Assembly: GCA_021163105.1 (NCBI GenBank)
Contig: JAGGXJ010000074.1
Location: 520-64,519 of the forward strand
DNA length: 64,000 nucleotides
Direction: 5' to 3'
Origin: Syntrophobacterales bacterium
Lineage (GTDB): Bacteria > Desulfobacterota > Syntrophia > Syntrophales > UBA2210
The position numbers and the translations under genes are program-made. The notes beneath the pieces are model-generated. The model saw nothing but the letters and a program-made list of their open reading frames with translations, was not told the origin of the DNA and ran no database searches. Shown piece after piece: positions 1 through 64,000 of the stretch; position 1 is the stretch's first letter; each line of letters opens with the position of its first letter.

Positions 1-976
1 CGCCAAGAAACTGCGCGGCAAAGGCCTCATTGATTTCCCAGTAATCCACATCCCCATATTTCATGCCGGCCTGTTCGAGACACTTCGGAATAACAACTGC
101 CGGTCCCAGCCCCATCACCCTGGGATCAACACCTTCACCGCAGATATTTATCAGTTTCATAAGGGGTTTTATTTTCATCTCAGCAGCCTTATCTGCGGAC
201 ATGATAACCACAGCGGCGGCCGCATCATTAATTCCGGAGGCGTTGGCAGCCGTAACTACTCCATCTTTTTTGAATGCTGGCGGCAGTTTTGCCATAGTTT
301 CAAGACTGGCATCCGGTATCATATGTTCATCGGTATCGAATATCTTTACACCCTTTTTTGACTTGATTTCCACCGGGACTATCTCGCGCTTGAATGTGCC
401 GTCTTTGACGGCCCTGGTTGCCCTCTGGTGACTGATCAGGGCCAGTTTGTCACATTCTTCACGGGTGATACCGTATTTTTCGGCTACGTTCTCCGCTGTT
501 ATTCCCATATGCCCCGGGACAAGTTCATCAACCAGGCCATCATAGATTAGATGATCCTCTATTCTGCCGGCCCCCATCCTGTAACCTGCCCTTCCCTTGG
601 GAATCAGATAGGGGGCGTCCGTCATATTTTCAGTCCCTACCACAAGGCCGATCTCTGTTTTGCCAAGCATAATATTGTGACAGGCTATCTCCATTGCCCT
701 CATCCCCGATGCGCAGTTTTGATTAACAGACAGAGCTAAGCTCCTGTGAGGAAGACCTACTCTTATTCCCACCTGTCTGGCTGGGAGGGAACCCTGCATT
801 GCGGGATAAATCTCTCCCATAACTATCTCATCAATAACTTCTGCCGGGATGCCAGCCCTTTTGACGGCCTCGTTCCCGGCAGTTATTGCAAGATCTCTTG
901 CCGTTACGTCCTTCAGGCTGCCCATAAATTTTCCGATGGCAGTCCGGCACGCGGATACAATGACAACATCTTTCAT
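1..976 (-). CDS. acetyl-CoA acetyltransferase (thiolase); the 3' end runs off the window
   Basis: Absent from the ORF track because no stop falls in the window. My minus-strand translation from the ATG at 976 reads MKDVVIVSACRTAIGKFMGSLKDV...LSVNQNCASGMRAMEIACHN, which is a thiolase N-terminus with the active-site Cys motif. An SD AAGGGGG lies upstream. Confidence 0.85.
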   Translation of the reverse strand, partial: MKDVVIVSACRTAIGKFMGSLKDVTARDLAITAGNEAVKRAGIPAEVIDEIVMGEIYPAMQGSLPARQVGIRVGLPHRSLALSVNQNCASGMRAMEIACHNIMLGKTEIGLVVGTENMTDAPYLIPKGRAGYRMGAGRIEDHLIYDGLVDELVPGHMGITAENVAEKYGITREECDKLALISHQRATRAVKDGTFKREIVPVEIKSKKGVKIFDTDEHMIPDASLETMAKLPPAFKKDGVVTAANASGINDAAAAVVIMSADKAAEMKIKPLMKLINICGEGVDPRVMGLGPAVVIPKCLEQAGMKYGDVDYWEINEAFAAQFLG

Positions 977-1221
977 TACAATTCCCCCTTTATTCCAGAA
1001 CCCTTAAGATAGTCTTTCTCATTCAGCTACAGCGAGTTACAAACCATACCATATACATTCCCCGATCTACCGGGAGACTGTCCAAAAATGATTTCTTTAA
1101 AAGCTTAATGAGGGTGGTTCATATCAGAACATGACAAAAAATGAAAATAAAATGACAAAAATCGTCAAGTTTGACACAGTCGTAGAAAGTCCTGATAAGT
1201 TCACAAAAAGTCTTTAAACAT

Positions 1222-1320
1222 GTCATTTCGAATCCCGATTTATCGGGATGAGAAATCTTTACGATGTAATCCCGACGAATCGGGGTAAAATACAAGATTT
1301 CTCCCTACAGTCGAATTGAC
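1222..1320. repeat. imperfect palindromic intergenic element (GTCAWTTCGA...TCGAAWTGAC family), copy 1
   Basis: Termini are GTCATTTCGA / TCGAATTGAC and inner arms are GAGAAATCT / AGATTTCTC. Small CCCGA..TCGGG hairpins sit inside. The termini match the element at 34493-34570. Confidence 0.75.
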
Positions 1321-1358
1321 AGATTGGCCGATTCTGACTTTTCACAAAGCCGCCAAGC

Positions 1359-1907
1359 CTAACTTTTTTTGAAATCCCTAAGTCCGCGGATTTCGGCCGT
1401 GTCATCCCCTATATCATCCTGCCATCCGGAACGTATATTGTCACGCGAGTCAAAACGCCTTACATAAGGTTTTATATCGATCAGGGGCGTTCCGTCCAAT
1501 ATATCAACATCCTCTACCCGCAGAACATTGTCCCTGACGGACAATAATCTGACAATGCTGATACCCAGGGGATTCGGTCTGCACGGGGCGCGGGTTGCGA
1601 ACAGGCCGCGGTCTTTATCTTCGAGATAGGGTTTAAGGACAAGCTTTACATCTTTACATTTATGGAAATAGTAGAGAAGATAGATATGAGAAAATCCATC
1701 CAGATCCAGCAACCCGTCGGAATACTCCGGGTTGACAGTTACCGTACCCTTTATACCCCTCGCGAAGACGGGCTGGATCGGCGTCCTGGAAGGATCTTTG
1801 TGCGGAGTGTTTATGATTCCGACAGGCCGGATGATGAATTCCTCCTTTCCATCATCACTGTAGCAAATTGAACGGGTATCCGGAACATGTTCGCTGTCGC
1901 TGTCCAT
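1359..1907 (-). CDS. TsaA/TrmO-like (YaeB family) tRNA methyltransferase domain protein
   Basis: Core sequence GTVTVNPEYSDGLLDLDGFSHIYLLYYFH...RAPCRPNPLGISIVRL...LDGTPLIDIKPY is typical of the family. I prefer the internal ATG at 1907 (GGAAAGGA upstream) over the track start at 1985, which overlaps the crp-like gene. Confidence 0.7.
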   Translation of the reverse strand: MDSDSEHVPDTRSICYSDDGKEEFIIRPVGIINTPHKDPSRTPIQPVFARGIKGTVTVNPEYSDGLLDLDGFSHIYLLYYFHKCKDVKLVLKPYLEDKDRGLFATRAPCRPNPLGISIVRLLSVRDNVLRVEDVDILDGTPLIDIKPYVRRFDSRDNIRSGWQDDIGDDTAEIRGLRDFKKS

Positions 1908-1953
1908 TTGTTCATCCTTTCCAAGGCGGGAATCTGCCGGCCTCTGCGCGGTG

Positions 1954-2631
1954 TTATACGGCAGCAAGCTCCTCAAGACTCTCACAATCGAGCACTTTTA
2001 TATGTTTACCTTTTACCTCTATTATATGTTCTACCATCATTTTTTTCAGTATCCGTGATAATGTCTCCGGGGTTGTTCCCAATACCTTGGCTATTTCTTT
2101 CTGATTAACCACCATTTCCATATAATCACCCTTGCTGCAAGCTTTTTCCGGGGTTGAAAGGAGAAGAAACGAAGCGACCCTTTGAGGAATCCTCATTAGC
2201 GACAGTGTTTCGATCATAGCCATATAATCTTTGAGCATGTAGGACAGAACAGATATCATATTAAAGAGAATTGTCGGATCCTGACGGCCCAATGCCTCAA
2301 ACGCATCGGCGGGAAAGATAAGAAGAGTGCTCTGCTCAATAGCCATGGCATTTGCCGGGAACATACAGTCTGAAGAGATTGCACACATTCCAAACAGTTC
2401 ACCAGGGCCAAATAGGTGAAGTGTCTGTTCCCTGCCGTCAACAGAATTCTTGAACATTTTCACCCTTCCCTGGGCAATCATATAAAATTCGCGAATCTTG
2501 TCATTCTCAGCTATAATGAGTTGTTTCGCTCTGTATTTCTTCTTGCGAGTGAAACTTGCCAGGGTCTCAATCTGCTCTTTCGATAGATCATGGGTCAAAG
2601 GAACAGAACTGAGAAACTCGATGGTATCCAT
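1954..2631 (-). CDS. Crp/Fnr family transcriptional regulator
   Basis: 225 aa with an N-terminal cNMP-binding-like fold (FGPGELFGM) and a C-terminal HTH (QKEIAKVLGTTPETLSRILKKM). Confidence 0.85.
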   Translation of the reverse strand: MDTIEFLSSVPLTHDLSKEQIETLASFTRKKKYRAKQLIIAENDKIREFYMIAQGRVKMFKNSVDGREQTLHLFGPGELFGMCAISSDCMFPANAMAIEQSTLLIFPADAFEALGRQDPTILFNMISVLSYMLKDYMAMIETLSLMRIPQRVASFLLLSTPEKACSKGDYMEMVVNQKEIAKVLGTTPETLSRILKKMMVEHIIEVKGKHIKVLDCESLEELAAV

Positions 2632-2654
2632 AAGCTTTCCTCCACTACAAAAGA

Positions 2655-2681
2655 TTGACCTGTATCAATGATGCATATCAA
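2655..2681. promoter_or_regulatory. two adjacent Crp/Fnr-type boxes in the divergent promoter region
   Basis: TTGACctgtATCAA (2655-2668) and ATGATgcatATCAA (2668-2681) both match TTGAT-N4-ATCAA. A TATAAG hexamer at 2704-2709 puts box 2 near -41.5 of a plausible plus-strand promoter. Confidence 0.5.
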
Positions 2682-2777
2682 TGATACAGACAAAAAAATA
2701 TTGTATAAGCTGCGAGTCGACTATAACAAATACAGTGAATTATTCAACAAAAAAACCGATATAAGAAGGAGCGAAAA

Positions 2778-4124
2778 ATGAAGAAGGCTGATGTAGTTGT
2801 TTTGGGGGGATTGTCCGGAATTACAGCCGGAGTAAGTTGCAAACGTCACTATCCTGAAAAGAAAGTGATCCTTATCAGAAAGGAAGACACTATCCTTATT
2901 CCATGTGGTATTCCTTATATTTACGGCACGGTGGGAGGTCCGGGGAACAATGTCATACCGGACGGACTGCTGGAAAAAAACGGGATAGAACTCATAAAGG
3001 GAGAGGCCGTAGATGTGGACAGGACGAACAAGATTGTTTCTCTCGCGGATGGGGAAACCATAGAATATGACAGGCTGGTCTTCGCCACCGGTTCCGGTCC
3101 ACTTGTGCCGCCCATTCCCGGTGTTGACAAGAAGAATGTATTTTCCGTGAAGAAAGAGTTTGATTATCTGTCCGATATTTTGGAGGCCTTGATCAAGGTA
3201 AAGGATCTCGTGATAATCGGCGGAGGTTTTATCGGGATGGAATTCGCCGATGAATGCAGGAAGGGAAGAGATATTAATGTGACCGTGGTAGAGGCGCTTC
3301 CCCACTGCCTCCAGATGGCAATGGATAACGAGTTCTGCGATGAGGCACAGGTCAAACTGGAAGAGGCGGGTGTAAAGATACTGGTCAATGAAAAGGTCGA
3401 GGCCATACTCGGCAATGACAGTGTAACCGGTGTGAAACTGGCGAGTGGCAATGAAATCAAGGCGGATATGGTAATTCTTGGAATCGGTGCGGTTCCCAAT
3501 ACTGAACTCGCAAAGAAATCCGGTCTCGAACTGGGCTTCCATAACACGATAAAGGTTGATCGCTACATGCAAACGTACAACGACCCCAATGTTTACGCCT
3601 GTGGCGACTGCGCCAGGAAGGTATCCTTCTTCGACGGAAAGCCGAGCGCTATAATGTTAGCGTCGGTGGCTGCTTCGGAGGCAAGAATCGCCGGAGCGAA
3701 TCTGTTTTCGCCCATTCACCAGAATCATGGGGCCATAAGCGTGTTTTCCACAGTTATTAATGGCAGAGCTTTCGGTGTCGCTGGAATGACTGAAAGGATC
3801 GCGAAAGAAAAAGGCATCAAAGTTGTAACCGGGATGGCGGAGGCCCCTGATACACACCCGGGAGGTATGCCCAACTCCACACTCACAAAGGTAAAACTTG
3901 CGTTTGCCAAAGATACAGGTACTCTTCTCGGGGGGTCGATATCGGGAGGCAAGCCGGTTGGTGAGATGGTCAATGTACTGAGCGCCTGCATCGCTCACAA
4001 AATGACGGCGGATGATATGGTGATATTCCAGATGGGCACACACCCGGCTCTTACTTCATCGCCAATCGTGTATCCAATTGTGAATGCCGCGGAAGAGGCG
4101 ATTGTTCTTTCAAAAAACAGATAA
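2778..4124 (+). CDS. FAD-dependent pyridine nucleotide-disulfide oxidoreductase (NADH oxidase / CoA-disulfide reductase family)
   Basis: 448 aa. It has the N-terminal dinucleotide fold VVVLGGLSGITAG, a single redox Cys in ILIPCGIPYIYG, and a second Rossmann fold VIIGGGFIGMEFA. A strong SD AAGGAG precedes the start. Confidence 0.85.
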   Translation: MKKADVVVLGGLSGITAGVSCKRHYPEKKVILIRKEDTILIPCGIPYIYGTVGGPGNNVIPDGLLEKNGIELIKGEAVDVDRTNKIVSLADGETIEYDRLVFATGSGPLVPPIPGVDKKNVFSVKKEFDYLSDILEALIKVKDLVIIGGGFIGMEFADECRKGRDINVTVVEALPHCLQMAMDNEFCDEAQVKLEEAGVKILVNEKVEAILGNDSVTGVKLASGNEIKADMVILGIGAVPNTELAKKSGLELGFHNTIKVDRYMQTYNDPNVYACGDCARKVSFFDGKPSAIMLASVAASEARIAGANLFSPIHQNHGAISVFSTVINGRAFGVAGMTERIAKEKGIKVVTGMAEAPDTHPGGMPNSTLTKVKLAFAKDTGTLLGGSISGGKPVGEMVNVLSACIAHKMTADDMVIFQMGTHPALTSSPIVYPIVNAAEEAIVLSKNR

Positions 4125-4160
4125 GAAACAACCTGAATGATCCTGTTGAATGTTGCGGGC

Positions 4161-4184
4161 GCGCAGAAGTTAAATCTTCTGCGC
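4161..4184 (+). terminator. perfect 9-bp stem-loop after the oxidoreductase gene
   Basis: GCGCAGAAG-ttaaat-CTTCTGCGC. No U-tract follows, so terminator function is uncertain. Confidence 0.3.
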
Positions 4185-4320
4185 ACCTGTGGCATCAATA
4201 TTCACAAACTATCGGATTTACCCCTTAAACATTCCTCAATGTAAATCAACTCCAATCAGAACGATTGCAATTCCGCTGATATTCATGATAAATGTAAAGA
4301 AAAAATGAAAGGCTTCATTG

Positions 4321-4965
4321 ATGAAGGAGAATAATGTTCCGATCCAGAATGAATCAGGCAATTACCTGCCGGAACGCCGGATCACAGGTGTCGGCGCCAG
4401 TCCGAGGAAAAGCGGGAATTCAGATATCCTTATGAAACATATCCTGGGCGGAGCTAAGGGAAGTGGCGTCGCTGTTGAAGATGTACACCTTCGCGACTAC
4501 CAGTTTCAGCCATGTATAGGATGTGAGAAATGCAGAAAGGATAAGATATGTACCGGCCTCAATGATGGAATGCATCTCTTGTATCCGAAAATTATAGACT
4601 CCCAGGGGTTGGTACTCATATCGCCCACACACAACTATAATGTTACCGCATGGATGAAGGCATTTATAGACCGGCTTTATTGCTTTTATATTTTTGATAA
4701 TAACTGCCCGAGAGGCTGGTCAAGCCGTCTGGCGGGTCAGGGACGAAAAGCGGTCTTGGTGGCAGTCTGCGAGCAGGAAACAAAGAAAGACATGGGCTTT
4801 ACCCTCGAAGCAATGCGCCTTCCACTCGAAGCGCTGGAATATGAAATAACAGGCGAGTTAACCGTTTTTAGGGTGTTTGGCAGGGGAAAAGTTAAGGATG
4901 AAGAAGAAGTATTAGCCAGAGCCTCGAACCTCGGGGCTGCTCTGGCAGATTCCCTCCGAACTTGA
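4321..4965 (+). CDS. iron-sulfur flavoprotein-like NAD(P)H-dependent FMN reductase
   Basis: Flavodoxin-like start ITGVGASPRKSGNSD and a compact cluster motif CIGCEKCRKDKIC (CX2CX2CX5C). ATG at 4321; the track starts at the TTG at 4318. Confidence 0.75.
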   Translation: MKENNVPIQNESGNYLPERRITGVGASPRKSGNSDILMKHILGGAKGSGVAVEDVHLRDYQFQPCIGCEKCRKDKICTGLNDGMHLLYPKIIDSQGLVLISPTHNYNVTAWMKAFIDRLYCFYIFDNNCPRGWSSRLAGQGRKAVLVAVCEQETKKDMGFTLEAMRLPLEALEYEITGELTVFRVFGRGKVKDEEEVLARASNLGAALADSLRT

Positions 4966-5043
4966 TTTGAATCTGACCGCATAAACGTGTTAAGGTACCA
5001 CGTTGGAAGATTTAGTAAATACAAGGTTGTGTTTTTTCTTTAA

Positions 5044-5087
5044 CTTGACCCCTTGAACTCTTCTGATAACCACAACTAATCGTGAGA
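5044..5087. repeat. short dispersed intergenic repeat (ACAACTAATCGKGAGA family)
   Basis: cttgaccccttgaactcttctgataaccACAACTAATCGTGAGA aligns with 44411-44456 (..ccttgaaccctttcataattaactACAACTAATCGGGAGA). Both copies lie just 3' of a minus-strand gene. Confidence 0.6.
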
Positions 5088-5120
5088 TAATCCATTTATA
5101 TTAACAACATAAAATGCGGG

Positions 5121-6941
5121 TTAATCCTTCATCTTGGAGTGCCGTTTGCTCTTGTCTAGTTCCATTTTGCAAAGTCGGATACTTTCAGGGGTCACTTCGA
5201 TCAGTTCGTCTTCGGCGATGAATTCTATACATTGGTCTAATGACATACGCCTCGGAGGCCGCAGGGTTACCGTGGCATCTGATGTGGAAGCTCGCATATT
5301 GGTCAAATGTTTTTCCTTGGTTATATTTACATACAGGTCGCCGGGCCTATTTCGCTCCCCTATAACCATACCCTCGTAGACGTCTGATCCAATCTCGATC
5401 AAAAGTTCTCCCCGATCCTCCATGGCGAGACTCGCGTAAGGCGTAACCCTTCCTCCCCTGTCGGCAACCAGTGTTCCATTAGCCCGCTGAGGAATCGGGC
5501 CAAACCACGGCTCGTATCCTTCAAAGATTGTATTCATAACACCGGCGCCCTTTGTATCAGTCAGAAAATGGTTTCGGAAACCGATTAATCCACGAGATGG
5601 TATAATAAATTCAAGCTTGGTATGTCCACTGCCCTTGTTCATCAGGTTTGTCATGCGTCCCTTCCGTCTGGAAACTGTTTCCGTAATGATACCGATGAAC
5701 TCTTCCGGAATATCGATCAAAAGACGTTCGGTTGGTTCAAGAACCTGGCCTTTCTCCTCTTTTGTGATTACCTGGGGTTTGGATACCATGAATTCGTACC
5801 CTTCCCTGCGCATCGTTTCGATGAGAACGGCCATTTGCAGTTCTCCTCGACCGCAGACCTCAAACATGTTTTTTTGTGCAAGGAGTTTAATCTTCAGAGC
5901 AACGTTCCGCAGGGTTTCTCTTTCCAAGCGGTCTTTCAGGTGCCGTGAGGTCAAAAACTTGCCCTCGGTTCCGGCCATGGGACTGTTGTTGACATAAAAG
6001 GTCATTGAGACGGTAGGCTCATCGATATAGATGCGGGGGAGCGGTATCGGTTGCTCAAGAGAGGAGATAGTGTCACCGATTACCACGCGATCAACACCGG
6101 AAACAGCGATTATGTCGCCCGCTTCCACCCTGTCAACCTGCAGTTTTTCCAACCCTTCAAAGGTATACAGGGCCGAAAATTTTATCCCAGGTGTAACCTT
6201 CTCCAGTCCGCACAGGGAATAACTCCTGTTCATCTCCAAAATGCCGTTCGTCAATCGGCCGAGGGCAACCTGTCCGACATAAGGATCGTAGTCGAGATTT
6301 GTTATCAGAAGCTGCGGAACCGCGTCATCATCCGCCAGTGGCGCCGGGACATGGGAGATAATTGTATCGAACAGCGGTCGCAGATCCACAGAAGTATCTC
6401 CTTGCTTTCTGTGGGCAACTCCCGTTTTAGCATTGGTGTAGAGTATTGGAAACTCTATTTGTTCTTCAGTCGCGTCAAGATCTATAAAAAGATCGTACAC
6501 TTCATCGATAACCTCTGTTATCCTGGAATCGCTGCGGTCAATCTTGTTGATGACCACGATAATGGGCAACTGTTTGGCAAGCGCTTTTTTAACGACAAAA
6601 CGAGTCTGAGGCAACGGGCCTTCACTGGCGTCAACCAGCAGAATTGCCCCGTCAACAAGATTGAGGCTTCGTTCCACTTCCCCGCCGAAATCGGCGTGGC
6701 CGGGTGTATCAACAATGTTTATTTTAATATCGCCGTACTGGAGTGCGGTATTTTTTGCCATGATCGTGATGCCCCGCTCTCGTTCAAGATCCATTGAATC
6801 CATGACGCGTTCCGCTACCTGCTGATTTTTCCTGAAAGTACCACCCTGCTTGAGCATTCCGTCAATAAGTGTTGTTTTCCCGTGATCGACGTGAGCGATG
6901 ATCGCCACATTCCTGATATTGTGTTTCTGCAGATCTGCCAT
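5121..6941 (-). CDS. typA: translational GTPase TypA/BipA
   Basis: 606 aa. N-terminus IRNVAIIAHVDHGKTTLID, then DTPGHADFGGEVER and NKIDR G-motifs, with full-length BipA architecture. Confidence 0.95.
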   Translation of the reverse strand: MADLQKHNIRNVAIIAHVDHGKTTLIDGMLKQGGTFRKNQQVAERVMDSMDLERERGITIMAKNTALQYGDIKINIVDTPGHADFGGEVERSLNLVDGAILLVDASEGPLPQTRFVVKKALAKQLPIIVVINKIDRSDSRITEVIDEVYDLFIDLDATEEQIEFPILYTNAKTGVAHRKQGDTSVDLRPLFDTIISHVPAPLADDDAVPQLLITNLDYDPYVGQVALGRLTNGILEMNRSYSLCGLEKVTPGIKFSALYTFEGLEKLQVDRVEAGDIIAVSGVDRVVIGDTISSLEQPIPLPRIYIDEPTVSMTFYVNNSPMAGTEGKFLTSRHLKDRLERETLRNVALKIKLLAQKNMFEVCGRGELQMAVLIETMRREGYEFMVSKPQVITKEEKGQVLEPTERLLIDIPEEFIGIITETVSRRKGRMTNLMNKGSGHTKLEFIIPSRGLIGFRNHFLTDTKGAGVMNTIFEGYEPWFGPIPQRANGTLVADRGGRVTPYASLAMEDRGELLIEIGSDVYEGMVIGERNRPGDLYVNITKEKHLTNMRASTSDATVTLRPPRRMSLDQCIEFIAEDELIEVTPESIRLCKMELDKSKRHSKMKD

Positions 6942-6981
6942 TTAAATCTCCCTTTGAACAACATAAAGCCCAGTTTAATCA

Positions 6982-7062
6982 AAACCGGGGAATGGCTTTT
7001 AGCAGAAAAAGAAACAGAAAACCACTTGTTTTTACGGAGAAGATGGAAACCGGGGAATGGCT
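6982..7062. repeat. perfect 16-bp direct repeat, two copies 65 bp apart
   Basis: AAACCGGGGAATGGCT occurs at 6982-6997 and 7047-7062, in the spacer between the bipA start (minus strand) and the Fmt-like gene (plus strand). Confidence 0.8.
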
Positions 7063-7232
7063 CAGGAACAAAGGAAAGGCGGTAGGAACATGAATTTGAT
7101 AAAAAGATTATCGCCACCTCCGCTGTGATAATTATTCCATTGACTCGCAAGACAGGCTTTTTTATACTTTTCAGCACGAGAAAATTTTTTAATCCATTGT
7201 CTTTCCAGAAAACCGCTCAAAGGGTATCACTT

Positions 7233-8006
7233 GTGAAGATATGCATCCTTATATCCGACGATGTCTTTTTCAAACCCAAAGTCTTGTTTAACCTGTTAAT
7301 GAAAAGGGAAAGAGACGTTTGCCTGGTTGCCGAAGTGAAGGACGATATGAAAAACATAAAGAATAAGAAGCATCTGGCACCGCTGCAGTTTTGGGGAATA
7401 TGTAATATTCTACATCTGAAATTGACCGACCTTGTGATAAGGACACTGGCGCGATTTCTTCCGTCTTTTTTCCGTAGCTTTCTGGTAAATAAAGATGTTT
7501 GCGCTTTTTTCCGAGTGCCCTGGGTGAGAATTAAAAACGTTAACGATCCGAATTTTGTCAGACGCTTATCTTCGATAAATCCCGATCTCGTTATCTCGAT
7601 ACAGCGCCAGATTTTAGACGCAGACATCTTGGCCGTGCCGACAATCGCATGTGTCAACTGCCACCCGTCCAAACTTCCCAAATACCGGGGATTCTGGCCA
7701 ATCCTGCTTGCTATGATCAACGGGGATGAAACCATCGGCGTCACCGTGCACACAATGACGAAAAAGATCGATATGGGTCCAATCGTGGTCCAAAAGGAAT
7801 TTACTACATCACCGAGGTTAAGCCTGATGGACAACTATCGCCTTGCCTATGAGCTGTACCCTGAAGTTATTTGTGAAGCGATTGATCTGCTGGAAGAGAA
7901 GAAAAACCCCGGTTTCCCCTGCGTCCCGGATGATACCCCGTACTGTTCCGGCCCGACTGCGGAGGAGATGGAAAAATTCAAGGCCGGGGAACTTCGGATG
8001 CTTTGA
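7233..8006 (+). CDS. formyltransferase-family protein (Fmt/PurN-like N-terminal domain)
   Basis: Motif NCHPSKLPKYRG (N-x-H-x-S-x-LP-x-x-RG) followed by IDMGPIV. I prefer the GTG at 7233 (VKICILISDD, AAGGG upstream); the track ORF extends back to 7125. Confidence 0.7.
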   Translation: MKICILISDDVFFKPKVLFNLLMKRERDVCLVAEVKDDMKNIKNKKHLAPLQFWGICNILHLKLTDLVIRTLARFLPSFFRSFLVNKDVCAFFRVPWVRIKNVNDPNFVRRLSSINPDLVISIQRQILDADILAVPTIACVNCHPSKLPKYRGFWPILLAMINGDETIGVTVHTMTKKIDMGPIVVQKEFTTSPRLSLMDNYRLAYELYPEVICEAIDLLEEKKNPGFPCVPDDTPYCSGPTAEEMEKFKAGELRML

Positions 8007-8009
8007 GAA

Positions 8010-8513
8010 ATGTCCGAAAGAGAGATACAAATGAACAAACATGCCGAAAATCGCTGCAAGGACTGCAGCACTGACCAGAATTGCTGCAATCGCCTTGAGG
8101 GACTTCGTCTCACCCGAGCCGAGTACCGGAAGAATTTCGCCGATTATCATGCGGTACTGGTCGTACGACAGACGGGCAAGATTTATCGGGTCTCCGCGAA
8201 AAAAGGGCAATCCTGCCCGCACTGGGACGGGGATTGCCGAATCTATGACAAGCGTCCGATCGAGTGCCGGCTGTATCCCTATACAATCAGCAACCTCTGG
8301 GAATGGGGTAACCACGTTTTCATCACCTTTCATTCCAGAACAAAATGTCCCTTCAAGGAACACTTGCTGATTCCTCGCGATGCCGCGAAACAGATGGTTG
8401 CCAAATTTGCCCGGGAAGCATTCGGCGGTGGGTGCAGACCACACGTCTATTATGAGCCTCAGATCCCTGGATTAATCAGCAAAATTCGGGATTTTCTCAG
8501 CGTGTCGCCGTAA
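8010..8513 (+). CDS. YkgJ-family (CxxCxxCC, UPF0153) cysteine-cluster protein
   Basis: CKDCSTDQNCC near the N-terminus, then CPHWDGDCRIYDKRPIECRLYPY. It starts 4 nt after the Fmt-like stop. Confidence 0.7.
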   Translation: MSEREIQMNKHAENRCKDCSTDQNCCNRLEGLRLTRAEYRKNFADYHAVLVVRQTGKIYRVSAKKGQSCPHWDGDCRIYDKRPIECRLYPYTISNLWEWGNHVFITFHSRTKCPFKEHLLIPRDAAKQMVAKFAREAFGGGCRPHVYYEPQIPGLISKIRDFLSVSP

Positions 8514-8700
8514 TATGGCAATACAGAGAAGATACAAAAAGGAACAGCTTGATATTACTGCCCACAACATATAAAAGTAGCAATAGAGTCAGAACGATAT
8601 TTTCATTTTTGTAATTGGCTTTTTTGAAATTTTATACACACCAATATCCACAACATTTGTTGCTGAGACATGCAAATGAAAAGCCGGAAAGAGAAAGAAT

Positions 8701-9981
8701 ATGGAATCTGTTTGTATTGCGTACGCCGATGGATGCAGCAGGGCTGAAACCGAGATTGAACTGCTGGGCCAATACTTTGAGGCAAATGGGTTTAAACTGA
8801 AGGAGAGAATCGAAAACGCAGAGCTTGTACTGGTTTCAGCCTGTGGATTTGATCTGTGCTCGGAGAAAACCAGCATTAAGCTTTTACGTAAAGCTTTTAA
8901 GAAGAAAGGAGAGAAAGCGCGATTTGTGGTGACCGGTTGTCTGTCTGCTATTAACCGGGAAATAATTGTTGAAACTTTTGGCGATCAAGCCCTGTTGCTC
9001 CCTGCCCGATCTCTCGGAAAACTGGACGAGCTTATTTCAGCCAAGGTTCCGTTCAAGAAGATTATTGAGAAGGGTGATTTTTCCCGCAGCCTTGTTAAGA
9101 CCGATGTCAAACTGAGGAAAGAGCAGGCTGAATCAATCCTGGAATTTCCTCAAAGCTATAATCTGAAGGCTAAGAGAACATTCAGCAGTTTTGAAAGATT
9201 TATGGCGGCTCTTTTACTGACAAGGACGAAAATAGATGATCTGATTGCTCACTTTCCCAAGTGCCTGCAATTGCAATTCATCCGCCAGAGCCATCATCTT
9301 GTTCCTTCCCTGCTGCTGTCCCGGGGATGCCAGGGACAGTGCACCTATTGCGGGATACCCTCTGCTGTCGGTCCTCTGAAATCATTGCCTCTGGAGAGAA
9401 TCGCTGACAATTTTCGCTCTATTCTTGCACAGGGCAACAGGGTGATTGGCCTGGTGGCAACCGATGTTGGTTCATATGGGCAGGATAACGGGTCCAGTGT
9501 AGTGGAACTGTTCCAGAGATTGTTTGCTTTCGACGAAAAGTTTCAGTTGATCATAAATGATTTTAACCCGCGCTGGCTGGTTGAATATTCTGATGACCTT
9601 ATAGATCTTTTTGCCGCCAATGCGGATAAGATCGATTATATTCTCATGCCGATTCAGTCAGGTAGCGAAAAAATCCTCTCACTCATGAAACGGAGGCATA
9701 CGGCTTACGAGGTACGGGAGCATATGCTGGCCTTGAAAAAGGCTGTTCCGGGTATTCATATCGGTACACATGTCATGGTGGGTTTCCCTGGGGAAACAGA
9801 GGAAGATTTCAATGCCACACTTGATTTCTTGAAAACAATTAATTTTTATTACATGAAAGTGTTCAAGTATGATGACCGACCCCGGATTGAAGCGGCAAAG
9901 CTACCGGACAAGGTGCCGGAGAAGATCAAAAGGAGACGGCTACTGAAACTGATCCGGGAGTTCCATGAACTGGTGAAATAA
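8701..9981 (+). CDS. radical SAM enzyme with a methylthiotransferase-like N-terminal domain and no visible TRAM domain
   Basis: N-terminal Cys triad (ADGCSRAE, VSACGF, VTGCLS) and the radical SAM motif SRGCQGQCTYCGIP. The protein ends soon after the rSAM core. Confidence 0.7.
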   Translation: MESVCIAYADGCSRAETEIELLGQYFEANGFKLKERIENAELVLVSACGFDLCSEKTSIKLLRKAFKKKGEKARFVVTGCLSAINREIIVETFGDQALLLPARSLGKLDELISAKVPFKKIIEKGDFSRSLVKTDVKLRKEQAESILEFPQSYNLKAKRTFSSFERFMAALLLTRTKIDDLIAHFPKCLQLQFIRQSHHLVPSLLLSRGCQGQCTYCGIPSAVGPLKSLPLERIADNFRSILAQGNRVIGLVATDVGSYGQDNGSSVVELFQRLFAFDEKFQLIINDFNPRWLVEYSDDLIDLFAANADKIDYILMPIQSGSEKILSLMKRRHTAYEVREHMLALKKAVPGIHIGTHVMVGFPGETEEDFNATLDFLKTINFYYMKVFKYDDRPRIEAAKLPDKVPEKIKRRRLLKLIREFHELVK

Positions 9982-10012
9982 AAATCGTTTCGCGAACGTT
10001 CCGCCATCGCTG

Positions 10013-11167
10013 TTAAAGTCTCTTGTCGCGCATTAGAAAAGATGCCGCATATTGCCATACATCCAAAGAGTATTTGAGACACCGCCACGCAATGCGTCGG
10101 TGAAACGGCAAATGGCTGTCATAGACGGCGTCATATTCAATGCAGGACTCAGCGCCTCGAAACACCTTAAATGAACCAGCACCGGCGCTCAGGTTTAACA
10201 ACCGGCTACTCATTTCTGCTCTGGTCATCGTAGCCGAGAAATCCTGGCGATTTAATCCAACACTCAGAGGCATCCGCGTATCGTGCCCGCTAAAACCTGA
10301 TATCATGACTCTTTCGTTAGAATAACAACAGGAGAAGGCATCAATACTGCCATTCTTTTCCAACGCATGAATCTCTAATATTTTTTCTTTGAGCATCAGG
10401 CGGAAAAAATTCTCATTCAACTGAGGGTTAAAAAAAGAGTGTTTCTCCAGATAAAGATCACGGTATAATTTAGCCAGTACCGGGACATCGGTCTCGGCTA
10501 ACTGGTCGGCATCCACGATTTTATACCCCATTCTTTTTGATAAATTGCGATCGTGTTTCACGGTTTTATTTTTCCAATATGCCTTCCTGGTGGTATCCAG
10601 TATATAGATCTGTCGGCTTCGAACCATACTATAACCATTTTCCCGGAGAGAATCGAAAATCGTCTTACATGTGTATGTGTTGACAGACCGGAAGACAATT
10701 GCATAATCCGGATACCTGAGTTTTAAGGCGGATGTAATCGTCCCGACCTGTTCCGGAGACAATTCAAAACAGGGGTTCGTAGAAAGAAGCCAGTTATTTA
10801 CATATATAACTTTATCAACCCGGCCCGCTTTAAGAATCAGGGCAAAAGGCAGTGAGCATGCCTTCAGCAGCCATGCGATGGGACGGTTGTCTAATTTCTC
10901 GATCTCCTCTATAGCGTATTTCACATAATGTGTATAGATTGAGCACACATTTGAATTATGGTAATTTCTTTCGGCCAGCACAAGCGGCATCAGCACATCA
11001 TCTATTATCAGGGCCATCATTTTGACATTAGCATTATCCATGTAGAAGAGAGATCCGTTTTTAATGAAAGGCACCACATATCTTCTCGTAGAATCCGATT
11101 CCTCATTCACCGGCCAATCTATCGAATCCACATTATCTATATCGATAATTTGTATTGATGAAGCCAT
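10013..11167 (-). CDS. hypothetical protein, possibly a FemAB/BioF2-like GNAT-fold acyl/aminoacyl transferase
   Basis: A clean 384-aa ORF. The C-terminal half (LYRDLYLEKHSFFNPQLNENFF...LEIHALEKNGSIDAFSCCY) recalls Acetyltransf_6/FemAB-like proteins. This assignment is from memory only. Confidence 0.35.
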   Translation of the reverse strand: MASSIQIIDIDNVDSIDWPVNEESDSTRRYVVPFIKNGSLFYMDNANVKMMALIIDDVLMPLVLAERNYHNSNVCSIYTHYVKYAIEEIEKLDNRPIAWLLKACSLPFALILKAGRVDKVIYVNNWLLSTNPCFELSPEQVGTITSALKLRYPDYAIVFRSVNTYTCKTIFDSLRENGYSMVRSRQIYILDTTRKAYWKNKTVKHDRNLSKRMGYKIVDADQLAETDVPVLAKLYRDLYLEKHSFFNPQLNENFFRLMLKEKILEIHALEKNGSIDAFSCCYSNERVMISGFSGHDTRMPLSVGLNRQDFSATMTRAEMSSRLLNLSAGAGSFKVFRGAESCIEYDAVYDSHLPFHRRIAWRCLKYSLDVWQYAASFLMRDKRL

Positions 11168-11199
11168 GCAGCTTTCTCCTCGGATGTACCGAACTTGAT

Positions 11200-11973
11200 C
11201 TATATAGTAAATGAATCAAACAATCTGCGTTCCGCTTCCTCTTCAATCTTCGCGGTCACTTCCACAAAAGGTACCAGGGGCGAATTTTCCAGCTTGTTAC
11301 GCAACAATTCATCAATTTGAAAAATGCCGGCCGAGTTGGCCAGCTTGATTTCAATGCATACCGGTTTTTTTGTCCCCTTTATAATGTTCACACTATCCAC
11401 AGCCTGTGCGGACACTGAATGAATGTTTACCTTTCCCGCTTCAAAGGGAATCCGGGAACGACCCCCGGTAATGTCTGTCGCGTCGGCTACTTTGAGGGCG
11501 CCCGCTTCGATAGTAAGACATTTCTCATTTGCGTCATGGGCAATAATGGCGTGCAGGGTTTCAGATACCATTGTTGTCAAATCGGGTTCAATGTAAATTC
11601 CCTCCAACAATTCGCGTGCTTTGCGAAAGGCTATCAACAGGCTATACTTTTCATGGTTATCCCGGTGCACCGAAATCCCGGTATCGTGCAGGCAGGCCGC
11701 CACTACCACAATCAACTCCGCATCTTCGCTAGTTAAATCATGATGTGTTACTACACTTGGCTCAACACCATTCTCGACTAACAGCCGGATAATGCGTAGC
11801 GCGGCATTGGCAACAATACGAATATGCACCTCGCCGTGATCACTTATGCCTGAACGATCCACCGCATTGATATTCGCGCATCTCCAGAGTTGAAACAACT
11901 CCTGATCCGCGTTAATTTTATCTACCAGAGTTCGTAATTTTTTGTTTTTACGTAAGGGTATTTTAAATTCCAT
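11200..11973 (-). CDS. HD-domain metal-dependent phosphohydrolase
   Basis: 257 aa with DHGEVHIRIV ... AACLHDTG (H...HD signature). Confidence 0.7.
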   Translation of the reverse strand: MEFKIPLRKNKKLRTLVDKINADQELFQLWRCANINAVDRSGISDHGEVHIRIVANAALRIIRLLVENGVEPSVVTHHDLTSEDAELIVVVAACLHDTGISVHRDNHEKYSLLIAFRKARELLEGIYIEPDLTTMVSETLHAIIAHDANEKCLTIEAGALKVADATDITGGRSRIPFEAGKVNIHSVSAQAVDSVNIIKGTKKPVCIEIKLANSAGIFQIDELLRNKLENSPLVPFVEVTAKIEEEAERRLFDSFTI

Positions 11974-12262
11974 AGATATCCTTTCCAGGTATCTATAAGC
12001 CGCCGTAATAACATTTTCAATGGCTGGTCATACCGGCTTTTCTCGCCGGAATATCAAAATTTCTGACCGCAGTCACCACAATAAGATCCATTTTTATCAA
12101 TCAATTATAATAGTATATCATAGTACTGCATAATGCAAAGGGTCAGATGCATCCGTTGACATCACATTAAAATTTCTGATAGGAGAGTGGATACGCATAC
12201 AGCGTCAAATGTTTGCGGTACATCTCTGCCCTTCTTCTATCAATGGACAGGTAAAGGAAAAT

Positions 12263-13450
12263 ATGGATCAGATAATATCTGAGATTATAAGATTTACAGG
12301 TGCGGCAGAAGATCGCCTGTTTCCAACCACATACGGTCGAACGGCGCTTCTATTGGCGCTGAAGAGCGTTCCGGTGCGAGGCAGAGAAGTTATTCTTCCC
12401 GCGTTTACATGCCCGATTGCCGTTTTAGGTGCTGTAATCGAATCCGGAGGAATCCCTGTATTTGTTGATATTAATTTGAAAAACCTCAATTTTGACCTTA
12501 ATGATCTGCGCCGGAAGATCACCAAATCTACCGCGGCCATCATCTCTCACCACTATTTTGGTATGGCTAATCCTGAAGTCGCTATAAATGGACATATGGC
12601 AAGAAAACACGGCCTGATTCATATTGAAGATTGCACCCATTCACTGGGAGCACAATTCCAGGATTGTCCTGTTGGAAAGATCGGTGACCTCGCAGTATAC
12701 TCATTCTCCAAAAATATGATTTCTCCGCAGGGAGGTTTGCTGCAGTGTAATTCGGATGGATTAATAGAGAAAGTTCACACTCTGTATAACCAGAATTCCA
12801 CCGGCAGGATAACCGGATTGCTGGCTAATCTTGAATTCCTTACTTTTTTCTGCCGATTGTTGATCGTAAGAAAATTGTTTCAGTCGGTAAACACTCGCTT
12901 TAAACCAAATTCACTGCCTTACCGTGTTCCGCCTTTATTATATATGCCATTCAGGCTTGCAGATATCTTTTTGAAAACTCAACATTCCTCCGGCAGGTTT
13001 TATTACGTCAGCAAAGAAAATGTATTGAAAGACCCATCAACCGTCGTTATTAGAATGACCGATTTTCAAAAACATATCATTCGTAGCCGGATCGGACTGC
13101 TGCACCAAATGAATGCAAAAAGACGGGATATAGCTGAAAGGCTTAACGAGATCGTGCCCCCTTTTTTTCTCCAAGAAAAGGCTCAACGCTCTGTGTATAC
13201 AAATTATGTATTCTGCACTTATGATAAAGCCAGGGTGTTATCTCTGGCAAAGAAGGCAAGCATCCTCTTCACCGAAACCTGGCCGGCGAGAGGCAAATAC
13301 TGGAAAGAACAAAACACAAAGAATGTTGAGAGGCTCAAACGTGAAGTTCTTCTTCTGGGCATCTCTCCCTATTGGTCAGAAAAAGAAATCCGGGAAGTGG
13401 AAAACTTTTTTTATAAAAATAAAGACCTGTTTTTCAATCCCCCGGGTTAA
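12263..13450 (+). CDS. DegT/DnrJ/EryC1/StrS-family PLP-dependent aminotransferase-like protein
   Basis: TYGRTALLLALK, LPAFTCPIAV and DLAVYSFSKNMISPQGG (SFxxxK lysine). I prefer the ATG at 12263 (AAGGA upstream) over the track start at 12209. Confidence 0.7.
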   Translation: MDQIISEIIRFTGAAEDRLFPTTYGRTALLLALKSVPVRGREVILPAFTCPIAVLGAVIESGGIPVFVDINLKNLNFDLNDLRRKITKSTAAIISHHYFGMANPEVAINGHMARKHGLIHIEDCTHSLGAQFQDCPVGKIGDLAVYSFSKNMISPQGGLLQCNSDGLIEKVHTLYNQNSTGRITGLLANLEFLTFFCRLLIVRKLFQSVNTRFKPNSLPYRVPPLLYMPFRLADIFLKTQHSSGRFYYVSKENVLKDPSTVVIRMTDFQKHIIRSRIGLLHQMNAKRRDIAERLNEIVPPFFLQEKAQRSVYTNYVFCTYDKARVLSLAKKASILFTETWPARGKYWKEQNTKNVERLKREVLLLGISPYWSEKEIREVENFFYKNKDLFFNPPG

Positions 13451-13505
13451 AATCTTTTTGATTCCTGATCGGGCAGAGATAAAGAAGATCCTATATATTG
13501 CTCTC

Positions 13506-14204
13506 TTATTTCATTTCCAGGGCCAGATCTACCGCACTCTCCACATGTAATCTGGTGGTATCAAACAAAGTCACAGGTGTTTGATCCTGACCAACCAGCA
13601 ACGCGATCTCCGTACAGCCGAGGATGACCGCTTCGGCGCCTTCTGCCGCGAGTTTTTCAATTATCCGCAGATACTGATCTCTGGACTCTTCTTCAATTTT
13701 TCCCAGGCATAACTGGTTGTAGATTACATTATGAACTATCTCCCGATCAGATCGGTCGGGTATATATACTTTTAATCCATATTTGCTTTCCAACCGACCT
13801 TTATAAAACTCCTGTTCCATTGTAAATTTTGTGCCAAGCAGACCTACGGATTCTATCCCCTTAGATATAACCTTCTCAGCTGTAGCATCCGCAATATGCA
13901 GTAATGGGATATCAATGCTTTGCTCTATTTGGGGAGCCACCTTGTGCATTGTATTTGTACAAATAACCAGAAAATCGGCCCCGGCAGTCTCTAAACCTGA
14001 CGCCGCACGGCTCAAAATTTCAGCGGTTGAATCCCAGTCTCCCAGATGCTGTAATCTTTCAATCTCATCAAAATCAACGCTGTATAAGCATAGTTTTGCG
14101 GAGTGAAGCCCACCTAATCTGGCCTTTATACCTTCATTTATCATCCGGTAGTAAGTAACGGTTGATTCCCAGCTCATACCACCGATCAATCCTATTGTCT
14201 TCAT
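13506..14204 (-). CDS. aspartate/glutamate racemase family protein (aspartate racemase-like)
   Basis: 232 aa. MKTIGLIGGMSWESTVTYY plus the two Cys-containing motifs (VICTNTMH, ILGCTE). Confidence 0.85.
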   Translation of the reverse strand: MKTIGLIGGMSWESTVTYYRMINEGIKARLGGLHSAKLCLYSVDFDEIERLQHLGDWDSTAEILSRAASGLETAGADFLVICTNTMHKVAPQIEQSIDIPLLHIADATAEKVISKGIESVGLLGTKFTMEQEFYKGRLESKYGLKVYIPDRSDREIVHNVIYNQLCLGKIEEESRDQYLRIIEKLAAEGAEAVILGCTEIALLVGQDQTPVTLFDTTRLHVESAVDLALEMK

Positions 14205-14346
14205 ATGCCACGCATCCTTTACTCTTGCAGACCGACCCTGTAGGGCATGCCTGAATTTTGTCAGATTAATCCACTGATCGTGAGACGTTTCGCACCGGAT
14301 AGCAATTATTCAATATACAGTCTTCTAATACCAGATTCAAAATATC

Positions 14347-14376
14347 TTGACAACTAATATTCCGATTATATATAAG
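14347..14376 (+). promoter_or_regulatory. sigma70-like promoter (TTGACA-N16/17-TATATA/ATATAA)
   Basis: TTGACA at 14347-14352 with an AT-rich -10 at 14369-14376. It lies ~170 nt upstream of prmC. The -10 block ATTATATATAAG recurs at 14407-14418. Confidence 0.45.
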
Positions 14377-14544
14377 AATCTCAAACGGATAACGTTACTT
14401 TCCAATATTATATATAAGCGGGACAGGGCGATATAACACAAACCCCTTCCGATATAAACCCGGGGTTCAGCGCCATTTTGGTTGAAAAATTAATTTACAC
14501 CAATTGGAACCCAATCCATACTGATTTCTAATGGAAACCATCCT

Positions 14545-15396
14545 ATGAAGATTCAACAACTTCTGCAGCAGGCCAGATCGGATCTTGACGTCCGGGGATT
14601 ACCCACACCCGGGCTGGATGCGGAACTTCTGCTCGCGTTTTCTATTGACAGAGAACGTCATTTCCTTTATGCGCACCCCGCGAAGGAACTTTCCAGCATG
14701 GAACTGAAACAATTCCGCTCGCTGATCGCGAGGAGGATAAAGAAAGAACCGGTTGCCTATATTACCGGGAGAAAGGATTTCTGGTCGCTGGGAATTGAGG
14801 TCACTCCGGATGTACTGATACCGAGACCCGATACAGAGATTCTGATCGAGGAGGTGTTAAAGCTTTCCTTAAGGGAGGCGGAAAAGGGTCTCAGGATATT
14901 AGAGATCGGCACCGGAAGCGGGGCGATCAGCATCGCGCTTGCCTCCGAGCTTGAAGATGCTGCCATCACGGCCACGGATCTTTCCACTAAGGCTCTCGCG
15001 GTTGCCGCGAGAAACACCGTGAATAATAACGTGAAGGGAAAAATTTCATTTCTACGCGGAGATATGTTCGAACCCGTCGATGAAAAATTTGATATAATCG
15101 TTTCAAATCCTCCATATATCTCCGAGGGTGAATTCGAATTACTCACCGCTGAGGTCAGAGAGTACGAACCCCGCCGGGCGCTTGTCGCCGGTCCGGAGGG
15201 CACGGAATTTCACCGGAAACTCGCTCGTGACGGGAAGCGATTCCTGGAGAGAAACGGCTGGCTTGTCATGGAAATGGGTGCGGATCAGAGATTTGCCCTC
15301 GAGAAAATGCTGAAAGATAGAGATTATTGTGATATTACCTTTCGCTCAGATTATGCCGGGATAGAACGAGTCGCCATGGCGAAAAAGAGGGGATAA
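14545..15396 (+). CDS. prmC: peptide chain release factor N5-glutamine methyltransferase
   Basis: 283 aa with the SAM motif [12 protein letters not shown] and the catalytic NPPY. Confidence 0.9.
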
Positions 15397-15400
15397 CAAG

Positions 15401-16651
15401 TTGGACAAAATTATCATAGATGGTGGAAAAAGGCTTGAAGGTGATGTCCCCGTAAGCGGCGCCAAAAACGCCGCTCTTCCTGTTATAGTGTCTTCACTTC
15501 TCACAGACGGGTGGAATGTCTTTCATAATGTTCCTGACCTTGCGGACATCGTGACGACAAAGAAACTCCTGGCCGGATTCGGGGCTGAGATTGAGGGAGA
15601 TGAGACGTTAAGGATTAACGCGGGAGAAATCACAAGTTGCGAGGCTCCCTATGATCTTGTCAGAACAATGAGGGCCTCGATCCTTGTTCTCGGACCACTG
15701 GTTGCAAGGATGGGCAGGGCTCGTGTTTCTCTTCCAGGCGGATGCGCCATAGGCGCCAGACCTGTAAACCTGCATCTGAAGGCCCTGCAGTCTATGGGAG
15801 CGGAGATAGACCTTCACGATGGATATGTGGAAGCCAGGGCCACAAGACTGAAGGGAACCACTATATATTTTGATATATCAACGGTGACAGGCACCGAAAA
15901 TATCATGATGGCCGCCTCGTTGGCTGAGGGAACGACGATCCTTGAAAACGCGGCGAGGGAACCGGAGGTCATAAATCTTGCCGATGTTTTGAAGGGCATG
16001 GGCGCGAAGATCAGAGGCGCGGGCACCGATATAGTGGAGATTGAGGGAGTAAAAACCCTCAGGCCGGTTGAAGCGGATATAATCCCTGACAGAATTGAAG
16101 CGGGAACATATATGATAGCGGCGGGGCTCACTGGAGGGAATATAAATATCCTCGGTTGCATACCGGCTCATCTCGACGCCGTGATAACCAGATTAAAAGA
16201 GACTGGCATGGAGATTACTCCGGTGGACGGAGGTCTCAAGGTCGTGGGTAACAGGAACATAACCAGTGTGGATGTAAAAACCCTTCCCCATCCCGGCTTT
16301 CCAACGGATCTTCAGGCGCAGATGATGGTGCTGATGTCTGTGAGCGGAGGTGTCAGCGTTATTAAAGAAACTGTGTTTGAAAACAGATTCATGCATGTAA
16401 ATGAGCTTACGAGAATGGGGGCGGATATAACTGTTGACGGCAACAGCGCCATTGTCAGGGGTGTTTCCCGACTTCGTGGCGCTCCGGTAATGGCGACGGA
16501 CCTGAGAGCCTCCGCCTCTCTCATCCTTGCCGGTCTGGTGGCCGAAGGCACGACTGAGATCTCAAGAATCTATCACATAGACAGGGGCTATGAACATATC
16601 GAAGAGAAACTTTCTTCTATTGGAGCTTACATAAGGAGGATTAAAGACTGA
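15401..16651 (+). CDS. murA: UDP-N-acetylglucosamine 1-carboxyvinyltransferase
   Basis: 416 aa, full-length MurA-like (GAKNAALPV, the active-site loop [12 protein letters not shown]). TTG start. Confidence 0.95.
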
Positions 16652-16652
16652 A

Positions 16653-17948
16653 GTGAAGGTTATAAACACAAATGAAAGCTCTTTCGCGGTGGAACTCGAT
16701 CGTATAAGAAACAGGCGAAATATTGTCCCAAAAACTGTGGAAGATGTTGTATCCAAAATCCTGGATGACGTGGAGGTACGGGGAAATGAGGCACTCTTTG
16801 AGTATACGGAAAAGTTTGACGGCATTCTTCTCAACGCGGATACTGTTGAGATCTCTCCCGGTGAGATAGAGTCCGCATTTCGTGAAGTCAATGCCGCTGA
16901 CATAGATATTCTCAAGTTCTCTGCCGCAAGGATAGAAGAATTTCACAGACGACAGATTGAAGAATCATGGTCTTATTCAGATGGTGAGGGGGTAGAGTTA
17001 GGGCAGATCTTGCGTCCCCTTGAACGTGTCGGCATATATGCTCCGGGTGGTTTGGCGACATATCCATCTACGGTGCTGATGGCCGCATTGCCCGCCAGGA
17101 TCGCGGGTGTCGGGGAAATTGTCCTTGTCACTCCCGCGAAAGAGAGACGCGTGAACCCTGTGATGCTCGTTGCCGCGAGACTGTCCGGGGTAAATCGGAT
17201 ATTCAAAGTAGGCGGCGCTCAGGCTATAGCCGCTCTTGCCTGCGGCACAAAATCCGTTCCACGGGTGGACAAAATAGTCGGCCCGGGGAATATCTATGTG
17301 GCCACCGCGAAGAAGATGGTCTATGGAAAGACAGGGATAGACATGATAGCGGGTCCAAGTGAAATAGTTGTCATCTCCGATGGCATGTCGGAGCCGGAAG
17401 TAATTGCCGCCGATCTTCTGTCTCAGGCCGAGCATGACCCGATGGCCGGCGCCATTCTCCTTACGCCGGACAGAGAATTTGCCGGCATGGTTGCCGCAGA
17501 AGCCCGAATGCAGGCAAAAGAGCTGGAAAGTTCTGTGGCCACGGAGGCGCTGGAGAATTATGGCGCGGCAATCATAACTGCGGATATGGATGAGGCGATA
17601 GATATCGCGAACAGTCTCGCGCCGGAACATCTTGAACTGGCAGTGGAAAACCCTGAAGATTTTCTGAGCAGAATAACCAACGCGGGGGCGGTATTTTTAG
17701 GGCGGAATACTCCGGAAGTTCTGGGGGATTATATCGCGGGCCCGAATCATACACTCCCCACCGGGGGAACAGCGAGATTTTCTTCTCCCCTCGGGGTCTA
17801 CGATTTTATCAAAAGGATAAATGTAATATCCTTTTCCGGCAAAGCGCTCAAAAAACACGGGTTAAAGGCTGCCGGATTTGCCGATATTGAAGGTCTTGAA
17901 GCGCACAAGAAATCAATCATGGTAAGACTCAAGACAAAAAAATCTTGA
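16653..17948 (+). CDS. hisD: histidinol dehydrogenase
   Basis: 431 aa with LLSQAEHDP and the other typical HisD motifs. The GTG start is 1 nt after the murA stop. Confidence 0.9.
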   Translation: MKVINTNESSFAVELDRIRNRRNIVPKTVEDVVSKILDDVEVRGNEALFEYTEKFDGILLNADTVEISPGEIESAFREVNAADIDILKFSAARIEEFHRRQIEESWSYSDGEGVELGQILRPLERVGIYAPGGLATYPSTVLMAALPARIAGVGEIVLVTPAKERRVNPVMLVAARLSGVNRIFKVGGAQAIAALACGTKSVPRVDKIVGPGNIYVATAKKMVYGKTGIDMIAGPSEIVVISDGMSEPEVIAADLLSQAEHDPMAGAILLTPDREFAGMVAAEARMQAKELESSVATEALENYGAAIITADMDEAIDIANSLAPEHLELAVENPEDFLSRITNAGAVFLGRNTPEVLGDYIAGPNHTLPTGGTARFSSPLGVYDFIKRINVISFSGKALKKHGLKAAGFADIEGLEAHKKSIMVRLKTKKS

Positions 17949-17992
17949 CAAAAAGTACATGGTCGCCTAAAGGTCTGCGCAGGAATTATTGA

Positions 17993-18067
17993 GCGGGCGT
18001 AATTCAGGGGTAGAATGTCAGCTTCCCAAGCTGAATGTCGTGGGTTCGAATCCCATCGCCCGCTCCA
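17993..18067 (+). tRNA. tRNA-Gly (anticodon CCC)
   Basis: Acceptor GCGGGCG/CGCCCGC; D stem ATTC/GAAT; anticodon stem TCAGC/GCTGA with loop TTCCCAA; T arm GTGGG-TTCGAAT-CCCAT; discriminator T; encoded CCA. Confidence 0.9.
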
Positions 18068-18115
18068 ATTTTTTGGTTGCAAAAAAGTTTTTGCTGTGTT
18101 ATCAGCACCCAAGAA

Positions 18116-18137
18116 GTGGGCTTTGCCCGCTTTTTTT
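18116..18137 (+). terminator. rho-independent terminator after tRNA-Gly
   Basis: GTGGGC-ttt-GCCCGC followed by TTTTTTT. Confidence 0.6.
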
Positions 18138-18154
18138 ATTTTTTATGGTGCAAA

Positions 18155-18634
18155 ATGAATCCTTCAAGTCTATCATATCGCGAAAAGATAATAGAGCTGG
18201 TTGAACCGGTCATTGAATCTGAGAAGATGGAACTTGTCGACGTCGAGTGCCCCAAGGGGAAAACCCGCTGGATGGTCAGGATTTATATAGACAAAGAAGG
18301 TGGGGTAAGCCTTGATGATTGCGCCATGATAAGCGGTGAAGTTGGTGACCTTCTCGATGTAAATGAGATCCCTCCCGGTTCTTACTCTCTTGAAATATCA
18401 TCACCGGGCCTTGACCGTCCACTTGCCAGGGATAAAGATTTCATAAGGTACGCGGGACAGATAATCAAGATTCGCGTTGCCGAAAAGATAGAGGGGAAAA
18501 AGAATCTCAAGGGCAGGCTGGTGGAGCTTATCGAAAAAGAAGGAGAGAAGATCGTCGTTATAAACGTGGAGGGAAAAGTTTATAACATACCGCGCAGTAT
18601 GATAGTAAAGACAAATCTTCAATATGAATTTTAG
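18155..18634 (+). CDS. rimP: ribosome maturation factor RimP
   Basis: MNPSSLSYREKIIELVEPV...SLEISSPGLDRPL. The track ORF (18035) runs through the tRNA, so I use the in-frame ATG at 18155. Confidence 0.9.
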   Translation: MNPSSLSYREKIIELVEPVIESEKMELVDVECPKGKTRWMVRIYIDKEGGVSLDDCAMISGEVGDLLDVNEIPPGSYSLEISSPGLDRPLARDKDFIRYAGQIIKIRVAEKIEGKKNLKGRLVELIEKEGEKIVVINVEGKVYNIPRSMIVKTNLQYEF

Positions 18635-18651
18635 CTCGGAGGGTTAGTAGT

Positions 18652-19920
18652 ATGTTGCCAGATCTTAAACGTCTCATCGACCAGATGGGAAAAGAAAAGG
18701 GCATAGACAAGGAAATAATAATAGACGCGCTGGAAACGGCTGTTCTAACCGCTGCAAGGAAGAAGCTTGGATTAGACCTGGACCTTGAAGTGAATTACAA
18801 CGAGGAAGCGGGGGAGATAGAGTCCTTTCTATTCAAGACAGTGGTGGAACATGTCCTGAATCCCGATATGCAGATATCCATGAAAGAGGCTCGTGAAACC
18901 ATGGATGAAGATGCGGAGCTGGGAGACAGTCTCGGGATAAAGATAGAGACGGATACATTTGGCAGGATTGCCGTTCAGACAGCCAAACAAATTATAATCC
19001 AGAAGGTCAAGGATGCCGAGCGTAACAATATCTATGAGGAATACAAAGACAGAAAGGGCGACCTTCTCAATGGCTTCGTGCAAAGATTTGAGGGGGGAAG
19101 CATAATCGTGAGTCTCGGTATGTCGGAGGGGGTCATTCCTTCTTCTGAGCAGATAAAGAGGGAATCGTTCAGGAGAGGGGAAAGAATAAGGGCATACATA
19201 TATGACGTAAAAAGGGTGTCCAAAGGCCCCCAGATACTGTTATCCAGAACACATCCCGGTTTTATCAGGACACTCTTTGAAATGGAAGTTCCTGAAATAT
19301 CAGAAGGTCTGATAGATATTGTCAATATAGCAAGGGAACCGGGAAACAGGACCAAGATTTCTGTAAAATCCGTGGATAAGGACATTGATCCCGTCGGAGC
19401 GTGTGTGGGGATGAGAGGATCGAGAGTGCAGGGTGTTGTGCAGGAGCTTCGAGGAGAAAAGATAGATATTGTTCCCTGCTCCGATGATCCTGTGAGGTAT
19501 GTATGCAACGCCCTGTCTCCGGCCAAGGTTGACAGGGTGTATATGGATGAAGATGCAAGGACTATGGAGGTCATCGTGCCGGATGACCAGCTTTCCCTGG
19601 CTATTGGCAGGGCCGGTCAAAATGTCCGGCTGGCCGCCAAGCTTACCGGCTGGAGAATTGATGTCAAAAATGAAGCCGGCGTGGCAAAAGAAGAAGAGGC
19701 AGGATACGGGTCTCTCATGAAGATCACCGGAATTGGTGAGCGTACAGCCAATCTTCTCTATGAAGAGGGATTTAAGGATGTCGCGATGGTAGCTTCGGCA
19801 GAGCCCGAGGCATTGAGTTCCATAAAGGGGATCAGCCAGAAGAAGGCTATCACCTGGATTGAAGAAGCAAAGAAAATTATTGATAACGAAGGCAGCGAAG
19901 ATCTGTCTGAAGACATTTAA
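18652..19920 (+). CDS. nusA: transcription termination/antitermination factor NusA
   Basis: 422 aa with an N-terminal domain, S1, two KH domains ([23 protein letters not shown]) and a C-terminal HhH. Confidence 0.95.
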
Positions 19921-19964
19921 AAACGGTTCGTGCGCTACCGGCGAGGCAATCAGGAGTTCTAATA

Positions 19965-22463
19965 ATGTCCAAAATAAGAGTCTACGAATTGGCGAAAGAT
20001 CTCGGTATAGACAATAAAGATCTTATCGCGCGATTAGAGAAACTCGGAATAGCCGTCAAAGCCCATTCCAGTTCTCTTGAAGAGAGTGATGTCGAAAGAG
20101 TGCGAAAAGAGTTCGCACTGGGCGAGAAAAACACAATCGTAGAAAAAAGGGTCAAGAAAACGGTTATCAGGAGAAGAGCAATCCGGCAAGAGGTCCCGAA
20201 AACAGAGGAAACTTCTGATGAACTTCAACCTGAAGCAATACCGGAGGAGGCGATAAAAGAAACAAAAGAAGAGTTGGCCGAGATCCCGGAAAAGAAAATA
20301 CCTGTTGAGAAATCTATCCCGGAAGAGAAAACAATCAGGAAAGAGATTCCGGTAGAAGAAAAGGGGAAAGAGAAAAAGAAAGAGAAGGGCGCAAAACCGG
20401 AAACAAAACCACAGAAAGCAAAAATAATTCGCAAAGCCGTAAAAGAGGAACCGAAAAAAATACCTCCGGAAAAAGAGAAATCTCCAGAACCGGAACCTCC
20501 GAAAGACAAATTCGCACATAGGGCAAAAAAACCTGTCAAGGTGGTTGTGGATAAAGAATGGCAATCTAAAAAAACCTTCGTCAAGCAACAACAATTCGAT
20601 AAAAAAAGGAAACGGACCAAAAGGAAGAGAGGCGCAGAAGAGTTCCGGAACTGGAAAGAGGAAAAAACCATAACTTCCGAGATAAAGGCAACTGAAATTA
20701 CGACTCCAAAGGCGATAAAGAGAAGGATAAAAATAGAAGAAGCTATAAAGATAGGCGACCTTGCAAAGAAAATGGGTATTAAGGCGGGGGAATTGATTAG
20801 TAAGCTTGTTTCGTTAGACATGATGGTTACGATCAATCAGTCCATAGATGTCGATGCCGCGACTCTTGTCGCCGGTGAGTTTGGATATCAGGTGGAATCT
20901 GTCGGGACAGAGTATGAAGATATCATGTACAGGGAGAAATCCTTGTCCAAGAACCTCAAGCCGAGAGCTCCAGTGGTAACTATTATGGGTCATGTTGATC
21001 ATGGCAAGACCTCTCTCCTGGATGTTATAAGACAGACGAATGTTATAGATGGAGAGTCCGGTGGAATAACCCAGGCTATAGGGGCATACCATGTGCGTAT
21101 AAACGAAAAAGATATTGTGTTCCTTGATACACCGGGGCATGAGGCCTTCACCGCAATGAGGGCAAGAGGGGCTCAGGTAACCGATATCGTGGTGCTTGTG
21201 GTTGCTGCTGACGATGGTGTTATGGATCAGACGATTGAAGCAATCAATCATTCCCGTGCCGCCGGTGTTCCCATTATAATAGCAGTCAACAAGATTGACA
21301 AAGCAAACGCCGATCCCGACAGGATAAAACAACAACTCGCGGAATTTGACCTTGTTCCCGAAGCGTGGGGAGGGGATACCATATATGCGGAGGTTTCGGC
21401 GAAACAAAAAAAAGGTATAGAAGAGTTGATGGAATTGATCCTCCTCCAGGCGGATATCATGGAGCTTAAGGCTGATCCGGACAGGCTGGCTCAGGGAGTT
21501 GTTGTCGAGGCGAGACTTGACAAAGGGAGAGGCCCTGTGGCTACTGTCATCGTTCAGGAGGGTACCCTGAAAGAAGGGGATGCTATTGTTTCCAGGATGG
21601 AGTATGGCAGGGTACGAGCCATGGTCAACGACAAGGGACGCCGGGAAAAGGAAGCCGGGCCTTCAATGCCGGTAGAAGTTGTGGGCTTCTCCAGCGTGCC
21701 GCATGCCGGAATGGATTTTGTGTGTGTCGAAGACGACAAAAAGGCGCGGTCCATAGGTGAGCACTGGTTGAGAAAAGAACGGGAAAAAGAGCTTTCCAAG
21801 ACTTCAAAGATTACACTTGAGCAACTGTATGAGAGGATTAAGGAGGGGACCAAAGAACTGAATGTTGTCGTCAAAGCGGATGTTCAGGGGTCGGTGGAGG
21901 CACTTTCGGAAGCTCTCTTCAAACTCAGCACAGATGATATAAAGTTGAATCTGGTACACGGTTCCGCGGGCGCGATCACTGAAACAGACATCATGCTGGC
22001 GTCGGCGTCTGATGCGATAGTAATAGGTTTTAAGGTCAGACCTGACGCGAGGGTTTCGGAAATTATCGAGAAGGAAGGCGTCGACGTAAAGCTTTACGAT
22101 GTCATATATGATGCTATTTCGGATGTAAAAAATGCCATGGAAGGCTTGCTTGAACCCATTTATGAAGAGGTTGTTCAGGGACGGGCGGAGGTTCTTCAGG
22201 TATTCAAGGTGTCAAAAATCGGCACCATCGCGGGAAGCCGCGTGACTGATGGCAAACTAACCAGAAACGCCAGACTGAGGTTATTGAGAGACGGGGTGGT
22301 TATTCATGACGGCAGCTTCCTGTCGCTCAAGAGATTTAAGGACGATGCAAAGGAAGTACTTTCCGGTTTCGAATGCGGTATCGGAATAGAAAACTTTAAT
22401 GATATCAAGGAAGGGGATATCATCGAGGCGTATACAAAGGAAGAGATAGCCCGGAAGTTATAG
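19965..22463 (+). CDS. infB: translation initiation factor IF-2
   Basis: 832 aa with a K/E-rich N-terminal region and the GTPase core [29 protein letters not shown]. Confidence 0.95.
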
Positions 22464-22532
22464 GGGGCAAGACGGTTCAACTGCGAATCGTCTTTAACTG
22501 TAAACTGTAAACCGTTTTTAGGGATAGATCAG

Positions 22533-22880
22533 ATGAGTTTCAAGAGGGCTGATAAGGTTGCCGATCTCATAAGGGCTGAGATTTCGGATATTCTATTGAG
22601 GCAGATAAACGATCCGCAGGTAAGAGAAATAACGGTCACCGGCGTTAAGGTGACGGATGATCTTCACCAGGCAAAGGTCTTTTTTGTCCGGATGGGAGAA
22701 AATGCCTGCGGTGAAGAGACAATGAAAGGCCTGCACAGGGCTGTCGGTTTTCTGAGAAGAGAATTGGGGAAAAGATTGCAGCTTCGTTATGTCCCTGAAA
22801 TAAATTTTATATTTGATGAGTCATTCGAATATGGAGATCGTATTGACAGATTGTTGGCGGAAATAAAAAAAGATGTTTGA
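22533..22880 (+). CDS. rbfA: ribosome-binding factor A
   Basis: 115 aa: RADKVADLIRAEISDIL...LRYVPEINFIFD. Confidence 0.9.
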   Translation: MSFKRADKVADLIRAEISDILLRQINDPQVREITVTGVKVTDDLHQAKVFFVRMGENACGEETMKGLHRAVGFLRRELGKRLQLRYVPEINFIFDESFEYGDRIDRLLAEIKKDV

Positions 22881-23835
22881 TGAAGTTATTGAAGTTATAA
22901 ATTCCTGCTCCACCTTTCTCATAACCTCCCATGCAAGACCGGATGGAGATGCCCTGGGGTCTGAGCTGGCCATATATCATATGTTGCGAGACATGGGAAA
23001 GGATGTCGTCGTTTATAACCAGGACAAGACACCCGCCGTGTATGAGTTTCTCCCCGGCTCGAAAGATATGATACACTTTTTGGATTCTGTGGACGGGTTT
23101 GAAGCGGTTTTTGTCCTGGATTGCAGTGATATTGAAAGGGTCGGAGATGAAAAGGACAAGATCGGTTCCATAGAGAAAATTATCAATATCGATCATCATG
23201 CCTCCGTCGGCACATTTTCGGAGATACTGCTGGTTGATTCCACGGCGAGTTCCACGGGAGAGATAATCCACCGTCTTATGAAAAACATGGGGGTCACGAT
23301 AACCGAAGACATCGCCACGAATATATATACCGCTATCATGACAGACACCGGCAGTTTCCGCTATTCCAATACGGGAATCGATACCTTCAGGGCAGTGGCC
23401 GATCTGGTAGAAAAAGGGGCGGATTCCAGGCAGATAGCGAAAAACATTTATGAAACCAAACCCGCGGTTCAAATCCGGCTGATGGGAAAAGCACTGGATA
23501 CCTTGGAATTCTATGAAGGCGGGAGGGTAGGTTCTATCTATGTCACACAGAAAATGCTCCAGAATGAAGGCGCGCTATCAGAACATACAGAGGGTTTTGT
23601 GGATATAGTCCGTTCGATAGACGGCATTGAGATCGCAATATTTTATTATGAGTCTTCCAAAGACCTGTTTAAGATAAGCCTGCGATCAAAGGAAACGGTA
23701 GATGTGGAGAAGATTGCGGGCAAATTGGGAGGAGGAGGACATGTGAATGCCTCCGCCTGCAGAGTTGAAGGAAGCCTTAAAGCAGTAAAGGAGAAAGTAC
23801 TCGGCGCGATAAGAACGGTGTGTAACACTTTGTAA
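22873..23835 (+). CDS. DHH-family phosphoesterase (NrnA-like oligoribonuclease/pAp phosphatase)
   Basis: 320 aa with SHARPDGDALGS, DHH (NIDHHAS) and the DHHA1 GGGH motif. It overlaps rbfA by 8 nt. Confidence 0.85.
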   Translation: MFDEVIEVINSCSTFLITSHARPDGDALGSELAIYHMLRDMGKDVVVYNQDKTPAVYEFLPGSKDMIHFLDSVDGFEAVFVLDCSDIERVGDEKDKIGSIEKIINIDHHASVGTFSEILLVDSTASSTGEIIHRLMKNMGVTITEDIATNIYTAIMTDTGSFRYSNTGIDTFRAVADLVEKGADSRQIAKNIYETKPAVQIRLMGKALDTLEFYEGGRVGSIYVTQKMLQNEGALSEHTEGFVDIVRSIDGIEIAIFYYESSKDLFKISLRSKETVDVEKIAGKLGGGGHVNASACRVEGSLKAVKEKVLGAIRTVCNTL

Positions 23836-23913
23836 AAATAGATTTGACAAGATGAAAATGACCCTGAAGATCCAGTTAATCCTGTCAACTTTTGAAGATA
23901 TGAAGCTTGTAAT

Positions 23914-24843
23914 ATGAATGGAGTGTTGATCATTGACAAACCGTCCGGCAGGACATCGTATGATATTGTCCGCGATGTTAAAAGATTGTTAGGGACGAAA
24001 AAAGTCGGTCACGCGGGAACGCTTGATCCACTGGCAACGGGTGTACTCACTATTTGCGTAAATGAGGCTACCAAGCTCGCGCGGTTTTTTTCGAATGATG
24101 ATAAGGACTATCGTGCCACAATGCTTATGGGTGTCAGAACGGATACCCTTGATATAGAGGGTAAGGTGATAGAACGTTGCGAACCTCATCTTCAGGCAGA
24201 AGCAATAAAAGATGTGGTGGAGAGCTTTGCCGGTCGGATAGAACAGAAAGCCCCTAAGTATTCTGCCATCAAGTTTAAGGGCAAACCTCTCTACAAATGG
24301 ACAAGACAGGGGGTTGATATTGAACCTCCACTGAGGAGAGTTGAATTATACCGTATAAATGTAGAAGAGATAAAACTCCCCTACGTGACTTTTACGGTTT
24401 CCTGCTCTAAAGGCACCTATATAAGGTCACTGTGCGCCGATATCGGGAGCAGACTGGGATGCGGCGCCTGTCTGACCAGTCTCAGGCGGACGAGAAGCGG
24501 CGGCTTCAGTGAGAAAGATGCCATATCACTTGAGAATATAGCCGACGGGGGAAAAGATGGAGTACTCGAAAAAAATCTTATCCCCATAGCGGACGCGCTG
24601 CCCGGCATCTGCGATATTTCTGTTGATCAGGATACAGTAGACAGGATAAGAAAAGGATATCAGCCCGATCAGGACATCCTGAATGGTAAAGACATTCATT
24701 TACCGGAGAGAGGGGCTCTGGTAAAATTCGTGACGAAAGACGGTACGCTCATCGCTGTTGCGAAAATGCTTTTCTCTCCGGAGGAAATTTTCCTGTTGAG
24801 TGATAAAGAACGAATAGTTAAGATTTTAAGAGTATTCAATTAA
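23914..24843 (+). CDS. truB: tRNA pseudouridine(55) synthase
   Basis: 309 aa: GVLIIDKPSGRTSYD, HAGTLDPLATGVL. Confidence 0.95.
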   Translation: MNGVLIIDKPSGRTSYDIVRDVKRLLGTKKVGHAGTLDPLATGVLTICVNEATKLARFFSNDDKDYRATMLMGVRTDTLDIEGKVIERCEPHLQAEAIKDVVESFAGRIEQKAPKYSAIKFKGKPLYKWTRQGVDIEPPLRRVELYRINVEEIKLPYVTFTVSCSKGTYIRSLCADIGSRLGCGACLTSLRRTRSGGFSEKDAISLENIADGGKDGVLEKNLIPIADALPGICDISVDQDTVDRIRKGYQPDQDILNGKDIHLPERGALVKFVTKDGTLIAVAKMLFSPEEIFLLSDKERIVKILRVFN

Positions 24844-24881
24844 AAAAAACGACATAAATGCATAAGGGAGGATAAGTAACA

Positions 24882-25148
24882 GTGTTAGATGAAGAAAAAA
24901 AGAAGGAGATAATAACTGATTTCCAGACCCATGAGGGTGATACGGGATCTCCGGAAGTTCAAGTCGCGCTTATGAGTGGAAGGATAGAGTATCTTACAGA
25001 GCACTTCAAAACCCACAAGAAGGACCATCATTCCCGAAGGGGACTTCTGAAACTTGTCGGGCAGAGAAGAAACATGCTCGATTATCTTAAGAAAAAAGAT
25101 ATAGAAAGATACCGGAAGCTTATTAAGCGTCTCGGGCTGAGAAGATAA
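24882..25148 (+). CDS. rpsO: 30S ribosomal protein S15
   Basis: 88 aa: [41 protein letters not shown] start. Confidence 0.95.
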
Positions 25149-25350
25149 CTAAACAACTACTCGGGTTATTCAGGTTCAGGGTTTACGGTTCACAGTCTGG
25201 AAACAATAAAGATCCAGCGGATCAATGTTTGGAAAGTTGACCCTGTCTGTCCCTGCGCGGGCAGACGCAAATTGGTGTGAAGGGTGTACAAAAACCGATT
25301 TCCCCGAAATAACCTTGAACTTTGAGTAAACTACATAAAGGAGTACTAAT

Positions 25351-27459
25351 ATGAGCGAAGTATTTAAAACGACTTTTGCGGGGAGAGATATATCTGTAAA
25401 GACAAATTACCTCGCTGGTCAGGCGGATGGTTCCGCTGTGGTTACATATGGCGATACAGTTGTTCTCGTAACGGCGGTATCCCTCAAGACCAAAAGAGAA
25501 GGACTGGATTTTCTACCCCTGACTGTAGACTATCAGGAAAAGACCTTTGCCGCGGGCAAAATCCCCGGCGGATTTTTCAAGAGAGAGGGGCGTCTGAACG
25601 AGAAGGAAATCCTTACATCGAGAATTATTGACAGGTCTATACGTCCACTTTTCCCCGAGGGGTATTTTTATGAAATCCAGGTAATCGCAACGGTGCTTTC
25701 AGTGGATGATGAAAATGACTCTGACGTAGCGGCCATGCTTGGAACCTCCGTGGCTCTTGGTATATCCGATATACCATTCAAGGGGCCTATCGCGGGAGTG
25801 AGAGTGGGAAGACTTGGCGAAAAGCTGATTTGCAACCCTTCCGCAGAAGAAATGGGTGAGAGCGATCTGGATCTGTTCCTCGTTGGAAGAAAAGTGCCTT
25901 CTGCTGACGGAAAAAGAGACTTCGATGTCAATCTCATCATGCTGGAGGGAGGAGCCCGGGAAATCCCTGAGGATGAAATACTTAATGCCATCAGTTTCGG
26001 GTTGGAATCAATGAGGCCATCCATCGAACTTCAGGACAATATCTGCCAGGCTGTTGGCAAAACAAAGAGGGAATTTGAACTGATTGAGATTAAAGATGAA
26101 CTGAGAAAAGAGGTCAAAGATATCGCCTATGCCGGTTTGAAGGATGCCTATCTCGAGGGAAGAAAGCTGGAGAGATACGCGAAGATAGGTGAGATAAAGA
26201 AAAAGATGGTGGAAGAACTCAGCAGTACTGACACCGGGCTTGATCCTCAGGCAAAAACTGTCTTTGAAGAACTGGAGAGAGAAATCCTCCGGAACATGAT
26301 ACTGAAGGATAAACGAAGGATAGACGGCAGATCCAGCAGGGATATAAGAACGATTACTTCCGAGGTCGGCATCCTCCCGAGGACACATGGATCCGGACTG
26401 TTCACAAGAGGTGAAACCCAGGCTCTTGTTGCTCTTACACTGGGAACATCCTCGGATGAACAGAGACTGGATTTCATAGACGGGGAGGAAATGAGAACTT
26501 TCATGCTTCACTACAATTTTCCCCCATTCTCTGTGGGAGAGGCCAGATTCCTGAGAGGGCCCGGAAGGAGAGAGATCGGGCACGGAGCCCTTGCCAGGAG
26601 GGCATTGCTTCCCATCCTTCCGTCACATGAAGAATTTCCATATACCATCAGGCTTGTTTCCGAAGTATTGTCCTCGAATGGTTCATCTTCCATGGCAACA
26701 GTATGCGGAGGTTGTCTCGCGCTTATGGATGGCGGCGTTCCGGTCAAAGATACCGTTGCCGGCATCGCGATGGGGCTCTTGAAGGAAGGCGATGAAGTCG
26801 TGATCCTTTCGGATATTCTCGGTGATGAGGATCACGCGGGAGATATGGACTTTAAGGTGTGTGGCACGAAGAAGGGTATCACCGCTCTGCAGATGGATAT
26901 AAAAGTTGACAGGCTTGCGGAGGATATACTGAAAGATGCCCTTTATCAGGCCAGAGAGGGCAGAGAGTTCATTGTTGGCAAACTGAATGAAACTATGACC
27001 ACCCCGAGGGAAGACCTTTCCGCGTATGCCCCGAGGATCACCACTATGACGGTAAAGCAGGAGAAGATAAGAGACGTTATAGGCACCGGAGGAAAGAATA
27101 TCAGGCATATAATCAGCGAAACAGGTGTGTCGATGAACGTGGACGATGACGGCACAGTCACCATTGCCTCCAACGATGCACAGGCGTCGGAGAGAGCGGT
27201 TGCCATGGTCAAGGCGCTGACCGAAGAGCCTGAAATCGGCAGAATTTACGAAGGCACAGTGAAAAAGGTTCTCGACTTCGGAGCCTTTGTGGAGATTCTA
27301 CCCGGAACGGATGGGCTTGTGCACATATCCCAGTTAGACAACAAAAGGGTGGACAAAGTTACCGATGTGCTTAATGAAGGCGATACGGTTCGCGTCAAGG
27401 TTCTCGAGATTGACAGAAGTGGAAAGATAAGACTGAGCAGGAAGGATGCCCTTGAATAA
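25351..27459 (+). CDS. pnp: polyribonucleotide nucleotidyltransferase (PNPase)
   Basis: 702 aa with two RNase PH domains, KH (GGKNIRHI) and S1 (GTVKKVLDFGAFVEI). Confidence 0.95.
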   Translation: MSEVFKTTFAGRDISVKTNYLAGQADGSAVVTYGDTVVLVTAVSLKTKREGLDFLPLTVDYQEKTFAAGKIPGGFFKREGRLNEKEILTSRIIDRSIRPLFPEGYFYEIQVIATVLSVDDENDSDVAAMLGTSVALGISDIPFKGPIAGVRVGRLGEKLICNPSAEEMGESDLDLFLVGRKVPSADGKRDFDVNLIMLEGGAREIPEDEILNAISFGLESMRPSIELQDNICQAVGKTKREFELIEIKDELRKEVKDIAYAGLKDAYLEGRKLERYAKIGEIKKKMVEELSSTDTGLDPQAKTVFEELEREILRNMILKDKRRIDGRSSRDIRTITSEVGILPRTHGSGLFTRGETQALVALTLGTSSDEQRLDFIDGEEMRTFMLHYNFPPFSVGEARFLRGPGRREIGHGALARRALLPILPSHEEFPYTIRLVSEVLSSNGSSSMATVCGGCLALMDGGVPVKDTVAGIAMGLLKEGDEVVILSDILGDEDHAGDMDFKVCGTKKGITALQMDIKVDRLAEDILKDALYQAREGREFIVGKLNETMTTPREDLSAYAPRITTMTVKQEKIRDVIGTGGKNIRHIISETGVSMNVDDDGTVTIASNDAQASERAVAMVKALTEEPEIGRIYEGTVKKVLDFGAFVEILPGTDGLVHISQLDNKRVDKVTDVLNEGDTVRVKVLEIDRSGKIRLSRKDALE

Positions 27460-27898
27460 CGAAGTGGCAATTTCTGTTAAAAGGATGCATGGCAAGGATA
27501 TATCCCTTCCCCGCTATATGACGGAGAACTCGGCGGGGATGGATATATTCGCGGCGGTGGACAGTGAAGAAACACTGCTTCCCGGCGAGAGAAAATTGAT
27601 ACCCACGGGCATTGCCATCGCGCTGCCCCCCGGTTATGAAGCCCAGATAAGGCCAAGGAGCGGTCTGGCAGTGAAGGCCGGAGTCACCGTGCTGAACTCC
27701 CCCGGCACAATAGACGAAGACTATCGGGGAGAAGTAAAGATACTGATAATCAATCATGGGACAGCGCCGTTTGTTGTAAGGAGAGGGGACCGTATTGCCC
27801 AGATGGTTATTCACAGGGTATACAAGGTTTCATGGAACATGACCGATAACCTGGAGATAACAAAGCGGAGTGATGGAGGGTTCGGCCATACAGGATGA
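27446..27898 (+). CDS. dut: dUTP diphosphatase
   Basis: 150 aa: SAGMDI, RPRSGLA, GTIDEDYRGE, RSDGGFGHTG. It overlaps pnp by 14 nt. Confidence 0.9.
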   Translation: MPLNNEVAISVKRMHGKDISLPRYMTENSAGMDIFAAVDSEETLLPGERKLIPTGIAIALPPGYEAQIRPRSGLAVKAGVTVLNSPGTIDEDYRGEVKILIINHGTAPFVVRRGDRIAQMVIHRVYKVSWNMTDNLEITKRSDGGFGHTG

Positions 27899-27903
27899 GA
27901 CCA

Positions 27904-28021
27904 TTGCATAATGTCCCCTTTTGCCCAATTTCCACGTCAGGCTCAAATTTTAATCCTCGAAATATCCAATATATTCCTGTGGTTAAAATTTTCGCCTTCC
28001 TTGAACTTGAACAAATTTGAA
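27904..28021. repeat. dispersed intergenic repeat, copy A (inverted relative to 34441-34686)
   Basis: The reverse complement of 27904-27998 aligns with 34591-34685 at 82 of 95 positions (hand alignment). The flanking piece 28001-28021 matches 34441-34463. Confidence 0.8.
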
Positions 28022-28097
28022 TATTCTGCAATGGTCTCAGGATAAAAAATAATGATCCTCATATTTTTTGAGGAATCAGGTGGATTTGATGTCAGTA

Positions 28098-28130
28098 CCC
28101 CTGTCTGTCACAACAGCAGGGGTTTTTTAT
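28098..28130 (+). terminator. rho-independent terminator ending the nusA...pnp-dut transcription unit
   Basis: CCCCTGtCTGT-caca-ACAGCAGGGG followed by TTTTTTATT. Confidence 0.8.
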
Positions 28131-28190
28131 TGTCTTATTTACCGATTTAGTGTATTTCCTGATACTATACATGAGGGATGATGAATTTAA

Positions 28191-29366
28191 ATGAAGAAAC
28201 ACAAGGTAAATAAAACATATAGAGAAATAAATGAGAAGATAAAAGAAGGCAGAGCCGTAATTGTCACCGCGGAAGAGATTATAGATATTGTGGAGAAAAA
28301 GGGAGACATCGCGGCGGCCAGAGAGATAGATGTCGTAACTACCGGAACCTTCAGTCCCATGTGCTCATCGGGTGCATTTCTCAATTTCGGTCACACCTCT
28401 CCTAAGATAAGAGCCTCAAAAGTATGGCTCAACGATGTTTCCGCTTATGGCAGCATTGCCGCAGTGGATTGTTATATCGGAGCCACCGAGGTAGTTGAAG
28501 GAGATCCCCTCAACAGCATACATCCCGGCGAGTTTAATTACGGTGGAGGGCATGTAATAGAAGATCTCGTGGCGGGTAAGGTTATCCGCCTGCGCCTTGA
28601 ATCCTATGGCACCGATTGCTATCCCGCCCGGAAGCATGAAAAGAACGTTACGATACATGATCTCAGGGATGCTGTTCTTTTCAATCCCAGAAACGCCTAT
28701 CAGAATTACAATTGCGCGGTGAACATGTCCGACCGGACAATCTATACATATATGGGTGTGTTGAGACCCGATATGGCGAATGCGACCTATGCCACATCGG
28801 GACAATTAAGCCCTCTATTGAATGATCCTTATTTTAAAACCATCGGCATAGGCACAAGGATATTTTTAGGTGGCGCCCAGGGGTTTGTGGCCTGGCCCGG
28901 CACTCAGCACAATCCCGATGTGCTGAGAGGTAAGAACGGCGTCCCGAAAGAGGGGGCCGGAACGCTGGCAACGATAGGAGACCTGAAGGATATGAGCCCG
29001 GAGTGGCTTGTGGGGGCAAGTATGCTCGGTTATGGTGTATCCCTTTATGTGGGAATAGGAGTACCCATACCAATACTCAATGAAGAGATGATACGCTATA
29101 CCGCTGTCAGAGATCGAGATATATATGCGCAGGTTTACGACTATGGCGTTGATTATCCTAACGGAGTTTCGAAGAGTATCGGTGAAGTAAGCTATAAAGA
29201 GCTGAGAAGTGGTAAGATAAAACTCAACGGCAGGACTATACCTGCTTCACCCATGTCCAGCTATTATAAAGCAAGAGAAATCGCCGTCATACTTAAAGAC
29301 TGGATTGAGAAAGGAGAATTCCTTCTTGGTGAACCTCAGCAGCTTCTCCCTTCCAACGGTGATTGA
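28191..29366 (+). CDS. DUF39/COG1900-family protein (putative homocysteine biosynthesis, aspartate-semialdehyde sulfurtransferase-like)
   Basis: 391 aa. The N-terminus KTYREINEKIKEGRAVIVTAEE...DVVTTGTFSPMCSSGAFLNFGH is characteristic of the family. No CBS or ferredoxin extension. Confidence 0.7.
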   Translation: MKKHKVNKTYREINEKIKEGRAVIVTAEEIIDIVEKKGDIAAAREIDVVTTGTFSPMCSSGAFLNFGHTSPKIRASKVWLNDVSAYGSIAAVDCYIGATEVVEGDPLNSIHPGEFNYGGGHVIEDLVAGKVIRLRLESYGTDCYPARKHEKNVTIHDLRDAVLFNPRNAYQNYNCAVNMSDRTIYTYMGVLRPDMANATYATSGQLSPLLNDPYFKTIGIGTRIFLGGAQGFVAWPGTQHNPDVLRGKNGVPKEGAGTLATIGDLKDMSPEWLVGASMLGYGVSLYVGIGVPIPILNEEMIRYTAVRDRDIYAQVYDYGVDYPNGVSKSIGEVSYKELRSGKIKLNGRTIPASPMSSYYKAREIAVILKDWIEKGEFLLGEPQQLLPSNGD

Positions 29367-29702
29367 TAAACCATGGTCTGGCAAGCATACAGGAAAACAC
29401 CATTTTTACGGTGAAAATCACCACTTTTTGCTTGCACAAAAGAAAATAGATTTGATGTATGATGAACTAAAATCTTGTTATTTCAATTTGTTATAATTGG
29501 TACGCTGGCTAACGATAGTAAGTGCTATTATAAACGGGGGAGGATAATCCTCTTTATTATTAATGGGTTAGAGGCTATATGCCAAATATTTCCCCTGTTT
29601 CTGAGAATAATTGAACGTTTTCACAATGTTTATGGTTCGGTATGCATGGACTATAGCTCCAAATGGCATGTTTGTTGCTGATTTCTTACTGGGAGGCTCT
29701 GC

Positions 29703-29969
29703 ATGAAAATCGGCAGATTTCTGTTTGGAATTTTTATTATTATGGTGCTTCTTATAATTTTCGGGAATAAAGGCTTCATGGATTACCGTGTATTGAAAGA
29801 GAAGCAGGCAGCCCTGGAAGAGGCAAATGAATGCACCATAAGTGAAAATAGGGAGTTAAAAAGAGAGATAATGCTGCTCAAAACCGATCTGCGTTACATC
29901 GAATCGGTGGCGAGGAGAGAACTTGGAATGGTTAAAAAGGGCGATACAGTTTATCAATTTATCGACTGA
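29703..29969 (+). CDS. ftsB: septum formation initiator (FtsB/DivIC family)
   Basis: 88 aa with an N-terminal TM helix, a coiled coil, and ESVARRELGMVKKGDTVY. Confidence 0.8.
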   Translation: MKIGRFLFGIFIIMVLLIIFGNKGFMDYRVLKEKQAALEEANECTISENRELKREIMLLKTDLRYIESVARRELGMVKKGDTVYQFID

Positions 29970-29988
29970 TAGAAAGCGGGTACACCGG

Positions 29989-31056
29989 ATGTTTTCAGTA
30001 AAAAATCTGCTTCCGGGAAGCAGAAAGATCGCTGGAATCGACATGGGATCAAGCATAGTCAAGCTTGTCGAGTTGCAGTATACTTCAGAAGGATGCATCC
30101 TGCACAGCTTTGCTCAGGTGTTTCTGGAAAGAGGCATCATAGAGGGTGGTTTGATCAAGGATCATGATGCCCTTGCCAAAAAGATCAAAGAACTTTTCAA
30201 GGTATCCCGCTGTCGGGCAGGGAATGTCGTAACGGCCCTTCCAGGGCACGTTGTTATGATTAAAAAGGCTGGTTTCCGGAAAATGGAAGAGGAAGAACTG
30301 CGTGATTTTATAATTGACGAAGCCGGGGAATACATGCCTTTCGATGACATCGGAGATGTAAACTTCGATTTTCATATATGCGATGAACAGAGCCTTGATC
30401 CGGGGCAGATGGAAGTTATCATCGCTGCCGCGAAAAAAGATGTCACTGAAAGTTATGTCTACGCAATCGAAAAGGCGGGGCGAAAGGTGACGATAATGGA
30501 CGTCGATTCTTTCGCGCTGGAGACAGCTTATGAGGAAAACTATGATTTTGACGCCGATGACACAATCGCCCTGGTAAATATAGGCGCGAGCATAACCAAC
30601 ATTAATATCGTTAAGAACAAGGAATCTGTCTTTACAAGAAATATTCTGTTGGGAGGAGATTCGATTACGCAGGCCCTGCAAAAAAAACTCGAAATTTCTT
30701 TTGAAGAAGCTGAAATGATAAAGATTGAAGGTTCAAGTGAACATGTCAAAACACAGGAAGACTTTTTCAGTTATCTTAAGCCTCTTTTCCTGGAAATGGG
30801 AAGATCTTTCGATTATTTCAGCTCGACGGCAACTGAGCCTCATATTACCCGTATTCTTGTCAGTGGCGGTTGCGCCAGAATCCCGAGAATAGTTGACGCC
30901 ATGAAAGATAAGTTCCATTGTGAAACTGAAATATTCAACCCCTTTAAAAATATAGCCTATGACAAGGATATCTTCAGTCCATCTTACATAAGAGATATAT
31001 GCCCTGTCGCTGCTGTCGGAGTTGGCCTGGCACTCAGGAAGATGGAGGACAAATGA
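29989..31056 (+). CDS. pilM: type IV pilus assembly protein PilM
   Basis: Actin-like ATPase fold (IAGIDMGSSIVKLVEL...VNIGASITNI...GGCARIP). I use the ATG at 29989, after the ftsB stop; the track ORF starts at 29923. Confidence 0.9.
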   Translation: MFSVKNLLPGSRKIAGIDMGSSIVKLVELQYTSEGCILHSFAQVFLERGIIEGGLIKDHDALAKKIKELFKVSRCRAGNVVTALPGHVVMIKKAGFRKMEEEELRDFIIDEAGEYMPFDDIGDVNFDFHICDEQSLDPGQMEVIIAAAKKDVTESYVYAIEKAGRKVTIMDVDSFALETAYEENYDFDADDTIALVNIGASITNINIVKNKESVFTRNILLGGDSITQALQKKLEISFEEAEMIKIEGSSEHVKTQEDFFSYLKPLFLEMGRSFDYFSSTATEPHITRILVSGGCARIPRIVDAMKDKFHCETEIFNPFKNIAYDKDIFSPSYIRDICPVAAVGVGLALRKMEDK

Positions 31057-31598
31057 TAAAAATCAACCTCCTTCCATATCGTGAAGAGAAAAAGAAGGCG
31101 AGTACCAAGCGCCAGGTTTTTATCTGGCTGATTTCCTTTGGAGGACTCCTTCTGCTGGTGATTTTATTCCACGTCCATATGGTTATGAATGTTGCCAGGC
31201 TGGAAACCGAGGTCCAATCCGCACGCGTCAAACTGGATACCCTTACAAAGATAACTGGAGATTTGGAAAAGTTTAAATTGGATAAAGAAATACTGGAAAA
31301 GAAAATAGGAATAATAGAGGCTCTTGAGAAAGACAGAAACTATCCGGTACACATCATGGATGAACTGGCCTCCAGGATTTCCCCCCAGCGCGAGTGGCTT
31401 ACCCGTGTCGCGAAAAAGGACAACAATCTGCGTGTGGAGGGAGTGGCCGTCAACAATTCTGCCATAGCACAGTTTATGAAAAGGCTTGAAGGATCTCCTT
31501 ATATCAAGACAGTGGATCTGATTTCGTCTAAACAGACAGATGTTTCAGGGGTAAAACTGATGGAGTTTGTGCTTTTATGTATAGCGGAAAAGGAATAA
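31053..31598 (+). CDS. pilN: type IV pilus assembly protein PilN
   Basis: MIKINLLPYREEKKK followed by a TM helix. ATGA overlap with the pilM stop. Confidence 0.85.
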   Translation: MIKINLLPYREEKKKASTKRQVFIWLISFGGLLLLVILFHVHMVMNVARLETEVQSARVKLDTLTKITGDLEKFKLDKEILEKKIGIIEALEKDRNYPVHIMDELASRISPQREWLTRVAKKDNNLRVEGVAVNNSAIAQFMKRLEGSPYIKTVDLISSKQTDVSGVKLMEFVLLCIAEKE

Positions 31599-31601
31599 GA
31601 A

Positions 31602-32213
31602 ATGGCGATAGGACTGGATGACATCAAAAACCTGTCTCTCGGGAAAAAACTGGCAATAGGCCTTCTCTTGTTTCTCCTCCTGGGATATTTCTACTGGTTT
31701 TATCTTCTTCAACCTGCTTTTGAAAAGAAAGCCAGGTTGAGTGAAGAGCTTGGAAATCTTAACATGCGGATAGTGGCAAGACAGCGGGTGGTAGGACAGA
31801 TAGAGCAGTATAAAAAAGATATAGCCAAACTGAATGAAGATTTACAGACAATTCTGGCCAAGCTTCCTGACCAGAAAGAAATTCCACGTCTGCTCACATC
31901 TGTTTCTGAAGCCGGAAGAAGCGCGGGACTCGATTTTATCCTTTTTGAACCCACCGCTCCCGTTTCAAAGAAATTTTATGCCGAGATACCTGTTAAGATT
32001 ACAGTCGAGGGAAAGTATAATGATATTGCTGTCTTCTTCGACAGTGTGTCGCATCTCCCACGCATAGCCAATATAATGGATGTTGAAATCAAAAGAGAGA
32101 AAAAAGGCGCAGAGGGAGATATCCTCAAGGCCGATTGTTTAATAAAGATATACATGTTTCTGGAAGAGGCAGATGAAGAAACGAATGAAGAAACCGATAA
32201 AAAGAAAGCGTAG
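31602..32213 (+). CDS. pilO: type IV pilus assembly protein PilO
   Basis: 203 aa with a TM helix and a coiled coil, in the position between pilN and pilP. Confidence 0.8.
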   Translation: MAIGLDDIKNLSLGKKLAIGLLLFLLLGYFYWFYLLQPAFEKKARLSEELGNLNMRIVARQRVVGQIEQYKKDIAKLNEDLQTILAKLPDQKEIPRLLTSVSEAGRSAGLDFILFEPTAPVSKKFYAEIPVKITVEGKYNDIAVFFDSVSHLPRIANIMDVEIKREKKGAEGDILKADCLIKIYMFLEEADEETNEETDKKKA

Positions 32214-32709
32214 CCACCAGTTAAAATGGGGCGCGGCAGTGCTTACTGTACTCTTTGTTCTCCCCTTGACCACCATGGTGTATTGCGCCGACGGCCCGGG
32301 AGAGCTGGATTCCGAAACCTACAGATATGACCCGGAGGGAAAGCCCGATCCCTTTAAGCCTTTTATTGAGATAGTGAAAAAAAATAAAAAAACTCAAAAG
32401 GCAAAAAAAACCGATAAAGATGAAGAGAGTGTCTCTATGCCCCTCCCTCCCCTTCAGAGATTTGGGACAGAAGAGTTTCGCCTTATCGGCATTGTTCTGT
32501 CCGGCGCCAAAGGGTTTGCCATGGTGGAAACCCCAGAAGGAAAATGTTATATCCTCCGCAAAAACACCCGTATAGGGGTAAATGGGGGCAGAGTGATAAA
32601 GATACTTTCCGACAATGTGGTGGTGTTGGAGAAGATAAAAGATTTTGAGGGAAACACAAGTACGGAACGCGTTATCCTTACACTTAGAAAAAACGGGGGA
32701 ACTCCATGA
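32173..32709 (+). CDS. pilP: type IV pilus assembly lipoprotein PilP
   Basis: Signal peptide with the lipobox-like TMVYC and a C-terminal PilP beta-domain (FRLIGIVLSG...AMVETPEGKCYILRKNTRIG). The start is uncertain. Confidence 0.75.
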   Translation: MKKRMKKPIKRKRSHQLKWGAAVLTVLFVLPLTTMVYCADGPGELDSETYRYDPEGKPDPFKPFIEIVKKNKKTQKAKKTDKDEESVSMPLPPLQRFGTEEFRLIGIVLSGAKGFAMVETPEGKCYILRKNTRIGVNGGRVIKILSDNVVVLEKIKDFEGNTSTERVILTLRKNGGTP

Positions 32710-34376
32710 AGTCAGAGAAAAAAATCCTTTCCTTTGCCCTTTCTTTCCTGATGGGTCTTCTGGTCCTGTCCGGTTGTGCTACTGTCGACAGCAAGACTCC
32801 CGCGGGAGTTTCTTCCGCGCAGGAAAAGGTTGAGGGAGATACCGGCAGCGCTTATGTCAAAGGCGTGATCCTTAAAAAAATGAACGGGAAAGAGCAGGTG
32901 TCCATCCTTCTTTCTGATGTCTCTGATTTTGACATATCGAGAGAATCGGATAATGCCCTGGTGGTAAATCTGAGGGGTGTATCTATTCCCGAGGGGATGA
33001 AAAAAGAATACAGCGGAGGCAGACTGAAAAATCTTAAGACGGTATCCCTTTATCAGGAGACGACAGAGGGGAAAAAGAAAACATTTGCCAGGATGCTCCT
33101 GAAAAGAATGGTCCCATACAGATACAGTAAGAACGGCTCAAGGGTAATCGTTGATTTTGATGTCTCAACCCTGTCTTACAGAACAGCACCTGCCGCGGAA
33201 TATTCTCCGAAAGCCTCCCCCGCGTCTGCGCCAAAGACTATTGCGCCCGCGCCAGAAGCTATAAAAATCACGCACGGAAAAATCGCCCCGCAGCCGGAAA
33301 AAGACAAGCAATACACCGGCAGAAAAATCTCCCTTGATTTTCAGGATACCAACATAAAGAGCGTGTTCAGACTGATATCGGAGATAAGCGGGTTCAGTAT
33401 TGTCGCCGGTCCGGATGTAAAAGCTGAAGTGACAGTGCATATGAAGGATGTCCCATGGGATCAGGCGCTTGACACCATATTGGAGATAAACGGCCTCGGA
33501 AAGAAACAATCAGGAACGGTTATCTCCGTCCTGCCTCTGAAAGAATTAAAAAAAATTAACGAAGAACAAGAGAAAAAAATCCCAAAAGACAAAATTAAAC
33601 AAATCACGATAGAGGCAAAGATAGTGGAAGTGAGCACAAATTTTGCCAGGGAGATGGGTATTAAATGGGGATATGGCTATAAAGACAGATGGGGAGAGAA
33701 GGATTATGGCGTTATGGTCGGAAACTCCGCGTCAGGGGATCTGGCCACCCTCCCCGGTGGAATAGGCTTGACCTCCAGCAACACCGCTGTAAACTTTCCC
33801 TCTGCCGTGTCTGCCGCAAGTCCCGCGATAGGACTGGTCATGGGAACGACTAAGTTTATCCTTGACGCCAAGCTGGCGGCGCTTGAAAATACCGGCGATG
33901 GTAAGATTGTTTCATCTCCCAAGGTCACGACACTTAATGGTGTAAAGGCCACGATAAAACAGGGTGAGGAAATTCCCTATACGGTCATCGATGATGACGG
34001 GAAAACATCGACGGAGTTCAAGGAGGCAACGCTTAAACTGGAAGTGACCCCGACTGTTACCCCTGAGGGCAGGATATCTATAGAGGTAAAGGCCAACAAC
34101 GATTATGCGGACTGGACATACAAGAACCCGAAGGTGGTAAGTGATAATCCCCCGATAAAAACAAGCAGCGTGGAATCCACGGTGGTCGTCGCGGATGGAG
34201 ATACGATCGTTATCGGCGGCGTTTATAAGACTATCGAAAGTGAATCGGTAGAAGGCGTTCCGTGGCTGTCGAATATTCCCGCTCTGGGCTGGTTGTTCAA
34301 GTACAAAACTACCAGTACTGATAAAAGAGAGTTGCTGATATTTGTCACCCCGAGGGTAATAAGGGAAGATAGATAA
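32706..34376 (+). CDS. pilQ: type IV pilus secretin PilQ (AMIN domain + secretin)
   Basis: Lipoprotein signal LSGC, an AMIN-like N-terminal domain, and a secretin C-terminus (GVPWLSNIPALGWLFKYKTTSTDKRELLIFVTPRVI). Confidence 0.9.
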   Translation: MKSEKKILSFALSFLMGLLVLSGCATVDSKTPAGVSSAQEKVEGDTGSAYVKGVILKKMNGKEQVSILLSDVSDFDISRESDNALVVNLRGVSIPEGMKKEYSGGRLKNLKTVSLYQETTEGKKKTFARMLLKRMVPYRYSKNGSRVIVDFDVSTLSYRTAPAAEYSPKASPASAPKTIAPAPEAIKITHGKIAPQPEKDKQYTGRKISLDFQDTNIKSVFRLISEISGFSIVAGPDVKAEVTVHMKDVPWDQALDTILEINGLGKKQSGTVISVLPLKELKKINEEQEKKIPKDKIKQITIEAKIVEVSTNFAREMGIKWGYGYKDRWGEKDYGVMVGNSASGDLATLPGGIGLTSSNTAVNFPSAVSAASPAIGLVMGTTKFILDAKLAALENTGDGKIVSSPKVTTLNGVKATIKQGEEIPYTVIDDDGKTSTEFKEATLKLEVTPTVTPEGRISIEVKANNDYADWTYKNPKVVSDNPPIKTSSVESTVVVADGDTIVIGGVYKTIESESVEGVPWLSNIPALGWLFKYKTTSTDKRELLIFVTPRVIREDR

Positions 34377-34440
34377 TCAACACGGCTGATCTACAAAAAA
34401 TCAAGATCAATGGATAAATAAATTGAGATCTTTGAAAAAT

Positions 34441-34686
34441 GTTCAATTTTGTTCAAGTACAAGAAGAGACCTTTGCACAAATGCCGTAATTTGTCATTTC
34501 GACCGCAGGGAAAAATCTTAACAGACTTGATTCATTAAGATTTCTCGTCGCTCCCGCTCCTCGAAATGACATTATGCAAAGCTCTAAAGAAAGGCGAAAA
34601 TTTCAACCGGAAGAATATATTGAATATTTCGAGGATTGAAATTTGAGTTTGACGCAGTAATTGGGCAAAAGGGGACGTTTTGCAAA
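34441..34686. repeat. dispersed intergenic repeat, copy B, split by a nested palindromic element
   Basis: 34441-34463 and 34591-34685 match the reverse complement of copy A (27904-28021). The ~125 nt in between contain the GTCATTTCGA...TCGAAATGAC element. Confidence 0.8.
34493..34570. repeat. imperfect palindromic intergenic element (GTCAWTTCGA...TCGAAWTGAC family), copy 2
   Basis: GTCATTTCGA...AAATCTTAA-loop-TTAAGATTT...TCGAAATGAC. It shares termini and inner arms with 1222-1320. Confidence 0.8.
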
Positions 34687-34711
34687 GATCTCAAATTAAA
34701 GGAGCTACAGG

Positions 34712-36742
34712 ATGAAAAGAAAATACCTTCAACTTGGTTTTTTTATCATTTTCATTTTTATTTTTCTTGTTTCGTGCGGAGGAAGTTCGATGGAGGGTGA
34801 TGATAACGGCGGTGGAACTACAGAACCAGAAAACGTTGCCGCCATATTTGTCGAGGCGGACAGTAATACGATCGATCCGGAAGCATCCACAGGTGTTACC
34901 GCTCATGTATATAATTCAAGTGGCGGCCCGGTTTCGGGCGTTGATGTTGTGTTCACACTGAGCGATCCCGTACTGGCGTATATAACCAATACATCGACTT
35001 CAGATAGTAATGGAGAAGCGACGGTTACCTTTACAGCACGAACACTCCCCGGCGAGGTGGGAATCACCGCGACCGCGGAATCCGTCAGCAGCGACCCGGA
35101 AACCATATTCATCCTTGACGAAACCGAGCCGCAAAGCATTACACTGGAAGCAACACCTGACACCGTTATTGTCCAGGGCACGTCGACGGTAACGGCAACG
35201 GTGCTTGGTGAGGGCGGAGCGGATGTACCAAACGGCACAACCGTAACGTTTACAGTGGATAACGATTCACTGGGAACGGTCACGGCGTCTTCCGTAACGA
35301 ACAGCAACAAGGCGACGGCGACCTTCGAGGCGAGTGAAAACCCCGGACAGGTGGACATTACCGCGCAATCAGGAACCGCCGTTTCCGACCCGGTAACGGT
35401 TATGATAGAACAGGCGCCCGCCGCGTTTATCGAATTCGTTTCCGCCGACCCGAGCCTCATCGCGATAGCGGGTACCGGCGGCACTGAGATCTCTACGATC
35501 CAGTTCAGGGTAACCAACAGCAACGGCAATCCACTTCAGAACGTGACCGTCCTCTTCGAAATACATGACGGGCTGAACGGGGGCGAATATATCAATCCTT
35601 CCGACCATGGAGCTGAAATAGAGGTCTCCACCACCGCGGACGGTATTGCCCAGTGTTCGCTGCACAGCGGCTCTGTCGCGGGACCCGTTACTATCACGGG
35701 TACCATCTTCGATGGGGTTGGAGATCCGCTCATGACGGTTAAATCCTCCATCGTCTCCATCGGCGGCGGTGTCCCCTCGGAGAAACGCTTCAGCGTGGCC
35801 GCGGAGACACTCAATCTCCCGGGGCTTAATGAACTGGGAGTAGAAACCGATATTACGGCATACCTTGCAGACCGGTTCGGTAACTATAATATACTTGACG
35901 GAACAGTCGTCTCCTTTGAGACGGAACTGGGACTTACGGTGAATTCGAGCGATGCAACCGCCGATCAATCGGGGACAGCAACCGTTGTTATCCGCACGCA
36001 GGGGTACGGTCCCGAAGATGTGATCCCCCTCTCGTGGGAAACCGACCTGATTGACTACGTTTTTACAACCTACGGGTACAGCATGACAAACCATCCGCGG
36101 GATGGTCTCTGTTCGGTACTCGTTCACACGAGGGGCGAGGAACATTTCGACGATACAAATGCGAACGGTGTCTACGACAGTGGAGAACCGTTTCTGGATA
36201 CCCTTCCCGATCCCTTCTGTGACTATAACGACAATGAAAGCCACGACAACGGGACCACGGACCCCTTTGAATTGTACGTTTCTGCGGACGGCAGCAGCTC
36301 CTATAACGGTGTCCTCAACGGCGCGTGGGATTCCCCAGATGCCGATAAGATGTTGTTTCGCAACTTCAAGATCCTGGTAACCGGCTCGCCTATAATTTGT
36401 TCAAATACCGCCACGTTCAACATACCAAACGGCGGTTCGGAGGCGATCACGGTCAGCGTGTGCGACCGGAACCTCAACCCGCTTACACCGGGGACCACAG
36501 TCAGTATTACGACAAATGCCGGCAAGGTAAGCGGACGGATCAATTACACGTTCCCCAACAGCAGCGTGATCGGTCCCGACAGGGACGGTCATCTCGGCCT
36601 GATAGAATTCCCCTTTATTATCTCCGACAGCGATCCGGATGAAACCAAGCCTGAGATAGCTACCATTACCGTGGAGGTCTACTGGGAAGGAGGAACATAT
36701 TCATTAAATATAATAGGTAATGTTGACTACTCTGCCCCATAA
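34712..36742 (+). CDS. surface lipoprotein with tandem bacterial Ig-like (Big_1/invasin-like) repeats and an Asp-rich Ca-binding-like segment
   Basis: Lipobox LVSCGG. At least 3 repeats of the type ...TATVxxxxGxPVxGxxVTFT...G..V..S..T..G.ATVTFxA...PG.V.ITA. A DDTNANGVYDSGEPFLD...DYNDNESHDNG segment follows. The gene is GC-rich relative to its neighbours. Confidence 0.7.
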   Translation: MKRKYLQLGFFIIFIFIFLVSCGGSSMEGDDNGGGTTEPENVAAIFVEADSNTIDPEASTGVTAHVYNSSGGPVSGVDVVFTLSDPVLAYITNTSTSDSNGEATVTFTARTLPGEVGITATAESVSSDPETIFILDETEPQSITLEATPDTVIVQGTSTVTATVLGEGGADVPNGTTVTFTVDNDSLGTVTASSVTNSNKATATFEASENPGQVDITAQSGTAVSDPVTVMIEQAPAAFIEFVSADPSLIAIAGTGGTEISTIQFRVTNSNGNPLQNVTVLFEIHDGLNGGEYINPSDHGAEIEVSTTADGIAQCSLHSGSVAGPVTITGTIFDGVGDPLMTVKSSIVSIGGGVPSEKRFSVAAETLNLPGLNELGVETDITAYLADRFGNYNILDGTVVSFETELGLTVNSSDATADQSGTATVVIRTQGYGPEDVIPLSWETDLIDYVFTTYGYSMTNHPRDGLCSVLVHTRGEEHFDDTNANGVYDSGEPFLDTLPDPFCDYNDNESHDNGTTDPFELYVSADGSSSYNGVLNGAWDSPDADKMLFRNFKILVTGSPIICSNTATFNIPNGGSEAITVSVCDRNLNPLTPGTTVSITTNAGKVSGRINYTFPNSSVIGPDRDGHLGLIEFPFIISDSDPDETKPEIATITVEVYWEGGTYSLNIIGNVDYSAP

Positions 36743-36785
36743 AATAATATCTGGAATTAAAAGGGATTTGGTTTTCGCAAGTCTT

Positions 36786-36817
36786 AAAAAAAGGGGGCCA
36801 CTCATGACCCCCTTTTT
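36786..36817. terminator. bidirectional rho-independent terminator between convergent genes
   Basis: AAAAAAA-GGGGG-ccactcatga-CCCCC-TTTTT. Confidence 0.7.
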
Positions 36818-36828
36818 AGATTTATAAT

Positions 36829-37155
36829 CTATGGATACCGCGCCTTTACAGTGGTATAAATTCCACCTCTGACATTGAAATTGCCGACGACCTCCGCCTT
36901 TTTTGGGTGTATCTTTTCCACAAAGTCTTTCAGGATCCCGTTCACTGCCTCTTCGTGGAATATCCCCCTGTCACGGTAGGAATTCAGGTAGAGTTTCATG
37001 GATTTGAGTTCAACCAGAAACTCTCCCGGGACATAGGTGATAATTATTTCCGCGAAGTCCGGCTGCGCGGTCATCGGGCAGAGACATGTAAACTCGGGAA
37101 ATCGTATATCTACCTCGTAATCATGCTCTTTGTACCTGTTCTCTATTGCCTCCAT
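36829..37155 (-). CDS. queF: NADPH-dependent 7-cyano-7-deazaguanine reductase QueF (type I)
   Basis: 108 aa: EFTCLCPMTAQPDFAEIIITYVP and SMKLYLNSYR. Confidence 0.9.
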   Translation of the reverse strand: MEAIENRYKEHDYEVDIRFPEFTCLCPMTAQPDFAEIIITYVPGEFLVELKSMKLYLNSYRDRGIFHEEAVNGILKDFVEKIHPKKAEVVGNFNVRGGIYTTVKARYP

Positions 37156-37753
37156 AAAACCTCACTAAGATGTAACAAATCGGTGTGTCAAGAAGGGCTA
37201 TTCCTATCTTGACAAGGTATTGACTGAGGATCATCATCCCTATTGCCGCCGGAGGAAATACACCCCAGAAGGCTATGGTTATGAACAGAACGGAATCGAT
37301 CATCTGTGAGGCAATCGTCGAGAGATTGTTTCTCAGCCACAGGTGCCTTCCCGCAGTTTTCTTTTTCCACCAGTGAAACGCCCATACATCATGTCTCTGG
37401 GATATTATATATGCTATCATGGACGCCATTACTATTCTCGGTGTTGATCCGAGAATAATGTTGTACGCCTCCTGATGTTTCCAGAACCCGGCCGGGGGAA
37501 GTATCTTGCCCGCTAATATTACAAGCACCATGAACAGCGACATGTAAAAACCCATCATGACAAGGTTGCCGGCGCTCCTTTTACCCTCTATCTCCGCTAC
37601 TACATCGGTAAAAAGAAAGGTAAGAGGATAAAAAATAACCGCCGCCGGCAGTATCAGCCCTCCTACTGTGATTATCTTGCACGCAAGAATATTGGCCAGA
37701 AGCAGAGAGCATATAAAGAGATATTTTATAAATTGAATATTTGATGAAGTCAT
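37121..37753 (-). CDS. yhhQ: queuosine-precursor transporter (YhhQ/DUF165 family)
   Basis: Multi-TM protein with FLFTDVVAEI and ASQMIDSVLFITIAFWG. I prefer the ATG at 37753 (MTSSNIQF); the track ORF extends to 37810. Confidence 0.8.
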   Translation of the reverse strand: MTSSNIQFIKYLFICSLLLANILACKIITVGGLILPAAVIFYPLTFLFTDVVAEIEGKRSAGNLVMMGFYMSLFMVLVILAGKILPPAGFWKHQEAYNIILGSTPRIVMASMIAYIISQRHDVWAFHWWKKKTAGRHLWLRNNLSTIASQMIDSVLFITIAFWGVFPPAAIGMMILSQYLVKIGIALLDTPICYILVRFYGGNREQVQRA

Positions 37754-37831
37754 ATTAAGTTTTCCATTGAAAGATATCTGCAAATCAAATAAGGATAGGA
37801 GGAATATCATTGCTTTGTGAATTATGTCAAA

Positions 37832-37849
37832 TGATTTTTCGAAAAATCA
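37832..37849. promoter_or_regulatory. perfect 18-bp palindrome in the yhhQ/TPR divergent spacer
   Basis: TGATTTTTCGAAAAATCA. On the minus strand it overlaps a TTGATT-N18-CATAAT promoter-like arrangement. Confidence 0.4.
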
Positions 37850-37882
37850 ACGGCAGTAAACTGCGGGTCAAGGATAACTGTT

Positions 37883-38527
37883 ATGTACAAAACATATCTT
37901 GAAGACAGAGAAGCGTTTTTGTCGGATGTCAGGGCAAAGATGAAGAAAAAATTGTATAGTGACATTATTGCCCTCGCGGAGGCAAGATTTAAACGCTTCC
38001 CGGGAGATATGGATGCTTATCTTACCGTAGCCTCGTGCGGAGCCCGGATGGACAACCCGGTAGAAGCCGGGGAAATTGTTAAGCAGTGGCATGATATCGT
38101 GCGGGACCAGTCACGCGTTTACGAAACACTGGGAGACGCGTACAACCGGAAAGGAATGACAAAAGAGGCAATAGAATCTTATGGGAGATTTGCGGCATTG
38201 AATCCCGACGCTTCCGAACATATCTCCGGAAAGATTGCTTCATTACAAGACATTGCCATCGAGAAGAAAGATAGTGGAGAAAACGAGGATGAACCTGCCG
38301 ATATGCTGGCAGATTTTTATACTATTACACTGGCCAGACTGTATGTGAAACAGGGTCACTTCAAAATGGCCGGAGACGTGCTTGGCAAGATACTGGAAAG
38401 AGATCCGGGAAATGTTGAGGCCCGGGAATATGCTGAGTACGTGATACGCCTGATCAAAGATGGATGGAAACCGGTTATTGATGAGTTGGAGAAATGGTTG
38501 AATGGATTACAAGAAAAAAGAGATTAG
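37883..38527 (+). CDS. TPR-repeat protein
   Basis: 214 aa with TPR-like helices (YETLGDAYNRKGMTKEAIESYGRFAALNP; LARLYVKQGHFKMAGDVLGKILERDP). Confidence 0.6.
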   Translation: MYKTYLEDREAFLSDVRAKMKKKLYSDIIALAEARFKRFPGDMDAYLTVASCGARMDNPVEAGEIVKQWHDIVRDQSRVYETLGDAYNRKGMTKEAIESYGRFAALNPDASEHISGKIASLQDIAIEKKDSGENEDEPADMLADFYTITLARLYVKQGHFKMAGDVLGKILERDPGNVEAREYAEYVIRLIKDGWKPVIDELEKWLNGLQEKRD

Positions 38528-39605
38528 TGAATTTTCAGCGCGAAAAAGCCGAATCGAGCGCATACGATCAATGCTGCCGGGGCTTGATGTAGGGGGCGTA
38601 CTTTTTTTCGAAGAAGCAAACATCCGCTATCTTACAGGTTTTGCGGGGAGCGACAGTGCTCTTTTTGTGGACGGAGAAAAAACCTTTCTTCTGGTGGATG
38701 GAAGATATACAACACAGGCAAAAAACGAAACGACAGGCTGCGATGTCATTAAATTCAGTGACAGGACGGAGGGCATAGCCGAAATAATCTCAGATCTGCG
38801 GCTGAAAAGAGTGGGTATCGAGTCTCCTGCGATTGCGCTTGACAAATATCTTAACTTGCGAGACCGGGTAAAAAATGTCTCCCTGAAACCTCTGTCGAAA
38901 GAGATAGAACATATAAGAATTATAAAGGATAACGGGGAGGCTTCTTCTCTCAGGACAGCCGCGATAATGGCGGCCAGAGCTCTTGAGAAAACACTGGAAC
39001 AGATCAAACCCGGTATCACGGAAAGGGACATTGCTTCGATTCTGGAGATGAAGATGAGGGAGGCAGGGAGTGAAAAACCGTCTTTCGAAACCATCGTGGC
39101 CTCCGGTGTTAACACTGCCCTTCCCCATGCGGTTCCCGGTTCCCGCGAGATACAAGACGGTGACTTTCTGACAATAGATTATGGAACCGTGCACAAGGGG
39201 TATCACTCCGATGAAACATGCACCTTCGCCATCCGAACCATAAGTGAAAAACAGGCAGATGTTTACAATATAGTGAAAGAAGCCCACGACAAGGCCCTGA
39301 ATGCCGTACAACCGGGAGTTTCCTGCAGGGATATCGACAGAATTGCCAGGACAGTTATCAGCGATGCCGGCTATGGCGAATATTTTTCACACGGCACGGG
39401 ACACGGCGTTGGGCTTAATGTTCATGAAGCACCAAGGGTATTTGAAAAGGCGGAAGACATTCTTGAAGAAGGGATGGTCATTACCGTGGAACCCGGCATC
39501 TATATTCCCGACCTGTGGGGGATAAGGATAGAAGATACTGTCATGATTGAAAAGGACGGGTGCGAGATCCTGACTAAGATGCCCAAGGATCTCAGGATAC
39601 TTTAG
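38502..39605 (+). CDS. M24-family Xaa-Pro aminopeptidase/dipeptidase
   Basis: 367 aa with a creatinase-like N-domain and metal ligands in DYGTVHKGYHSD, HGTGHGVGLNVHE, VEPG and IEDT. Confidence 0.85.
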   Translation: MDYKKKEISEFSARKSRIERIRSMLPGLDVGGVLFFEEANIRYLTGFAGSDSALFVDGEKTFLLVDGRYTTQAKNETTGCDVIKFSDRTEGIAEIISDLRLKRVGIESPAIALDKYLNLRDRVKNVSLKPLSKEIEHIRIIKDNGEASSLRTAAIMAARALEKTLEQIKPGITERDIASILEMKMREAGSEKPSFETIVASGVNTALPHAVPGSREIQDGDFLTIDYGTVHKGYHSDETCTFAIRTISEKQADVYNIVKEAHDKALNAVQPGVSCRDIDRIARTVISDAGYGEYFSHGTGHGVGLNVHEAPRVFEKAEDILEEGMVITVEPGIYIPDLWGIRIEDTVMIEKDGCEILTKMPKDLRIL

Positions 39606-39620
39606 ATTCAATCCCTGTTT

Positions 39621-40733
39621 CTATTCTTTTGTCCGGTAAAATTCACATCTGTTTTTCCCGGCCTTTTTAGCAGAATACATTGCCTCATCGGCCTGTCTGA
39701 TAAGCTCTTCGACATTAACATCGCCCTCTCGGAAGATGCTGACACCTATGCTGACCCCGATAGAGACAATCTGCCCATGTATCTTAAAATCTGAATCTAC
39801 TTCATTTAAAATTTTTCGAGTAACTATAGTTATATCTTTATCTTCTTTTGCCTCCGGCAAAATAACAGCAAATTCATCTCCTCCCATTCTGGCCAGAATA
39901 TCTGATTTACGCAGACAACCGGACATCCTTTTTGCCGTCTTTTCTAATAAGATATCTCCCGCAGCGTGTCCCATTTCATCATTAACTTCTTTAAAATCAT
40001 CTAAATCCAGATATAAGATGGCGAACCTTTGATTATTTCGTTTGGCAAGATTCATGGTGTTTTTTAATTGCGCATAAAACAATCTGCGATTAGGAACCCC
40101 TGTAAGTTCATCATGAAGGGCGCTTTGTCTGAGCTCTTTATTGGATTCTTCAAGCTGCCTGGTCCTTTTTCTCAGATTATCCACCAGAATCTTAATAAAG
40201 AATCCGAAACCAACCAGAAGTATTATTACATTCAGCAAGTAATCAACGTATTTTGCATTGAGTGTATTATATGTACCCACCCATTCAGGATGGTAAAATT
40301 CAAGCCCAACCAGAACTATAATAAACATTGGATTTAAAAAGAAAAGCACATATCGTTTAATCCCATCAAGAAGGGTTATGGAAAGTATAACCCCCGCAAG
40401 AAAGAATAAACCAGCAAAGCCGTTAGAACCAACTCCGGTAAACCATATTGCACTAAGAAATATATTAAGCAGCATTATTAATATTACGGGACAGGTTTTG
40501 TGTTTGAACCTGGACAGATAATAAAGAATAAAGGTAATAATCCCTAAAAGATATATTAGAAAAATATGGATGGGGGCTAATCCAAGAAAAGAGGTTGTAA
40601 AGGCGAGCGAAAAAGTAATCAAAGAAGTAATTAAAGCAGAAACATTAAAAACGGCCTCTTCAAAGGTATGAACTTCAGGATCTGCCACAATAAATGATAG
40701 TGGATTGAGTTTATCTTTCTTTTCTCTCTGCAT
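39621..40733 (-). CDS. membrane-anchored diguanylate cyclase (GGDEF) with an I-site
   Basis: About 6-7 predicted TM helices, a coiled linker, then RKSDILARMGGDEF (RxxD exactly 5 residues before GGDEF). Confidence 0.85.
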   Translation of the reverse strand: MQREKKDKLNPLSFIVADPEVHTFEEAVFNVSALITSLITFSLAFTTSFLGLAPIHIFLIYLLGIITFILYYLSRFKHKTCPVILIMLLNIFLSAIWFTGVGSNGFAGLFFLAGVILSITLLDGIKRYVLFFLNPMFIIVLVGLEFYHPEWVGTYNTLNAKYVDYLLNVIILLVGFGFFIKILVDNLRKRTRQLEESNKELRQSALHDELTGVPNRRLFYAQLKNTMNLAKRNNQRFAILYLDLDDFKEVNDEMGHAAGDILLEKTAKRMSGCLRKSDILARMGGDEFAVILPEAKEDKDITIVTRKILNEVDSDFKIHGQIVSIGVSIGVSIFREGDVNVEELIRQADEAMYSAKKAGKNRCEFYRTKE

Positions 40734-40872
40734 ATTCAGGATCTCTTCTTTCGATTAATCAGCTATGTCAAGAATATCGTTTCATGTCAATAATTATGTC
40801 TCCTGGAACCAGACCACCTCGAAATTGAGTCTTTCCCGGTAAAAACAGATTATCCAGAGTGCTTTTTACTTC

Positions 40873-40901
40873 TTGACATACAAACGTCTTATTCCTATAT
40901 T
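40873..40901 (+). promoter_or_regulatory. sigma70-like promoter for the patatin-like gene
   Basis: TTGACA (40873-40878), a 17-nt spacer, then TATATT (40896-40901). The ATG is at 40935, preceded by GGGAG. Confidence 0.5.
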
Positions 40902-40934
40902 TGATGTACTCGTAATCTAAAAGGGAGACAATCC

Positions 40935-42011
40935 ATGCCGGAAAATCTTTCATTCCTCGCGGGGAGAAAAGCGTTACCGATGATCAGGGAGGATAGCCTT
41001 CATCCCGATCAGGTAAAGGTTGTAACCGGGGCGGCCGGCGGCCCGAAATGTCTTATTCTGAATCATCTCGACGGTGCTATTTTCTCAACATGGTTCGCCG
41101 ATAGAAAAACCCCCCTGTTTCTGTTAGGTTCTTCCGCGGCCGCATGGAGGTTCGCTTCGGTTTCACAGAAAAAACCCCTGGAAGCCATCGACAGGTTTCG
41201 GACCACATATGTACACCAGCACTATTCCCTGAAACCCACGCGGGAAGAGATTACCAGCGAAAGCATCGCTTTTATGGACACCTTCCTCGGTAAAACAGGC
41301 GTAGAAGAGATACTGAATCATCCATATCTGAGACTGAATATAATGTCGACCAGGTGCAGGGGACTGACTGCAAGTGACCGGGTGGGTGCGCTTCTGCCCG
41401 GAATGATTCTCGCCGCCCTTTCCAATATCATCAGCCGGAAGTTTCTTGGCCTCTTTTTCGAAAGAACACTGTTGTATGATCAGAGAGAAATTCCTCCATT
41501 TTTCGACATGAACGGTTTCCCTATCAGGCAAGTTTCTCTCACCGAGAAAAATTTCAGGCAGGCATTACTGGCATCCGGGTCCATCCCCGTAGTCATGTCC
41601 CGTGTCATTGATATACCGGGCGCTCGAAAGGGCACCTACAGAGACGGTGGCATAATAGATTACCACATGGACATACCCTTTACAAAAAATAGTGATGACA
41701 TCGTTCTCTTCCCACACTATACAAATCGCGTCATACCGGGATGGTTTGACAAAAAGCTGCCATGGCGAAAATCGGATCCGGTGAATATGGAGAACGTGCT
41801 CCTCCTGCATCCATCCGAGGAGTTTGTAAAACGGCTCCCATATGGAAAGATACCAGACCGGAACGATTTTCATCTTTTCAATGGCAGGGATGACGAACGC
41901 ATAGATTACTGGAACAGGGCCATAAAAGAAAGCGAGCGGCTGGGAGAGGAATTCCTCGATGCCGTTCAGACCGGAAAAATCCGCGAACTGGTAAGACCCA
42001 TGCCGGAATGA
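40935..42011 (+). CDS. patatin-like phospholipase family protein
   Basis: 358 aa with an oxyanion-type GAAGGPK, a nucleophile-elbow variant LGSSAAA, and YRDGGIIDY (catalytic Asp DGG motif). Confidence 0.6.
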   Translation: MPENLSFLAGRKALPMIREDSLHPDQVKVVTGAAGGPKCLILNHLDGAIFSTWFADRKTPLFLLGSSAAAWRFASVSQKKPLEAIDRFRTTYVHQHYSLKPTREEITSESIAFMDTFLGKTGVEEILNHPYLRLNIMSTRCRGLTASDRVGALLPGMILAALSNIISRKFLGLFFERTLLYDQREIPPFFDMNGFPIRQVSLTEKNFRQALLASGSIPVVMSRVIDIPGARKGTYRDGGIIDYHMDIPFTKNSDDIVLFPHYTNRVIPGWFDKKLPWRKSDPVNMENVLLLHPSEEFVKRLPYGKIPDRNDFHLFNGRDDERIDYWNRAIKESERLGEEFLDAVQTGKIRELVRPMPE

Positions 42012-42078
42012 AAGGGCAGAAAATGTAAGCTACCATTCAGCGTAGCGTGGGGCCTATGTGCCCCACAAAGAGGGCACG

Positions 42079-42885
42079 CTACTTTAGCCACTGTTCTATT
42101 TTTAGGGATGTCTGTGAGATGAGATCTCCGCAGGTCTTTTCGTCTTTGCCGGTAAGAACAAAAGGTATCGCGCAAACCGGGACATTGAAGACACTTTTCA
42201 GCAGGTCGATGGTTTTGCGCTTTCTATTATCCACCTTTTGATGATCCGCGTAGCTGTCTCCTGCTTCTTCATTGAACCCAAAATCATCGATTATCAGGAT
42301 GCTCTGGATTGCGCCCAGCTTCAAAACGGTTCTGACCATCTCCCAGAATCCAGGATCGACCTTGTGCACACCTGTATCAGCGGAATTGGCAACGACAAAT
42401 TCCGGAGATACGATCGCGCCGGGAATATCCCCCAGCGATACTGTTTCTGCACCCATCTCCTTAAGGAATTTTACAATATAACCGGTAGCCTCGGCGTAAT
42501 GATCGGTGGCAATAACAGTGATAACAGAAGACTCCCTGTTTAATTTCTGGAGGATGGGACGCCATCGACTATCAACAAGGGAATGCCCAAGGTAACTGTC
42601 AACAAAACGCGAAGCGCAAAGACGTATCTCCTCATCCGAAACAGCCGGGGAGAATACCTCTTTAATTCTCTTAGACATGATTTCCCTGTAGCCGATGGAG
42701 GTAGTGCTTCCCTCTTCCCAGTCTGGATTGACAATCTCTCTCCAGAATATCTCGGGAGCCGTTATTCCAAGACCCGCAAGACCGCTCCGATCCAGTTCTT
42801 CTGACAGGTTGTCATCTTCCGCGAACCGGACGGCATCAGGGCTGAGGGTGCCTGAATAATCAAATATGACCAGTTTCTCAAACAT
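42079..42885 (-). CDS. HAD-superfamily-like hydrolase with an atypical motif I (candidate thiamine-phosphate phosphatase)
   Basis: Motif I VIFDYSGTL (D-x-S instead of D-x-D), motif II VIATD, motif III HKVDPGFW, motif IV LIIDDFG. It is the last gene of the thi operon and overlaps thiE by 8 nt. Confidence 0.45.
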   Translation of the reverse strand: MFEKLVIFDYSGTLSPDAVRFAEDDNLSEELDRSGLAGLGITAPEIFWREIVNPDWEEGSTTSIGYREIMSKRIKEVFSPAVSDEEIRLCASRFVDSYLGHSLVDSRWRPILQKLNRESSVITVIATDHYAEATGYIVKFLKEMGAETVSLGDIPGAIVSPEFVVANSADTGVHKVDPGFWEMVRTVLKLGAIQSILIIDDFGFNEEAGDSYADHQKVDNRKRKTIDLLKSVFNVPVCAIPFVLTGKDEKTCGDLISQTSLKIEQWLK

Positions 42886-43498
42886 GATTTTTAATTATAC
42901 CGACCAGCTTTCTTGATTCGGCTTCAGGATCGGGCGCGGCGCATATGGCGGAGACTACAGCAACGCAACCAGCGCCCGCCTTTACCACATCCGCGGCATT
43001 GGAGGCATTCATCCCCCCGATGGCAACAAGCGGGTGACGTGAAAACGCACTGATCCTGGCAATTCCATCCAGTCCCCACGCGCCTTTTGTGTCGGTCTTC
43101 GTAGGCGTATCAAAGACAGGGCTGACCCCGATATAATTACAATCAAGGGTCTCGGCCTCTTCAACATCTTTCCATGTCTCCACTGACAGACCGATAACAG
43201 CGCCGGGTCCCATAAGGAATCGGGCCATTTTATACGGCATGTCGCTCTGTCCCACGTGCACACCTTCCGCCTTCACAACAAGCGCCACGTCAACACGGTC
43301 ATTTATGATCAGTGGGACACTAAAGGGTTTAAGAATCTCTTTGATCCTTAAGGCCTCTTCGATAAAATCCCGTGTGGATTGATCCTTTTCCCGTATCTGC
43401 ACATAACGCGCCCCCCCCCGTACAGATTGCAGTATCACATCCTCGAGCGATCTGTCACCGCATAAATCCCGGTCGGTAACAAGATATAATCCCTTCAT
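42878..43498 (-). CDS. thiE: thiamine-phosphate synthase
   Basis: 206 aa: LYLVTD, VQIREKD, GVHVGQSD, IGGM. Confidence 0.9.
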   Translation of the reverse strand: MKGLYLVTDRDLCGDRSLEDVILQSVRGGARYVQIREKDQSTRDFIEEALRIKEILKPFSVPLIINDRVDVALVVKAEGVHVGQSDMPYKMARFLMGPGAVIGLSVETWKDVEEAETLDCNYIGVSPVFDTPTKTDTKGAWGLDGIARISAFSRHPLVAIGGMNASNAADVVKAGAGCVAVVSAICAAPDPEAESRKLVGIIKNHV

Positions 43499-43500
43499 TA

Positions 43501-44304
43501 TTATTCTCCTACCTGAATACGATTTGCCAGTTCATCTTCGGAGAGGTTGAAAAGTGCATCCAGAAAATCAACCTGCATACTGCCCGGACCTCTACAAGTA
43601 CCGGCGGCAATCTCCCCGGCAATACCCATAACCACCATGGCTCCCGCAGCCGCTGCCGGGAAAGAGGGATTGACAGCGGCAAAGGCGCCACACAGGGTGG
43701 TGGCCGTGCAGCCCATACCGGTAATTTTCCCCATCATCGGGTGCCCGTTTTCAACGGTTATCACATTTTCACCACCAATGATATAATCTGTCTCCCCGCT
43801 CACACAAATGATACTGCCCGTATTTTTGTTCAGGCTCTTTGCCGCTTCCAGCGCGGCACTTGAAGGATCGGAACTGTCTACTCCCTTTGTCCTTGTTTCT
43901 TCCATTACGAGCGCCATGATTTCGGAGGCATTTCCACGGATAATGGCAGGAGCATGGGCATCGATAAGATCATGGCAAGTCTTTATTCGATAGGACGTGG
44001 CTCCGGCTCCCACCGGATCCAGGATAACCGGTATCCCCATCTCGCCGGCACGTCTGACGGCGCTCAACATCGCTCTCACCCATGATTCGCTCAGTGTTCC
44101 TATATTGACAACCAGGGCACTGGCGATTCCTGTCATCTCTTCCACCTCCTCCACGGCATGCGCCATAACTGGAGACGCCCCTATTGCCAGAAGCGCGTTG
44201 GCGGTGCTGTTCATCACCACATAGTTGGTTATGTTGTGGATTAGAGGAGCTGCCCCTCTGATTTTTCCAATATCCAGATAGATATTCTTTGCTGTAATTT
44301 TCAT
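43501..44304 (-). CDS. thiM: hydroxyethylthiazole kinase
   Basis: PLIHNITNYVVMNSTANALLAIGASPVMA and the rest is typical ThiM. I use the ATG at 44304 with SD AAAGGAG; the track start at 44355 lies inside a repeat. Confidence 0.9.
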   Translation of the reverse strand: MKITAKNIYLDIGKIRGAAPLIHNITNYVVMNSTANALLAIGASPVMAHAVEEVEEMTGIASALVVNIGTLSESWVRAMLSAVRRAGEMGIPVILDPVGAGATSYRIKTCHDLIDAHAPAIIRGNASEIMALVMEETRTKGVDSSDPSSAALEAAKSLNKNTGSIICVSGETDYIIGGENVITVENGHPMMGKITGMGCTATTLCGAFAAVNPSFPAAAAGAMVVMGIAGEIAAGTCRGPGSMQVDFLDALFNLSEDELANRIQVGE

Positions 44305-44318
44305 ATAACTCCTTTCAT

Positions 44319-44456
44319 AACTACTCAGGTTGTTTAGACTGCAGGCTGAAGGCATTAAGGTTACAAGCCCCGATTCATCGGGACAGCCTTCTACTCGACC
44401 CCTCGAATCCTTGCCTCCTTGAACCCTTTCATAATTAACTACAACTAATCGGGAGA
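44319..44456. repeat. composite intergenic repeat block (AACTACTCAGGTTGTTTAGACTG family plus ACAACTAATCGKGAGA family)
   Basis: 44319-44366 matches 59751-59796 (~90% by eye). 44411-44456 matches 5044-5087. A CCCGATTCATCGGG hairpin lies between the two. Confidence 0.75.
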
Positions 44457-44462
44457 GGACCC

Positions 44463-45413
44463 TTATTCCCCCAGTATAGTTGTCACTTTAACTTTCTTTT
44501 CAATAAGTCCGTAACGAAGGGCAAAATCGGCAAACTTCTGCCATTCTTCTGTGTCACAACTCTGGCTGTGGGCGTAAAGCGGAAGCGTTATTTCAAACGC
44601 CTTGGATTCCATATCCCGCGGGGCTTCCGGGACGGCGCTGAAATAGGTTTCAAGAGCCTTTTGTGGGCCTTTCCTTGTCTGGGAAATCGCGCGATTTATT
44701 GCGCGGGCGAAACCTTTAAGCGCCTTAGCTTTTTCTGCCGCCGCCTGTTTTCCACTTATGAAAACCAGTTCATCATAATCTGGCATGCCCCACTCGCTCA
44801 GCTCGAAGTATCCAGCCTTGTAACCCTTTTCCTCAAGCGCGACGGTCTCGTAGTTTTTATATGGTCCCATAATCGCGTCAACTTTATTAGATACCAGGGA
44901 CTGTACAATCGTGAAGCCCACATTGATCGGCTCGTAGCTTTTGATCCCGTTGATCTTCGCGAATGCCTCCATAAGCACATCCATCATGCCCGGAACGGTG
45001 TAGCCAATCGTCTTACCTTCCAGATCTGCCGGGGTTTTGATCCCCTTTCCATCCAGGAAAAGGAGTACACTGAGAGGATGTTCCACCAGCCTTCCAACAA
45101 CCCGGATATTAAGGCCAGCCGAGGTTCCGATAATCACCTGCGGTTCGTATGAAACAGCGATATCAACATCACCGGAAGCGACAAGCTTCATCGCGTCTGT
45201 GGTCGAGGAAGGCGTCAATATCGTAACATCAAGACCCTCATCACCGAAAAAACCTTCCTGCTGCGCCACATAAATGGGTAAGTGGTCTATGTTGGGAAAC
45301 CAGTCCAGCATAACCGTAATCTTCTGCATGGCGCAGATGGGAGACGCTGTCAACAGGAGAAACGCCGTCAGGATAATTGAAATAAATACTCTAAAACTGT
45401 TCTTCATAATCAT
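44463..45413 (-). CDS. ABC transporter substrate-binding protein, NMT1/THI5 (ThiY-like) family
   Basis: 316 aa with a signal peptide and KITVMLDWFPNIDHLPIYVAQQEGFF. It sits in the thi operon. Confidence 0.8.
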   Translation of the reverse strand: MIMKNSFRVFISIILTAFLLLTASPICAMQKITVMLDWFPNIDHLPIYVAQQEGFFGDEGLDVTILTPSSTTDAMKLVASGDVDIAVSYEPQVIIGTSAGLNIRVVGRLVEHPLSVLLFLDGKGIKTPADLEGKTIGYTVPGMMDVLMEAFAKINGIKSYEPINVGFTIVQSLVSNKVDAIMGPYKNYETVALEEKGYKAGYFELSEWGMPDYDELVFISGKQAAAEKAKALKGFARAINRAISQTRKGPQKALETYFSAVPEAPRDMESKAFEITLPLYAHSQSCDTEEWQKFADFALRYGLIEKKVKVTTILGE

Positions 45414-45468
45414 TTTTTTCCTTTCTTGATTTTCAGTAAGTAATTACTCGCGCGGTCAGGCTGAACGG

Positions 45469-46209
45469 TTACTGTTTCCAGTAAATGACTTTCCTTTCCA
45501 GAAAGCCGACAAATACCCACATGGCGAGTCCCATAACGGAGAGCCACAGTATCGCCGCGAAGACCAGCGGCACCTGCAGCCTCGCGTTGGCCTGTATCAT
45601 CAGATAACCGAGACCTCTTTGCGCGCCAACCCACTCTCCGATGACCGCGCCTATCGTTGCAACGGTGACTCCTACCTTCAGCCCAGAAAAGAAATATGGA
45701 AGAGCCCAGGGCCAGTAGAGTAATCGCATCTTTTTCCAGAATCCGGCACCCATCAGATCGAAGAAAATCGCGTATTCAGGATCACAGTGCTTATACCCCT
45801 CGAGCAGACTGACCGTTATGGGAAAAAAGATGATAATCGCCGCCATCAAAACCTTGCTGGCAAGACCGTATCCAAGCCATACCACCAGGAGGGGAGCAAG
45901 AGCGAATACGGGTACCGCCTGAGACGCCACTAAAAAGGGAGACAGGGCGCGCTCAACCGAAGGGCAGGCGAACATAACCGTAGCGAGTGGTACAGCGACC
46001 AACAGTGACAGAAAGATCCCCATTATTATCTCCAAGGCGGTAATGCCCGCGTGCGGCAGGAGAAGAGATGCCTTAAGTACCGTCGTCTTTAATATCCCAC
46101 TGGGGGCTGGAAGGATAAAATCAGGAATGGAAAACCACCCGCAGGCAAATTCCCAGACTGCAATAACAACCAAAACAACCAGAAGGGAAATCCAGTTAGA
46201 TTGCCTCAT
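45469..46209 (-). CDS. ABC transporter permease (ThiX-like, nitrate/sulfonate/bicarbonate type)
   Basis: 246 aa, about 6 TM helices, a BPD-type permease. Confidence 0.8.
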   Translation of the reverse strand: MRQSNWISLLVVLVVIAVWEFACGWFSIPDFILPAPSGILKTTVLKASLLLPHAGITALEIIMGIFLSLLVAVPLATVMFACPSVERALSPFLVASQAVPVFALAPLLVVWLGYGLASKVLMAAIIIFFPITVSLLEGYKHCDPEYAIFFDLMGAGFWKKMRLLYWPWALPYFFSGLKVGVTVATIGAVIGEWVGAQRGLGYLMIQANARLQVPLVFAAILWLSVMGLAMWVFVGFLERKVIYWKQ

Positions 46210-46942
46210 TCAAATCTCCCTCCAGTTCTTCAAGTACATGCTCTTTTATCTTCAGCAACTCAGGATTACTGCTCCTTCCCGGTTTCGGCATCTCCAGGAC
46301 AAACCGCTCTTGCACCCGCATCGGCATGGGCGTCAGAACCAGCAGTTCATCAGACATCAGAAGAGCCTCTTCTATGTCGTGTGTGATCATCAGTATGGTC
46401 TTGTTAAATTCACTCTGGAGTAACAAAAGCAGGGACTGGAGACCTCTTCGGGTGATGGCGTCAAGGGAAGAAAGAGGTTCGTCCAGAAGAACCAGTTCAT
46501 GCTCGAACATCAGAGTTCTCACCAGCGCGCAACGCTGGCGCATACCGCCGGACACCTTCCGCGGCATATAGTTCTCGAAATCGTGCAGCCCAAGACGACT
46601 GAACAGGGCCGATGCCTTCCCTTGTGAACCCCGACTTGTCGGAGCTCCGGCAATCTCTGCCGGGAGCATGGCATTGTCAATCAGGGAAAGCCACGGGAGA
46701 AGCAGGTCCTTCTGTTGCATGTAAGCCGCCCTTCCCATCAGATCAGGGACATCTTTCCCAAGCCAGGATATTTTGCCACCATCCCCCGGGAAAACACCGG
46801 TCAGTACATCGAAAAGGGTGCTCTTGCCGCAACCGGACGGCCCTATAAGGGTAGTAAAACCTCCCTTAGGCACAGTCAGGTCAAACCCTTCCATAACGGT
46901 GAGACCCTCGAATCTTTTTGTCAGACCTGAAACTGAAAGCAT
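46196..46942 (-). CDS. ABC transporter ATP-binding protein (ThiZ-like)
   Basis: Walker A GPSGCGKST, signature VSGGMRQR, Walker B LVLLDEP. Confidence 0.9.
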   Translation of the reverse strand: MLSVSGLTKRFEGLTVMEGFDLTVPKGGFTTLIGPSGCGKSTLFDVLTGVFPGDGGKISWLGKDVPDLMGRAAYMQQKDLLLPWLSLIDNAMLPAEIAGAPTSRGSQGKASALFSRLGLHDFENYMPRKVSGGMRQRCALVRTLMFEHELVLLDEPLSSLDAITRRGLQSLLLLLQSEFNKTILMITHDIEEALLMSDELLVLTPMPMRVQERFVLEMPKPGRSSNPELLKIKEHVLEELEGDLNEAI

Positions 46943-46950
46943 GACAGCCT

Positions 46951-47775
46951 CTATTCCTTAAAGCCACCTTCAGGCATACTACCGTCCCTGAACAGATAGG
47001 CCATGTGGTTGGTCGGACCATGTCCACCACCTATACAAAGAGAATATTTGATGGCCATGGTTATATAATCCTTCGCCCTTTTGACCGCTTCGAACACATC
47101 CATTCCCTGGGCGAGTCCAGTGGCGATAGCGGCAGAGGTGGTACATCCGGTGCCGTGCGTATTCTTCGTGTCTATCCTCTCTGAGGTAAACTCATGAAAA
47201 TCCCTGCCATCATAGAGAACATCCAGGGCATCCCCCGACATGTGTCCCCCTTTTAAAAAAACATTTTTTGCACCCATCCGGTTTATGGCTTTGGCCGCCT
47301 TTTTCATGCCCTCAATAGTTGTAATCTTCATTCCGGTCAGTTCTTCCGCCTCCGGAATATTGGGAGTTATCACGAATGCCAGCGGTAGAAGCACCGTGGC
47401 CAAGGTCTTCTTCGCCTCCTGTCTTATAAGCATCGCGCCCCCTTTGGCCACCATCACCGGGTCAACCACGAGTTTTTCTATTCCGTATTCCTCTATTTTC
47501 CCCGCAACAGTTCTCATGATCTCAGAGCTGGAGAGCATCCCCGTCTTCGCGGTGTCAACACCAATATCGGTAGCCACCGCGTCAAATTGTTTTTCAATGA
47601 AATCGGCGGGCACTTCGTGGATTCCATGCACACCGAGGGTATTCTGGGCAGTCAGGGCCGTGACCACACTCATACCAAAACCCCCAAGTACGGTTATCGT
47701 CTTCAGATCCGCCTGTATGCCGGCTCCTCCACCGGAATCCGACCCCGCTATAGTCAACACTCTCTTTACCGTCAT
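46951..47775 (-). CDS. thiD: hydroxymethylpyrimidine/phosphomethylpyrimidine kinase
   Basis: 274 aa: VLTIAGSDSGGGAGIQADLKT and GTGCTTSAAIA. Confidence 0.9.
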   Translation of the reverse strand: MTVKRVLTIAGSDSGGGAGIQADLKTITVLGGFGMSVVTALTAQNTLGVHGIHEVPADFIEKQFDAVATDIGVDTAKTGMLSSSEIMRTVAGKIEEYGIEKLVVDPVMVAKGGAMLIRQEAKKTLATVLLPLAFVITPNIPEAEELTGMKITTIEGMKKAAKAINRMGAKNVFLKGGHMSGDALDVLYDGRDFHEFTSERIDTKNTHGTGCTTSAAIATGLAQGMDVFEAVKRAKDYITMAIKYSLCIGGGHGPTNHMAYLFRDGSMPEGGFKE

Positions 47776-47786
47776 ATCTTACCCCT

Positions 47787-48437
47787 CTAGACTCCAAATT
47801 GTCTTATAATCAGCAAATATCCCGACTTCACCGAGATTGTCCCCTTTGTCCCAGATAGTCTGTTGCTCACGCCGTACGGTCTTCCAATCTCCATCACTCC
47901 TTCGGAAAGCGGATATCTGAAGCCCTTGAGAGTTATTCCACTAACATCTGTGGACATGGGGATCAGGGAAACCGTTTCGCCCTCTCTGCCATTGATTACA
48001 CACACCCGGTCAATGACAAGAAGCTCACAATCCTTATCCACTATTTTCGCAGCAACACCCCTCTTCGCACACATTACAAGGAGAGATATATTCGCCAGCA
48101 TATGATCGACCCTTCCACCAAGAGCACCCAATATGCGTATTTCATCCGGATCCATTTCGAAGGCGCGCTCAAGCGCTAATTGCGTGTCGGTTTCATCCTT
48201 GTCCCCGGGATATCTGATGATTTTGCTTCCCCCCGCCTCGAAATATCTCAGGATGTCTTCATCGATGGAATCCATGTCACCCACAATAAAATCGGGAGCC
48301 ATATCAAGTTCTTTCAATCTCTGCGCCGCGCCGTCTGCACAGATAATCACCGGATTAGTGACGCTCTTGATCTCATCATAAAGAAACTGCGGATCATTTA
48401 TAACGCCGCCAGATATAATAAAAATCATCTTTCCCAT
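47787..48437 (-). CDS. thiN: thiamine diphosphokinase (TPK)
   Basis: 216 aa: VGDMDS, KDETDTQLA, GGRVDH, and a C-terminal thiamine-binding domain. Confidence 0.85.
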   Translation of the reverse strand: MGKMIFIISGGVINDPQFLYDEIKSVTNPVIICADGAAQRLKELDMAPDFIVGDMDSIDEDILRYFEAGGSKIIRYPGDKDETDTQLALERAFEMDPDEIRILGALGGRVDHMLANISLLVMCAKRGVAAKIVDKDCELLVIDRVCVINGREGETVSLIPMSTDVSGITLKGFRYPLSEGVMEIGRPYGVSNRLSGTKGTISVKSGYLLIIRQFGV

Positions 48438-48461
48438 ACAACCCGCACCTCCCGGAAGAAA

Positions 48462-48494
48462 ACAAAAAAAGGCATACCCGCATCGGGTATGCCT
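48462..48494 (-). terminator. intrinsic terminator (expression platform of the TPP riboswitch)
   Basis: Minus-strand read: AAGGCATACCCG-atg-CGGGTATGCCTT followed by TTTTTTTG, immediately upstream of thiN. Confidence 0.8.
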
Positions 48495-48515
48495 TCAAAA
48501 GATGCTAAACTTTAT

Positions 48516-48600
48516 TTCCCTACGCTGGCATTACCCAGATCCGGTTCAAAGGGTATCATCTCAGCCTGGGATCATTATGCCCAAGCACCCCTGAATCTTC
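48516..48600 (-). promoter_or_regulatory. TPP (THI-box) riboswitch aptamer
   Basis: Minus-strand read: cAGGGGTGCttgggcataatgatcccaGGCTGAGAtgatACCCtttGAACCggATCTGGgTAATGCCAGCGTAGGGAA. All conserved THI-box blocks are present and in the correct order. Confidence 0.92.
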
Positions 48601-48687
48601 AACCTAATATTCTATTCCAAACTTTGATTATAAGCAAGAGAAAATTTCAATTGCAAAAAAATGCCACCTCGTCTGCGAGATTCGCCC

Positions 48688-50313
48688 CTACCCGCAAAAA
48701 ACATCCATCATCCTGAATCTCTCCGCGTCGAACAACCCTTTATCGCTCATCTTTATTTCAGGAATAACAAGAAGTGCCATAAATGAAAGAGCCATAAAGG
48801 GCGCACGCAGTTTTGAACCCATGGCCTTGGCCATATCATTGAGTTTTGTGTATCTGTCGGCCACTACAGCGTAATCCTTGTCACTCATAATACCGGCGAT
48901 CGGCAACGGAAGTATCATCTCCCTGCTTCCCGAAACAGCCCCTATTCCACCGCGGTTGCAGATAACAAGATTGACAGCCCTGCAAACGTCTTCATCGGAA
49001 ACTCCGACGGCCACAATATTGTGAGAGTCATGCGCCACGCTGGATGCGATCGCTCCTCTCTTTATACCAAAATTTCGGACAAAACCCACCGCAGGCTTTG
49101 TGTCCCCGTAGCGATTCACAACTGCCAGCTTGATAATATCTCTGTCTGTATCAGACACCGCACAGCCGTTTTCCATCTTTGGAATTTCAACCAGTTTATC
49201 TGTAAACAGAGTGCCGTCAGAAACCCCTATAACGTTTATCCTGTCCCCTCTGGAGGGAACCGTAAATGCAGTTGGCTCTTTTGAGGTTACATGAAAGTTG
49301 TTGACAATCTTTGAACTCACTCGGGGTATTAACGAAACACCCTCACGTGCCACGGCCCTGCCATTTATATACGTTTCCAGGATATTGAAGTCGGTAAAGT
49401 TGTCAACCCTGATAAAGTCGGCAGGGTCACCTTTGCGAAGCAGCCCCACATTCAGGCAGTAATGCGATACAGGGTTCACCGACGCAACCCTCAGGACCTT
49501 CATGATATCAACACCATAATTGATCGCCCCCGCGACCATATCATTGATGTGACCCTTCAGCAGGTCATCGGGATGTTTGTCATCACTGCAGAACATACAG
49601 CTTTCGTAGTGTTCGTCAAGGAGGGAAAGACATTCTTCAAAGATATCAGCTGCAGATCCTTTGCGAATCTGGACCTTAATACCCTTCTTGATATCTTCAA
49701 GCGCCTCGCCACGCGAAAGACATTCATGGTTTGTTGATATTCCAGAGTTTAAAAGTTTTTCCAGTTCACCTCCGCGTAGACCCGGAGCATGGCCATCCAC
49801 CGGCTTAGAACATTCTACGGCAATTTTGATTTTGTTCATAATATCCTTATCGCCTTTTAGAACTCCGGGGAAATTCATAACTTCACTCAGGTATCCAATC
49901 TCATCCAGTTTGAGCAGTTTTTCTACTTCTCCTACTCCCAGTACGGCGCCCGCTGTCTCAAAGGGCGTTGCCGGAACGCAAGAGGGAGCTCCGAAGCAGA
50001 TTTTTACCTGGGCACTCTTTGCGTCTTCAATCATATATTTCACGCCCTCAATCCCCAGTATATTCGCAATCTCATGCGGATCTGATACGGTGGCAACTGT
50101 GCCGTGCACCGCCGCTATCCTGGAAAATTCAGCCGGCGGGAACATAGAGCTTTCAATATGTATATGAGAATCTACAAAACCGGGCATGATACAGGTGCCA
50201 TAACCTGTTTCTTCCATGATAATGCCGGTTATTCTACCCTCCGAAATCACCAGTGTTCCCGGGTAGATTTCGGAATTAACCACATCAACAATGTTTCCTG
50301 AAATCTTTTCCAT
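48688..50313 (-). CDS. ade: adenine deaminase
   Basis: 541 aa: PGFVDSHIHIESSM, and an amidohydrolase fold with the adenine deaminase C-terminal domain. Confidence 0.85.
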   Translation of the reverse strand: MEKISGNIVDVVNSEIYPGTLVISEGRITGIIMEETGYGTCIMPGFVDSHIHIESSMFPPAEFSRIAAVHGTVATVSDPHEIANILGIEGVKYMIEDAKSAQVKICFGAPSCVPATPFETAGAVLGVGEVEKLLKLDEIGYLSEVMNFPGVLKGDKDIMNKIKIAVECSKPVDGHAPGLRGGELEKLLNSGISTNHECLSRGEALEDIKKGIKVQIRKGSAADIFEECLSLLDEHYESCMFCSDDKHPDDLLKGHINDMVAGAINYGVDIMKVLRVASVNPVSHYCLNVGLLRKGDPADFIRVDNFTDFNILETYINGRAVAREGVSLIPRVSSKIVNNFHVTSKEPTAFTVPSRGDRINVIGVSDGTLFTDKLVEIPKMENGCAVSDTDRDIIKLAVVNRYGDTKPAVGFVRNFGIKRGAIASSVAHDSHNIVAVGVSDEDVCRAVNLVICNRGGIGAVSGSREMILPLPIAGIMSDKDYAVVADRYTKLNDMAKAMGSKLRAPFMALSFMALLVIPEIKMSDKGLFDAERFRMMDVFCG

Positions 50314-50455
50314 ATTCTTTTTAACTCGGGAAACTGAACCCGGATTTTCGATATATCAGCCTGCGAAGAGAGATGTTGAAGATTCCCGTACCGGGCCTGC
50401 TACGTGTTGCAGAGAGGCAACGGGAAATGTGCTTGTTGTCCGGCTCAATAACTGT

Positions 50456-52198
50456 TCATTTCAGGAAATCATATATCTTTTTTATTATGTTTTTCTCCGG
50501 CGAAGAACTCTGCGCCTTTTCAGGAAGCTCTGTGCTCGATTTCGTTACATCTGATTTATTCACTGCGGTGACATTGCTTTTATTCGGACTGATATTCTTC
50601 ACCGGAACTTCGGAATACTCAGAATTTCCAGGTTTTGCCTGTTGAGGTCTTCTCCTTCTCCTGGACGACCTGCTGACGGCCGGCTTTGTCTCCTCTTCGG
50701 CTCCTTCTTCTCCCGCCTCAGGGGCAATTTCTTTTCTCTTTACCTTCTTGACATGAAATTCCCCCCACAGCAGATCGGAATCCCCCGAGATGTAAACAGA
50801 AACATCATGGAGTTCCTCTAATTTGCTTAGCTGGCTTCTCTTATGATTGAGAAGATACCCTGTCACCTCCGGTGGAAGCGTGATGGCGATTTCTGAAGAT
50901 CTTTCCTTTGCCGCTTCGGCTTTAATCCTCCGCAACGCACTGAGTGCCATATATTCTACGGACGGTCTGACCCCATTTCCCCTGCAATAGGGACACACTG
51001 AATAACTGATTTCCTGTATTGTGGACTGCTTCTTCTGGCGTGACAGTTCCAGCATGCCGAATCTGGATATCCTGGCCAGTTGTATCCTGGATCTGTCCAC
51101 CTTTAGCGCGTTCCGGAAGGTCTTCTCCACCTGAGTAATATGATTCTTGTCCATCATATCGATGAAATCGACCACGATGAGCCCCCCAAGGTCCCTCAAG
51201 CGGAGTTGTCTCGCTATCTCTCCAGCCGCTTCCATATTTGTTTTGTATGCGGTCTCTTCCACGTCACGCTTGTTCAGGCGACCTGAGTTCACGTCTATGG
51301 TTATCCCCGCTTCAGTGGGTTCTATCACGATGGATCCACCCGATTTAAGCTTAACGTGCGGCTGATATATCTCGTTTATCTGGTCTTCGATATCATATTG
51401 ATCAAACAGGGGCGTCTCTTCCTTATAAAACTTTATCATTCTTATATTTCTTGGCGAGACAGTTTTGCAGTAGACCCTCATCTTCCGGGCAGTTTCAGGA
51501 TCATCAACCAGTATCTCATTAATATCCGATGTATAATAATCCCTGAACGCCCTGACGGCAAAATCGGTTTCAAGGTATATCAATCCGGGCGATGTTGTCT
51601 TTTCAGATTTTCCTTTTATGTCTTTCCACAGTCTCAACAACATCTGGTAGTCACGGATAAGCTCCTGTTTTGTTCTATTCATGCCGGCGGTGCGAACAAT
51701 AAATCCCATGCCATCCTTTTCAGCTATCTGCTCCACCACCCCTTTGAGTCGCTTCCTGTCTGCTTCACTCTCTATTTTACGGGAAATTCCACTACCCTGC
51801 TTGTTGGGCATAAGGACAAGATACCGGCCAGGAAGTGAAATGCGTGTTGTAAGCATCGCGCCTTTGGCTCCTTTTTCTTCCCTTACAACTTGAACGAGTA
51901 GTTTTTTCCCTGTTGATAGCTTTCTATCTTCACCGAAGTATTCCGACGCTACGTCACGCAGCGGCAGAAAACCGCTTTTGCCGGTACCATAATCCACGAA
52001 AGCCGCCCGCAGTCCCGGTTGTACGTTTTGTACAGTGCCATTGTATATATTACCGGTTGTCGGTTCCTTGACCGACATCCTCACGTTGTATTCCACCAGA
52101 TTGCCGTCTTCAACAACGGCCATTCGGCTTTCTTCTTCATCTATTGTATTTATAAGCATTTTTTTAGTCATCACAATCCTCTTTCTATAGGTACTCAA
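50456..52198 (-). CDS. ribonuclease E/G family endoribonuclease with a Ser/Lys/Arg-rich C-terminal tail
   Basis: 580 aa with an S1 domain (NIYNGTVQNVQPGLRAAFVDYG), a DNase I-like core (GLIVVDFIDM) and the Zn-link CPYCRGNG. Confidence 0.85.
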   Translation of the reverse strand: MSTYRKRIVMTKKMLINTIDEEESRMAVVEDGNLVEYNVRMSVKEPTTGNIYNGTVQNVQPGLRAAFVDYGTGKSGFLPLRDVASEYFGEDRKLSTGKKLLVQVVREEKGAKGAMLTTRISLPGRYLVLMPNKQGSGISRKIESEADRKRLKGVVEQIAEKDGMGFIVRTAGMNRTKQELIRDYQMLLRLWKDIKGKSEKTTSPGLIYLETDFAVRAFRDYYTSDINEILVDDPETARKMRVYCKTVSPRNIRMIKFYKEETPLFDQYDIEDQINEIYQPHVKLKSGGSIVIEPTEAGITIDVNSGRLNKRDVEETAYKTNMEAAGEIARQLRLRDLGGLIVVDFIDMMDKNHITQVEKTFRNALKVDRSRIQLARISRFGMLELSRQKKQSTIQEISYSVCPYCRGNGVRPSVEYMALSALRRIKAEAAKERSSEIAITLPPEVTGYLLNHKRSQLSKLEELHDVSVYISGDSDLLWGEFHVKKVKRKEIAPEAGEEGAEEETKPAVSRSSRRRRRPQQAKPGNSEYSEVPVKNISPNKSNVTAVNKSDVTKSSTELPEKAQSSSPEKNIIKKIYDFLK

Positions 52199-52258
52199 TT
52201 CACTAATGTTCAGAGCTTAACCGTAAACTGTGAACTGTGAACCATTTTTGTATACGTG

Positions 52259-52864
52259 TTAAAATACATCCGGATCACCCTTCCCTTCTCTGACTATCTC
52301 AGGGATATCATCTGTAAGATTCATAACCGTTGACAGTTCAGGGGGCAAAATGCCTCCATCTATAACGAGGTCTATGCAGTGTCCAAATTCTTCTTCTATT
52401 ATGTACGGATCTGTTATTATCTCATCTTCGCGCGATTTTACTGTGGTACTGATTACAGGGCCTCCGAACTCTCTGACAAGAGACAGACATATCTCGTTGT
52501 CCGGAATTCTTATGCCCACCTCTTTTCTCTTTGGCATCAGAATTTTCGGAACAAGTCTGGATGCCCCCAGTATAAAGGTATAGGGACCGGGCAGCAGGCG
52601 TTTCATAACTTTGTATGCATAATTGGTTACCACAGCATAATTGCTTATATCACCAAGGTCAGCACAGATAAAGCTAAATGGCTGTTTTCTGCTCCTCTTT
52701 TTTATTTCATATATTCTCTCGATACCTTTTTTATTAAACAGGTCGCATCCCATTCCATAAGACGTGTCTGTTGGATAAACTACAATACCACCATGATTCA
52801 ACACCTGGGAAGCTTTTTTTATAAGCCGGGTCTGGGGATTTTCAGCATTTATTTTAAGCAGCAT
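52259..52864 (-). CDS. tsaC: L-threonylcarbamoyladenylate synthase (YrdC/TsaC type)
   Basis: 201 aa: GGIVVYPTDTSYGMGCD and the rest of the YrdC domain. Confidence 0.85.
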   Translation of the reverse strand: MLLKINAENPQTRLIKKASQVLNHGGIVVYPTDTSYGMGCDLFNKKGIERIYEIKKRSRKQPFSFICADLGDISNYAVVTNYAYKVMKRLLPGPYTFILGASRLVPKILMPKRKEVGIRIPDNEICLSLVREFGGPVISTTVKSREDEIITDPYIIEEEFGHCIDLVIDGGILPPELSTVMNLTDDIPEIVREGKGDPDVF

Positions 52865-52869
52865 AATCT

Positions 52870-54435
52870 CTATCCATTCTTCATCTTAAGCAGTGTTTTT
52901 ACCTCGGAGCTACCCAAAATAAGTGAACTCAGGGCAAACACGGCAAGCCCTATAACTATCGTAATTATCAGAAACAACAACCTTTCGACAAAAACCCCTT
53001 CGCTGTTCCATACAAAAATATGACTTACAGCAATTATCGACAGCCCCATGACCACAGATGCCAGTGTAGTCCTGAATACAGATGTCCAGAAGCTCCGGTC
53101 AAGAAACTTCCCTACCTTTCTTCTCAATATCACGGCAAGGGCAACGATGTTAACCGCTGAGGAGATTGATGTGGCAAGCGCCAGTCCATTATGTTTCATG
53201 GGGAACATCAATATAATGCCCATTATAACATTCACAAGAAGCGCCGCAACCGCAATTTTTACAGGGGTTCTGGTGTCCTGCATGGCGTAAAACGCGGATA
53301 CGACAACCCTTATGCATGAAAAGGCCCATAGACCAACAGCATAATAAAGCAAAGCCTGAGCGGTAAAGAGCGTTGCCGCGGCATCAAATTTCCCACGCTG
53401 GAAGAGTACGGATATTATAGGCACGCGCAGGACAATCAGGGCAATCATCGCCGGTATAGTGACAAACAGGATCAACCTCAGGGAAAATGATATCGTATCT
53501 TTCAACTCTTCGTACCTTCCCTCGGCCACCTGTTCTGAAAAACTGGGGAGCGACGCTGTTCCCACCGCCATCGCGAATACACCAAGGGGAAGTTGCACCA
53601 CCCTGTCGGCATAGTACAGATATGACACGCTGCCCTCCGGGAGAAGAGATGCCAGGATGGTGTTTATGAATATACTTGTCTGATAGACGGCGGCGCCGAA
53701 CACCGCCGGGAGCATCAGGATGCCTATCTTTTTTATTCCCGGGTGGTCGAAATGAAAATTCGGCTTCAACCTCGCGCCCACCTTGAGCAAAAACGGGATT
53801 TGCAGGGCAAGCTGAAGGATTCCCCCTACCATAACACCCACAGCCAGGGATATTACAGGCTCCCGGAAAAAGTCCCTCAGGAGAAACGCGGAGGCTATCA
53901 TGCAGATATTAAGAATTACCGGAGCGAGGGCAGGCGCCGCAAAGTGCCTGAAGGAATTGAGAATACCCATACACAGCGCGACAAGGGATATAAAAAATAT
54001 ATAGGGAAACATCAGGCGGGTAAGGAATACGGTAAGCGCGTATTTATCCGGGATGTCAGCAAACCCAGGCGCCATGATTCTGATGATCCAGGGGGAAAGC
54101 AATATACCCGCAACCGAGACCAGCGCGAGAACAATGGAAAGAAGAGTAAAGGCGATACCCGCAAATTCAACAGCCTGCCTCTTCGACCTTTTGAGATATC
54201 CGGTAAAAACCGGGATAAAGGCTATGGTAAGGGAACCTTCCGCAAACAGGCGCCGGAGAAGATTGGGGATTCTAAAAGCCACAAAGAAGGCATCGGTAGC
54301 CAGCCCGGCCCCGAAAAATCCTGCTATCACCATGTCCCTGATAAAGCCGAACACTCTGCTCAGCAAAGTCGCAAGCCCGACGACCCACGCCGCTTTAACT
54401 ACGCGGATGTTTTCTGTCTCTTTATGTGGAATCAA
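52870..54435 (-). CDS. murJ: lipid II flippase MurJ
   Basis: 521 aa, about 14 TM helices, N-terminus SRVFGFIRDMVIAGFFGAGLATDAFFVAFRIPNLLRRLFAEGS. Confidence 0.9.
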   Translation of the reverse strand: MIPHKETENIRVVKAAWVVGLATLLSRVFGFIRDMVIAGFFGAGLATDAFFVAFRIPNLLRRLFAEGSLTIAFIPVFTGYLKRSKRQAVEFAGIAFTLLSIVLALVSVAGILLSPWIIRIMAPGFADIPDKYALTVFLTRLMFPYIFFISLVALCMGILNSFRHFAAPALAPVILNICMIASAFLLRDFFREPVISLAVGVMVGGILQLALQIPFLLKVGARLKPNFHFDHPGIKKIGILMLPAVFGAAVYQTSIFINTILASLLPEGSVSYLYYADRVVQLPLGVFAMAVGTASLPSFSEQVAEGRYEELKDTISFSLRLILFVTIPAMIALIVLRVPIISVLFQRGKFDAAATLFTAQALLYYAVGLWAFSCIRVVVSAFYAMQDTRTPVKIAVAALLVNVIMGIILMFPMKHNGLALATSISSAVNIVALAVILRRKVGKFLDRSFWTSVFRTTLASVVMGLSIIAVSHIFVWNSEGVFVERLLFLIITIVIGLAVFALSSLILGSSEVKTLLKMKNG

Positions 54436-54438
54436 GCC

Positions 54439-55095
54439 TTATTCTTCTACCTTGCCATCATCGATAACTGTTTCGTACCCGGCCTTGTTAAGAACTCTGC
54501 AAAGTTCATCTGTATTGTACGTACCAACTCTCACGAGAGTGGGACGAATATTGCTGTCATCTTTGTCTATTGTAGAGAGTATAGACACTATCCTCAACCC
54601 CATATCGTTTATGATATTTGCTACCTTTGCTATTTCACCTATATTGCTCGATAGCCTGAGTTCCACGCGGCAGGTCGGCGTATTATGAACCCCCATAAAA
54701 TCAAGGAGCACCTTTAAAAGATCGCAGGTGGTAATCAGACCAACCAGTTCATCTCCGATCACAACCGGCAAACTATTGACATGTTTATCATTTATTAGCC
54801 TGGCTGCTGCTTCGATAGTAGATTCGGGTGTTGTTGTAAACACCTCTTTGGTCATAACATTTTCTGCCTTCATTTCTGAAAGGAGATAATTAAGCTCATG
54901 GACAGAAAGGGTGTTCGCCGGAGATGGTGAATTGTCTCTGATGTCTCTGTCTGCAATAATGCCTATCAGCTTCTTCCCCTCCACCACGGGAATCTGATCG
55001 ATATGTTTTTCTTCTAAGAGATTCTTTACCTTGAGAATACTTGTATCTCCGGTTACCGTTACAAGATCTCTCGTCATCCTTTTTCCTACAAACAT
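54439..55095 (-). CDS. CBS-pair plus ACT-like domain protein (AcuB-like)
   Basis: 218 aa with two CBS motifs followed by a C-terminal ACT-like fold. Confidence 0.75.
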   Translation of the reverse strand: MFVGKRMTRDLVTVTGDTSILKVKNLLEEKHIDQIPVVEGKKLIGIIADRDIRDNSPSPANTLSVHELNYLLSEMKAENVMTKEVFTTTPESTIEAAARLINDKHVNSLPVVIGDELVGLITTCDLLKVLLDFMGVHNTPTCRVELRLSSNIGEIAKVANIINDMGLRIVSILSTIDKDDSNIRPTLVRVGTYNTDELCRVLNKAGYETVIDDGKVEE

Positions 55096-55119
55096 AACAT
55101 AACCTCCGGCACCATATTT

Positions 55120-55584
55120 TTAAGAGGCAACCCTTGCCAGTATCCTTGTTCTTTTCTTAAGTCTGTTTATTCTTTTCCTGAGACGGTTAACTCCCGTCTT
55201 ATCTCCCTTCTCCTTCAGCTCTTCCTTTTTCTGTTTGAGTATCCCCATCTTTTCTTTCAGGGACGATACCGTCACCGCGGATTTTTCGGGGGTTTTCCCA
55301 GTTTTCTTTTTAGGTTTTTCTTTAACGGGCTCAGAAAAAACTTCTTCTCCCCCTGTTTCCGCAGTTTCTTCGGGCGTCTCTGACGCCTCCTCTTCCGGTA
55401 CCTTTTCCACTGTTTCGGGAGAGACATCTTTCACTATCTCTACAATCTCATCCCGCGCAGCCTTAATAGCGCTTATCAGATCAGCCTTTTTCATAGTGCC
55501 GAGGCCCTCGATCTTCCCGGTATCCCTAGCAATCTCCTTCAACTCTGCTACTGTATGTTCTTCCAAAGCCCTTTCATCTGTCAT
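55120..55584 (-). CDS. small Lys/Glu-rich protein with an N-terminal Rho_N/SAP-like helix-extended-helix motif
   Basis: HTVAELKEIARDTGKIEGLGTMKKADLISAIKAA, then acidic and basic low-complexity sequence. Confidence 0.55.
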   Translation of the reverse strand: MTDERALEEHTVAELKEIARDTGKIEGLGTMKKADLISAIKAARDEIVEIVKDVSPETVEKVPEEEASETPEETAETGGEEVFSEPVKEKPKKKTGKTPEKSAVTVSSLKEKMGILKQKKEELKEKGDKTGVNRLRKRINRLKKRTRILARVAS

Positions 55585-55661
55585 GCTACTCTCCTCCCTT
55601 CATGCCTGAATTATCGTTGAATTTATAGCACAACGGGTCTCTTAAAATCAAATTTAATCAG

Positions 55662-58600
55662 ATGGTTGAAACAGAACAGTCACATTTGGTTTGCTATTAT
55701 CGTAAGAAAATGCATAAATCTCCGCCAAATAGTATAACCGGTCAAGAATTCTTCAACCGGAAACTCGCAACCCGTAACCCGAAGATGGTATTGTCTGATA
55801 TAAAATCACTGCAAAACAGGATACGCTCCGGCGTGAGAAAAGCTCTCTATCCGGACAGGCGTCTTATCACCGGAGAGCTGCGTCTCATAAACAACGCCAT
55901 AAAGAAAGGCAAAGATAGCGAGGGGGCACTGGCAAAGCTCCGCAAATTGGAAAAAAGGCTGAACCTCTCCATAAAAAAGAGGAGTACCCGCCAGAATCAT
56001 CTGCCGGAAATCACTTATCCAGGCATTCTCCCCATAACACAGAAAAAAGATGAAATCATAGAGGCCATAAGGAATCACCAGGTTGTCGTTATTACCGGCG
56101 AGACCGGCTCCGGAAAGACCACACAGATCCCGAAGATGTGCATAGAGGCGGGACGCGGCATAGACGGCATTATCGGATGCACCCAGCCCCGGAGAATCGC
56201 TGCGATAACCGTTGCCCGCAGAATCGCCAATGAATTGAAGGAAGATGTGGGAAGATCTGTCGGCTATAAAATACGATTTAAGAATATAACAAACAAAGAT
56301 ATCCACATCAAACTGATGACGGATGGCATCCTTCTCATGGAAACGCAGTCAGATCCATATCTGAACAGATACGATACGCTGATTATTGACGAAGCGCATG
56401 AGAGAAGCGCGAACATAGATTTTATTCTCGGTATTCTTAAAAGACTTCTCAGTAAAAGAAGAGATCTGAAACTGATAATAACATCAGCAACCATAGACCC
56501 GGAAAAATTCTCAAAGGCATTCAACAATGCACCCATAATAGAGGTGTCTGGACGTATGTATCCCGTGGAGGTACGCTACCGGCCGATTGACCCTGAGACG
56601 GGAGAGGAGGGCGAAACATCTCATGTGGACGCGGCCGTCAGGGCGGTGGGTGAACTGAGCAGGGAAAAACCGGGAGATATCCTCATCTTTATGCCGACAC
56701 AGCAGGATATCGTAGATACATGCGCTATTCTCACTGGAGATAAAAATAGCGATTCGGTAGTGCTTCCCCTCTTCGGCCGCCTGTCGTCTTCACAACAGCA
56801 GCGCGTATTCGCGCGAACAAGGAAAAGAAAAATCGTCGTGGCTACCAATGTGGCCGAGACCTCCATTACCATTCCCGACATTGGCTATGTAATTGATACC
56901 GGCCTCGCGAGAATATCCGAATATAACCCCGGCACAAGAACCAGAAGGCTCCCCGTAAAGGTCATATCAAGAAGCAATGCCATCCAGAGAAAAGGGCGAT
57001 GCGGACGGGTACAGAACGGGGTATGCGTTCGCCTTTACACGAAAGAGGATTACGAGAAACGCCCCCTCTTCACCACTCCGGAGATACTCCGTTCCAACCT
57101 GGCAGAAGTTATACTGAAAATGATCGCCCTGGGAATGGGCAATATCACGTCATTCCCATTTATCGATTCGCCGTCTCCCGGAAATATCAGGGACGGATTC
57201 GCCCTGCTCCGGGAGCTGGGCGCCACAAGATCAGAGGGCAAAAAAATCTTCCTGACAGGCAGGGGAACCGCCATGTCGCGCCTGCCGATAGACCCCAGGC
57301 TTTCACGCATGATCATAGATGCAGAAAAATACGGGTGCATAGAGGAGGTAATTATTATAGCCTCCGCCCTGTCCATCCAAGACCCGAGAGAACGACCCCT
57401 CGAAAAAGAGCAGGAAGCGGACAGAATGCACAAACCCTTTATAAATCCCGCCTCCGATTTTATAACACTTCTGAATATTTGGAACAGATATCATGATATC
57501 CGCAAAGAACTGAAAACACAAAACCGGATGCGCAAATTCTGCAAAGAACATTTCCTGTCATACAGGAGAATAAGAGAATGGCGGGATGTATATGAACAGA
57601 TATCAAACATCCTTAAAGAGACCGGCCACAGGAAGACAAAGAAAACACTGGAGGGAGAATCGCTTTACGAAGGGATACACAAGGCCATTCTCGGCGGCTA
57701 TATTTCAAGCATAGGCGTAAAAAAGGAAAAGAATATATATCTGATGGCAAAGGGGAAAGAGGTCATGATCTTCCCCGGTTCGGGGCTTTTCAACCGCGGC
57801 GGGGACTGGATAGTCTCAGCGGAAATAGTGGAAACATCGCGGGTATTCGCCCGGATCAACGCCGTTATAAATCCTGAGTGGCTGGAAGAAATCGGGGGCA
57901 CTCTCTGCCGCCGAAACTATCTGGAACCGCACTGGGAAAAGAACCGCGGCGAGGTTGTCGCGAACGAGCAGGTAAAACTCTATGGCCTGATAATAATACC
58001 GGGAAGGCCTGTCTCATACGGACGCATAGATCCCGTGGAGGCCACCGGAATATTCATTCGAAGCGCCCTCGTAGAAGGTGATATCAGGACTCCTCTTCCC
58101 TTCCTGATACATAACCGGAATCTGATTGAAGAAGTTACCAATATGGAAGATAAGATACGCAGGAGAAATATCTTGGCAAACGAGGATGTTCTTACCGAAT
58201 TCTACGAGAAACGCGTCGGTATCGCCTACAATATCAGAACTCTTAAAAAACTTATAAAAGACAGGGGCACAGATGATTTTCTCCGGATGACCAGAGAAGA
58301 CATCATGAAATGCCATCCGGAAGAAGAACTTGCCATGTACCCGGATGAAATCATATTGAGGGACAGGGCTTTGTCCTGTTTATACAGTTTCACCCCCGGA
58401 AAGCGGGATGATGGGGTAACGGTACAGGTTCCCTCCGATGTCGCTTCAACACTCCCCCTCGAATCAGCGGACTGGCAGATCCCCGCTTTCTCCAGAGAAA
58501 AGATAACCGCCCTCATAAAAGGGCTCCCTAAAGAGTACAGGAAAAAACTTGTACCCATTCCTCAGACAGTGGATACTATAATACATAATATCAAAAGCAG

Positions 58601-59720
58601 CGACGACTCACTCATCACATCCATGGCCCGGTTTATATATGAGAAATTCAACATCAACATACCGGCCACGGCATGGCCCACAGAAAGCATCCCGGATTAT
58701 TTGAAGATGCGCTTTTCTATCATGAACGAAAAGGGAGAGGAAATACGCTCCGGCCGCGATATCCGCTCGCTGCAGGAGAACATTCCTGATGACAGGTCAT
58801 CCCCGGCATTCAGAGCTGCAAAGAAAGAGTGGGAAAAAGAAGGAATAATTTCGTGGGATTTTGTGGATCTTCCTGAAAAAATTGTCCTGAAAGGCAAAGG
58901 CGGCCATGAGGGCCTGGTATATCCGGCGCTGAAAAAGAGCAAAGATGGCAGCATAAATATACGTCTTTTCAGAGACATGAAAAAGGCGGATATGGCACAC
59001 AGGGAAGGCATAGCCGCGCTCTACGAAATATACTTCAGAAAGGATATGAAATTCCTGAAAAAGTGCCTTGCCCTGCCGCAGGAGATAAGGAAGGGGGCAA
59101 TTTACTGCGGGGGAGTCAAACAGATAGAAAATGCCCTGTACCGAAAAACCATCCGCGGCATCTTTGAACGAAACATAAGAAAACGAGAGGAATTCCTCGA
59201 ATACGCGAAGTCCGCGGGTCGTAACATTCTCCTGGAAGGGCAAAAATTGTTGCGAGATGCCATACCGGTTGTCAAAATGCATGGAGAAATCAGAGAGATT
59301 CTTCACAGGCTGGAGACGGCAAACATTGCTAACAGAGCAGCGACCGATTTCATCGCCGGCCTCAGAAAAGATGTCAACCGGTTAATGCCGGAAAATTTCG
59401 TGGAAATCTACGAAGGAGAAAGGTTGTCTGATATACTGCGGTATTTTCGCGCCATTATGATTCGAGCCGAAAGAGGCATAGCACATCTGGAAAAGGATAC
59501 TGTAAAGGCGGGGAAACTCAGGTTCTTTGACGATAAACTGGGAAAAATGCTGAAAGAAACCGCATCTTCATCTGAAGAGAAGAAACAGGCCATGGAAAAA
59601 TACGCGTGGATGGTGGAAGAATACAGGATATCGGTCTTCGCACCGGAAATAAAAACCCGAGGCTCTGTATCTCCAAAGAAACTGAAAGAGAAAATAGCGA
59701 ATATTGAAAGGCAATGTTGA
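55662..59720 (+). CDS. hrpA: ATP-dependent RNA helicase HrpA (DEAH box)
   Basis: 1352 aa: GETGSGKTTQIP, DEAHERS, TSAT, TNVAETSITI, QRKGRCGR, plus HA2/OB and a long HrpA C-terminal region. The true start may be an internal Met. Confidence 0.9.
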   Translation: MVETEQSHLVCYYRKKMHKSPPNSITGQEFFNRKLATRNPKMVLSDIKSLQNRIRSGVRKALYPDRRLITGELRLINNAIKKGKDSEGALAKLRKLEKRLNLSIKKRSTRQNHLPEITYPGILPITQKKDEIIEAIRNHQVVVITGETGSGKTTQIPKMCIEAGRGIDGIIGCTQPRRIAAITVARRIANELKEDVGRSVGYKIRFKNITNKDIHIKLMTDGILLMETQSDPYLNRYDTLIIDEAHERSANIDFILGILKRLLSKRRDLKLIITSATIDPEKFSKAFNNAPIIEVSGRMYPVEVRYRPIDPETGEEGETSHVDAAVRAVGELSREKPGDILIFMPTQQDIVDTCAILTGDKNSDSVVLPLFGRLSSSQQQRVFARTRKRKIVVATNVAETSITIPDIGYVIDTGLARISEYNPGTRTRRLPVKVISRSNAIQRKGRCGRVQNGVCVRLYTKEDYEKRPLFTTPEILRSNLAEVILKMIALGMGNITSFPFIDSPSPGNIRDGFALLRELGATRSEGKKIFLTGRGTAMSRLPIDPRLSRMIIDAEKYGCIEEVIIIASALSIQDPRERPLEKEQEADRMHKPFINPASDFITLLNIWNRYHDIRKELKTQNRMRKFCKEHFLSYRRIREWRDVYEQISNILKETGHRKTKKTLEGESLYEGIHKAILGGYISSIGVKKEKNIYLMAKGKEVMIFPGSGLFNRGGDWIVSAEIVETSRVFARINAVINPEWLEEIGGTLCRRNYLEPHWEKNRGEVVANEQVKLYGLIIIPGRPVSYGRIDPVEATGIFIRSALVEGDIRTPLPFLIHNRNLIEEVTNMEDKIRRRNILANEDVLTEFYEKRVGIAYNIRTLKKLIKDRGTDDFLRMTREDIMKCHPEEELAMYPDEIILRDRALSCLYSFTPGKRDDGVTVQVPSDVASTLPLESADWQIPAFSREKITALIKGLPKEYRKKLVPIPQTVDTIIHNIKSSDDSLITSMARFIYEKFNINIPATAWPTESIPDYLKMRFSIMNEKGEEIRSGRDIRSLQENIPDDRSSPAFRAAKKEWEKEGIISWDFVDLPEKIVLKGKGGHEGLVYPALKKSKDGSINIRLFRDMKKADMAHREGIAALYEIYFRKDMKFLKKCLALPQEIRKGAIYCGGVKQIENALYRKTIRGIFERNIRKREEFLEYAKSAGRNILLEGQKLLRDAIPVVKMHGEIREILHRLETANIANRAATDFIAGLRKDVNRLMPENFVEIYEGERLSDILRYFRAIMIRAERGIAHLEKDTVKAGKLRFFDDKLGKMLKETASSSEEKKQAMEKYAWMVEEYRISVFAPEIKTRGSVSPKKLKEKIANIERQC

Positions 59721-59750
59721 ATTGTGAATGTTTGATGTTAAATTAACGTG

Positions 59751-59796
59751 ACTACTCAGGTTGTTTAGACTGTAGGCTGAAGGTATTTAGGTAACA
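59751..59796. repeat. dispersed intergenic repeat (AACTACTCAGGTTGTTTAGACTG family)
   Basis: actactcaggttgtttagactgtaggctgaaggtatttaggtaacaa aligns with 44320-44366. Confidence 0.75.
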
Positions 59797-59813
59797 AAAT
59801 ATCGCCGCCCTGG

Positions 59814-59953
59814 TTGACAGAAAGAGCGGAATGGGGTATCAGGACTGAAAAGCAGAAAATGGCTGCGGCGGTCGAAACCAGACTGCTGCAGACAAATAAG
59901 GTTATGCCAGGCAAACGCCATCCCGACCTTTACGGGGTGGTGTTTTTATTTTT
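59814..59953 (+). ncRNA. candidate ~100-nt leader RNA/sRNA: a promoter-like element plus an intrinsic terminator
   Basis: TTGACA (59814-59819), a 17-nt spacer, then TATCAG. The terminator is CCATCCCG-accttta-CGGGGTGG followed by TGTTTTTATTTTT (59918-59953). No riboswitch class recognised. Confidence 0.3.
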
Positions 59954-60118
59954 GTATACCTTAAAAGTGCTATTGAGGCGATCCCAAAACCTGACCTGGA
60001 TAAACCGGAGCTGAGATTAGAACCTGTCACCAAGTCACCAAGGAATTTTTCAATCTTTCTTTGGGGTAGGGCCTTCGCGGCAAGGAACCTTTACAACTAA
60101 GATACCAGGGAGTATCCC

Positions 60119-61759
60119 TTGATTACCAAAATTACCGTACTGGTTGTTTATTTTCTGATTGTTCTGTGTATCGGGCTGATTGCCCGGACCCGTTGGAAAT
60201 CATCGCCGGAAACGTATTTCCTGGCCAATCGCAAATTGGGAACAGTTGTCCTGCTGGGAACAATGGCGGCCACCAATTTTTCTGCTTTCACGGTTTTCGG
60301 CACCTCCGGGGCCGGATACCGGGACGGATATGCCTTTTTCCCCATTATGGCATTCGGTACCGGCTTTATGGCCCTGACTTTTTGGATTCTGGGCCGTAAG
60401 ATATGGCAGGTGGGCCAGGATCAAGGTATCGTTACGCCACCCGAACTGGTGCGAAAATTGTATCAAAGTCCTTTTTTATCCGTTCTGTTTGCCCTTATCA
60501 TGATTATTTTTACGATCCCTTACCTGGCGCTGCAACCTATGGCTGCGGGCTACGCTCTGGAGGAACTGGTGGGATTGCCCTACCTGTACGGGTGCGTACT
60601 GGTGACTGCCATTATTCTGCTGTATACGCTGCGTGGCGGATTGCGGGCCGTGGCCTGGACCGATCTGTTCCAGGGATTGCTCATGTTTTTTCTGCTGCTG
60701 GCGGCATTGATTATGGTGGCCCGTTTTCATGGCGGATTTATAGCGGCCAATCAAAAAGTGCTGGCATCTTTTCCCGAACTTTTTTCAAGACCGGGGGGCC
60801 AAGGGAAATTTACCTGCGGGATCTGGTTCAGCTATATTCTGCTCTGGTTTTTGTGCGACCCCATGTTCCCCCAGTTGTTCCAGCGTTTTTTTTCAGCCAA
60901 AAGCGAAAAAATCCTTTCGCGAATCATGTTTTTGTATCCCCTGGTCTGCACGGTTGTTTTTATCCTGCCCATTTCAGTGGGGATCCTGGGCCGGCTAACC
61001 TTTCCGGAACTTGTCGGCAAACAGGCCGATCGAATTCTGCCCATGGTTCTGACCCTGATTTCCGGAGACTTCATGGCGGCCCTTGTTATAGCGGCCGGTC
61101 TGGCAGCCCTCATGTCCACCATGGACTCTCAGCTTTTGACTTTAAGTTCGATTTTTACCCGGGATATTCTTCCCTTGGCAGGTAAGAGCAAAAACAAAAG
61201 CAAAGGCGGTGCCGCCGGTCGGATTTTTGTCATTTTTCTCAGCCTGGCAGGCCTGGCCCTGGCCTGGAAGCCGCCTGCAACGATTCTGCAGATTGCCACC
61301 CAGACCTTTACCGGGCTGGCGGTACTTTTCCCCACCGTTGTTTTCGGACTCTATTTAAAAAAAGTGTTTCCTCTGGCAGCCATTCTTTCGATTTTTATCG
61401 GCGAAGGTGCGCTGCTGGTCTTTTATTTTAAGCTGGTGCCTGCTGGTCCGTTCCTGCCGGTGATATGGGTGATGCTGGTTACTTTTACAGTCTATCTTAT
61501 CACCCATCTGGCACTGCTCTGGAAACAGAAAGCCTTGGTATTCCGAACTCCAGAATGGCTGCTGGACCCCTATTTCTACCTGATATCGTGTGTTTTTATC
61601 CTGGCCATGGATTTCTGGGCCTGGGGAAAGGTACATCCCATGTTTTGTGGTCTTCCAGGCTGGGCAGTCTATTTCATCATCCTGTCGGCAATCCAGACCC
61701 TTTTAATGGTTTTGATGGTACGCAGAACATACCAGCCCGGCTGCCGGGTTTTAGGCTAA
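60119..61759 (+). CDS. sodium:solute symporter (SSS) family transporter
   Basis: 546 aa, about 13-14 TM helices: YFLANRKLG, and TDLFQG after RGGLRAVAWTD. TTG start with GGGAG upstream. GC-rich, with long alternative-frame ORFs. Confidence 0.8.
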   Translation: MITKITVLVVYFLIVLCIGLIARTRWKSSPETYFLANRKLGTVVLLGTMAATNFSAFTVFGTSGAGYRDGYAFFPIMAFGTGFMALTFWILGRKIWQVGQDQGIVTPPELVRKLYQSPFLSVLFALIMIIFTIPYLALQPMAAGYALEELVGLPYLYGCVLVTAIILLYTLRGGLRAVAWTDLFQGLLMFFLLLAALIMVARFHGGFIAANQKVLASFPELFSRPGGQGKFTCGIWFSYILLWFLCDPMFPQLFQRFFSAKSEKILSRIMFLYPLVCTVVFILPISVGILGRLTFPELVGKQADRILPMVLTLISGDFMAALVIAAGLAALMSTMDSQLLTLSSIFTRDILPLAGKSKNKSKGGAAGRIFVIFLSLAGLALAWKPPATILQIATQTFTGLAVLFPTVVFGLYLKKVFPLAAILSIFIGEGALLVFYFKLVPAGPFLPVIWVMLVTFTVYLITHLALLWKQKALVFRTPEWLLDPYFYLISCVFILAMDFWAWGKVHPMFCGLPGWAVYFIILSAIQTLLMVLMVRRTYQPGCRVLG

Positions 61760-62010
61760 CCGGATGCCCTCTCAATTTTTTCGGGGGATGTGTCTGCGGG
61801 GTCATAGGCCCGGATGAAAGCATCCGGGGGCGGCCCCGCATGGAACATGCGAGAAACCAAAACTACAAAATGGCCGCGAGCGAAACGTGGCGGAAGGCGA
61901 CGTGGCAATCTATTATGATTATAGGGAGTTAGAGATTGCTTCGTCTACAATTATATCGGGACTCACGACAATGTGGGTATTATGCAAACGTCTCGAGTAG
62001 TCACCATTAT

Positions 62011-62650
62011 TTACGCGTAGGGAATCTTCAGCTTCTGACCAACATATATCCTGTTTCTGGACCTTATCCTGTTCACCTTCATCAGCGCTCTTATAGTGGT
62101 GCCATGCTTTATGGCTATACTCTCCAAATTATCCCCCCTCTTCACGACATATACCACCGGCACCATTGGCACAGAATCTGTGCCGGGTATTTTCAGTTTC
62201 TGGCCAACATATATCTTGTTTCTGGACCTTATCCTGTTCACCTTCATCAGCGCTCTTATAGTGGTGCCATGCTTTACGGCTATACTCTCCAAATTATCCT
62301 CCCGCTTCACAACATATACCACCGGCACCACCTTCTTGGGTTCGGAGAATAGTTTCAATTTCTGACCGACATATATACGGTTTTTAGACTTGAGGTTGTT
62401 GATCTTCATCAGAGCCTTCAGCGTCGTACCGTGCCTGCGGGCAATCCGCTCCAGTATATCCCCCCGTTTCACGACATATACCGATGGCACCACCTTCTTG
62501 GGTTCGGAGAATAGTTTCAATTTCTGACCGACATATATACGGTTTTTAGACTTGAGATTGTTGATCTTCATCAGGGTCTTCATCGTTGTGCCGTGCCTGA
62601 CCGCAATCCGTTCCAGTATATCTCCCTTTTTTACCTTGTACGTAACCCGG
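62011..62650. repeat. intragenic tandem duplications encoding the LysM modules
   Basis: Near-identical DNA blocks with a 165-bp period (62033 vs 62198) and a 162-bp period (62331 vs 62493). Confidence 0.85.
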
Positions 62651-63843
62651 GTTGCCGGTACGGAGGGAGAAGACACCTTCGGACTGGAGACCTTCTTAAC
62701 CCAGCTCCTGTCCGCGGCGTAGGGAAGCGGAATGAATTTATCAACAGCGTAGGCTATCGCCCAAGCAATATCAGTCTGATAGGAAGAACTCCGCAGCATG
62801 AGTTCCTCTCTCGAATTGCTTATAAAGGCGGTTTCTATTAGCACGGATGTGATATCGGGAAGTTTGAGAACCTTAAAAGGAGCTCTCTGTACCTTTGAAG
62901 ATTTTAAATGATTTATCTGTCCCATCTTTTTCAGGGCAATAACACCAAAAGCCCTGGAGCGGTTTATGGTTTCCGTCTGCAGCATATTGAGGGTTATCGG
63001 ATCAGACTCTCCGTTGTTATGTCCGTTCTGTGAACCACCCACGATATCCGACAGGTTCTCACTCTTCGCGAGCAGTTTTGCGGCCTCGCTGCTTGCCCCC
63101 CTGGTTGACAGATAATATACAGACGTTCCGTGAGCGCCTCTGCTTCTGCAGGCATCGGCGTGGATACTGATGAAAATATCGGCGCCGTATTCTCTGGCTA
63201 TCTTCCCCCTGTTTTTCAAAGATATAAAATAATCTCCCCTTCTCGTAAGAAAGGCCTCGTACCCCCTTTTTCTCAAGATCCTCTGCAACCTCTTCGATAT
63301 ACCAAGAACCACATTTTTCTCGAGCGTTCCCCTGCGGCCCACGGCGCCGGGATCTTCTCCACCATGCCCGGGATCAATAACCACAATCTTCTTTTCCAGC
63401 ACCTTGACCTGTTTCCGTTTATCGCTTTCCTTCTTCTTCACCTCCGGAAGCATAATGTCAATGACGATACGATATGGTTTTTTAAGTATTCTTTTAAGCT
63501 TAAATGCCTTCACCCCGACATTGTCCGCTACCTGCAATTCCACCCTGACACCCCCTTTGGGCAGAGAAGTTAAAAGAACCGTTTTGACCGCAGGTTTATC
63601 AATGTTGTACGTATGGGGAATCCCACCGGGCAGAACCGCGCCTTTCACGTCCACATATATTTTGTGTTCCTTCCTTGCAACAGTGTAGGATGCCTCACCA
63701 CTCACGTCTAAAACAACCCTCGTATGATCCGGAGCCGTCCAGTGCCTGACATGGAGTATAGCCAACGAACCGAATGCATCCTGGCAGATCACAATCATCA
63801 GAAGCAAGATTAAAAGAAAAACAATGCGGGATATCTTTTTCAT
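62011..63843 (-). CDS. N-acetylmuramoyl-L-alanine amidase (AMIN + Amidase_3 + 4 LysM)
   Basis: Signal peptide, an AMIN domain (RHWTAPDHTRVVLD), the catalytic VVIDPGHGGEDPGA...SIHADA, and four C-terminal LysM modules. Confidence 0.9.
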   Translation of the reverse strand: MKKISRIVFLLILLLMIVICQDAFGSLAILHVRHWTAPDHTRVVLDVSGEASYTVARKEHKIYVDVKGAVLPGGIPHTYNIDKPAVKTVLLTSLPKGGVRVELQVADNVGVKAFKLKRILKKPYRIVIDIMLPEVKKKESDKRKQVKVLEKKIVVIDPGHGGEDPGAVGRRGTLEKNVVLGISKRLQRILRKRGYEAFLTRRGDYFISLKNRGKIAREYGADIFISIHADACRSRGAHGTSVYYLSTRGASSEAAKLLAKSENLSDIVGGSQNGHNNGESDPITLNMLQTETINRSRAFGVIALKKMGQINHLKSSKVQRAPFKVLKLPDITSVLIETAFISNSREELMLRSSSYQTDIAWAIAYAVDKFIPLPYAADRSWVKKVSSPKVSSPSVPATRVTYKVKKGDILERIAVRHGTTMKTLMKINNLKSKNRIYVGQKLKLFSEPKKVVPSVYVVKRGDILERIARRHGTTLKALMKINNLKSKNRIYVGQKLKLFSEPKKVVPVVYVVKREDNLESIAVKHGTTIRALMKVNRIRSRNKIYVGQKLKIPGTDSVPMVPVVYVVKRGDNLESIAIKHGTTIRALMKVNRIRSRNRIYVGQKLKIPYA

Positions 63844-64000
63844 TACACTCCGGAACCTCTCCCATTTTCAGCCAAAAGTCTAACAGTTTTACCCTGAGTT
63901 TACAACCCTGCCCGAATTTCCTCTCAGAAAAGGTGTTGACAACCGTACACTCAAATGACATTTATACTGCAAGGAACTGCTGGGATAGTCTATGAAAATA

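Follow-up and report, generated by a model that had tools for sequence, protein, structure and literature searches.

We identified, in a 64,000-nucleotide stretch of a Syntrophales genome (hereafter the window), a group of linked genes that we read as a lineage-restricted accessory cassette, which would tailor an amine-bearing sugar of an envelope glycan or a lipid head group. We put the probability of this reading at roughly 40%. The cassette is a trio encoding an Fmt-like formyltransferase, a YkgJ cysteine-cluster protein, and a methylthiotransferase (MTTase)-like radical SAM (rSAM) enzyme without a TRAM domain, and it would act together with a tandem-GNAT transferase and a DegT-like aminotransferase encoded next to it. 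An earlier reading of this DNA, made from the sequence alone, had recognized the trio correctly: the three ORFs (7233-8006, 8010/8031-8513, and 8701-9981) all lie on the forward strand, and the Pfam matches agree with its domain calls. It had overlooked the convergent Fem/MprF-like GNAT gene and the DegT-like gene, as well as those of an HD hydrolase and an Asp/Glu racemase. Across the trio, dN/dS against orthologues was 0.12-0.23 (0.12-0.22 for the Fmt-like gene, about 0.21 for the YkgJ gene, and 0.13-0.18 for the rSAM gene), and because they are under purifying selection, these ORFs are real genes and not chance ORFs. The trio was found in only a few Syntrophales genomes, a handful of uncultured MAGs, which limits its immediate reach.

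A formyltransferase paired with a YkgJ protein

The Fmt-like gene (7233-8006, forward strand) encodes a 257-residue formyltransferase of the N10-formyl-tetrahydrofolate type that consists of the catalytic domain only. Its GTG start is backed by the N-termini of the orthologues and by the NCBI annotation. The protein matches PF00551 (Formyl_trans_N) with 71 bits, and the Pfam search gave no match to Formyl_trans_C (PF02911), the tRNA-binding C-terminal domain being absent. Against TIGR00460, it scored 76.8 for a cutoff of 201.5 (257 residues for a model of 315 positions), and the highest NCBIfam scores went to the "formyltransferase" PRK06988 and to ArnA, ahead of fmt, with none of the three coming near its cutoff. 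The best PDB match was the formyltransferase domain of ArnA (61 bits), and the alignment to ArnA shows that the Asn-His-Asp triad is intact, in the motifs NCHPSKLPKYRG and KKIDMG. That the Fmt tRNA-binding domain is missing and that the nearest solved relative is a sugar-nucleotide formyltransferase domain are both points for an envelope substrate. The genes do not make up the Arn (Ara4N lipid A) pathway itself: the ArnA model scored 80 vs 777, covering the formyltransferase part only, the DegT-like protein scored 70 vs 631 against the ArnB model, and no GT2, deformylase, or ArnT was found in the window. Upstream of the gene lies a sigma-70-like promoter candidate (7140-7168, forward strand; TTGACT-17-TATACT, 10 of 12 matches); it is a weak candidate, as the region has just as many such sites as shuffling predicts.

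The YkgJ gene (8031-8513, forward strand) encodes 160 residues, named "YkgJ family cysteine cluster protein" by NCBI, and matches PF03692 with 25.8 bits (cutoff 23). Nine cysteines are invariant (C9, C12, C18, C19, C62, C69, C79, C106, and C135); the first four form a C9xxC12x5C18C19 motif whose spacing departs from the nominal CxxCxxCC. No RNA-binding domain was detected with Pfam, a search against the PDB gave no match, and the AF2 model, at a pLDDT of 42, is too poor to be used. The sequence-only reading had placed the YkgJ start 4 nt after the Fmt stop. An in-frame ATG does exist at 8010, 3 nt past that stop, but the NCBI annotation and every orthologue start at the methionine at 8031, which leaves a spacer of 23-24 nt in all loci. 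The two genes are tightly linked but probably neither overlap nor abut.

The same reading had suspected an obligate pair. The two genes are indeed adjacent in every locus with either gene (at least seven loci in three genomic contexts), and they stay together where they have moved to another contig (L015) and where the whole block is inverted (L018). However, all these loci belong to one narrow Syntrophales/"Deltaproteobacteria" MAG lineage (at least 53% identity for the Fmt-like protein and at least 58% for YkgJ), so that conservation of the adjacency is weakly established. We searched 5.8 billion proteins by a word index for fusions of the two proteins and for distant examples of their adjacency, as had been suggested for a check, and found none. 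Only one remote homologue of the Fmt-like protein turned up (40% identity, locus L013); its gene lies between two DegT genes and a GNAT gene, which fits the envelope reading, and has no YkgJ neighbor.

A TRAM-less branch of methylthiotransferase-like enzymes

The third gene (8701-9981, forward strand) encodes a 426-residue enzyme with a UPF0004 auxiliary-cluster domain (PF00919, 45.6 bits) and an rSAM core (PF04055, 79.7 bits). As had been proposed, there is no TRAM domain: neither PF01938 nor PF18693 matched even at E<=10. The alignments to RimO (4jc0) and MiaB (7mjv) end at residues 352 and 382 of these proteins, just before TRAM, and only 65 residues follow the FPGET motif, vs 124-165 in the TRAM-bearing enzymes. 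The protein ends 49 residues past the Pfam rSAM domain, close to the 60 or so first estimated. In the family, the cysteines of both clusters are invariant (C12, C48, and C80 at the N-terminus, in 27 members, and C210xxxC214xxC217 in the core). All NCBIfam scores were below cutoff, both for the TIGR00089 family (237 for 251) and for the equivalogs MiaB (187/355), RimO (184/357), MtaB (189/357), and MiaB-like-B (193/315).

We placed the enzyme in a neighbor-joining tree of 117 sequences, with bootstrap support from MRCA tests. The tree held 76 TRAM-less sequences and 41 TRAM-bearing ones, namely MiaB and RimO of E. coli and another 39 hits, some of them named MtaB or RimO by their source; e-MtaB references were left out. 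The TRAM-less sequences were monophyletic with respect to the TRAM-bearing set in 59 of 60 bootstraps, and in all 60, the subclade that unites the window enzyme with its homologues from glycan loci contained no TRAM-bearing sequence. The enzyme thus falls outside the MiaB, RimO, and MtaB clades, as had been argued from the missing domain. The loss of TRAM is shared across a large clade and is not peculiar to this locus.

Distant members of the clade lie in O-antigen, EPS, or capsule loci in 8 of the 10 independent contexts examined. Homologues at 30-37% identity are found among wzy, wzx, wza/wzc, Bac_transf, wecG, GT2/GT4, rmlB/rmlD, and pglD-like genes, and in three contexts, Polysacc_deac_1 directly adjoins the rSAM homologue. 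Elsewhere, this large branch of the family sits in polysaccharide gene clusters, so that the substrate of the TRAM-less enzyme is probably part of the cell envelope and not RNA. Two observations count against an envelope role: the window enzyme shares no more than 30-43% identity with its homologues in glycan loci and may differ from them in function, and in the contexts examined, none of these homologues has an Fmt-like or YkgJ neighbor. A metagenome scan with the rSAM alignment returned mostly canonical MTTases among the matches listed, with L098-L100 being informative. A conserved pair of an rSAM gene and a convergent GNAT gene was also considered and dropped, as the 384-residue protein of the window has no similarity to the GNAT whose gene is convergent with that of a distant rSAM homologue at L003. 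Our literature searches found no TRAM-less or polysaccharide-associated MTTase.

All characterized MTTases act on tRNA or S12, the substrates known as of 2023 being only tRNA A37 derivatives and Asp88 of the ribosomal protein S12 (PMC10702137). This speaks for a role in translation, in which the rSAM enzyme would modify a tRNA or ribosomal protein recognized in trans and the Fmt-like protein would act on aminoacyl-tRNA. RimO as the best PDB sequence match of the rSAM protein, the use of aminoacyl-tRNA by the GNAT fold family, and flanks rich in translation genes (TrmO, BipA, PrmC, RimP, NusA, and TruB) are consistent with such a role. We nevertheless consider it very improbable: TRAM, the C-terminal domain of Fmt, and any RNA-binding domain in YkgJ are all missing, and the rSAM clade stands apart from MiaB, RimO, and MtaB, with its relatives in glycan loci. 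In addition, L019 lacks the trio yet has the same translation genes in its flanks, so that this context is incidental.

One could also imagine a broader conclusion, that the TRAM-less clade is the first branch of MTTases acting on carbohydrates or lipids and decorates envelope polysaccharides with sulfur or methylthio groups. One of its members would here have been recruited together with an ArnA-like formyltransferase dependent on the Fe-S protein YkgJ and a Fem/MprF-like transferase, giving a new kind of head group, N-formylated and sulfur-bearing. Taken as a whole, this stays speculative and is unlikely as stated.

Linkage of the genes across related loci

The gap between the YkgJ and rSAM genes (8514-8700, forward strand) is 187 nt, as first described, with a GC content of 0.33. 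In orthologous loci, these AT-rich spacers measure 187-424 nt and do not align, and they contain no small ORF or precursor peptide conserved across the loci, no Rfam match, and no riboswitch or other RNA. The MAG JRC90 carries Fmt-YkgJ on another contig (L015), with no rSAM gene in the flanks fetched there (10 kb upstream, 7 kb downstream), and so the three genes are not strictly interdependent. The rSAM gene is separable from Fmt-YkgJ and not obligately coupled to it. In the same MAG, all three genes are absent from the BipA locus (L019), where the GNAT-HD-DegT-racemase block is still in place.

These patterns suit an explanation without any joint pathway, with Fmt-YkgJ as a self-contained unit and the rSAM gene as an independently transcribed neighbor kept by common descent, so that the trio would reflect synteny and not function. 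A long, unconserved spacer is consistent with a separate promoter, the distant members of the rSAM clade never neighbor Fmt or YkgJ genes, and because all the trio loci come from closely related MAGs of one narrow lineage, common descent by itself could account for much of the co-occurrence. However, in L018, the trio is inverted and relocated, yet keeps its order and strand and still abuts the GNAT gene, although the rest of the fetched flanks differs (no BipA, HD, or racemase). Moreover, the trio is cleanly missing as one block in L019, where 229 nt remain between the GNAT gene and BipA, and no forward-strand terminator-like site separates the YkgJ and rSAM genes. On balance, we regard synteny without a joint function as rather unlikely.

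The tandem-GNAT gene (10013-11167, reverse strand) is convergent with the rSAM gene, with 31 nt between the stops. Its 384-residue product has no Pfam match itself, and the closest homologues in its family, which counts 1157 cluster representatives, match PF13480 (Acetyltransf_6). The AF2 model (pLDDT 95.6) gave Sba18/Sbb17, the synthase domains of MprF/aaPGS, and FemX as top Foldseek matches (probability 1.0, TM 0.43-0.52), whereas the family profile had no match among PDB sequences. Relatives by fold include users of acyl-CoA (the tandem GNATs 2wpw and VipF) beside users of aminoacyl-tRNA. In a genome scan with a 10-sequence alignment, none of 75 distant loci of the GNAT family had an Fmt, YkgJ, TRAM-less rSAM, HD, or DegT partner; the usual neighbors of family members elsewhere are KASIII, AMP-ligase, ATP-grasp, epimerase, and DUF3419 genes.

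The GNAT gene is preceded on its strand, across a 32-nt gap, by the gene of an HD-domain phosphohydrolase-like protein (11200-11973, reverse strand; 257 residues; PF01966, 22.9 bits), which is 86-94% identical in L001, L009, and L019. The DegT/DnrJ/EryC1-like PLP aminotransferase (12209-13450, forward strand; 413 residues; PF01041, 133 bits) matches only positions 45-202 of the profile and is divergent in its C-terminal half; as read from the sequence, the Schiff-base lysine is kept in an SFSKN motif. Its gene is present in L009 and L019 and absent in L001, and in L018, the gene after the GNAT gene is DegT-like but not the same one, and next to it comes an MprF-type flippase-like gene (PF03706/TIGR00374). 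The GNAT and DegT-like genes accompany the trio in two different arrangements. The Asp/Glu racemase family protein (13506-14204, reverse strand; NCBI name, with PF01177 in orthologous loci) is found in L001, L009, L019, and L022 and is absent from L018; it lies at the edge of the variable block, and its membership in the cassette is uncertain.

Such neighbors could also serve the synthesis of a soluble small molecule, a natural product or a signal, whose amino-acid scaffold would be built by the Fem-like aminoacyl-tRNA-dependent peptide-bond former, the PLP enzyme, and the racemase, and would then be N-formylated and methylthiolated. By structure, the GNAT protein matches best with Sba18/Sbb17, aminoacyl-tRNA-dependent peptide synthases of streptothricin-type pathways, the nearest representative of its family (P0151) carries a fused radical SAM/SPASM domain, the racemase and DegT-like genes are adjacent, and the window has no glycosyltransferases. 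Against this stand the lack of a transporter, NRPS/PKS, precursor peptide, resistance gene, or small conserved ORF, the overwhelmingly polysaccharide-related context of the rSAM clade, and the flippase-like membrane protein in L018. We find a soluble product distinctly unlikely.

The envelope reading has its own difficulties. The genes flanking the cassette are housekeeping genes (BipA, PrmC, MurA, HisD, and RimP-NusA), and near the cassette we found no glycan-pathway genes, whether for a glycosyltransferase, nucleotidyltransferase, dehydratase, flippase, or polymerase. The arrangement in JRC90, where no rSAM gene lies near Fmt-YkgJ in the fetched flanks, and the missing DegT gene in L001 also count against it. 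No defense system was matched by PADLOC.

Proposed pathway and comparison with known systems

In the modification of an envelope amine that we favor, the amine would be installed on a keto-sugar by the DegT-like PLP enzyme, or an aminoacyl group would be added by the tandem-GNAT enzyme. The ArnA-like formyltransferase would then N-formylate this amine with N10-formyl-tetrahydrofolate. The YkgJ protein, co-translated and paired with it, may supply a Cys-ligated Fe-S (or Zn) center as a redox or structural partner; alternatively, it may be a FliB-like amine-modifying subunit. Finally, the rSAM cluster of the TRAM-less enzyme would abstract a hydrogen atom from the same non-RNA substrate, and the three-Cys auxiliary cluster would deliver sulfur or a methylthio group to an unactivated carbon. 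The analysis establishes the domain content, the catalytic and cluster residues, the clade membership, the patterns of gene linkage, and the glycan loci around clade relatives; we infer the substrate, the order of the steps, methylthiolation as such, and a physical complex of the Fmt-like and YkgJ proteins.

A large, coherent clade that retains both clusters without TRAM and occurs in loci for O-antigen, EPS, and capsule offers a testable route to novel radical sulfur-insertion chemistry on glycans or lipids, and its context suggests unrecognized sulfur-containing sugar modifications. The CxxCxxCC/YkgJ domain is widespread but almost unstudied, and its invariable pairing with the Fmt-like protein provides, next to FliB, a second system in which to test its role.

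The formyltransferase shares the Formyl_trans_N fold, the N-x-H-x-S-x-L-P-x-x-R-G motif, and the catalytic Asp with the N-terminal domain of ArnA and with sugar N-formyltransferases (VioF, Rv3404c, and WbtJ-type). Its size resembles that of the stand-alone sugar enzymes, and a DegT-type aminotransferase is encoded nearby, as ArnB or VioA is near sugar formyltransferases. It differs from them in that its first ~95 residues have no profile match and its scores are far under the cutoffs. Unlike ArnA, it has no dehydrogenase domain, and ArnC, ArnD, and ArnT are absent from the window. The YkgJ partner is a further difference, as we know of no characterized sugar formyltransferase reported to need a YkgJ protein.

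FliB, a flagellin lysine N-methylase, is the one characterized relative of the YkgJ motif, as the sequence-only reading stated. FliB has eight conserved cysteines, and its Cys motif binds a single [4Fe-4S] cluster that is O2-sensitive, essential for activity, and required to methylate the amine; its authors likened its CX4CX3CC motif to the CX2CX2CC of PF03692 (PMC8598068). The window protein likewise has an N-terminal Cys motif (C9-x2-C12-x5-C18-C19) and further conserved cysteines, nine in all vs eight, and by analogy with FliB, it may hold an Fe-S or Zn center. Unlike FliB, it has no flagellar context, and the likeness follows the published motif description.

With MiaB, RimO, and MtaB (TIGR00089), the rSAM enzyme shares the N-terminal three-Cys UPF0004 domain, which in those enzymes binds an auxiliary [4Fe-4S] cluster, the CxxxCxxC core, and the GFPGET(E/D)EDF motif, with 27-36% identity to the RimO and MiaB cores. 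Unlike them, it has no TRAM and an inter-domain linker ~60 residues longer, and its clade relatives lie in polysaccharide loci and not in translation contexts. The neighboring 384-residue protein has the tandem-GNAT fold of the Fem, aaPGS, and Sba18-type synthases but only 8-16% sequence identity to them, at TM values of 0.4-0.5, and represents a distinct family with its own conserved motifs.

Gene content of the region

Seven genes lie between bipA (5121-6941, - strand) and prmC (14545-15396, + strand), encoding an Fmt-like formyltransferase (7233-8006, +), a YkgJ cysteine-cluster protein (8031-8513, +), a methylthiotransferase (MTTase)-like radical SAM protein (8701-9981, +), a 384-aa GNAT protein (10013-11167, -), an HD protein (11200-11973, -), a DegT-like protein (12209-13450, +), and an Asp/Glu racemase (13506-14204, -). 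We refer to the first three as the trio. The remaining window is of a housekeeping nature (TrmO, MurA, HisD, RimP-NusA, TruB, PNPase, pilMNOPQ, HrpA, and AmiC). The window derives from a Syntrophobacterales MAG, and its proteins, the DegT-like one excepted, match NCBI entries MCD64865xx exactly. With dN/dS values of 0.12-0.23 against orthologues, the Fmt-like, YkgJ, and radical SAM genes are all shown to be functional. The sequence-only reading described the stretch accurately overall, except for the start of YkgJ: another in-frame ATG does exist at 8010, 3 nt behind the formyltransferase stop, but the conserved Met lies at 8031 and the spacer measures 23-24 nt in every locus.

In the DegT-like protein the Pfam match is confined to the N-terminal half (profile positions 45-202 of 360), and the Schiff-base Lys motif is kept. 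As its exact sequence is absent from the protein collection, the source record may annotate the gene otherwise or lack it. Elsewhere in the window, a TPP riboswitch (48500-48602, -) scored 59.3 bits, above its gathering threshold of 54.3. A tRNA gene between hisD and rimP (17993-18064, +) extends 30 nt into the 5' end of the longest listed rimP ORF (18035-18634), so the real rimP start is probably further downstream. HcyBio (PF01837; 28191-29366, +; 524 bits) is a sulfur-incorporation enzyme of homocysteine biosynthesis, an alternative route to the methionine precursor that is typical of anaerobes. A 358-aa ORF (40935-42011, +) matched no Pfam family at E<=1e-5.

Linkage of the trio

Three arrangements were found. 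In the first, bipA is followed by the trio on the opposite strand, then by the convergent GNAT and HD genes, an optional DegT gene, and the racemase. It is complete in the window and in loci L001/L021 and L009, and the shorter contigs L010-L012 keep its order in the part that they cover. L001/L021 lack DegT and carry an inserted PAS gene, which in L001, a 2.6-Mb Syntrophales chromosome, encodes a 613-aa multi-PAS protein between bipA and the Fmt-like gene (4331-6172). In the second arrangement (L018, Syntrophaceae), the trio has the reverse orientation and diverges from the GNAT gene, behind which come a DegT-like gene and an MprF-type flippase-like gene; bipA, HD, and racemase genes are all absent from this locus. 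In the third (L019, MAG JRC90), the racemase, DegT, HD, and GNAT genes are followed by bipA after only 229 nt, and the trio is therefore missing as one block. At L015, an unrelated context in the same MAG (locus tags JRC90_05145, JRC90_07290), Fmt-YkgJ stands by itself, no radical SAM gene lying within the 10 kb upstream and 7 kb downstream that were covered.

This MAG, Deltaproteobacteria bacterium AB_1215_Bin_93, shows a clean presence/absence polymorphism of the 3-kb Fmt-YkgJ-rSAM block. The L015 pair lies on a different contig, where it neighbors aldehyde dehydrogenase fragments and a SpoIIAA-like gene, and its Fmt N-terminus has a frame change. HD, GNAT, and radical SAM genes with 67-96% identity to those of Syntrophales also occur on short contigs binned to unrelated phyla, one of Zixiibacteriota (L020, 1.9 kb) and one of Latescibacterota (L022, 3.6 kb), probably through mis-binning and possibly through recent transfer.

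Taken together, the three arrangements, all from one narrow lineage, indicate that Fmt-YkgJ is the tightest unit, that the trio behaves as a block, and that this block tends to remain close to the GNAT and DegT genes. Not one of these links is obligatory, as would be expected if the trio were a mere synteny of independent units; given the block behavior, we consider that explanation improbable, though far from negligible. The YkgJ-rSAM spacers (187-424 nt) are AT-rich and unalignable, and contain no conserved ORF, Rfam match, or terminator.

The formyltransferase-YkgJ pair

The Fmt-like protein consists of the catalytic domain alone, with the N-x-H...D triad and SxLPxxRG motif intact. Among solved structures, the ArnA formyltransferase domain comes closest (61 bits), followed by Fmt (50 bits) and then by stand-alone sugar N-formyltransferases (~40 bits); the NCBIfam models likewise rank "formyltransferase" and ArnA ahead of fmt. 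YkgJ has nine invariant cysteines. FliB, whose cysteine motif was likened by its authors to that of PF03692, contains an O2-sensitive [4Fe-4S] cluster that it requires for SAM-dependent lysine N-methylation (PMC8598068).

Word-indexed searches for homologues yielded no more than 13 Fmt-like and 9 YkgJ proteins, and no Fmt-YkgJ fusion was among them. The two had been proposed to form an obligate pair. In the close lineage YkgJ does lie directly downstream of Fmt in every locus with either gene; among these are L001, L009-L012, L018, and L015, where the YkgJ ORF is uncalled in the annotation yet intact (83% identity). However, no YkgJ accompanies the single remote Fmt-like homologue, P0150 (40% identity), which is flanked by two DegT genes and a small GNAT gene. 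The pairing is phylogenetically very restricted and is undescribed within the literature searched.

The 384-aa neighbor

The sequence-only reading had passed over the 384-aa neighbor, a Fem/MprF-like transferase. The protein has no Pfam match of its own, its near homologues match PF13480, and its family comprises ~1157 cluster representatives. Its AF2 model (pLDDT 95.6) resembles the aa-tRNA-dependent peptide synthases Sba18/Sbb17, MprF/aaPGS synthase domains, and FemX. The nearest representative (P0151, 745 aa, 53% identity) is a natural fusion that joins the Fem-like tandem-GNAT domain to a radical SAM/SPASM maturase-like domain; in P0179 and P0188 the fusion partner is a class I SAM methyltransferase.

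Distant family members (L023-L097) come from Bacillus, Brevibacillus, Chloroflexota, Chlamydiota, Myxococcota, and others, and recur in a cluster with KASIII, ATP-grasp, MBL hydrolase, NAD-epimerase/3beta-HSD, AMP-ligase, and sometimes DUF3419. The recurrent cluster also contains a ~450-aa protein without Pfam match, by eye a putative adenylate-forming enzyme, and has the look of a lipid or acyl-amino-acid pathway that has yet to be described. Fmt, YkgJ, or MTTase-like neighbors occur beside none of these distant members. That the genes studied here make a soluble aminoacyl-derived metabolite would suit the resemblance to peptide synthases, but we consider it unlikely.

The radical SAM protein and its clade

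The radical SAM protein comprises a UPF0004 domain and a radical SAM core, with C12/C48/C80 and C210xxxC214xxC217 invariant among 27 relatives. TRAM models gave no match even at E<=10, and alignments to RimO (4jc0) and MiaB (7mjv) stop just short of their TRAM domains. The protein falls below the cutoff of the general family TIGR00089 (237 against 251) and below all NCBIfam equivalog cutoffs. Among 6255 homologues, roughly the best 75 (345-476 aa) lack TRAM annotation. A neighbor-joining tree was built from 117 sequences, among them MiaB and RimO of E. coli and proteins named MtaB or RimO in their source records. Its 76 TRAM-less sequences make up a clade without TRAM-bearing members (59 of 60 bootstraps); the subclade uniting the window protein with glycan-locus homologues is likewise free of them (60/60). 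Because the tree makes this separation, the earlier proposal of a TRAM-less enzyme distinct from MiaB, RimO, and MtaB is supported. A translation-related modification system, to which an MTTase-type fold might otherwise point, seems very unlikely beside these results.

Near orthologues (64-89% identity) all come from the window's own lineage. For distant TRAM-less members (30-43% identity), ten independent contexts were inspected, and eight are polysaccharide loci. Their neighbors are GT28/GT4, PMT_2, and a deacetylase (L002-4); Wzy, three GT2, an epimerase, Polysacc_deac_1, and AMP-ligase/ACP/KASIII (L005/6); Bac_transf and PglD-like acyltransferases (L008); Wzy, GT2, and GT4 (L178); Poly_export (L179); Wza, Wzc, Bac_transf, WecG, and Polysacc_deac_1 (L180); a hexapeptide acyltransferase, a methyltransferase, and Wzx (L099); and RmlB/RmlD, Wzx, and PGA_cap (L100). 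The neighbors in L007 were uninformative and the L098 contig was too short.

In two unrelated glycan loci (L005, 10350-14022; L008, 9967-12417), the TRAM-less gene is followed by a common module in which a gene for a small protein (109-135 aa) stands with adh_short and AMP-binding genes, and to which L005 adds ACP and KASIII. This shared module suggests a possible role for the clade in unusual N-acyl-sugar pathways.

Proposed function

Starting from the observed domain content, residues, clade membership, and linkage, we tentatively propose as the best-supported reading, at a probability of about 40%, that the trio, together with the neighboring Fem-like and DegT-like genes, forms an accessory cassette tailoring an amine-bearing envelope molecule. 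For this substrate and chemistry, which we infer along with any protein complex, either the DegT-like enzyme or the Fem-like transferase would install the amine, the ArnA-like enzyme with its putative Fe-S/Zn YkgJ partner would N-formylate it, and the TRAM-less MTTase-like enzyme would carry out a radical sulfur or methylthio insertion. Against the envelope reading stand the lack of glycosyltransferase and export genes in the window, the modest identity of the radical SAM protein to its glycan-locus homologues, and the dispensability of the trio in MAG JRC90. A "trio pathway" is put forward as a hypothesis based on a few related MAGs.

In our view, the most interesting result is the polysaccharide-locus pattern of the clade, which extends beyond the stretch covered by the earlier reading, is directly testable, and should concern radical SAM specialists. 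No report of glycan-associated MTTases was found in the literature searched. Within the known MTTase-type family, whose substrates known in 2023 were tRNA and S12 only (PMC10702137), the radical SAM protein belongs to a TRAM-less, glycan-associated clade.
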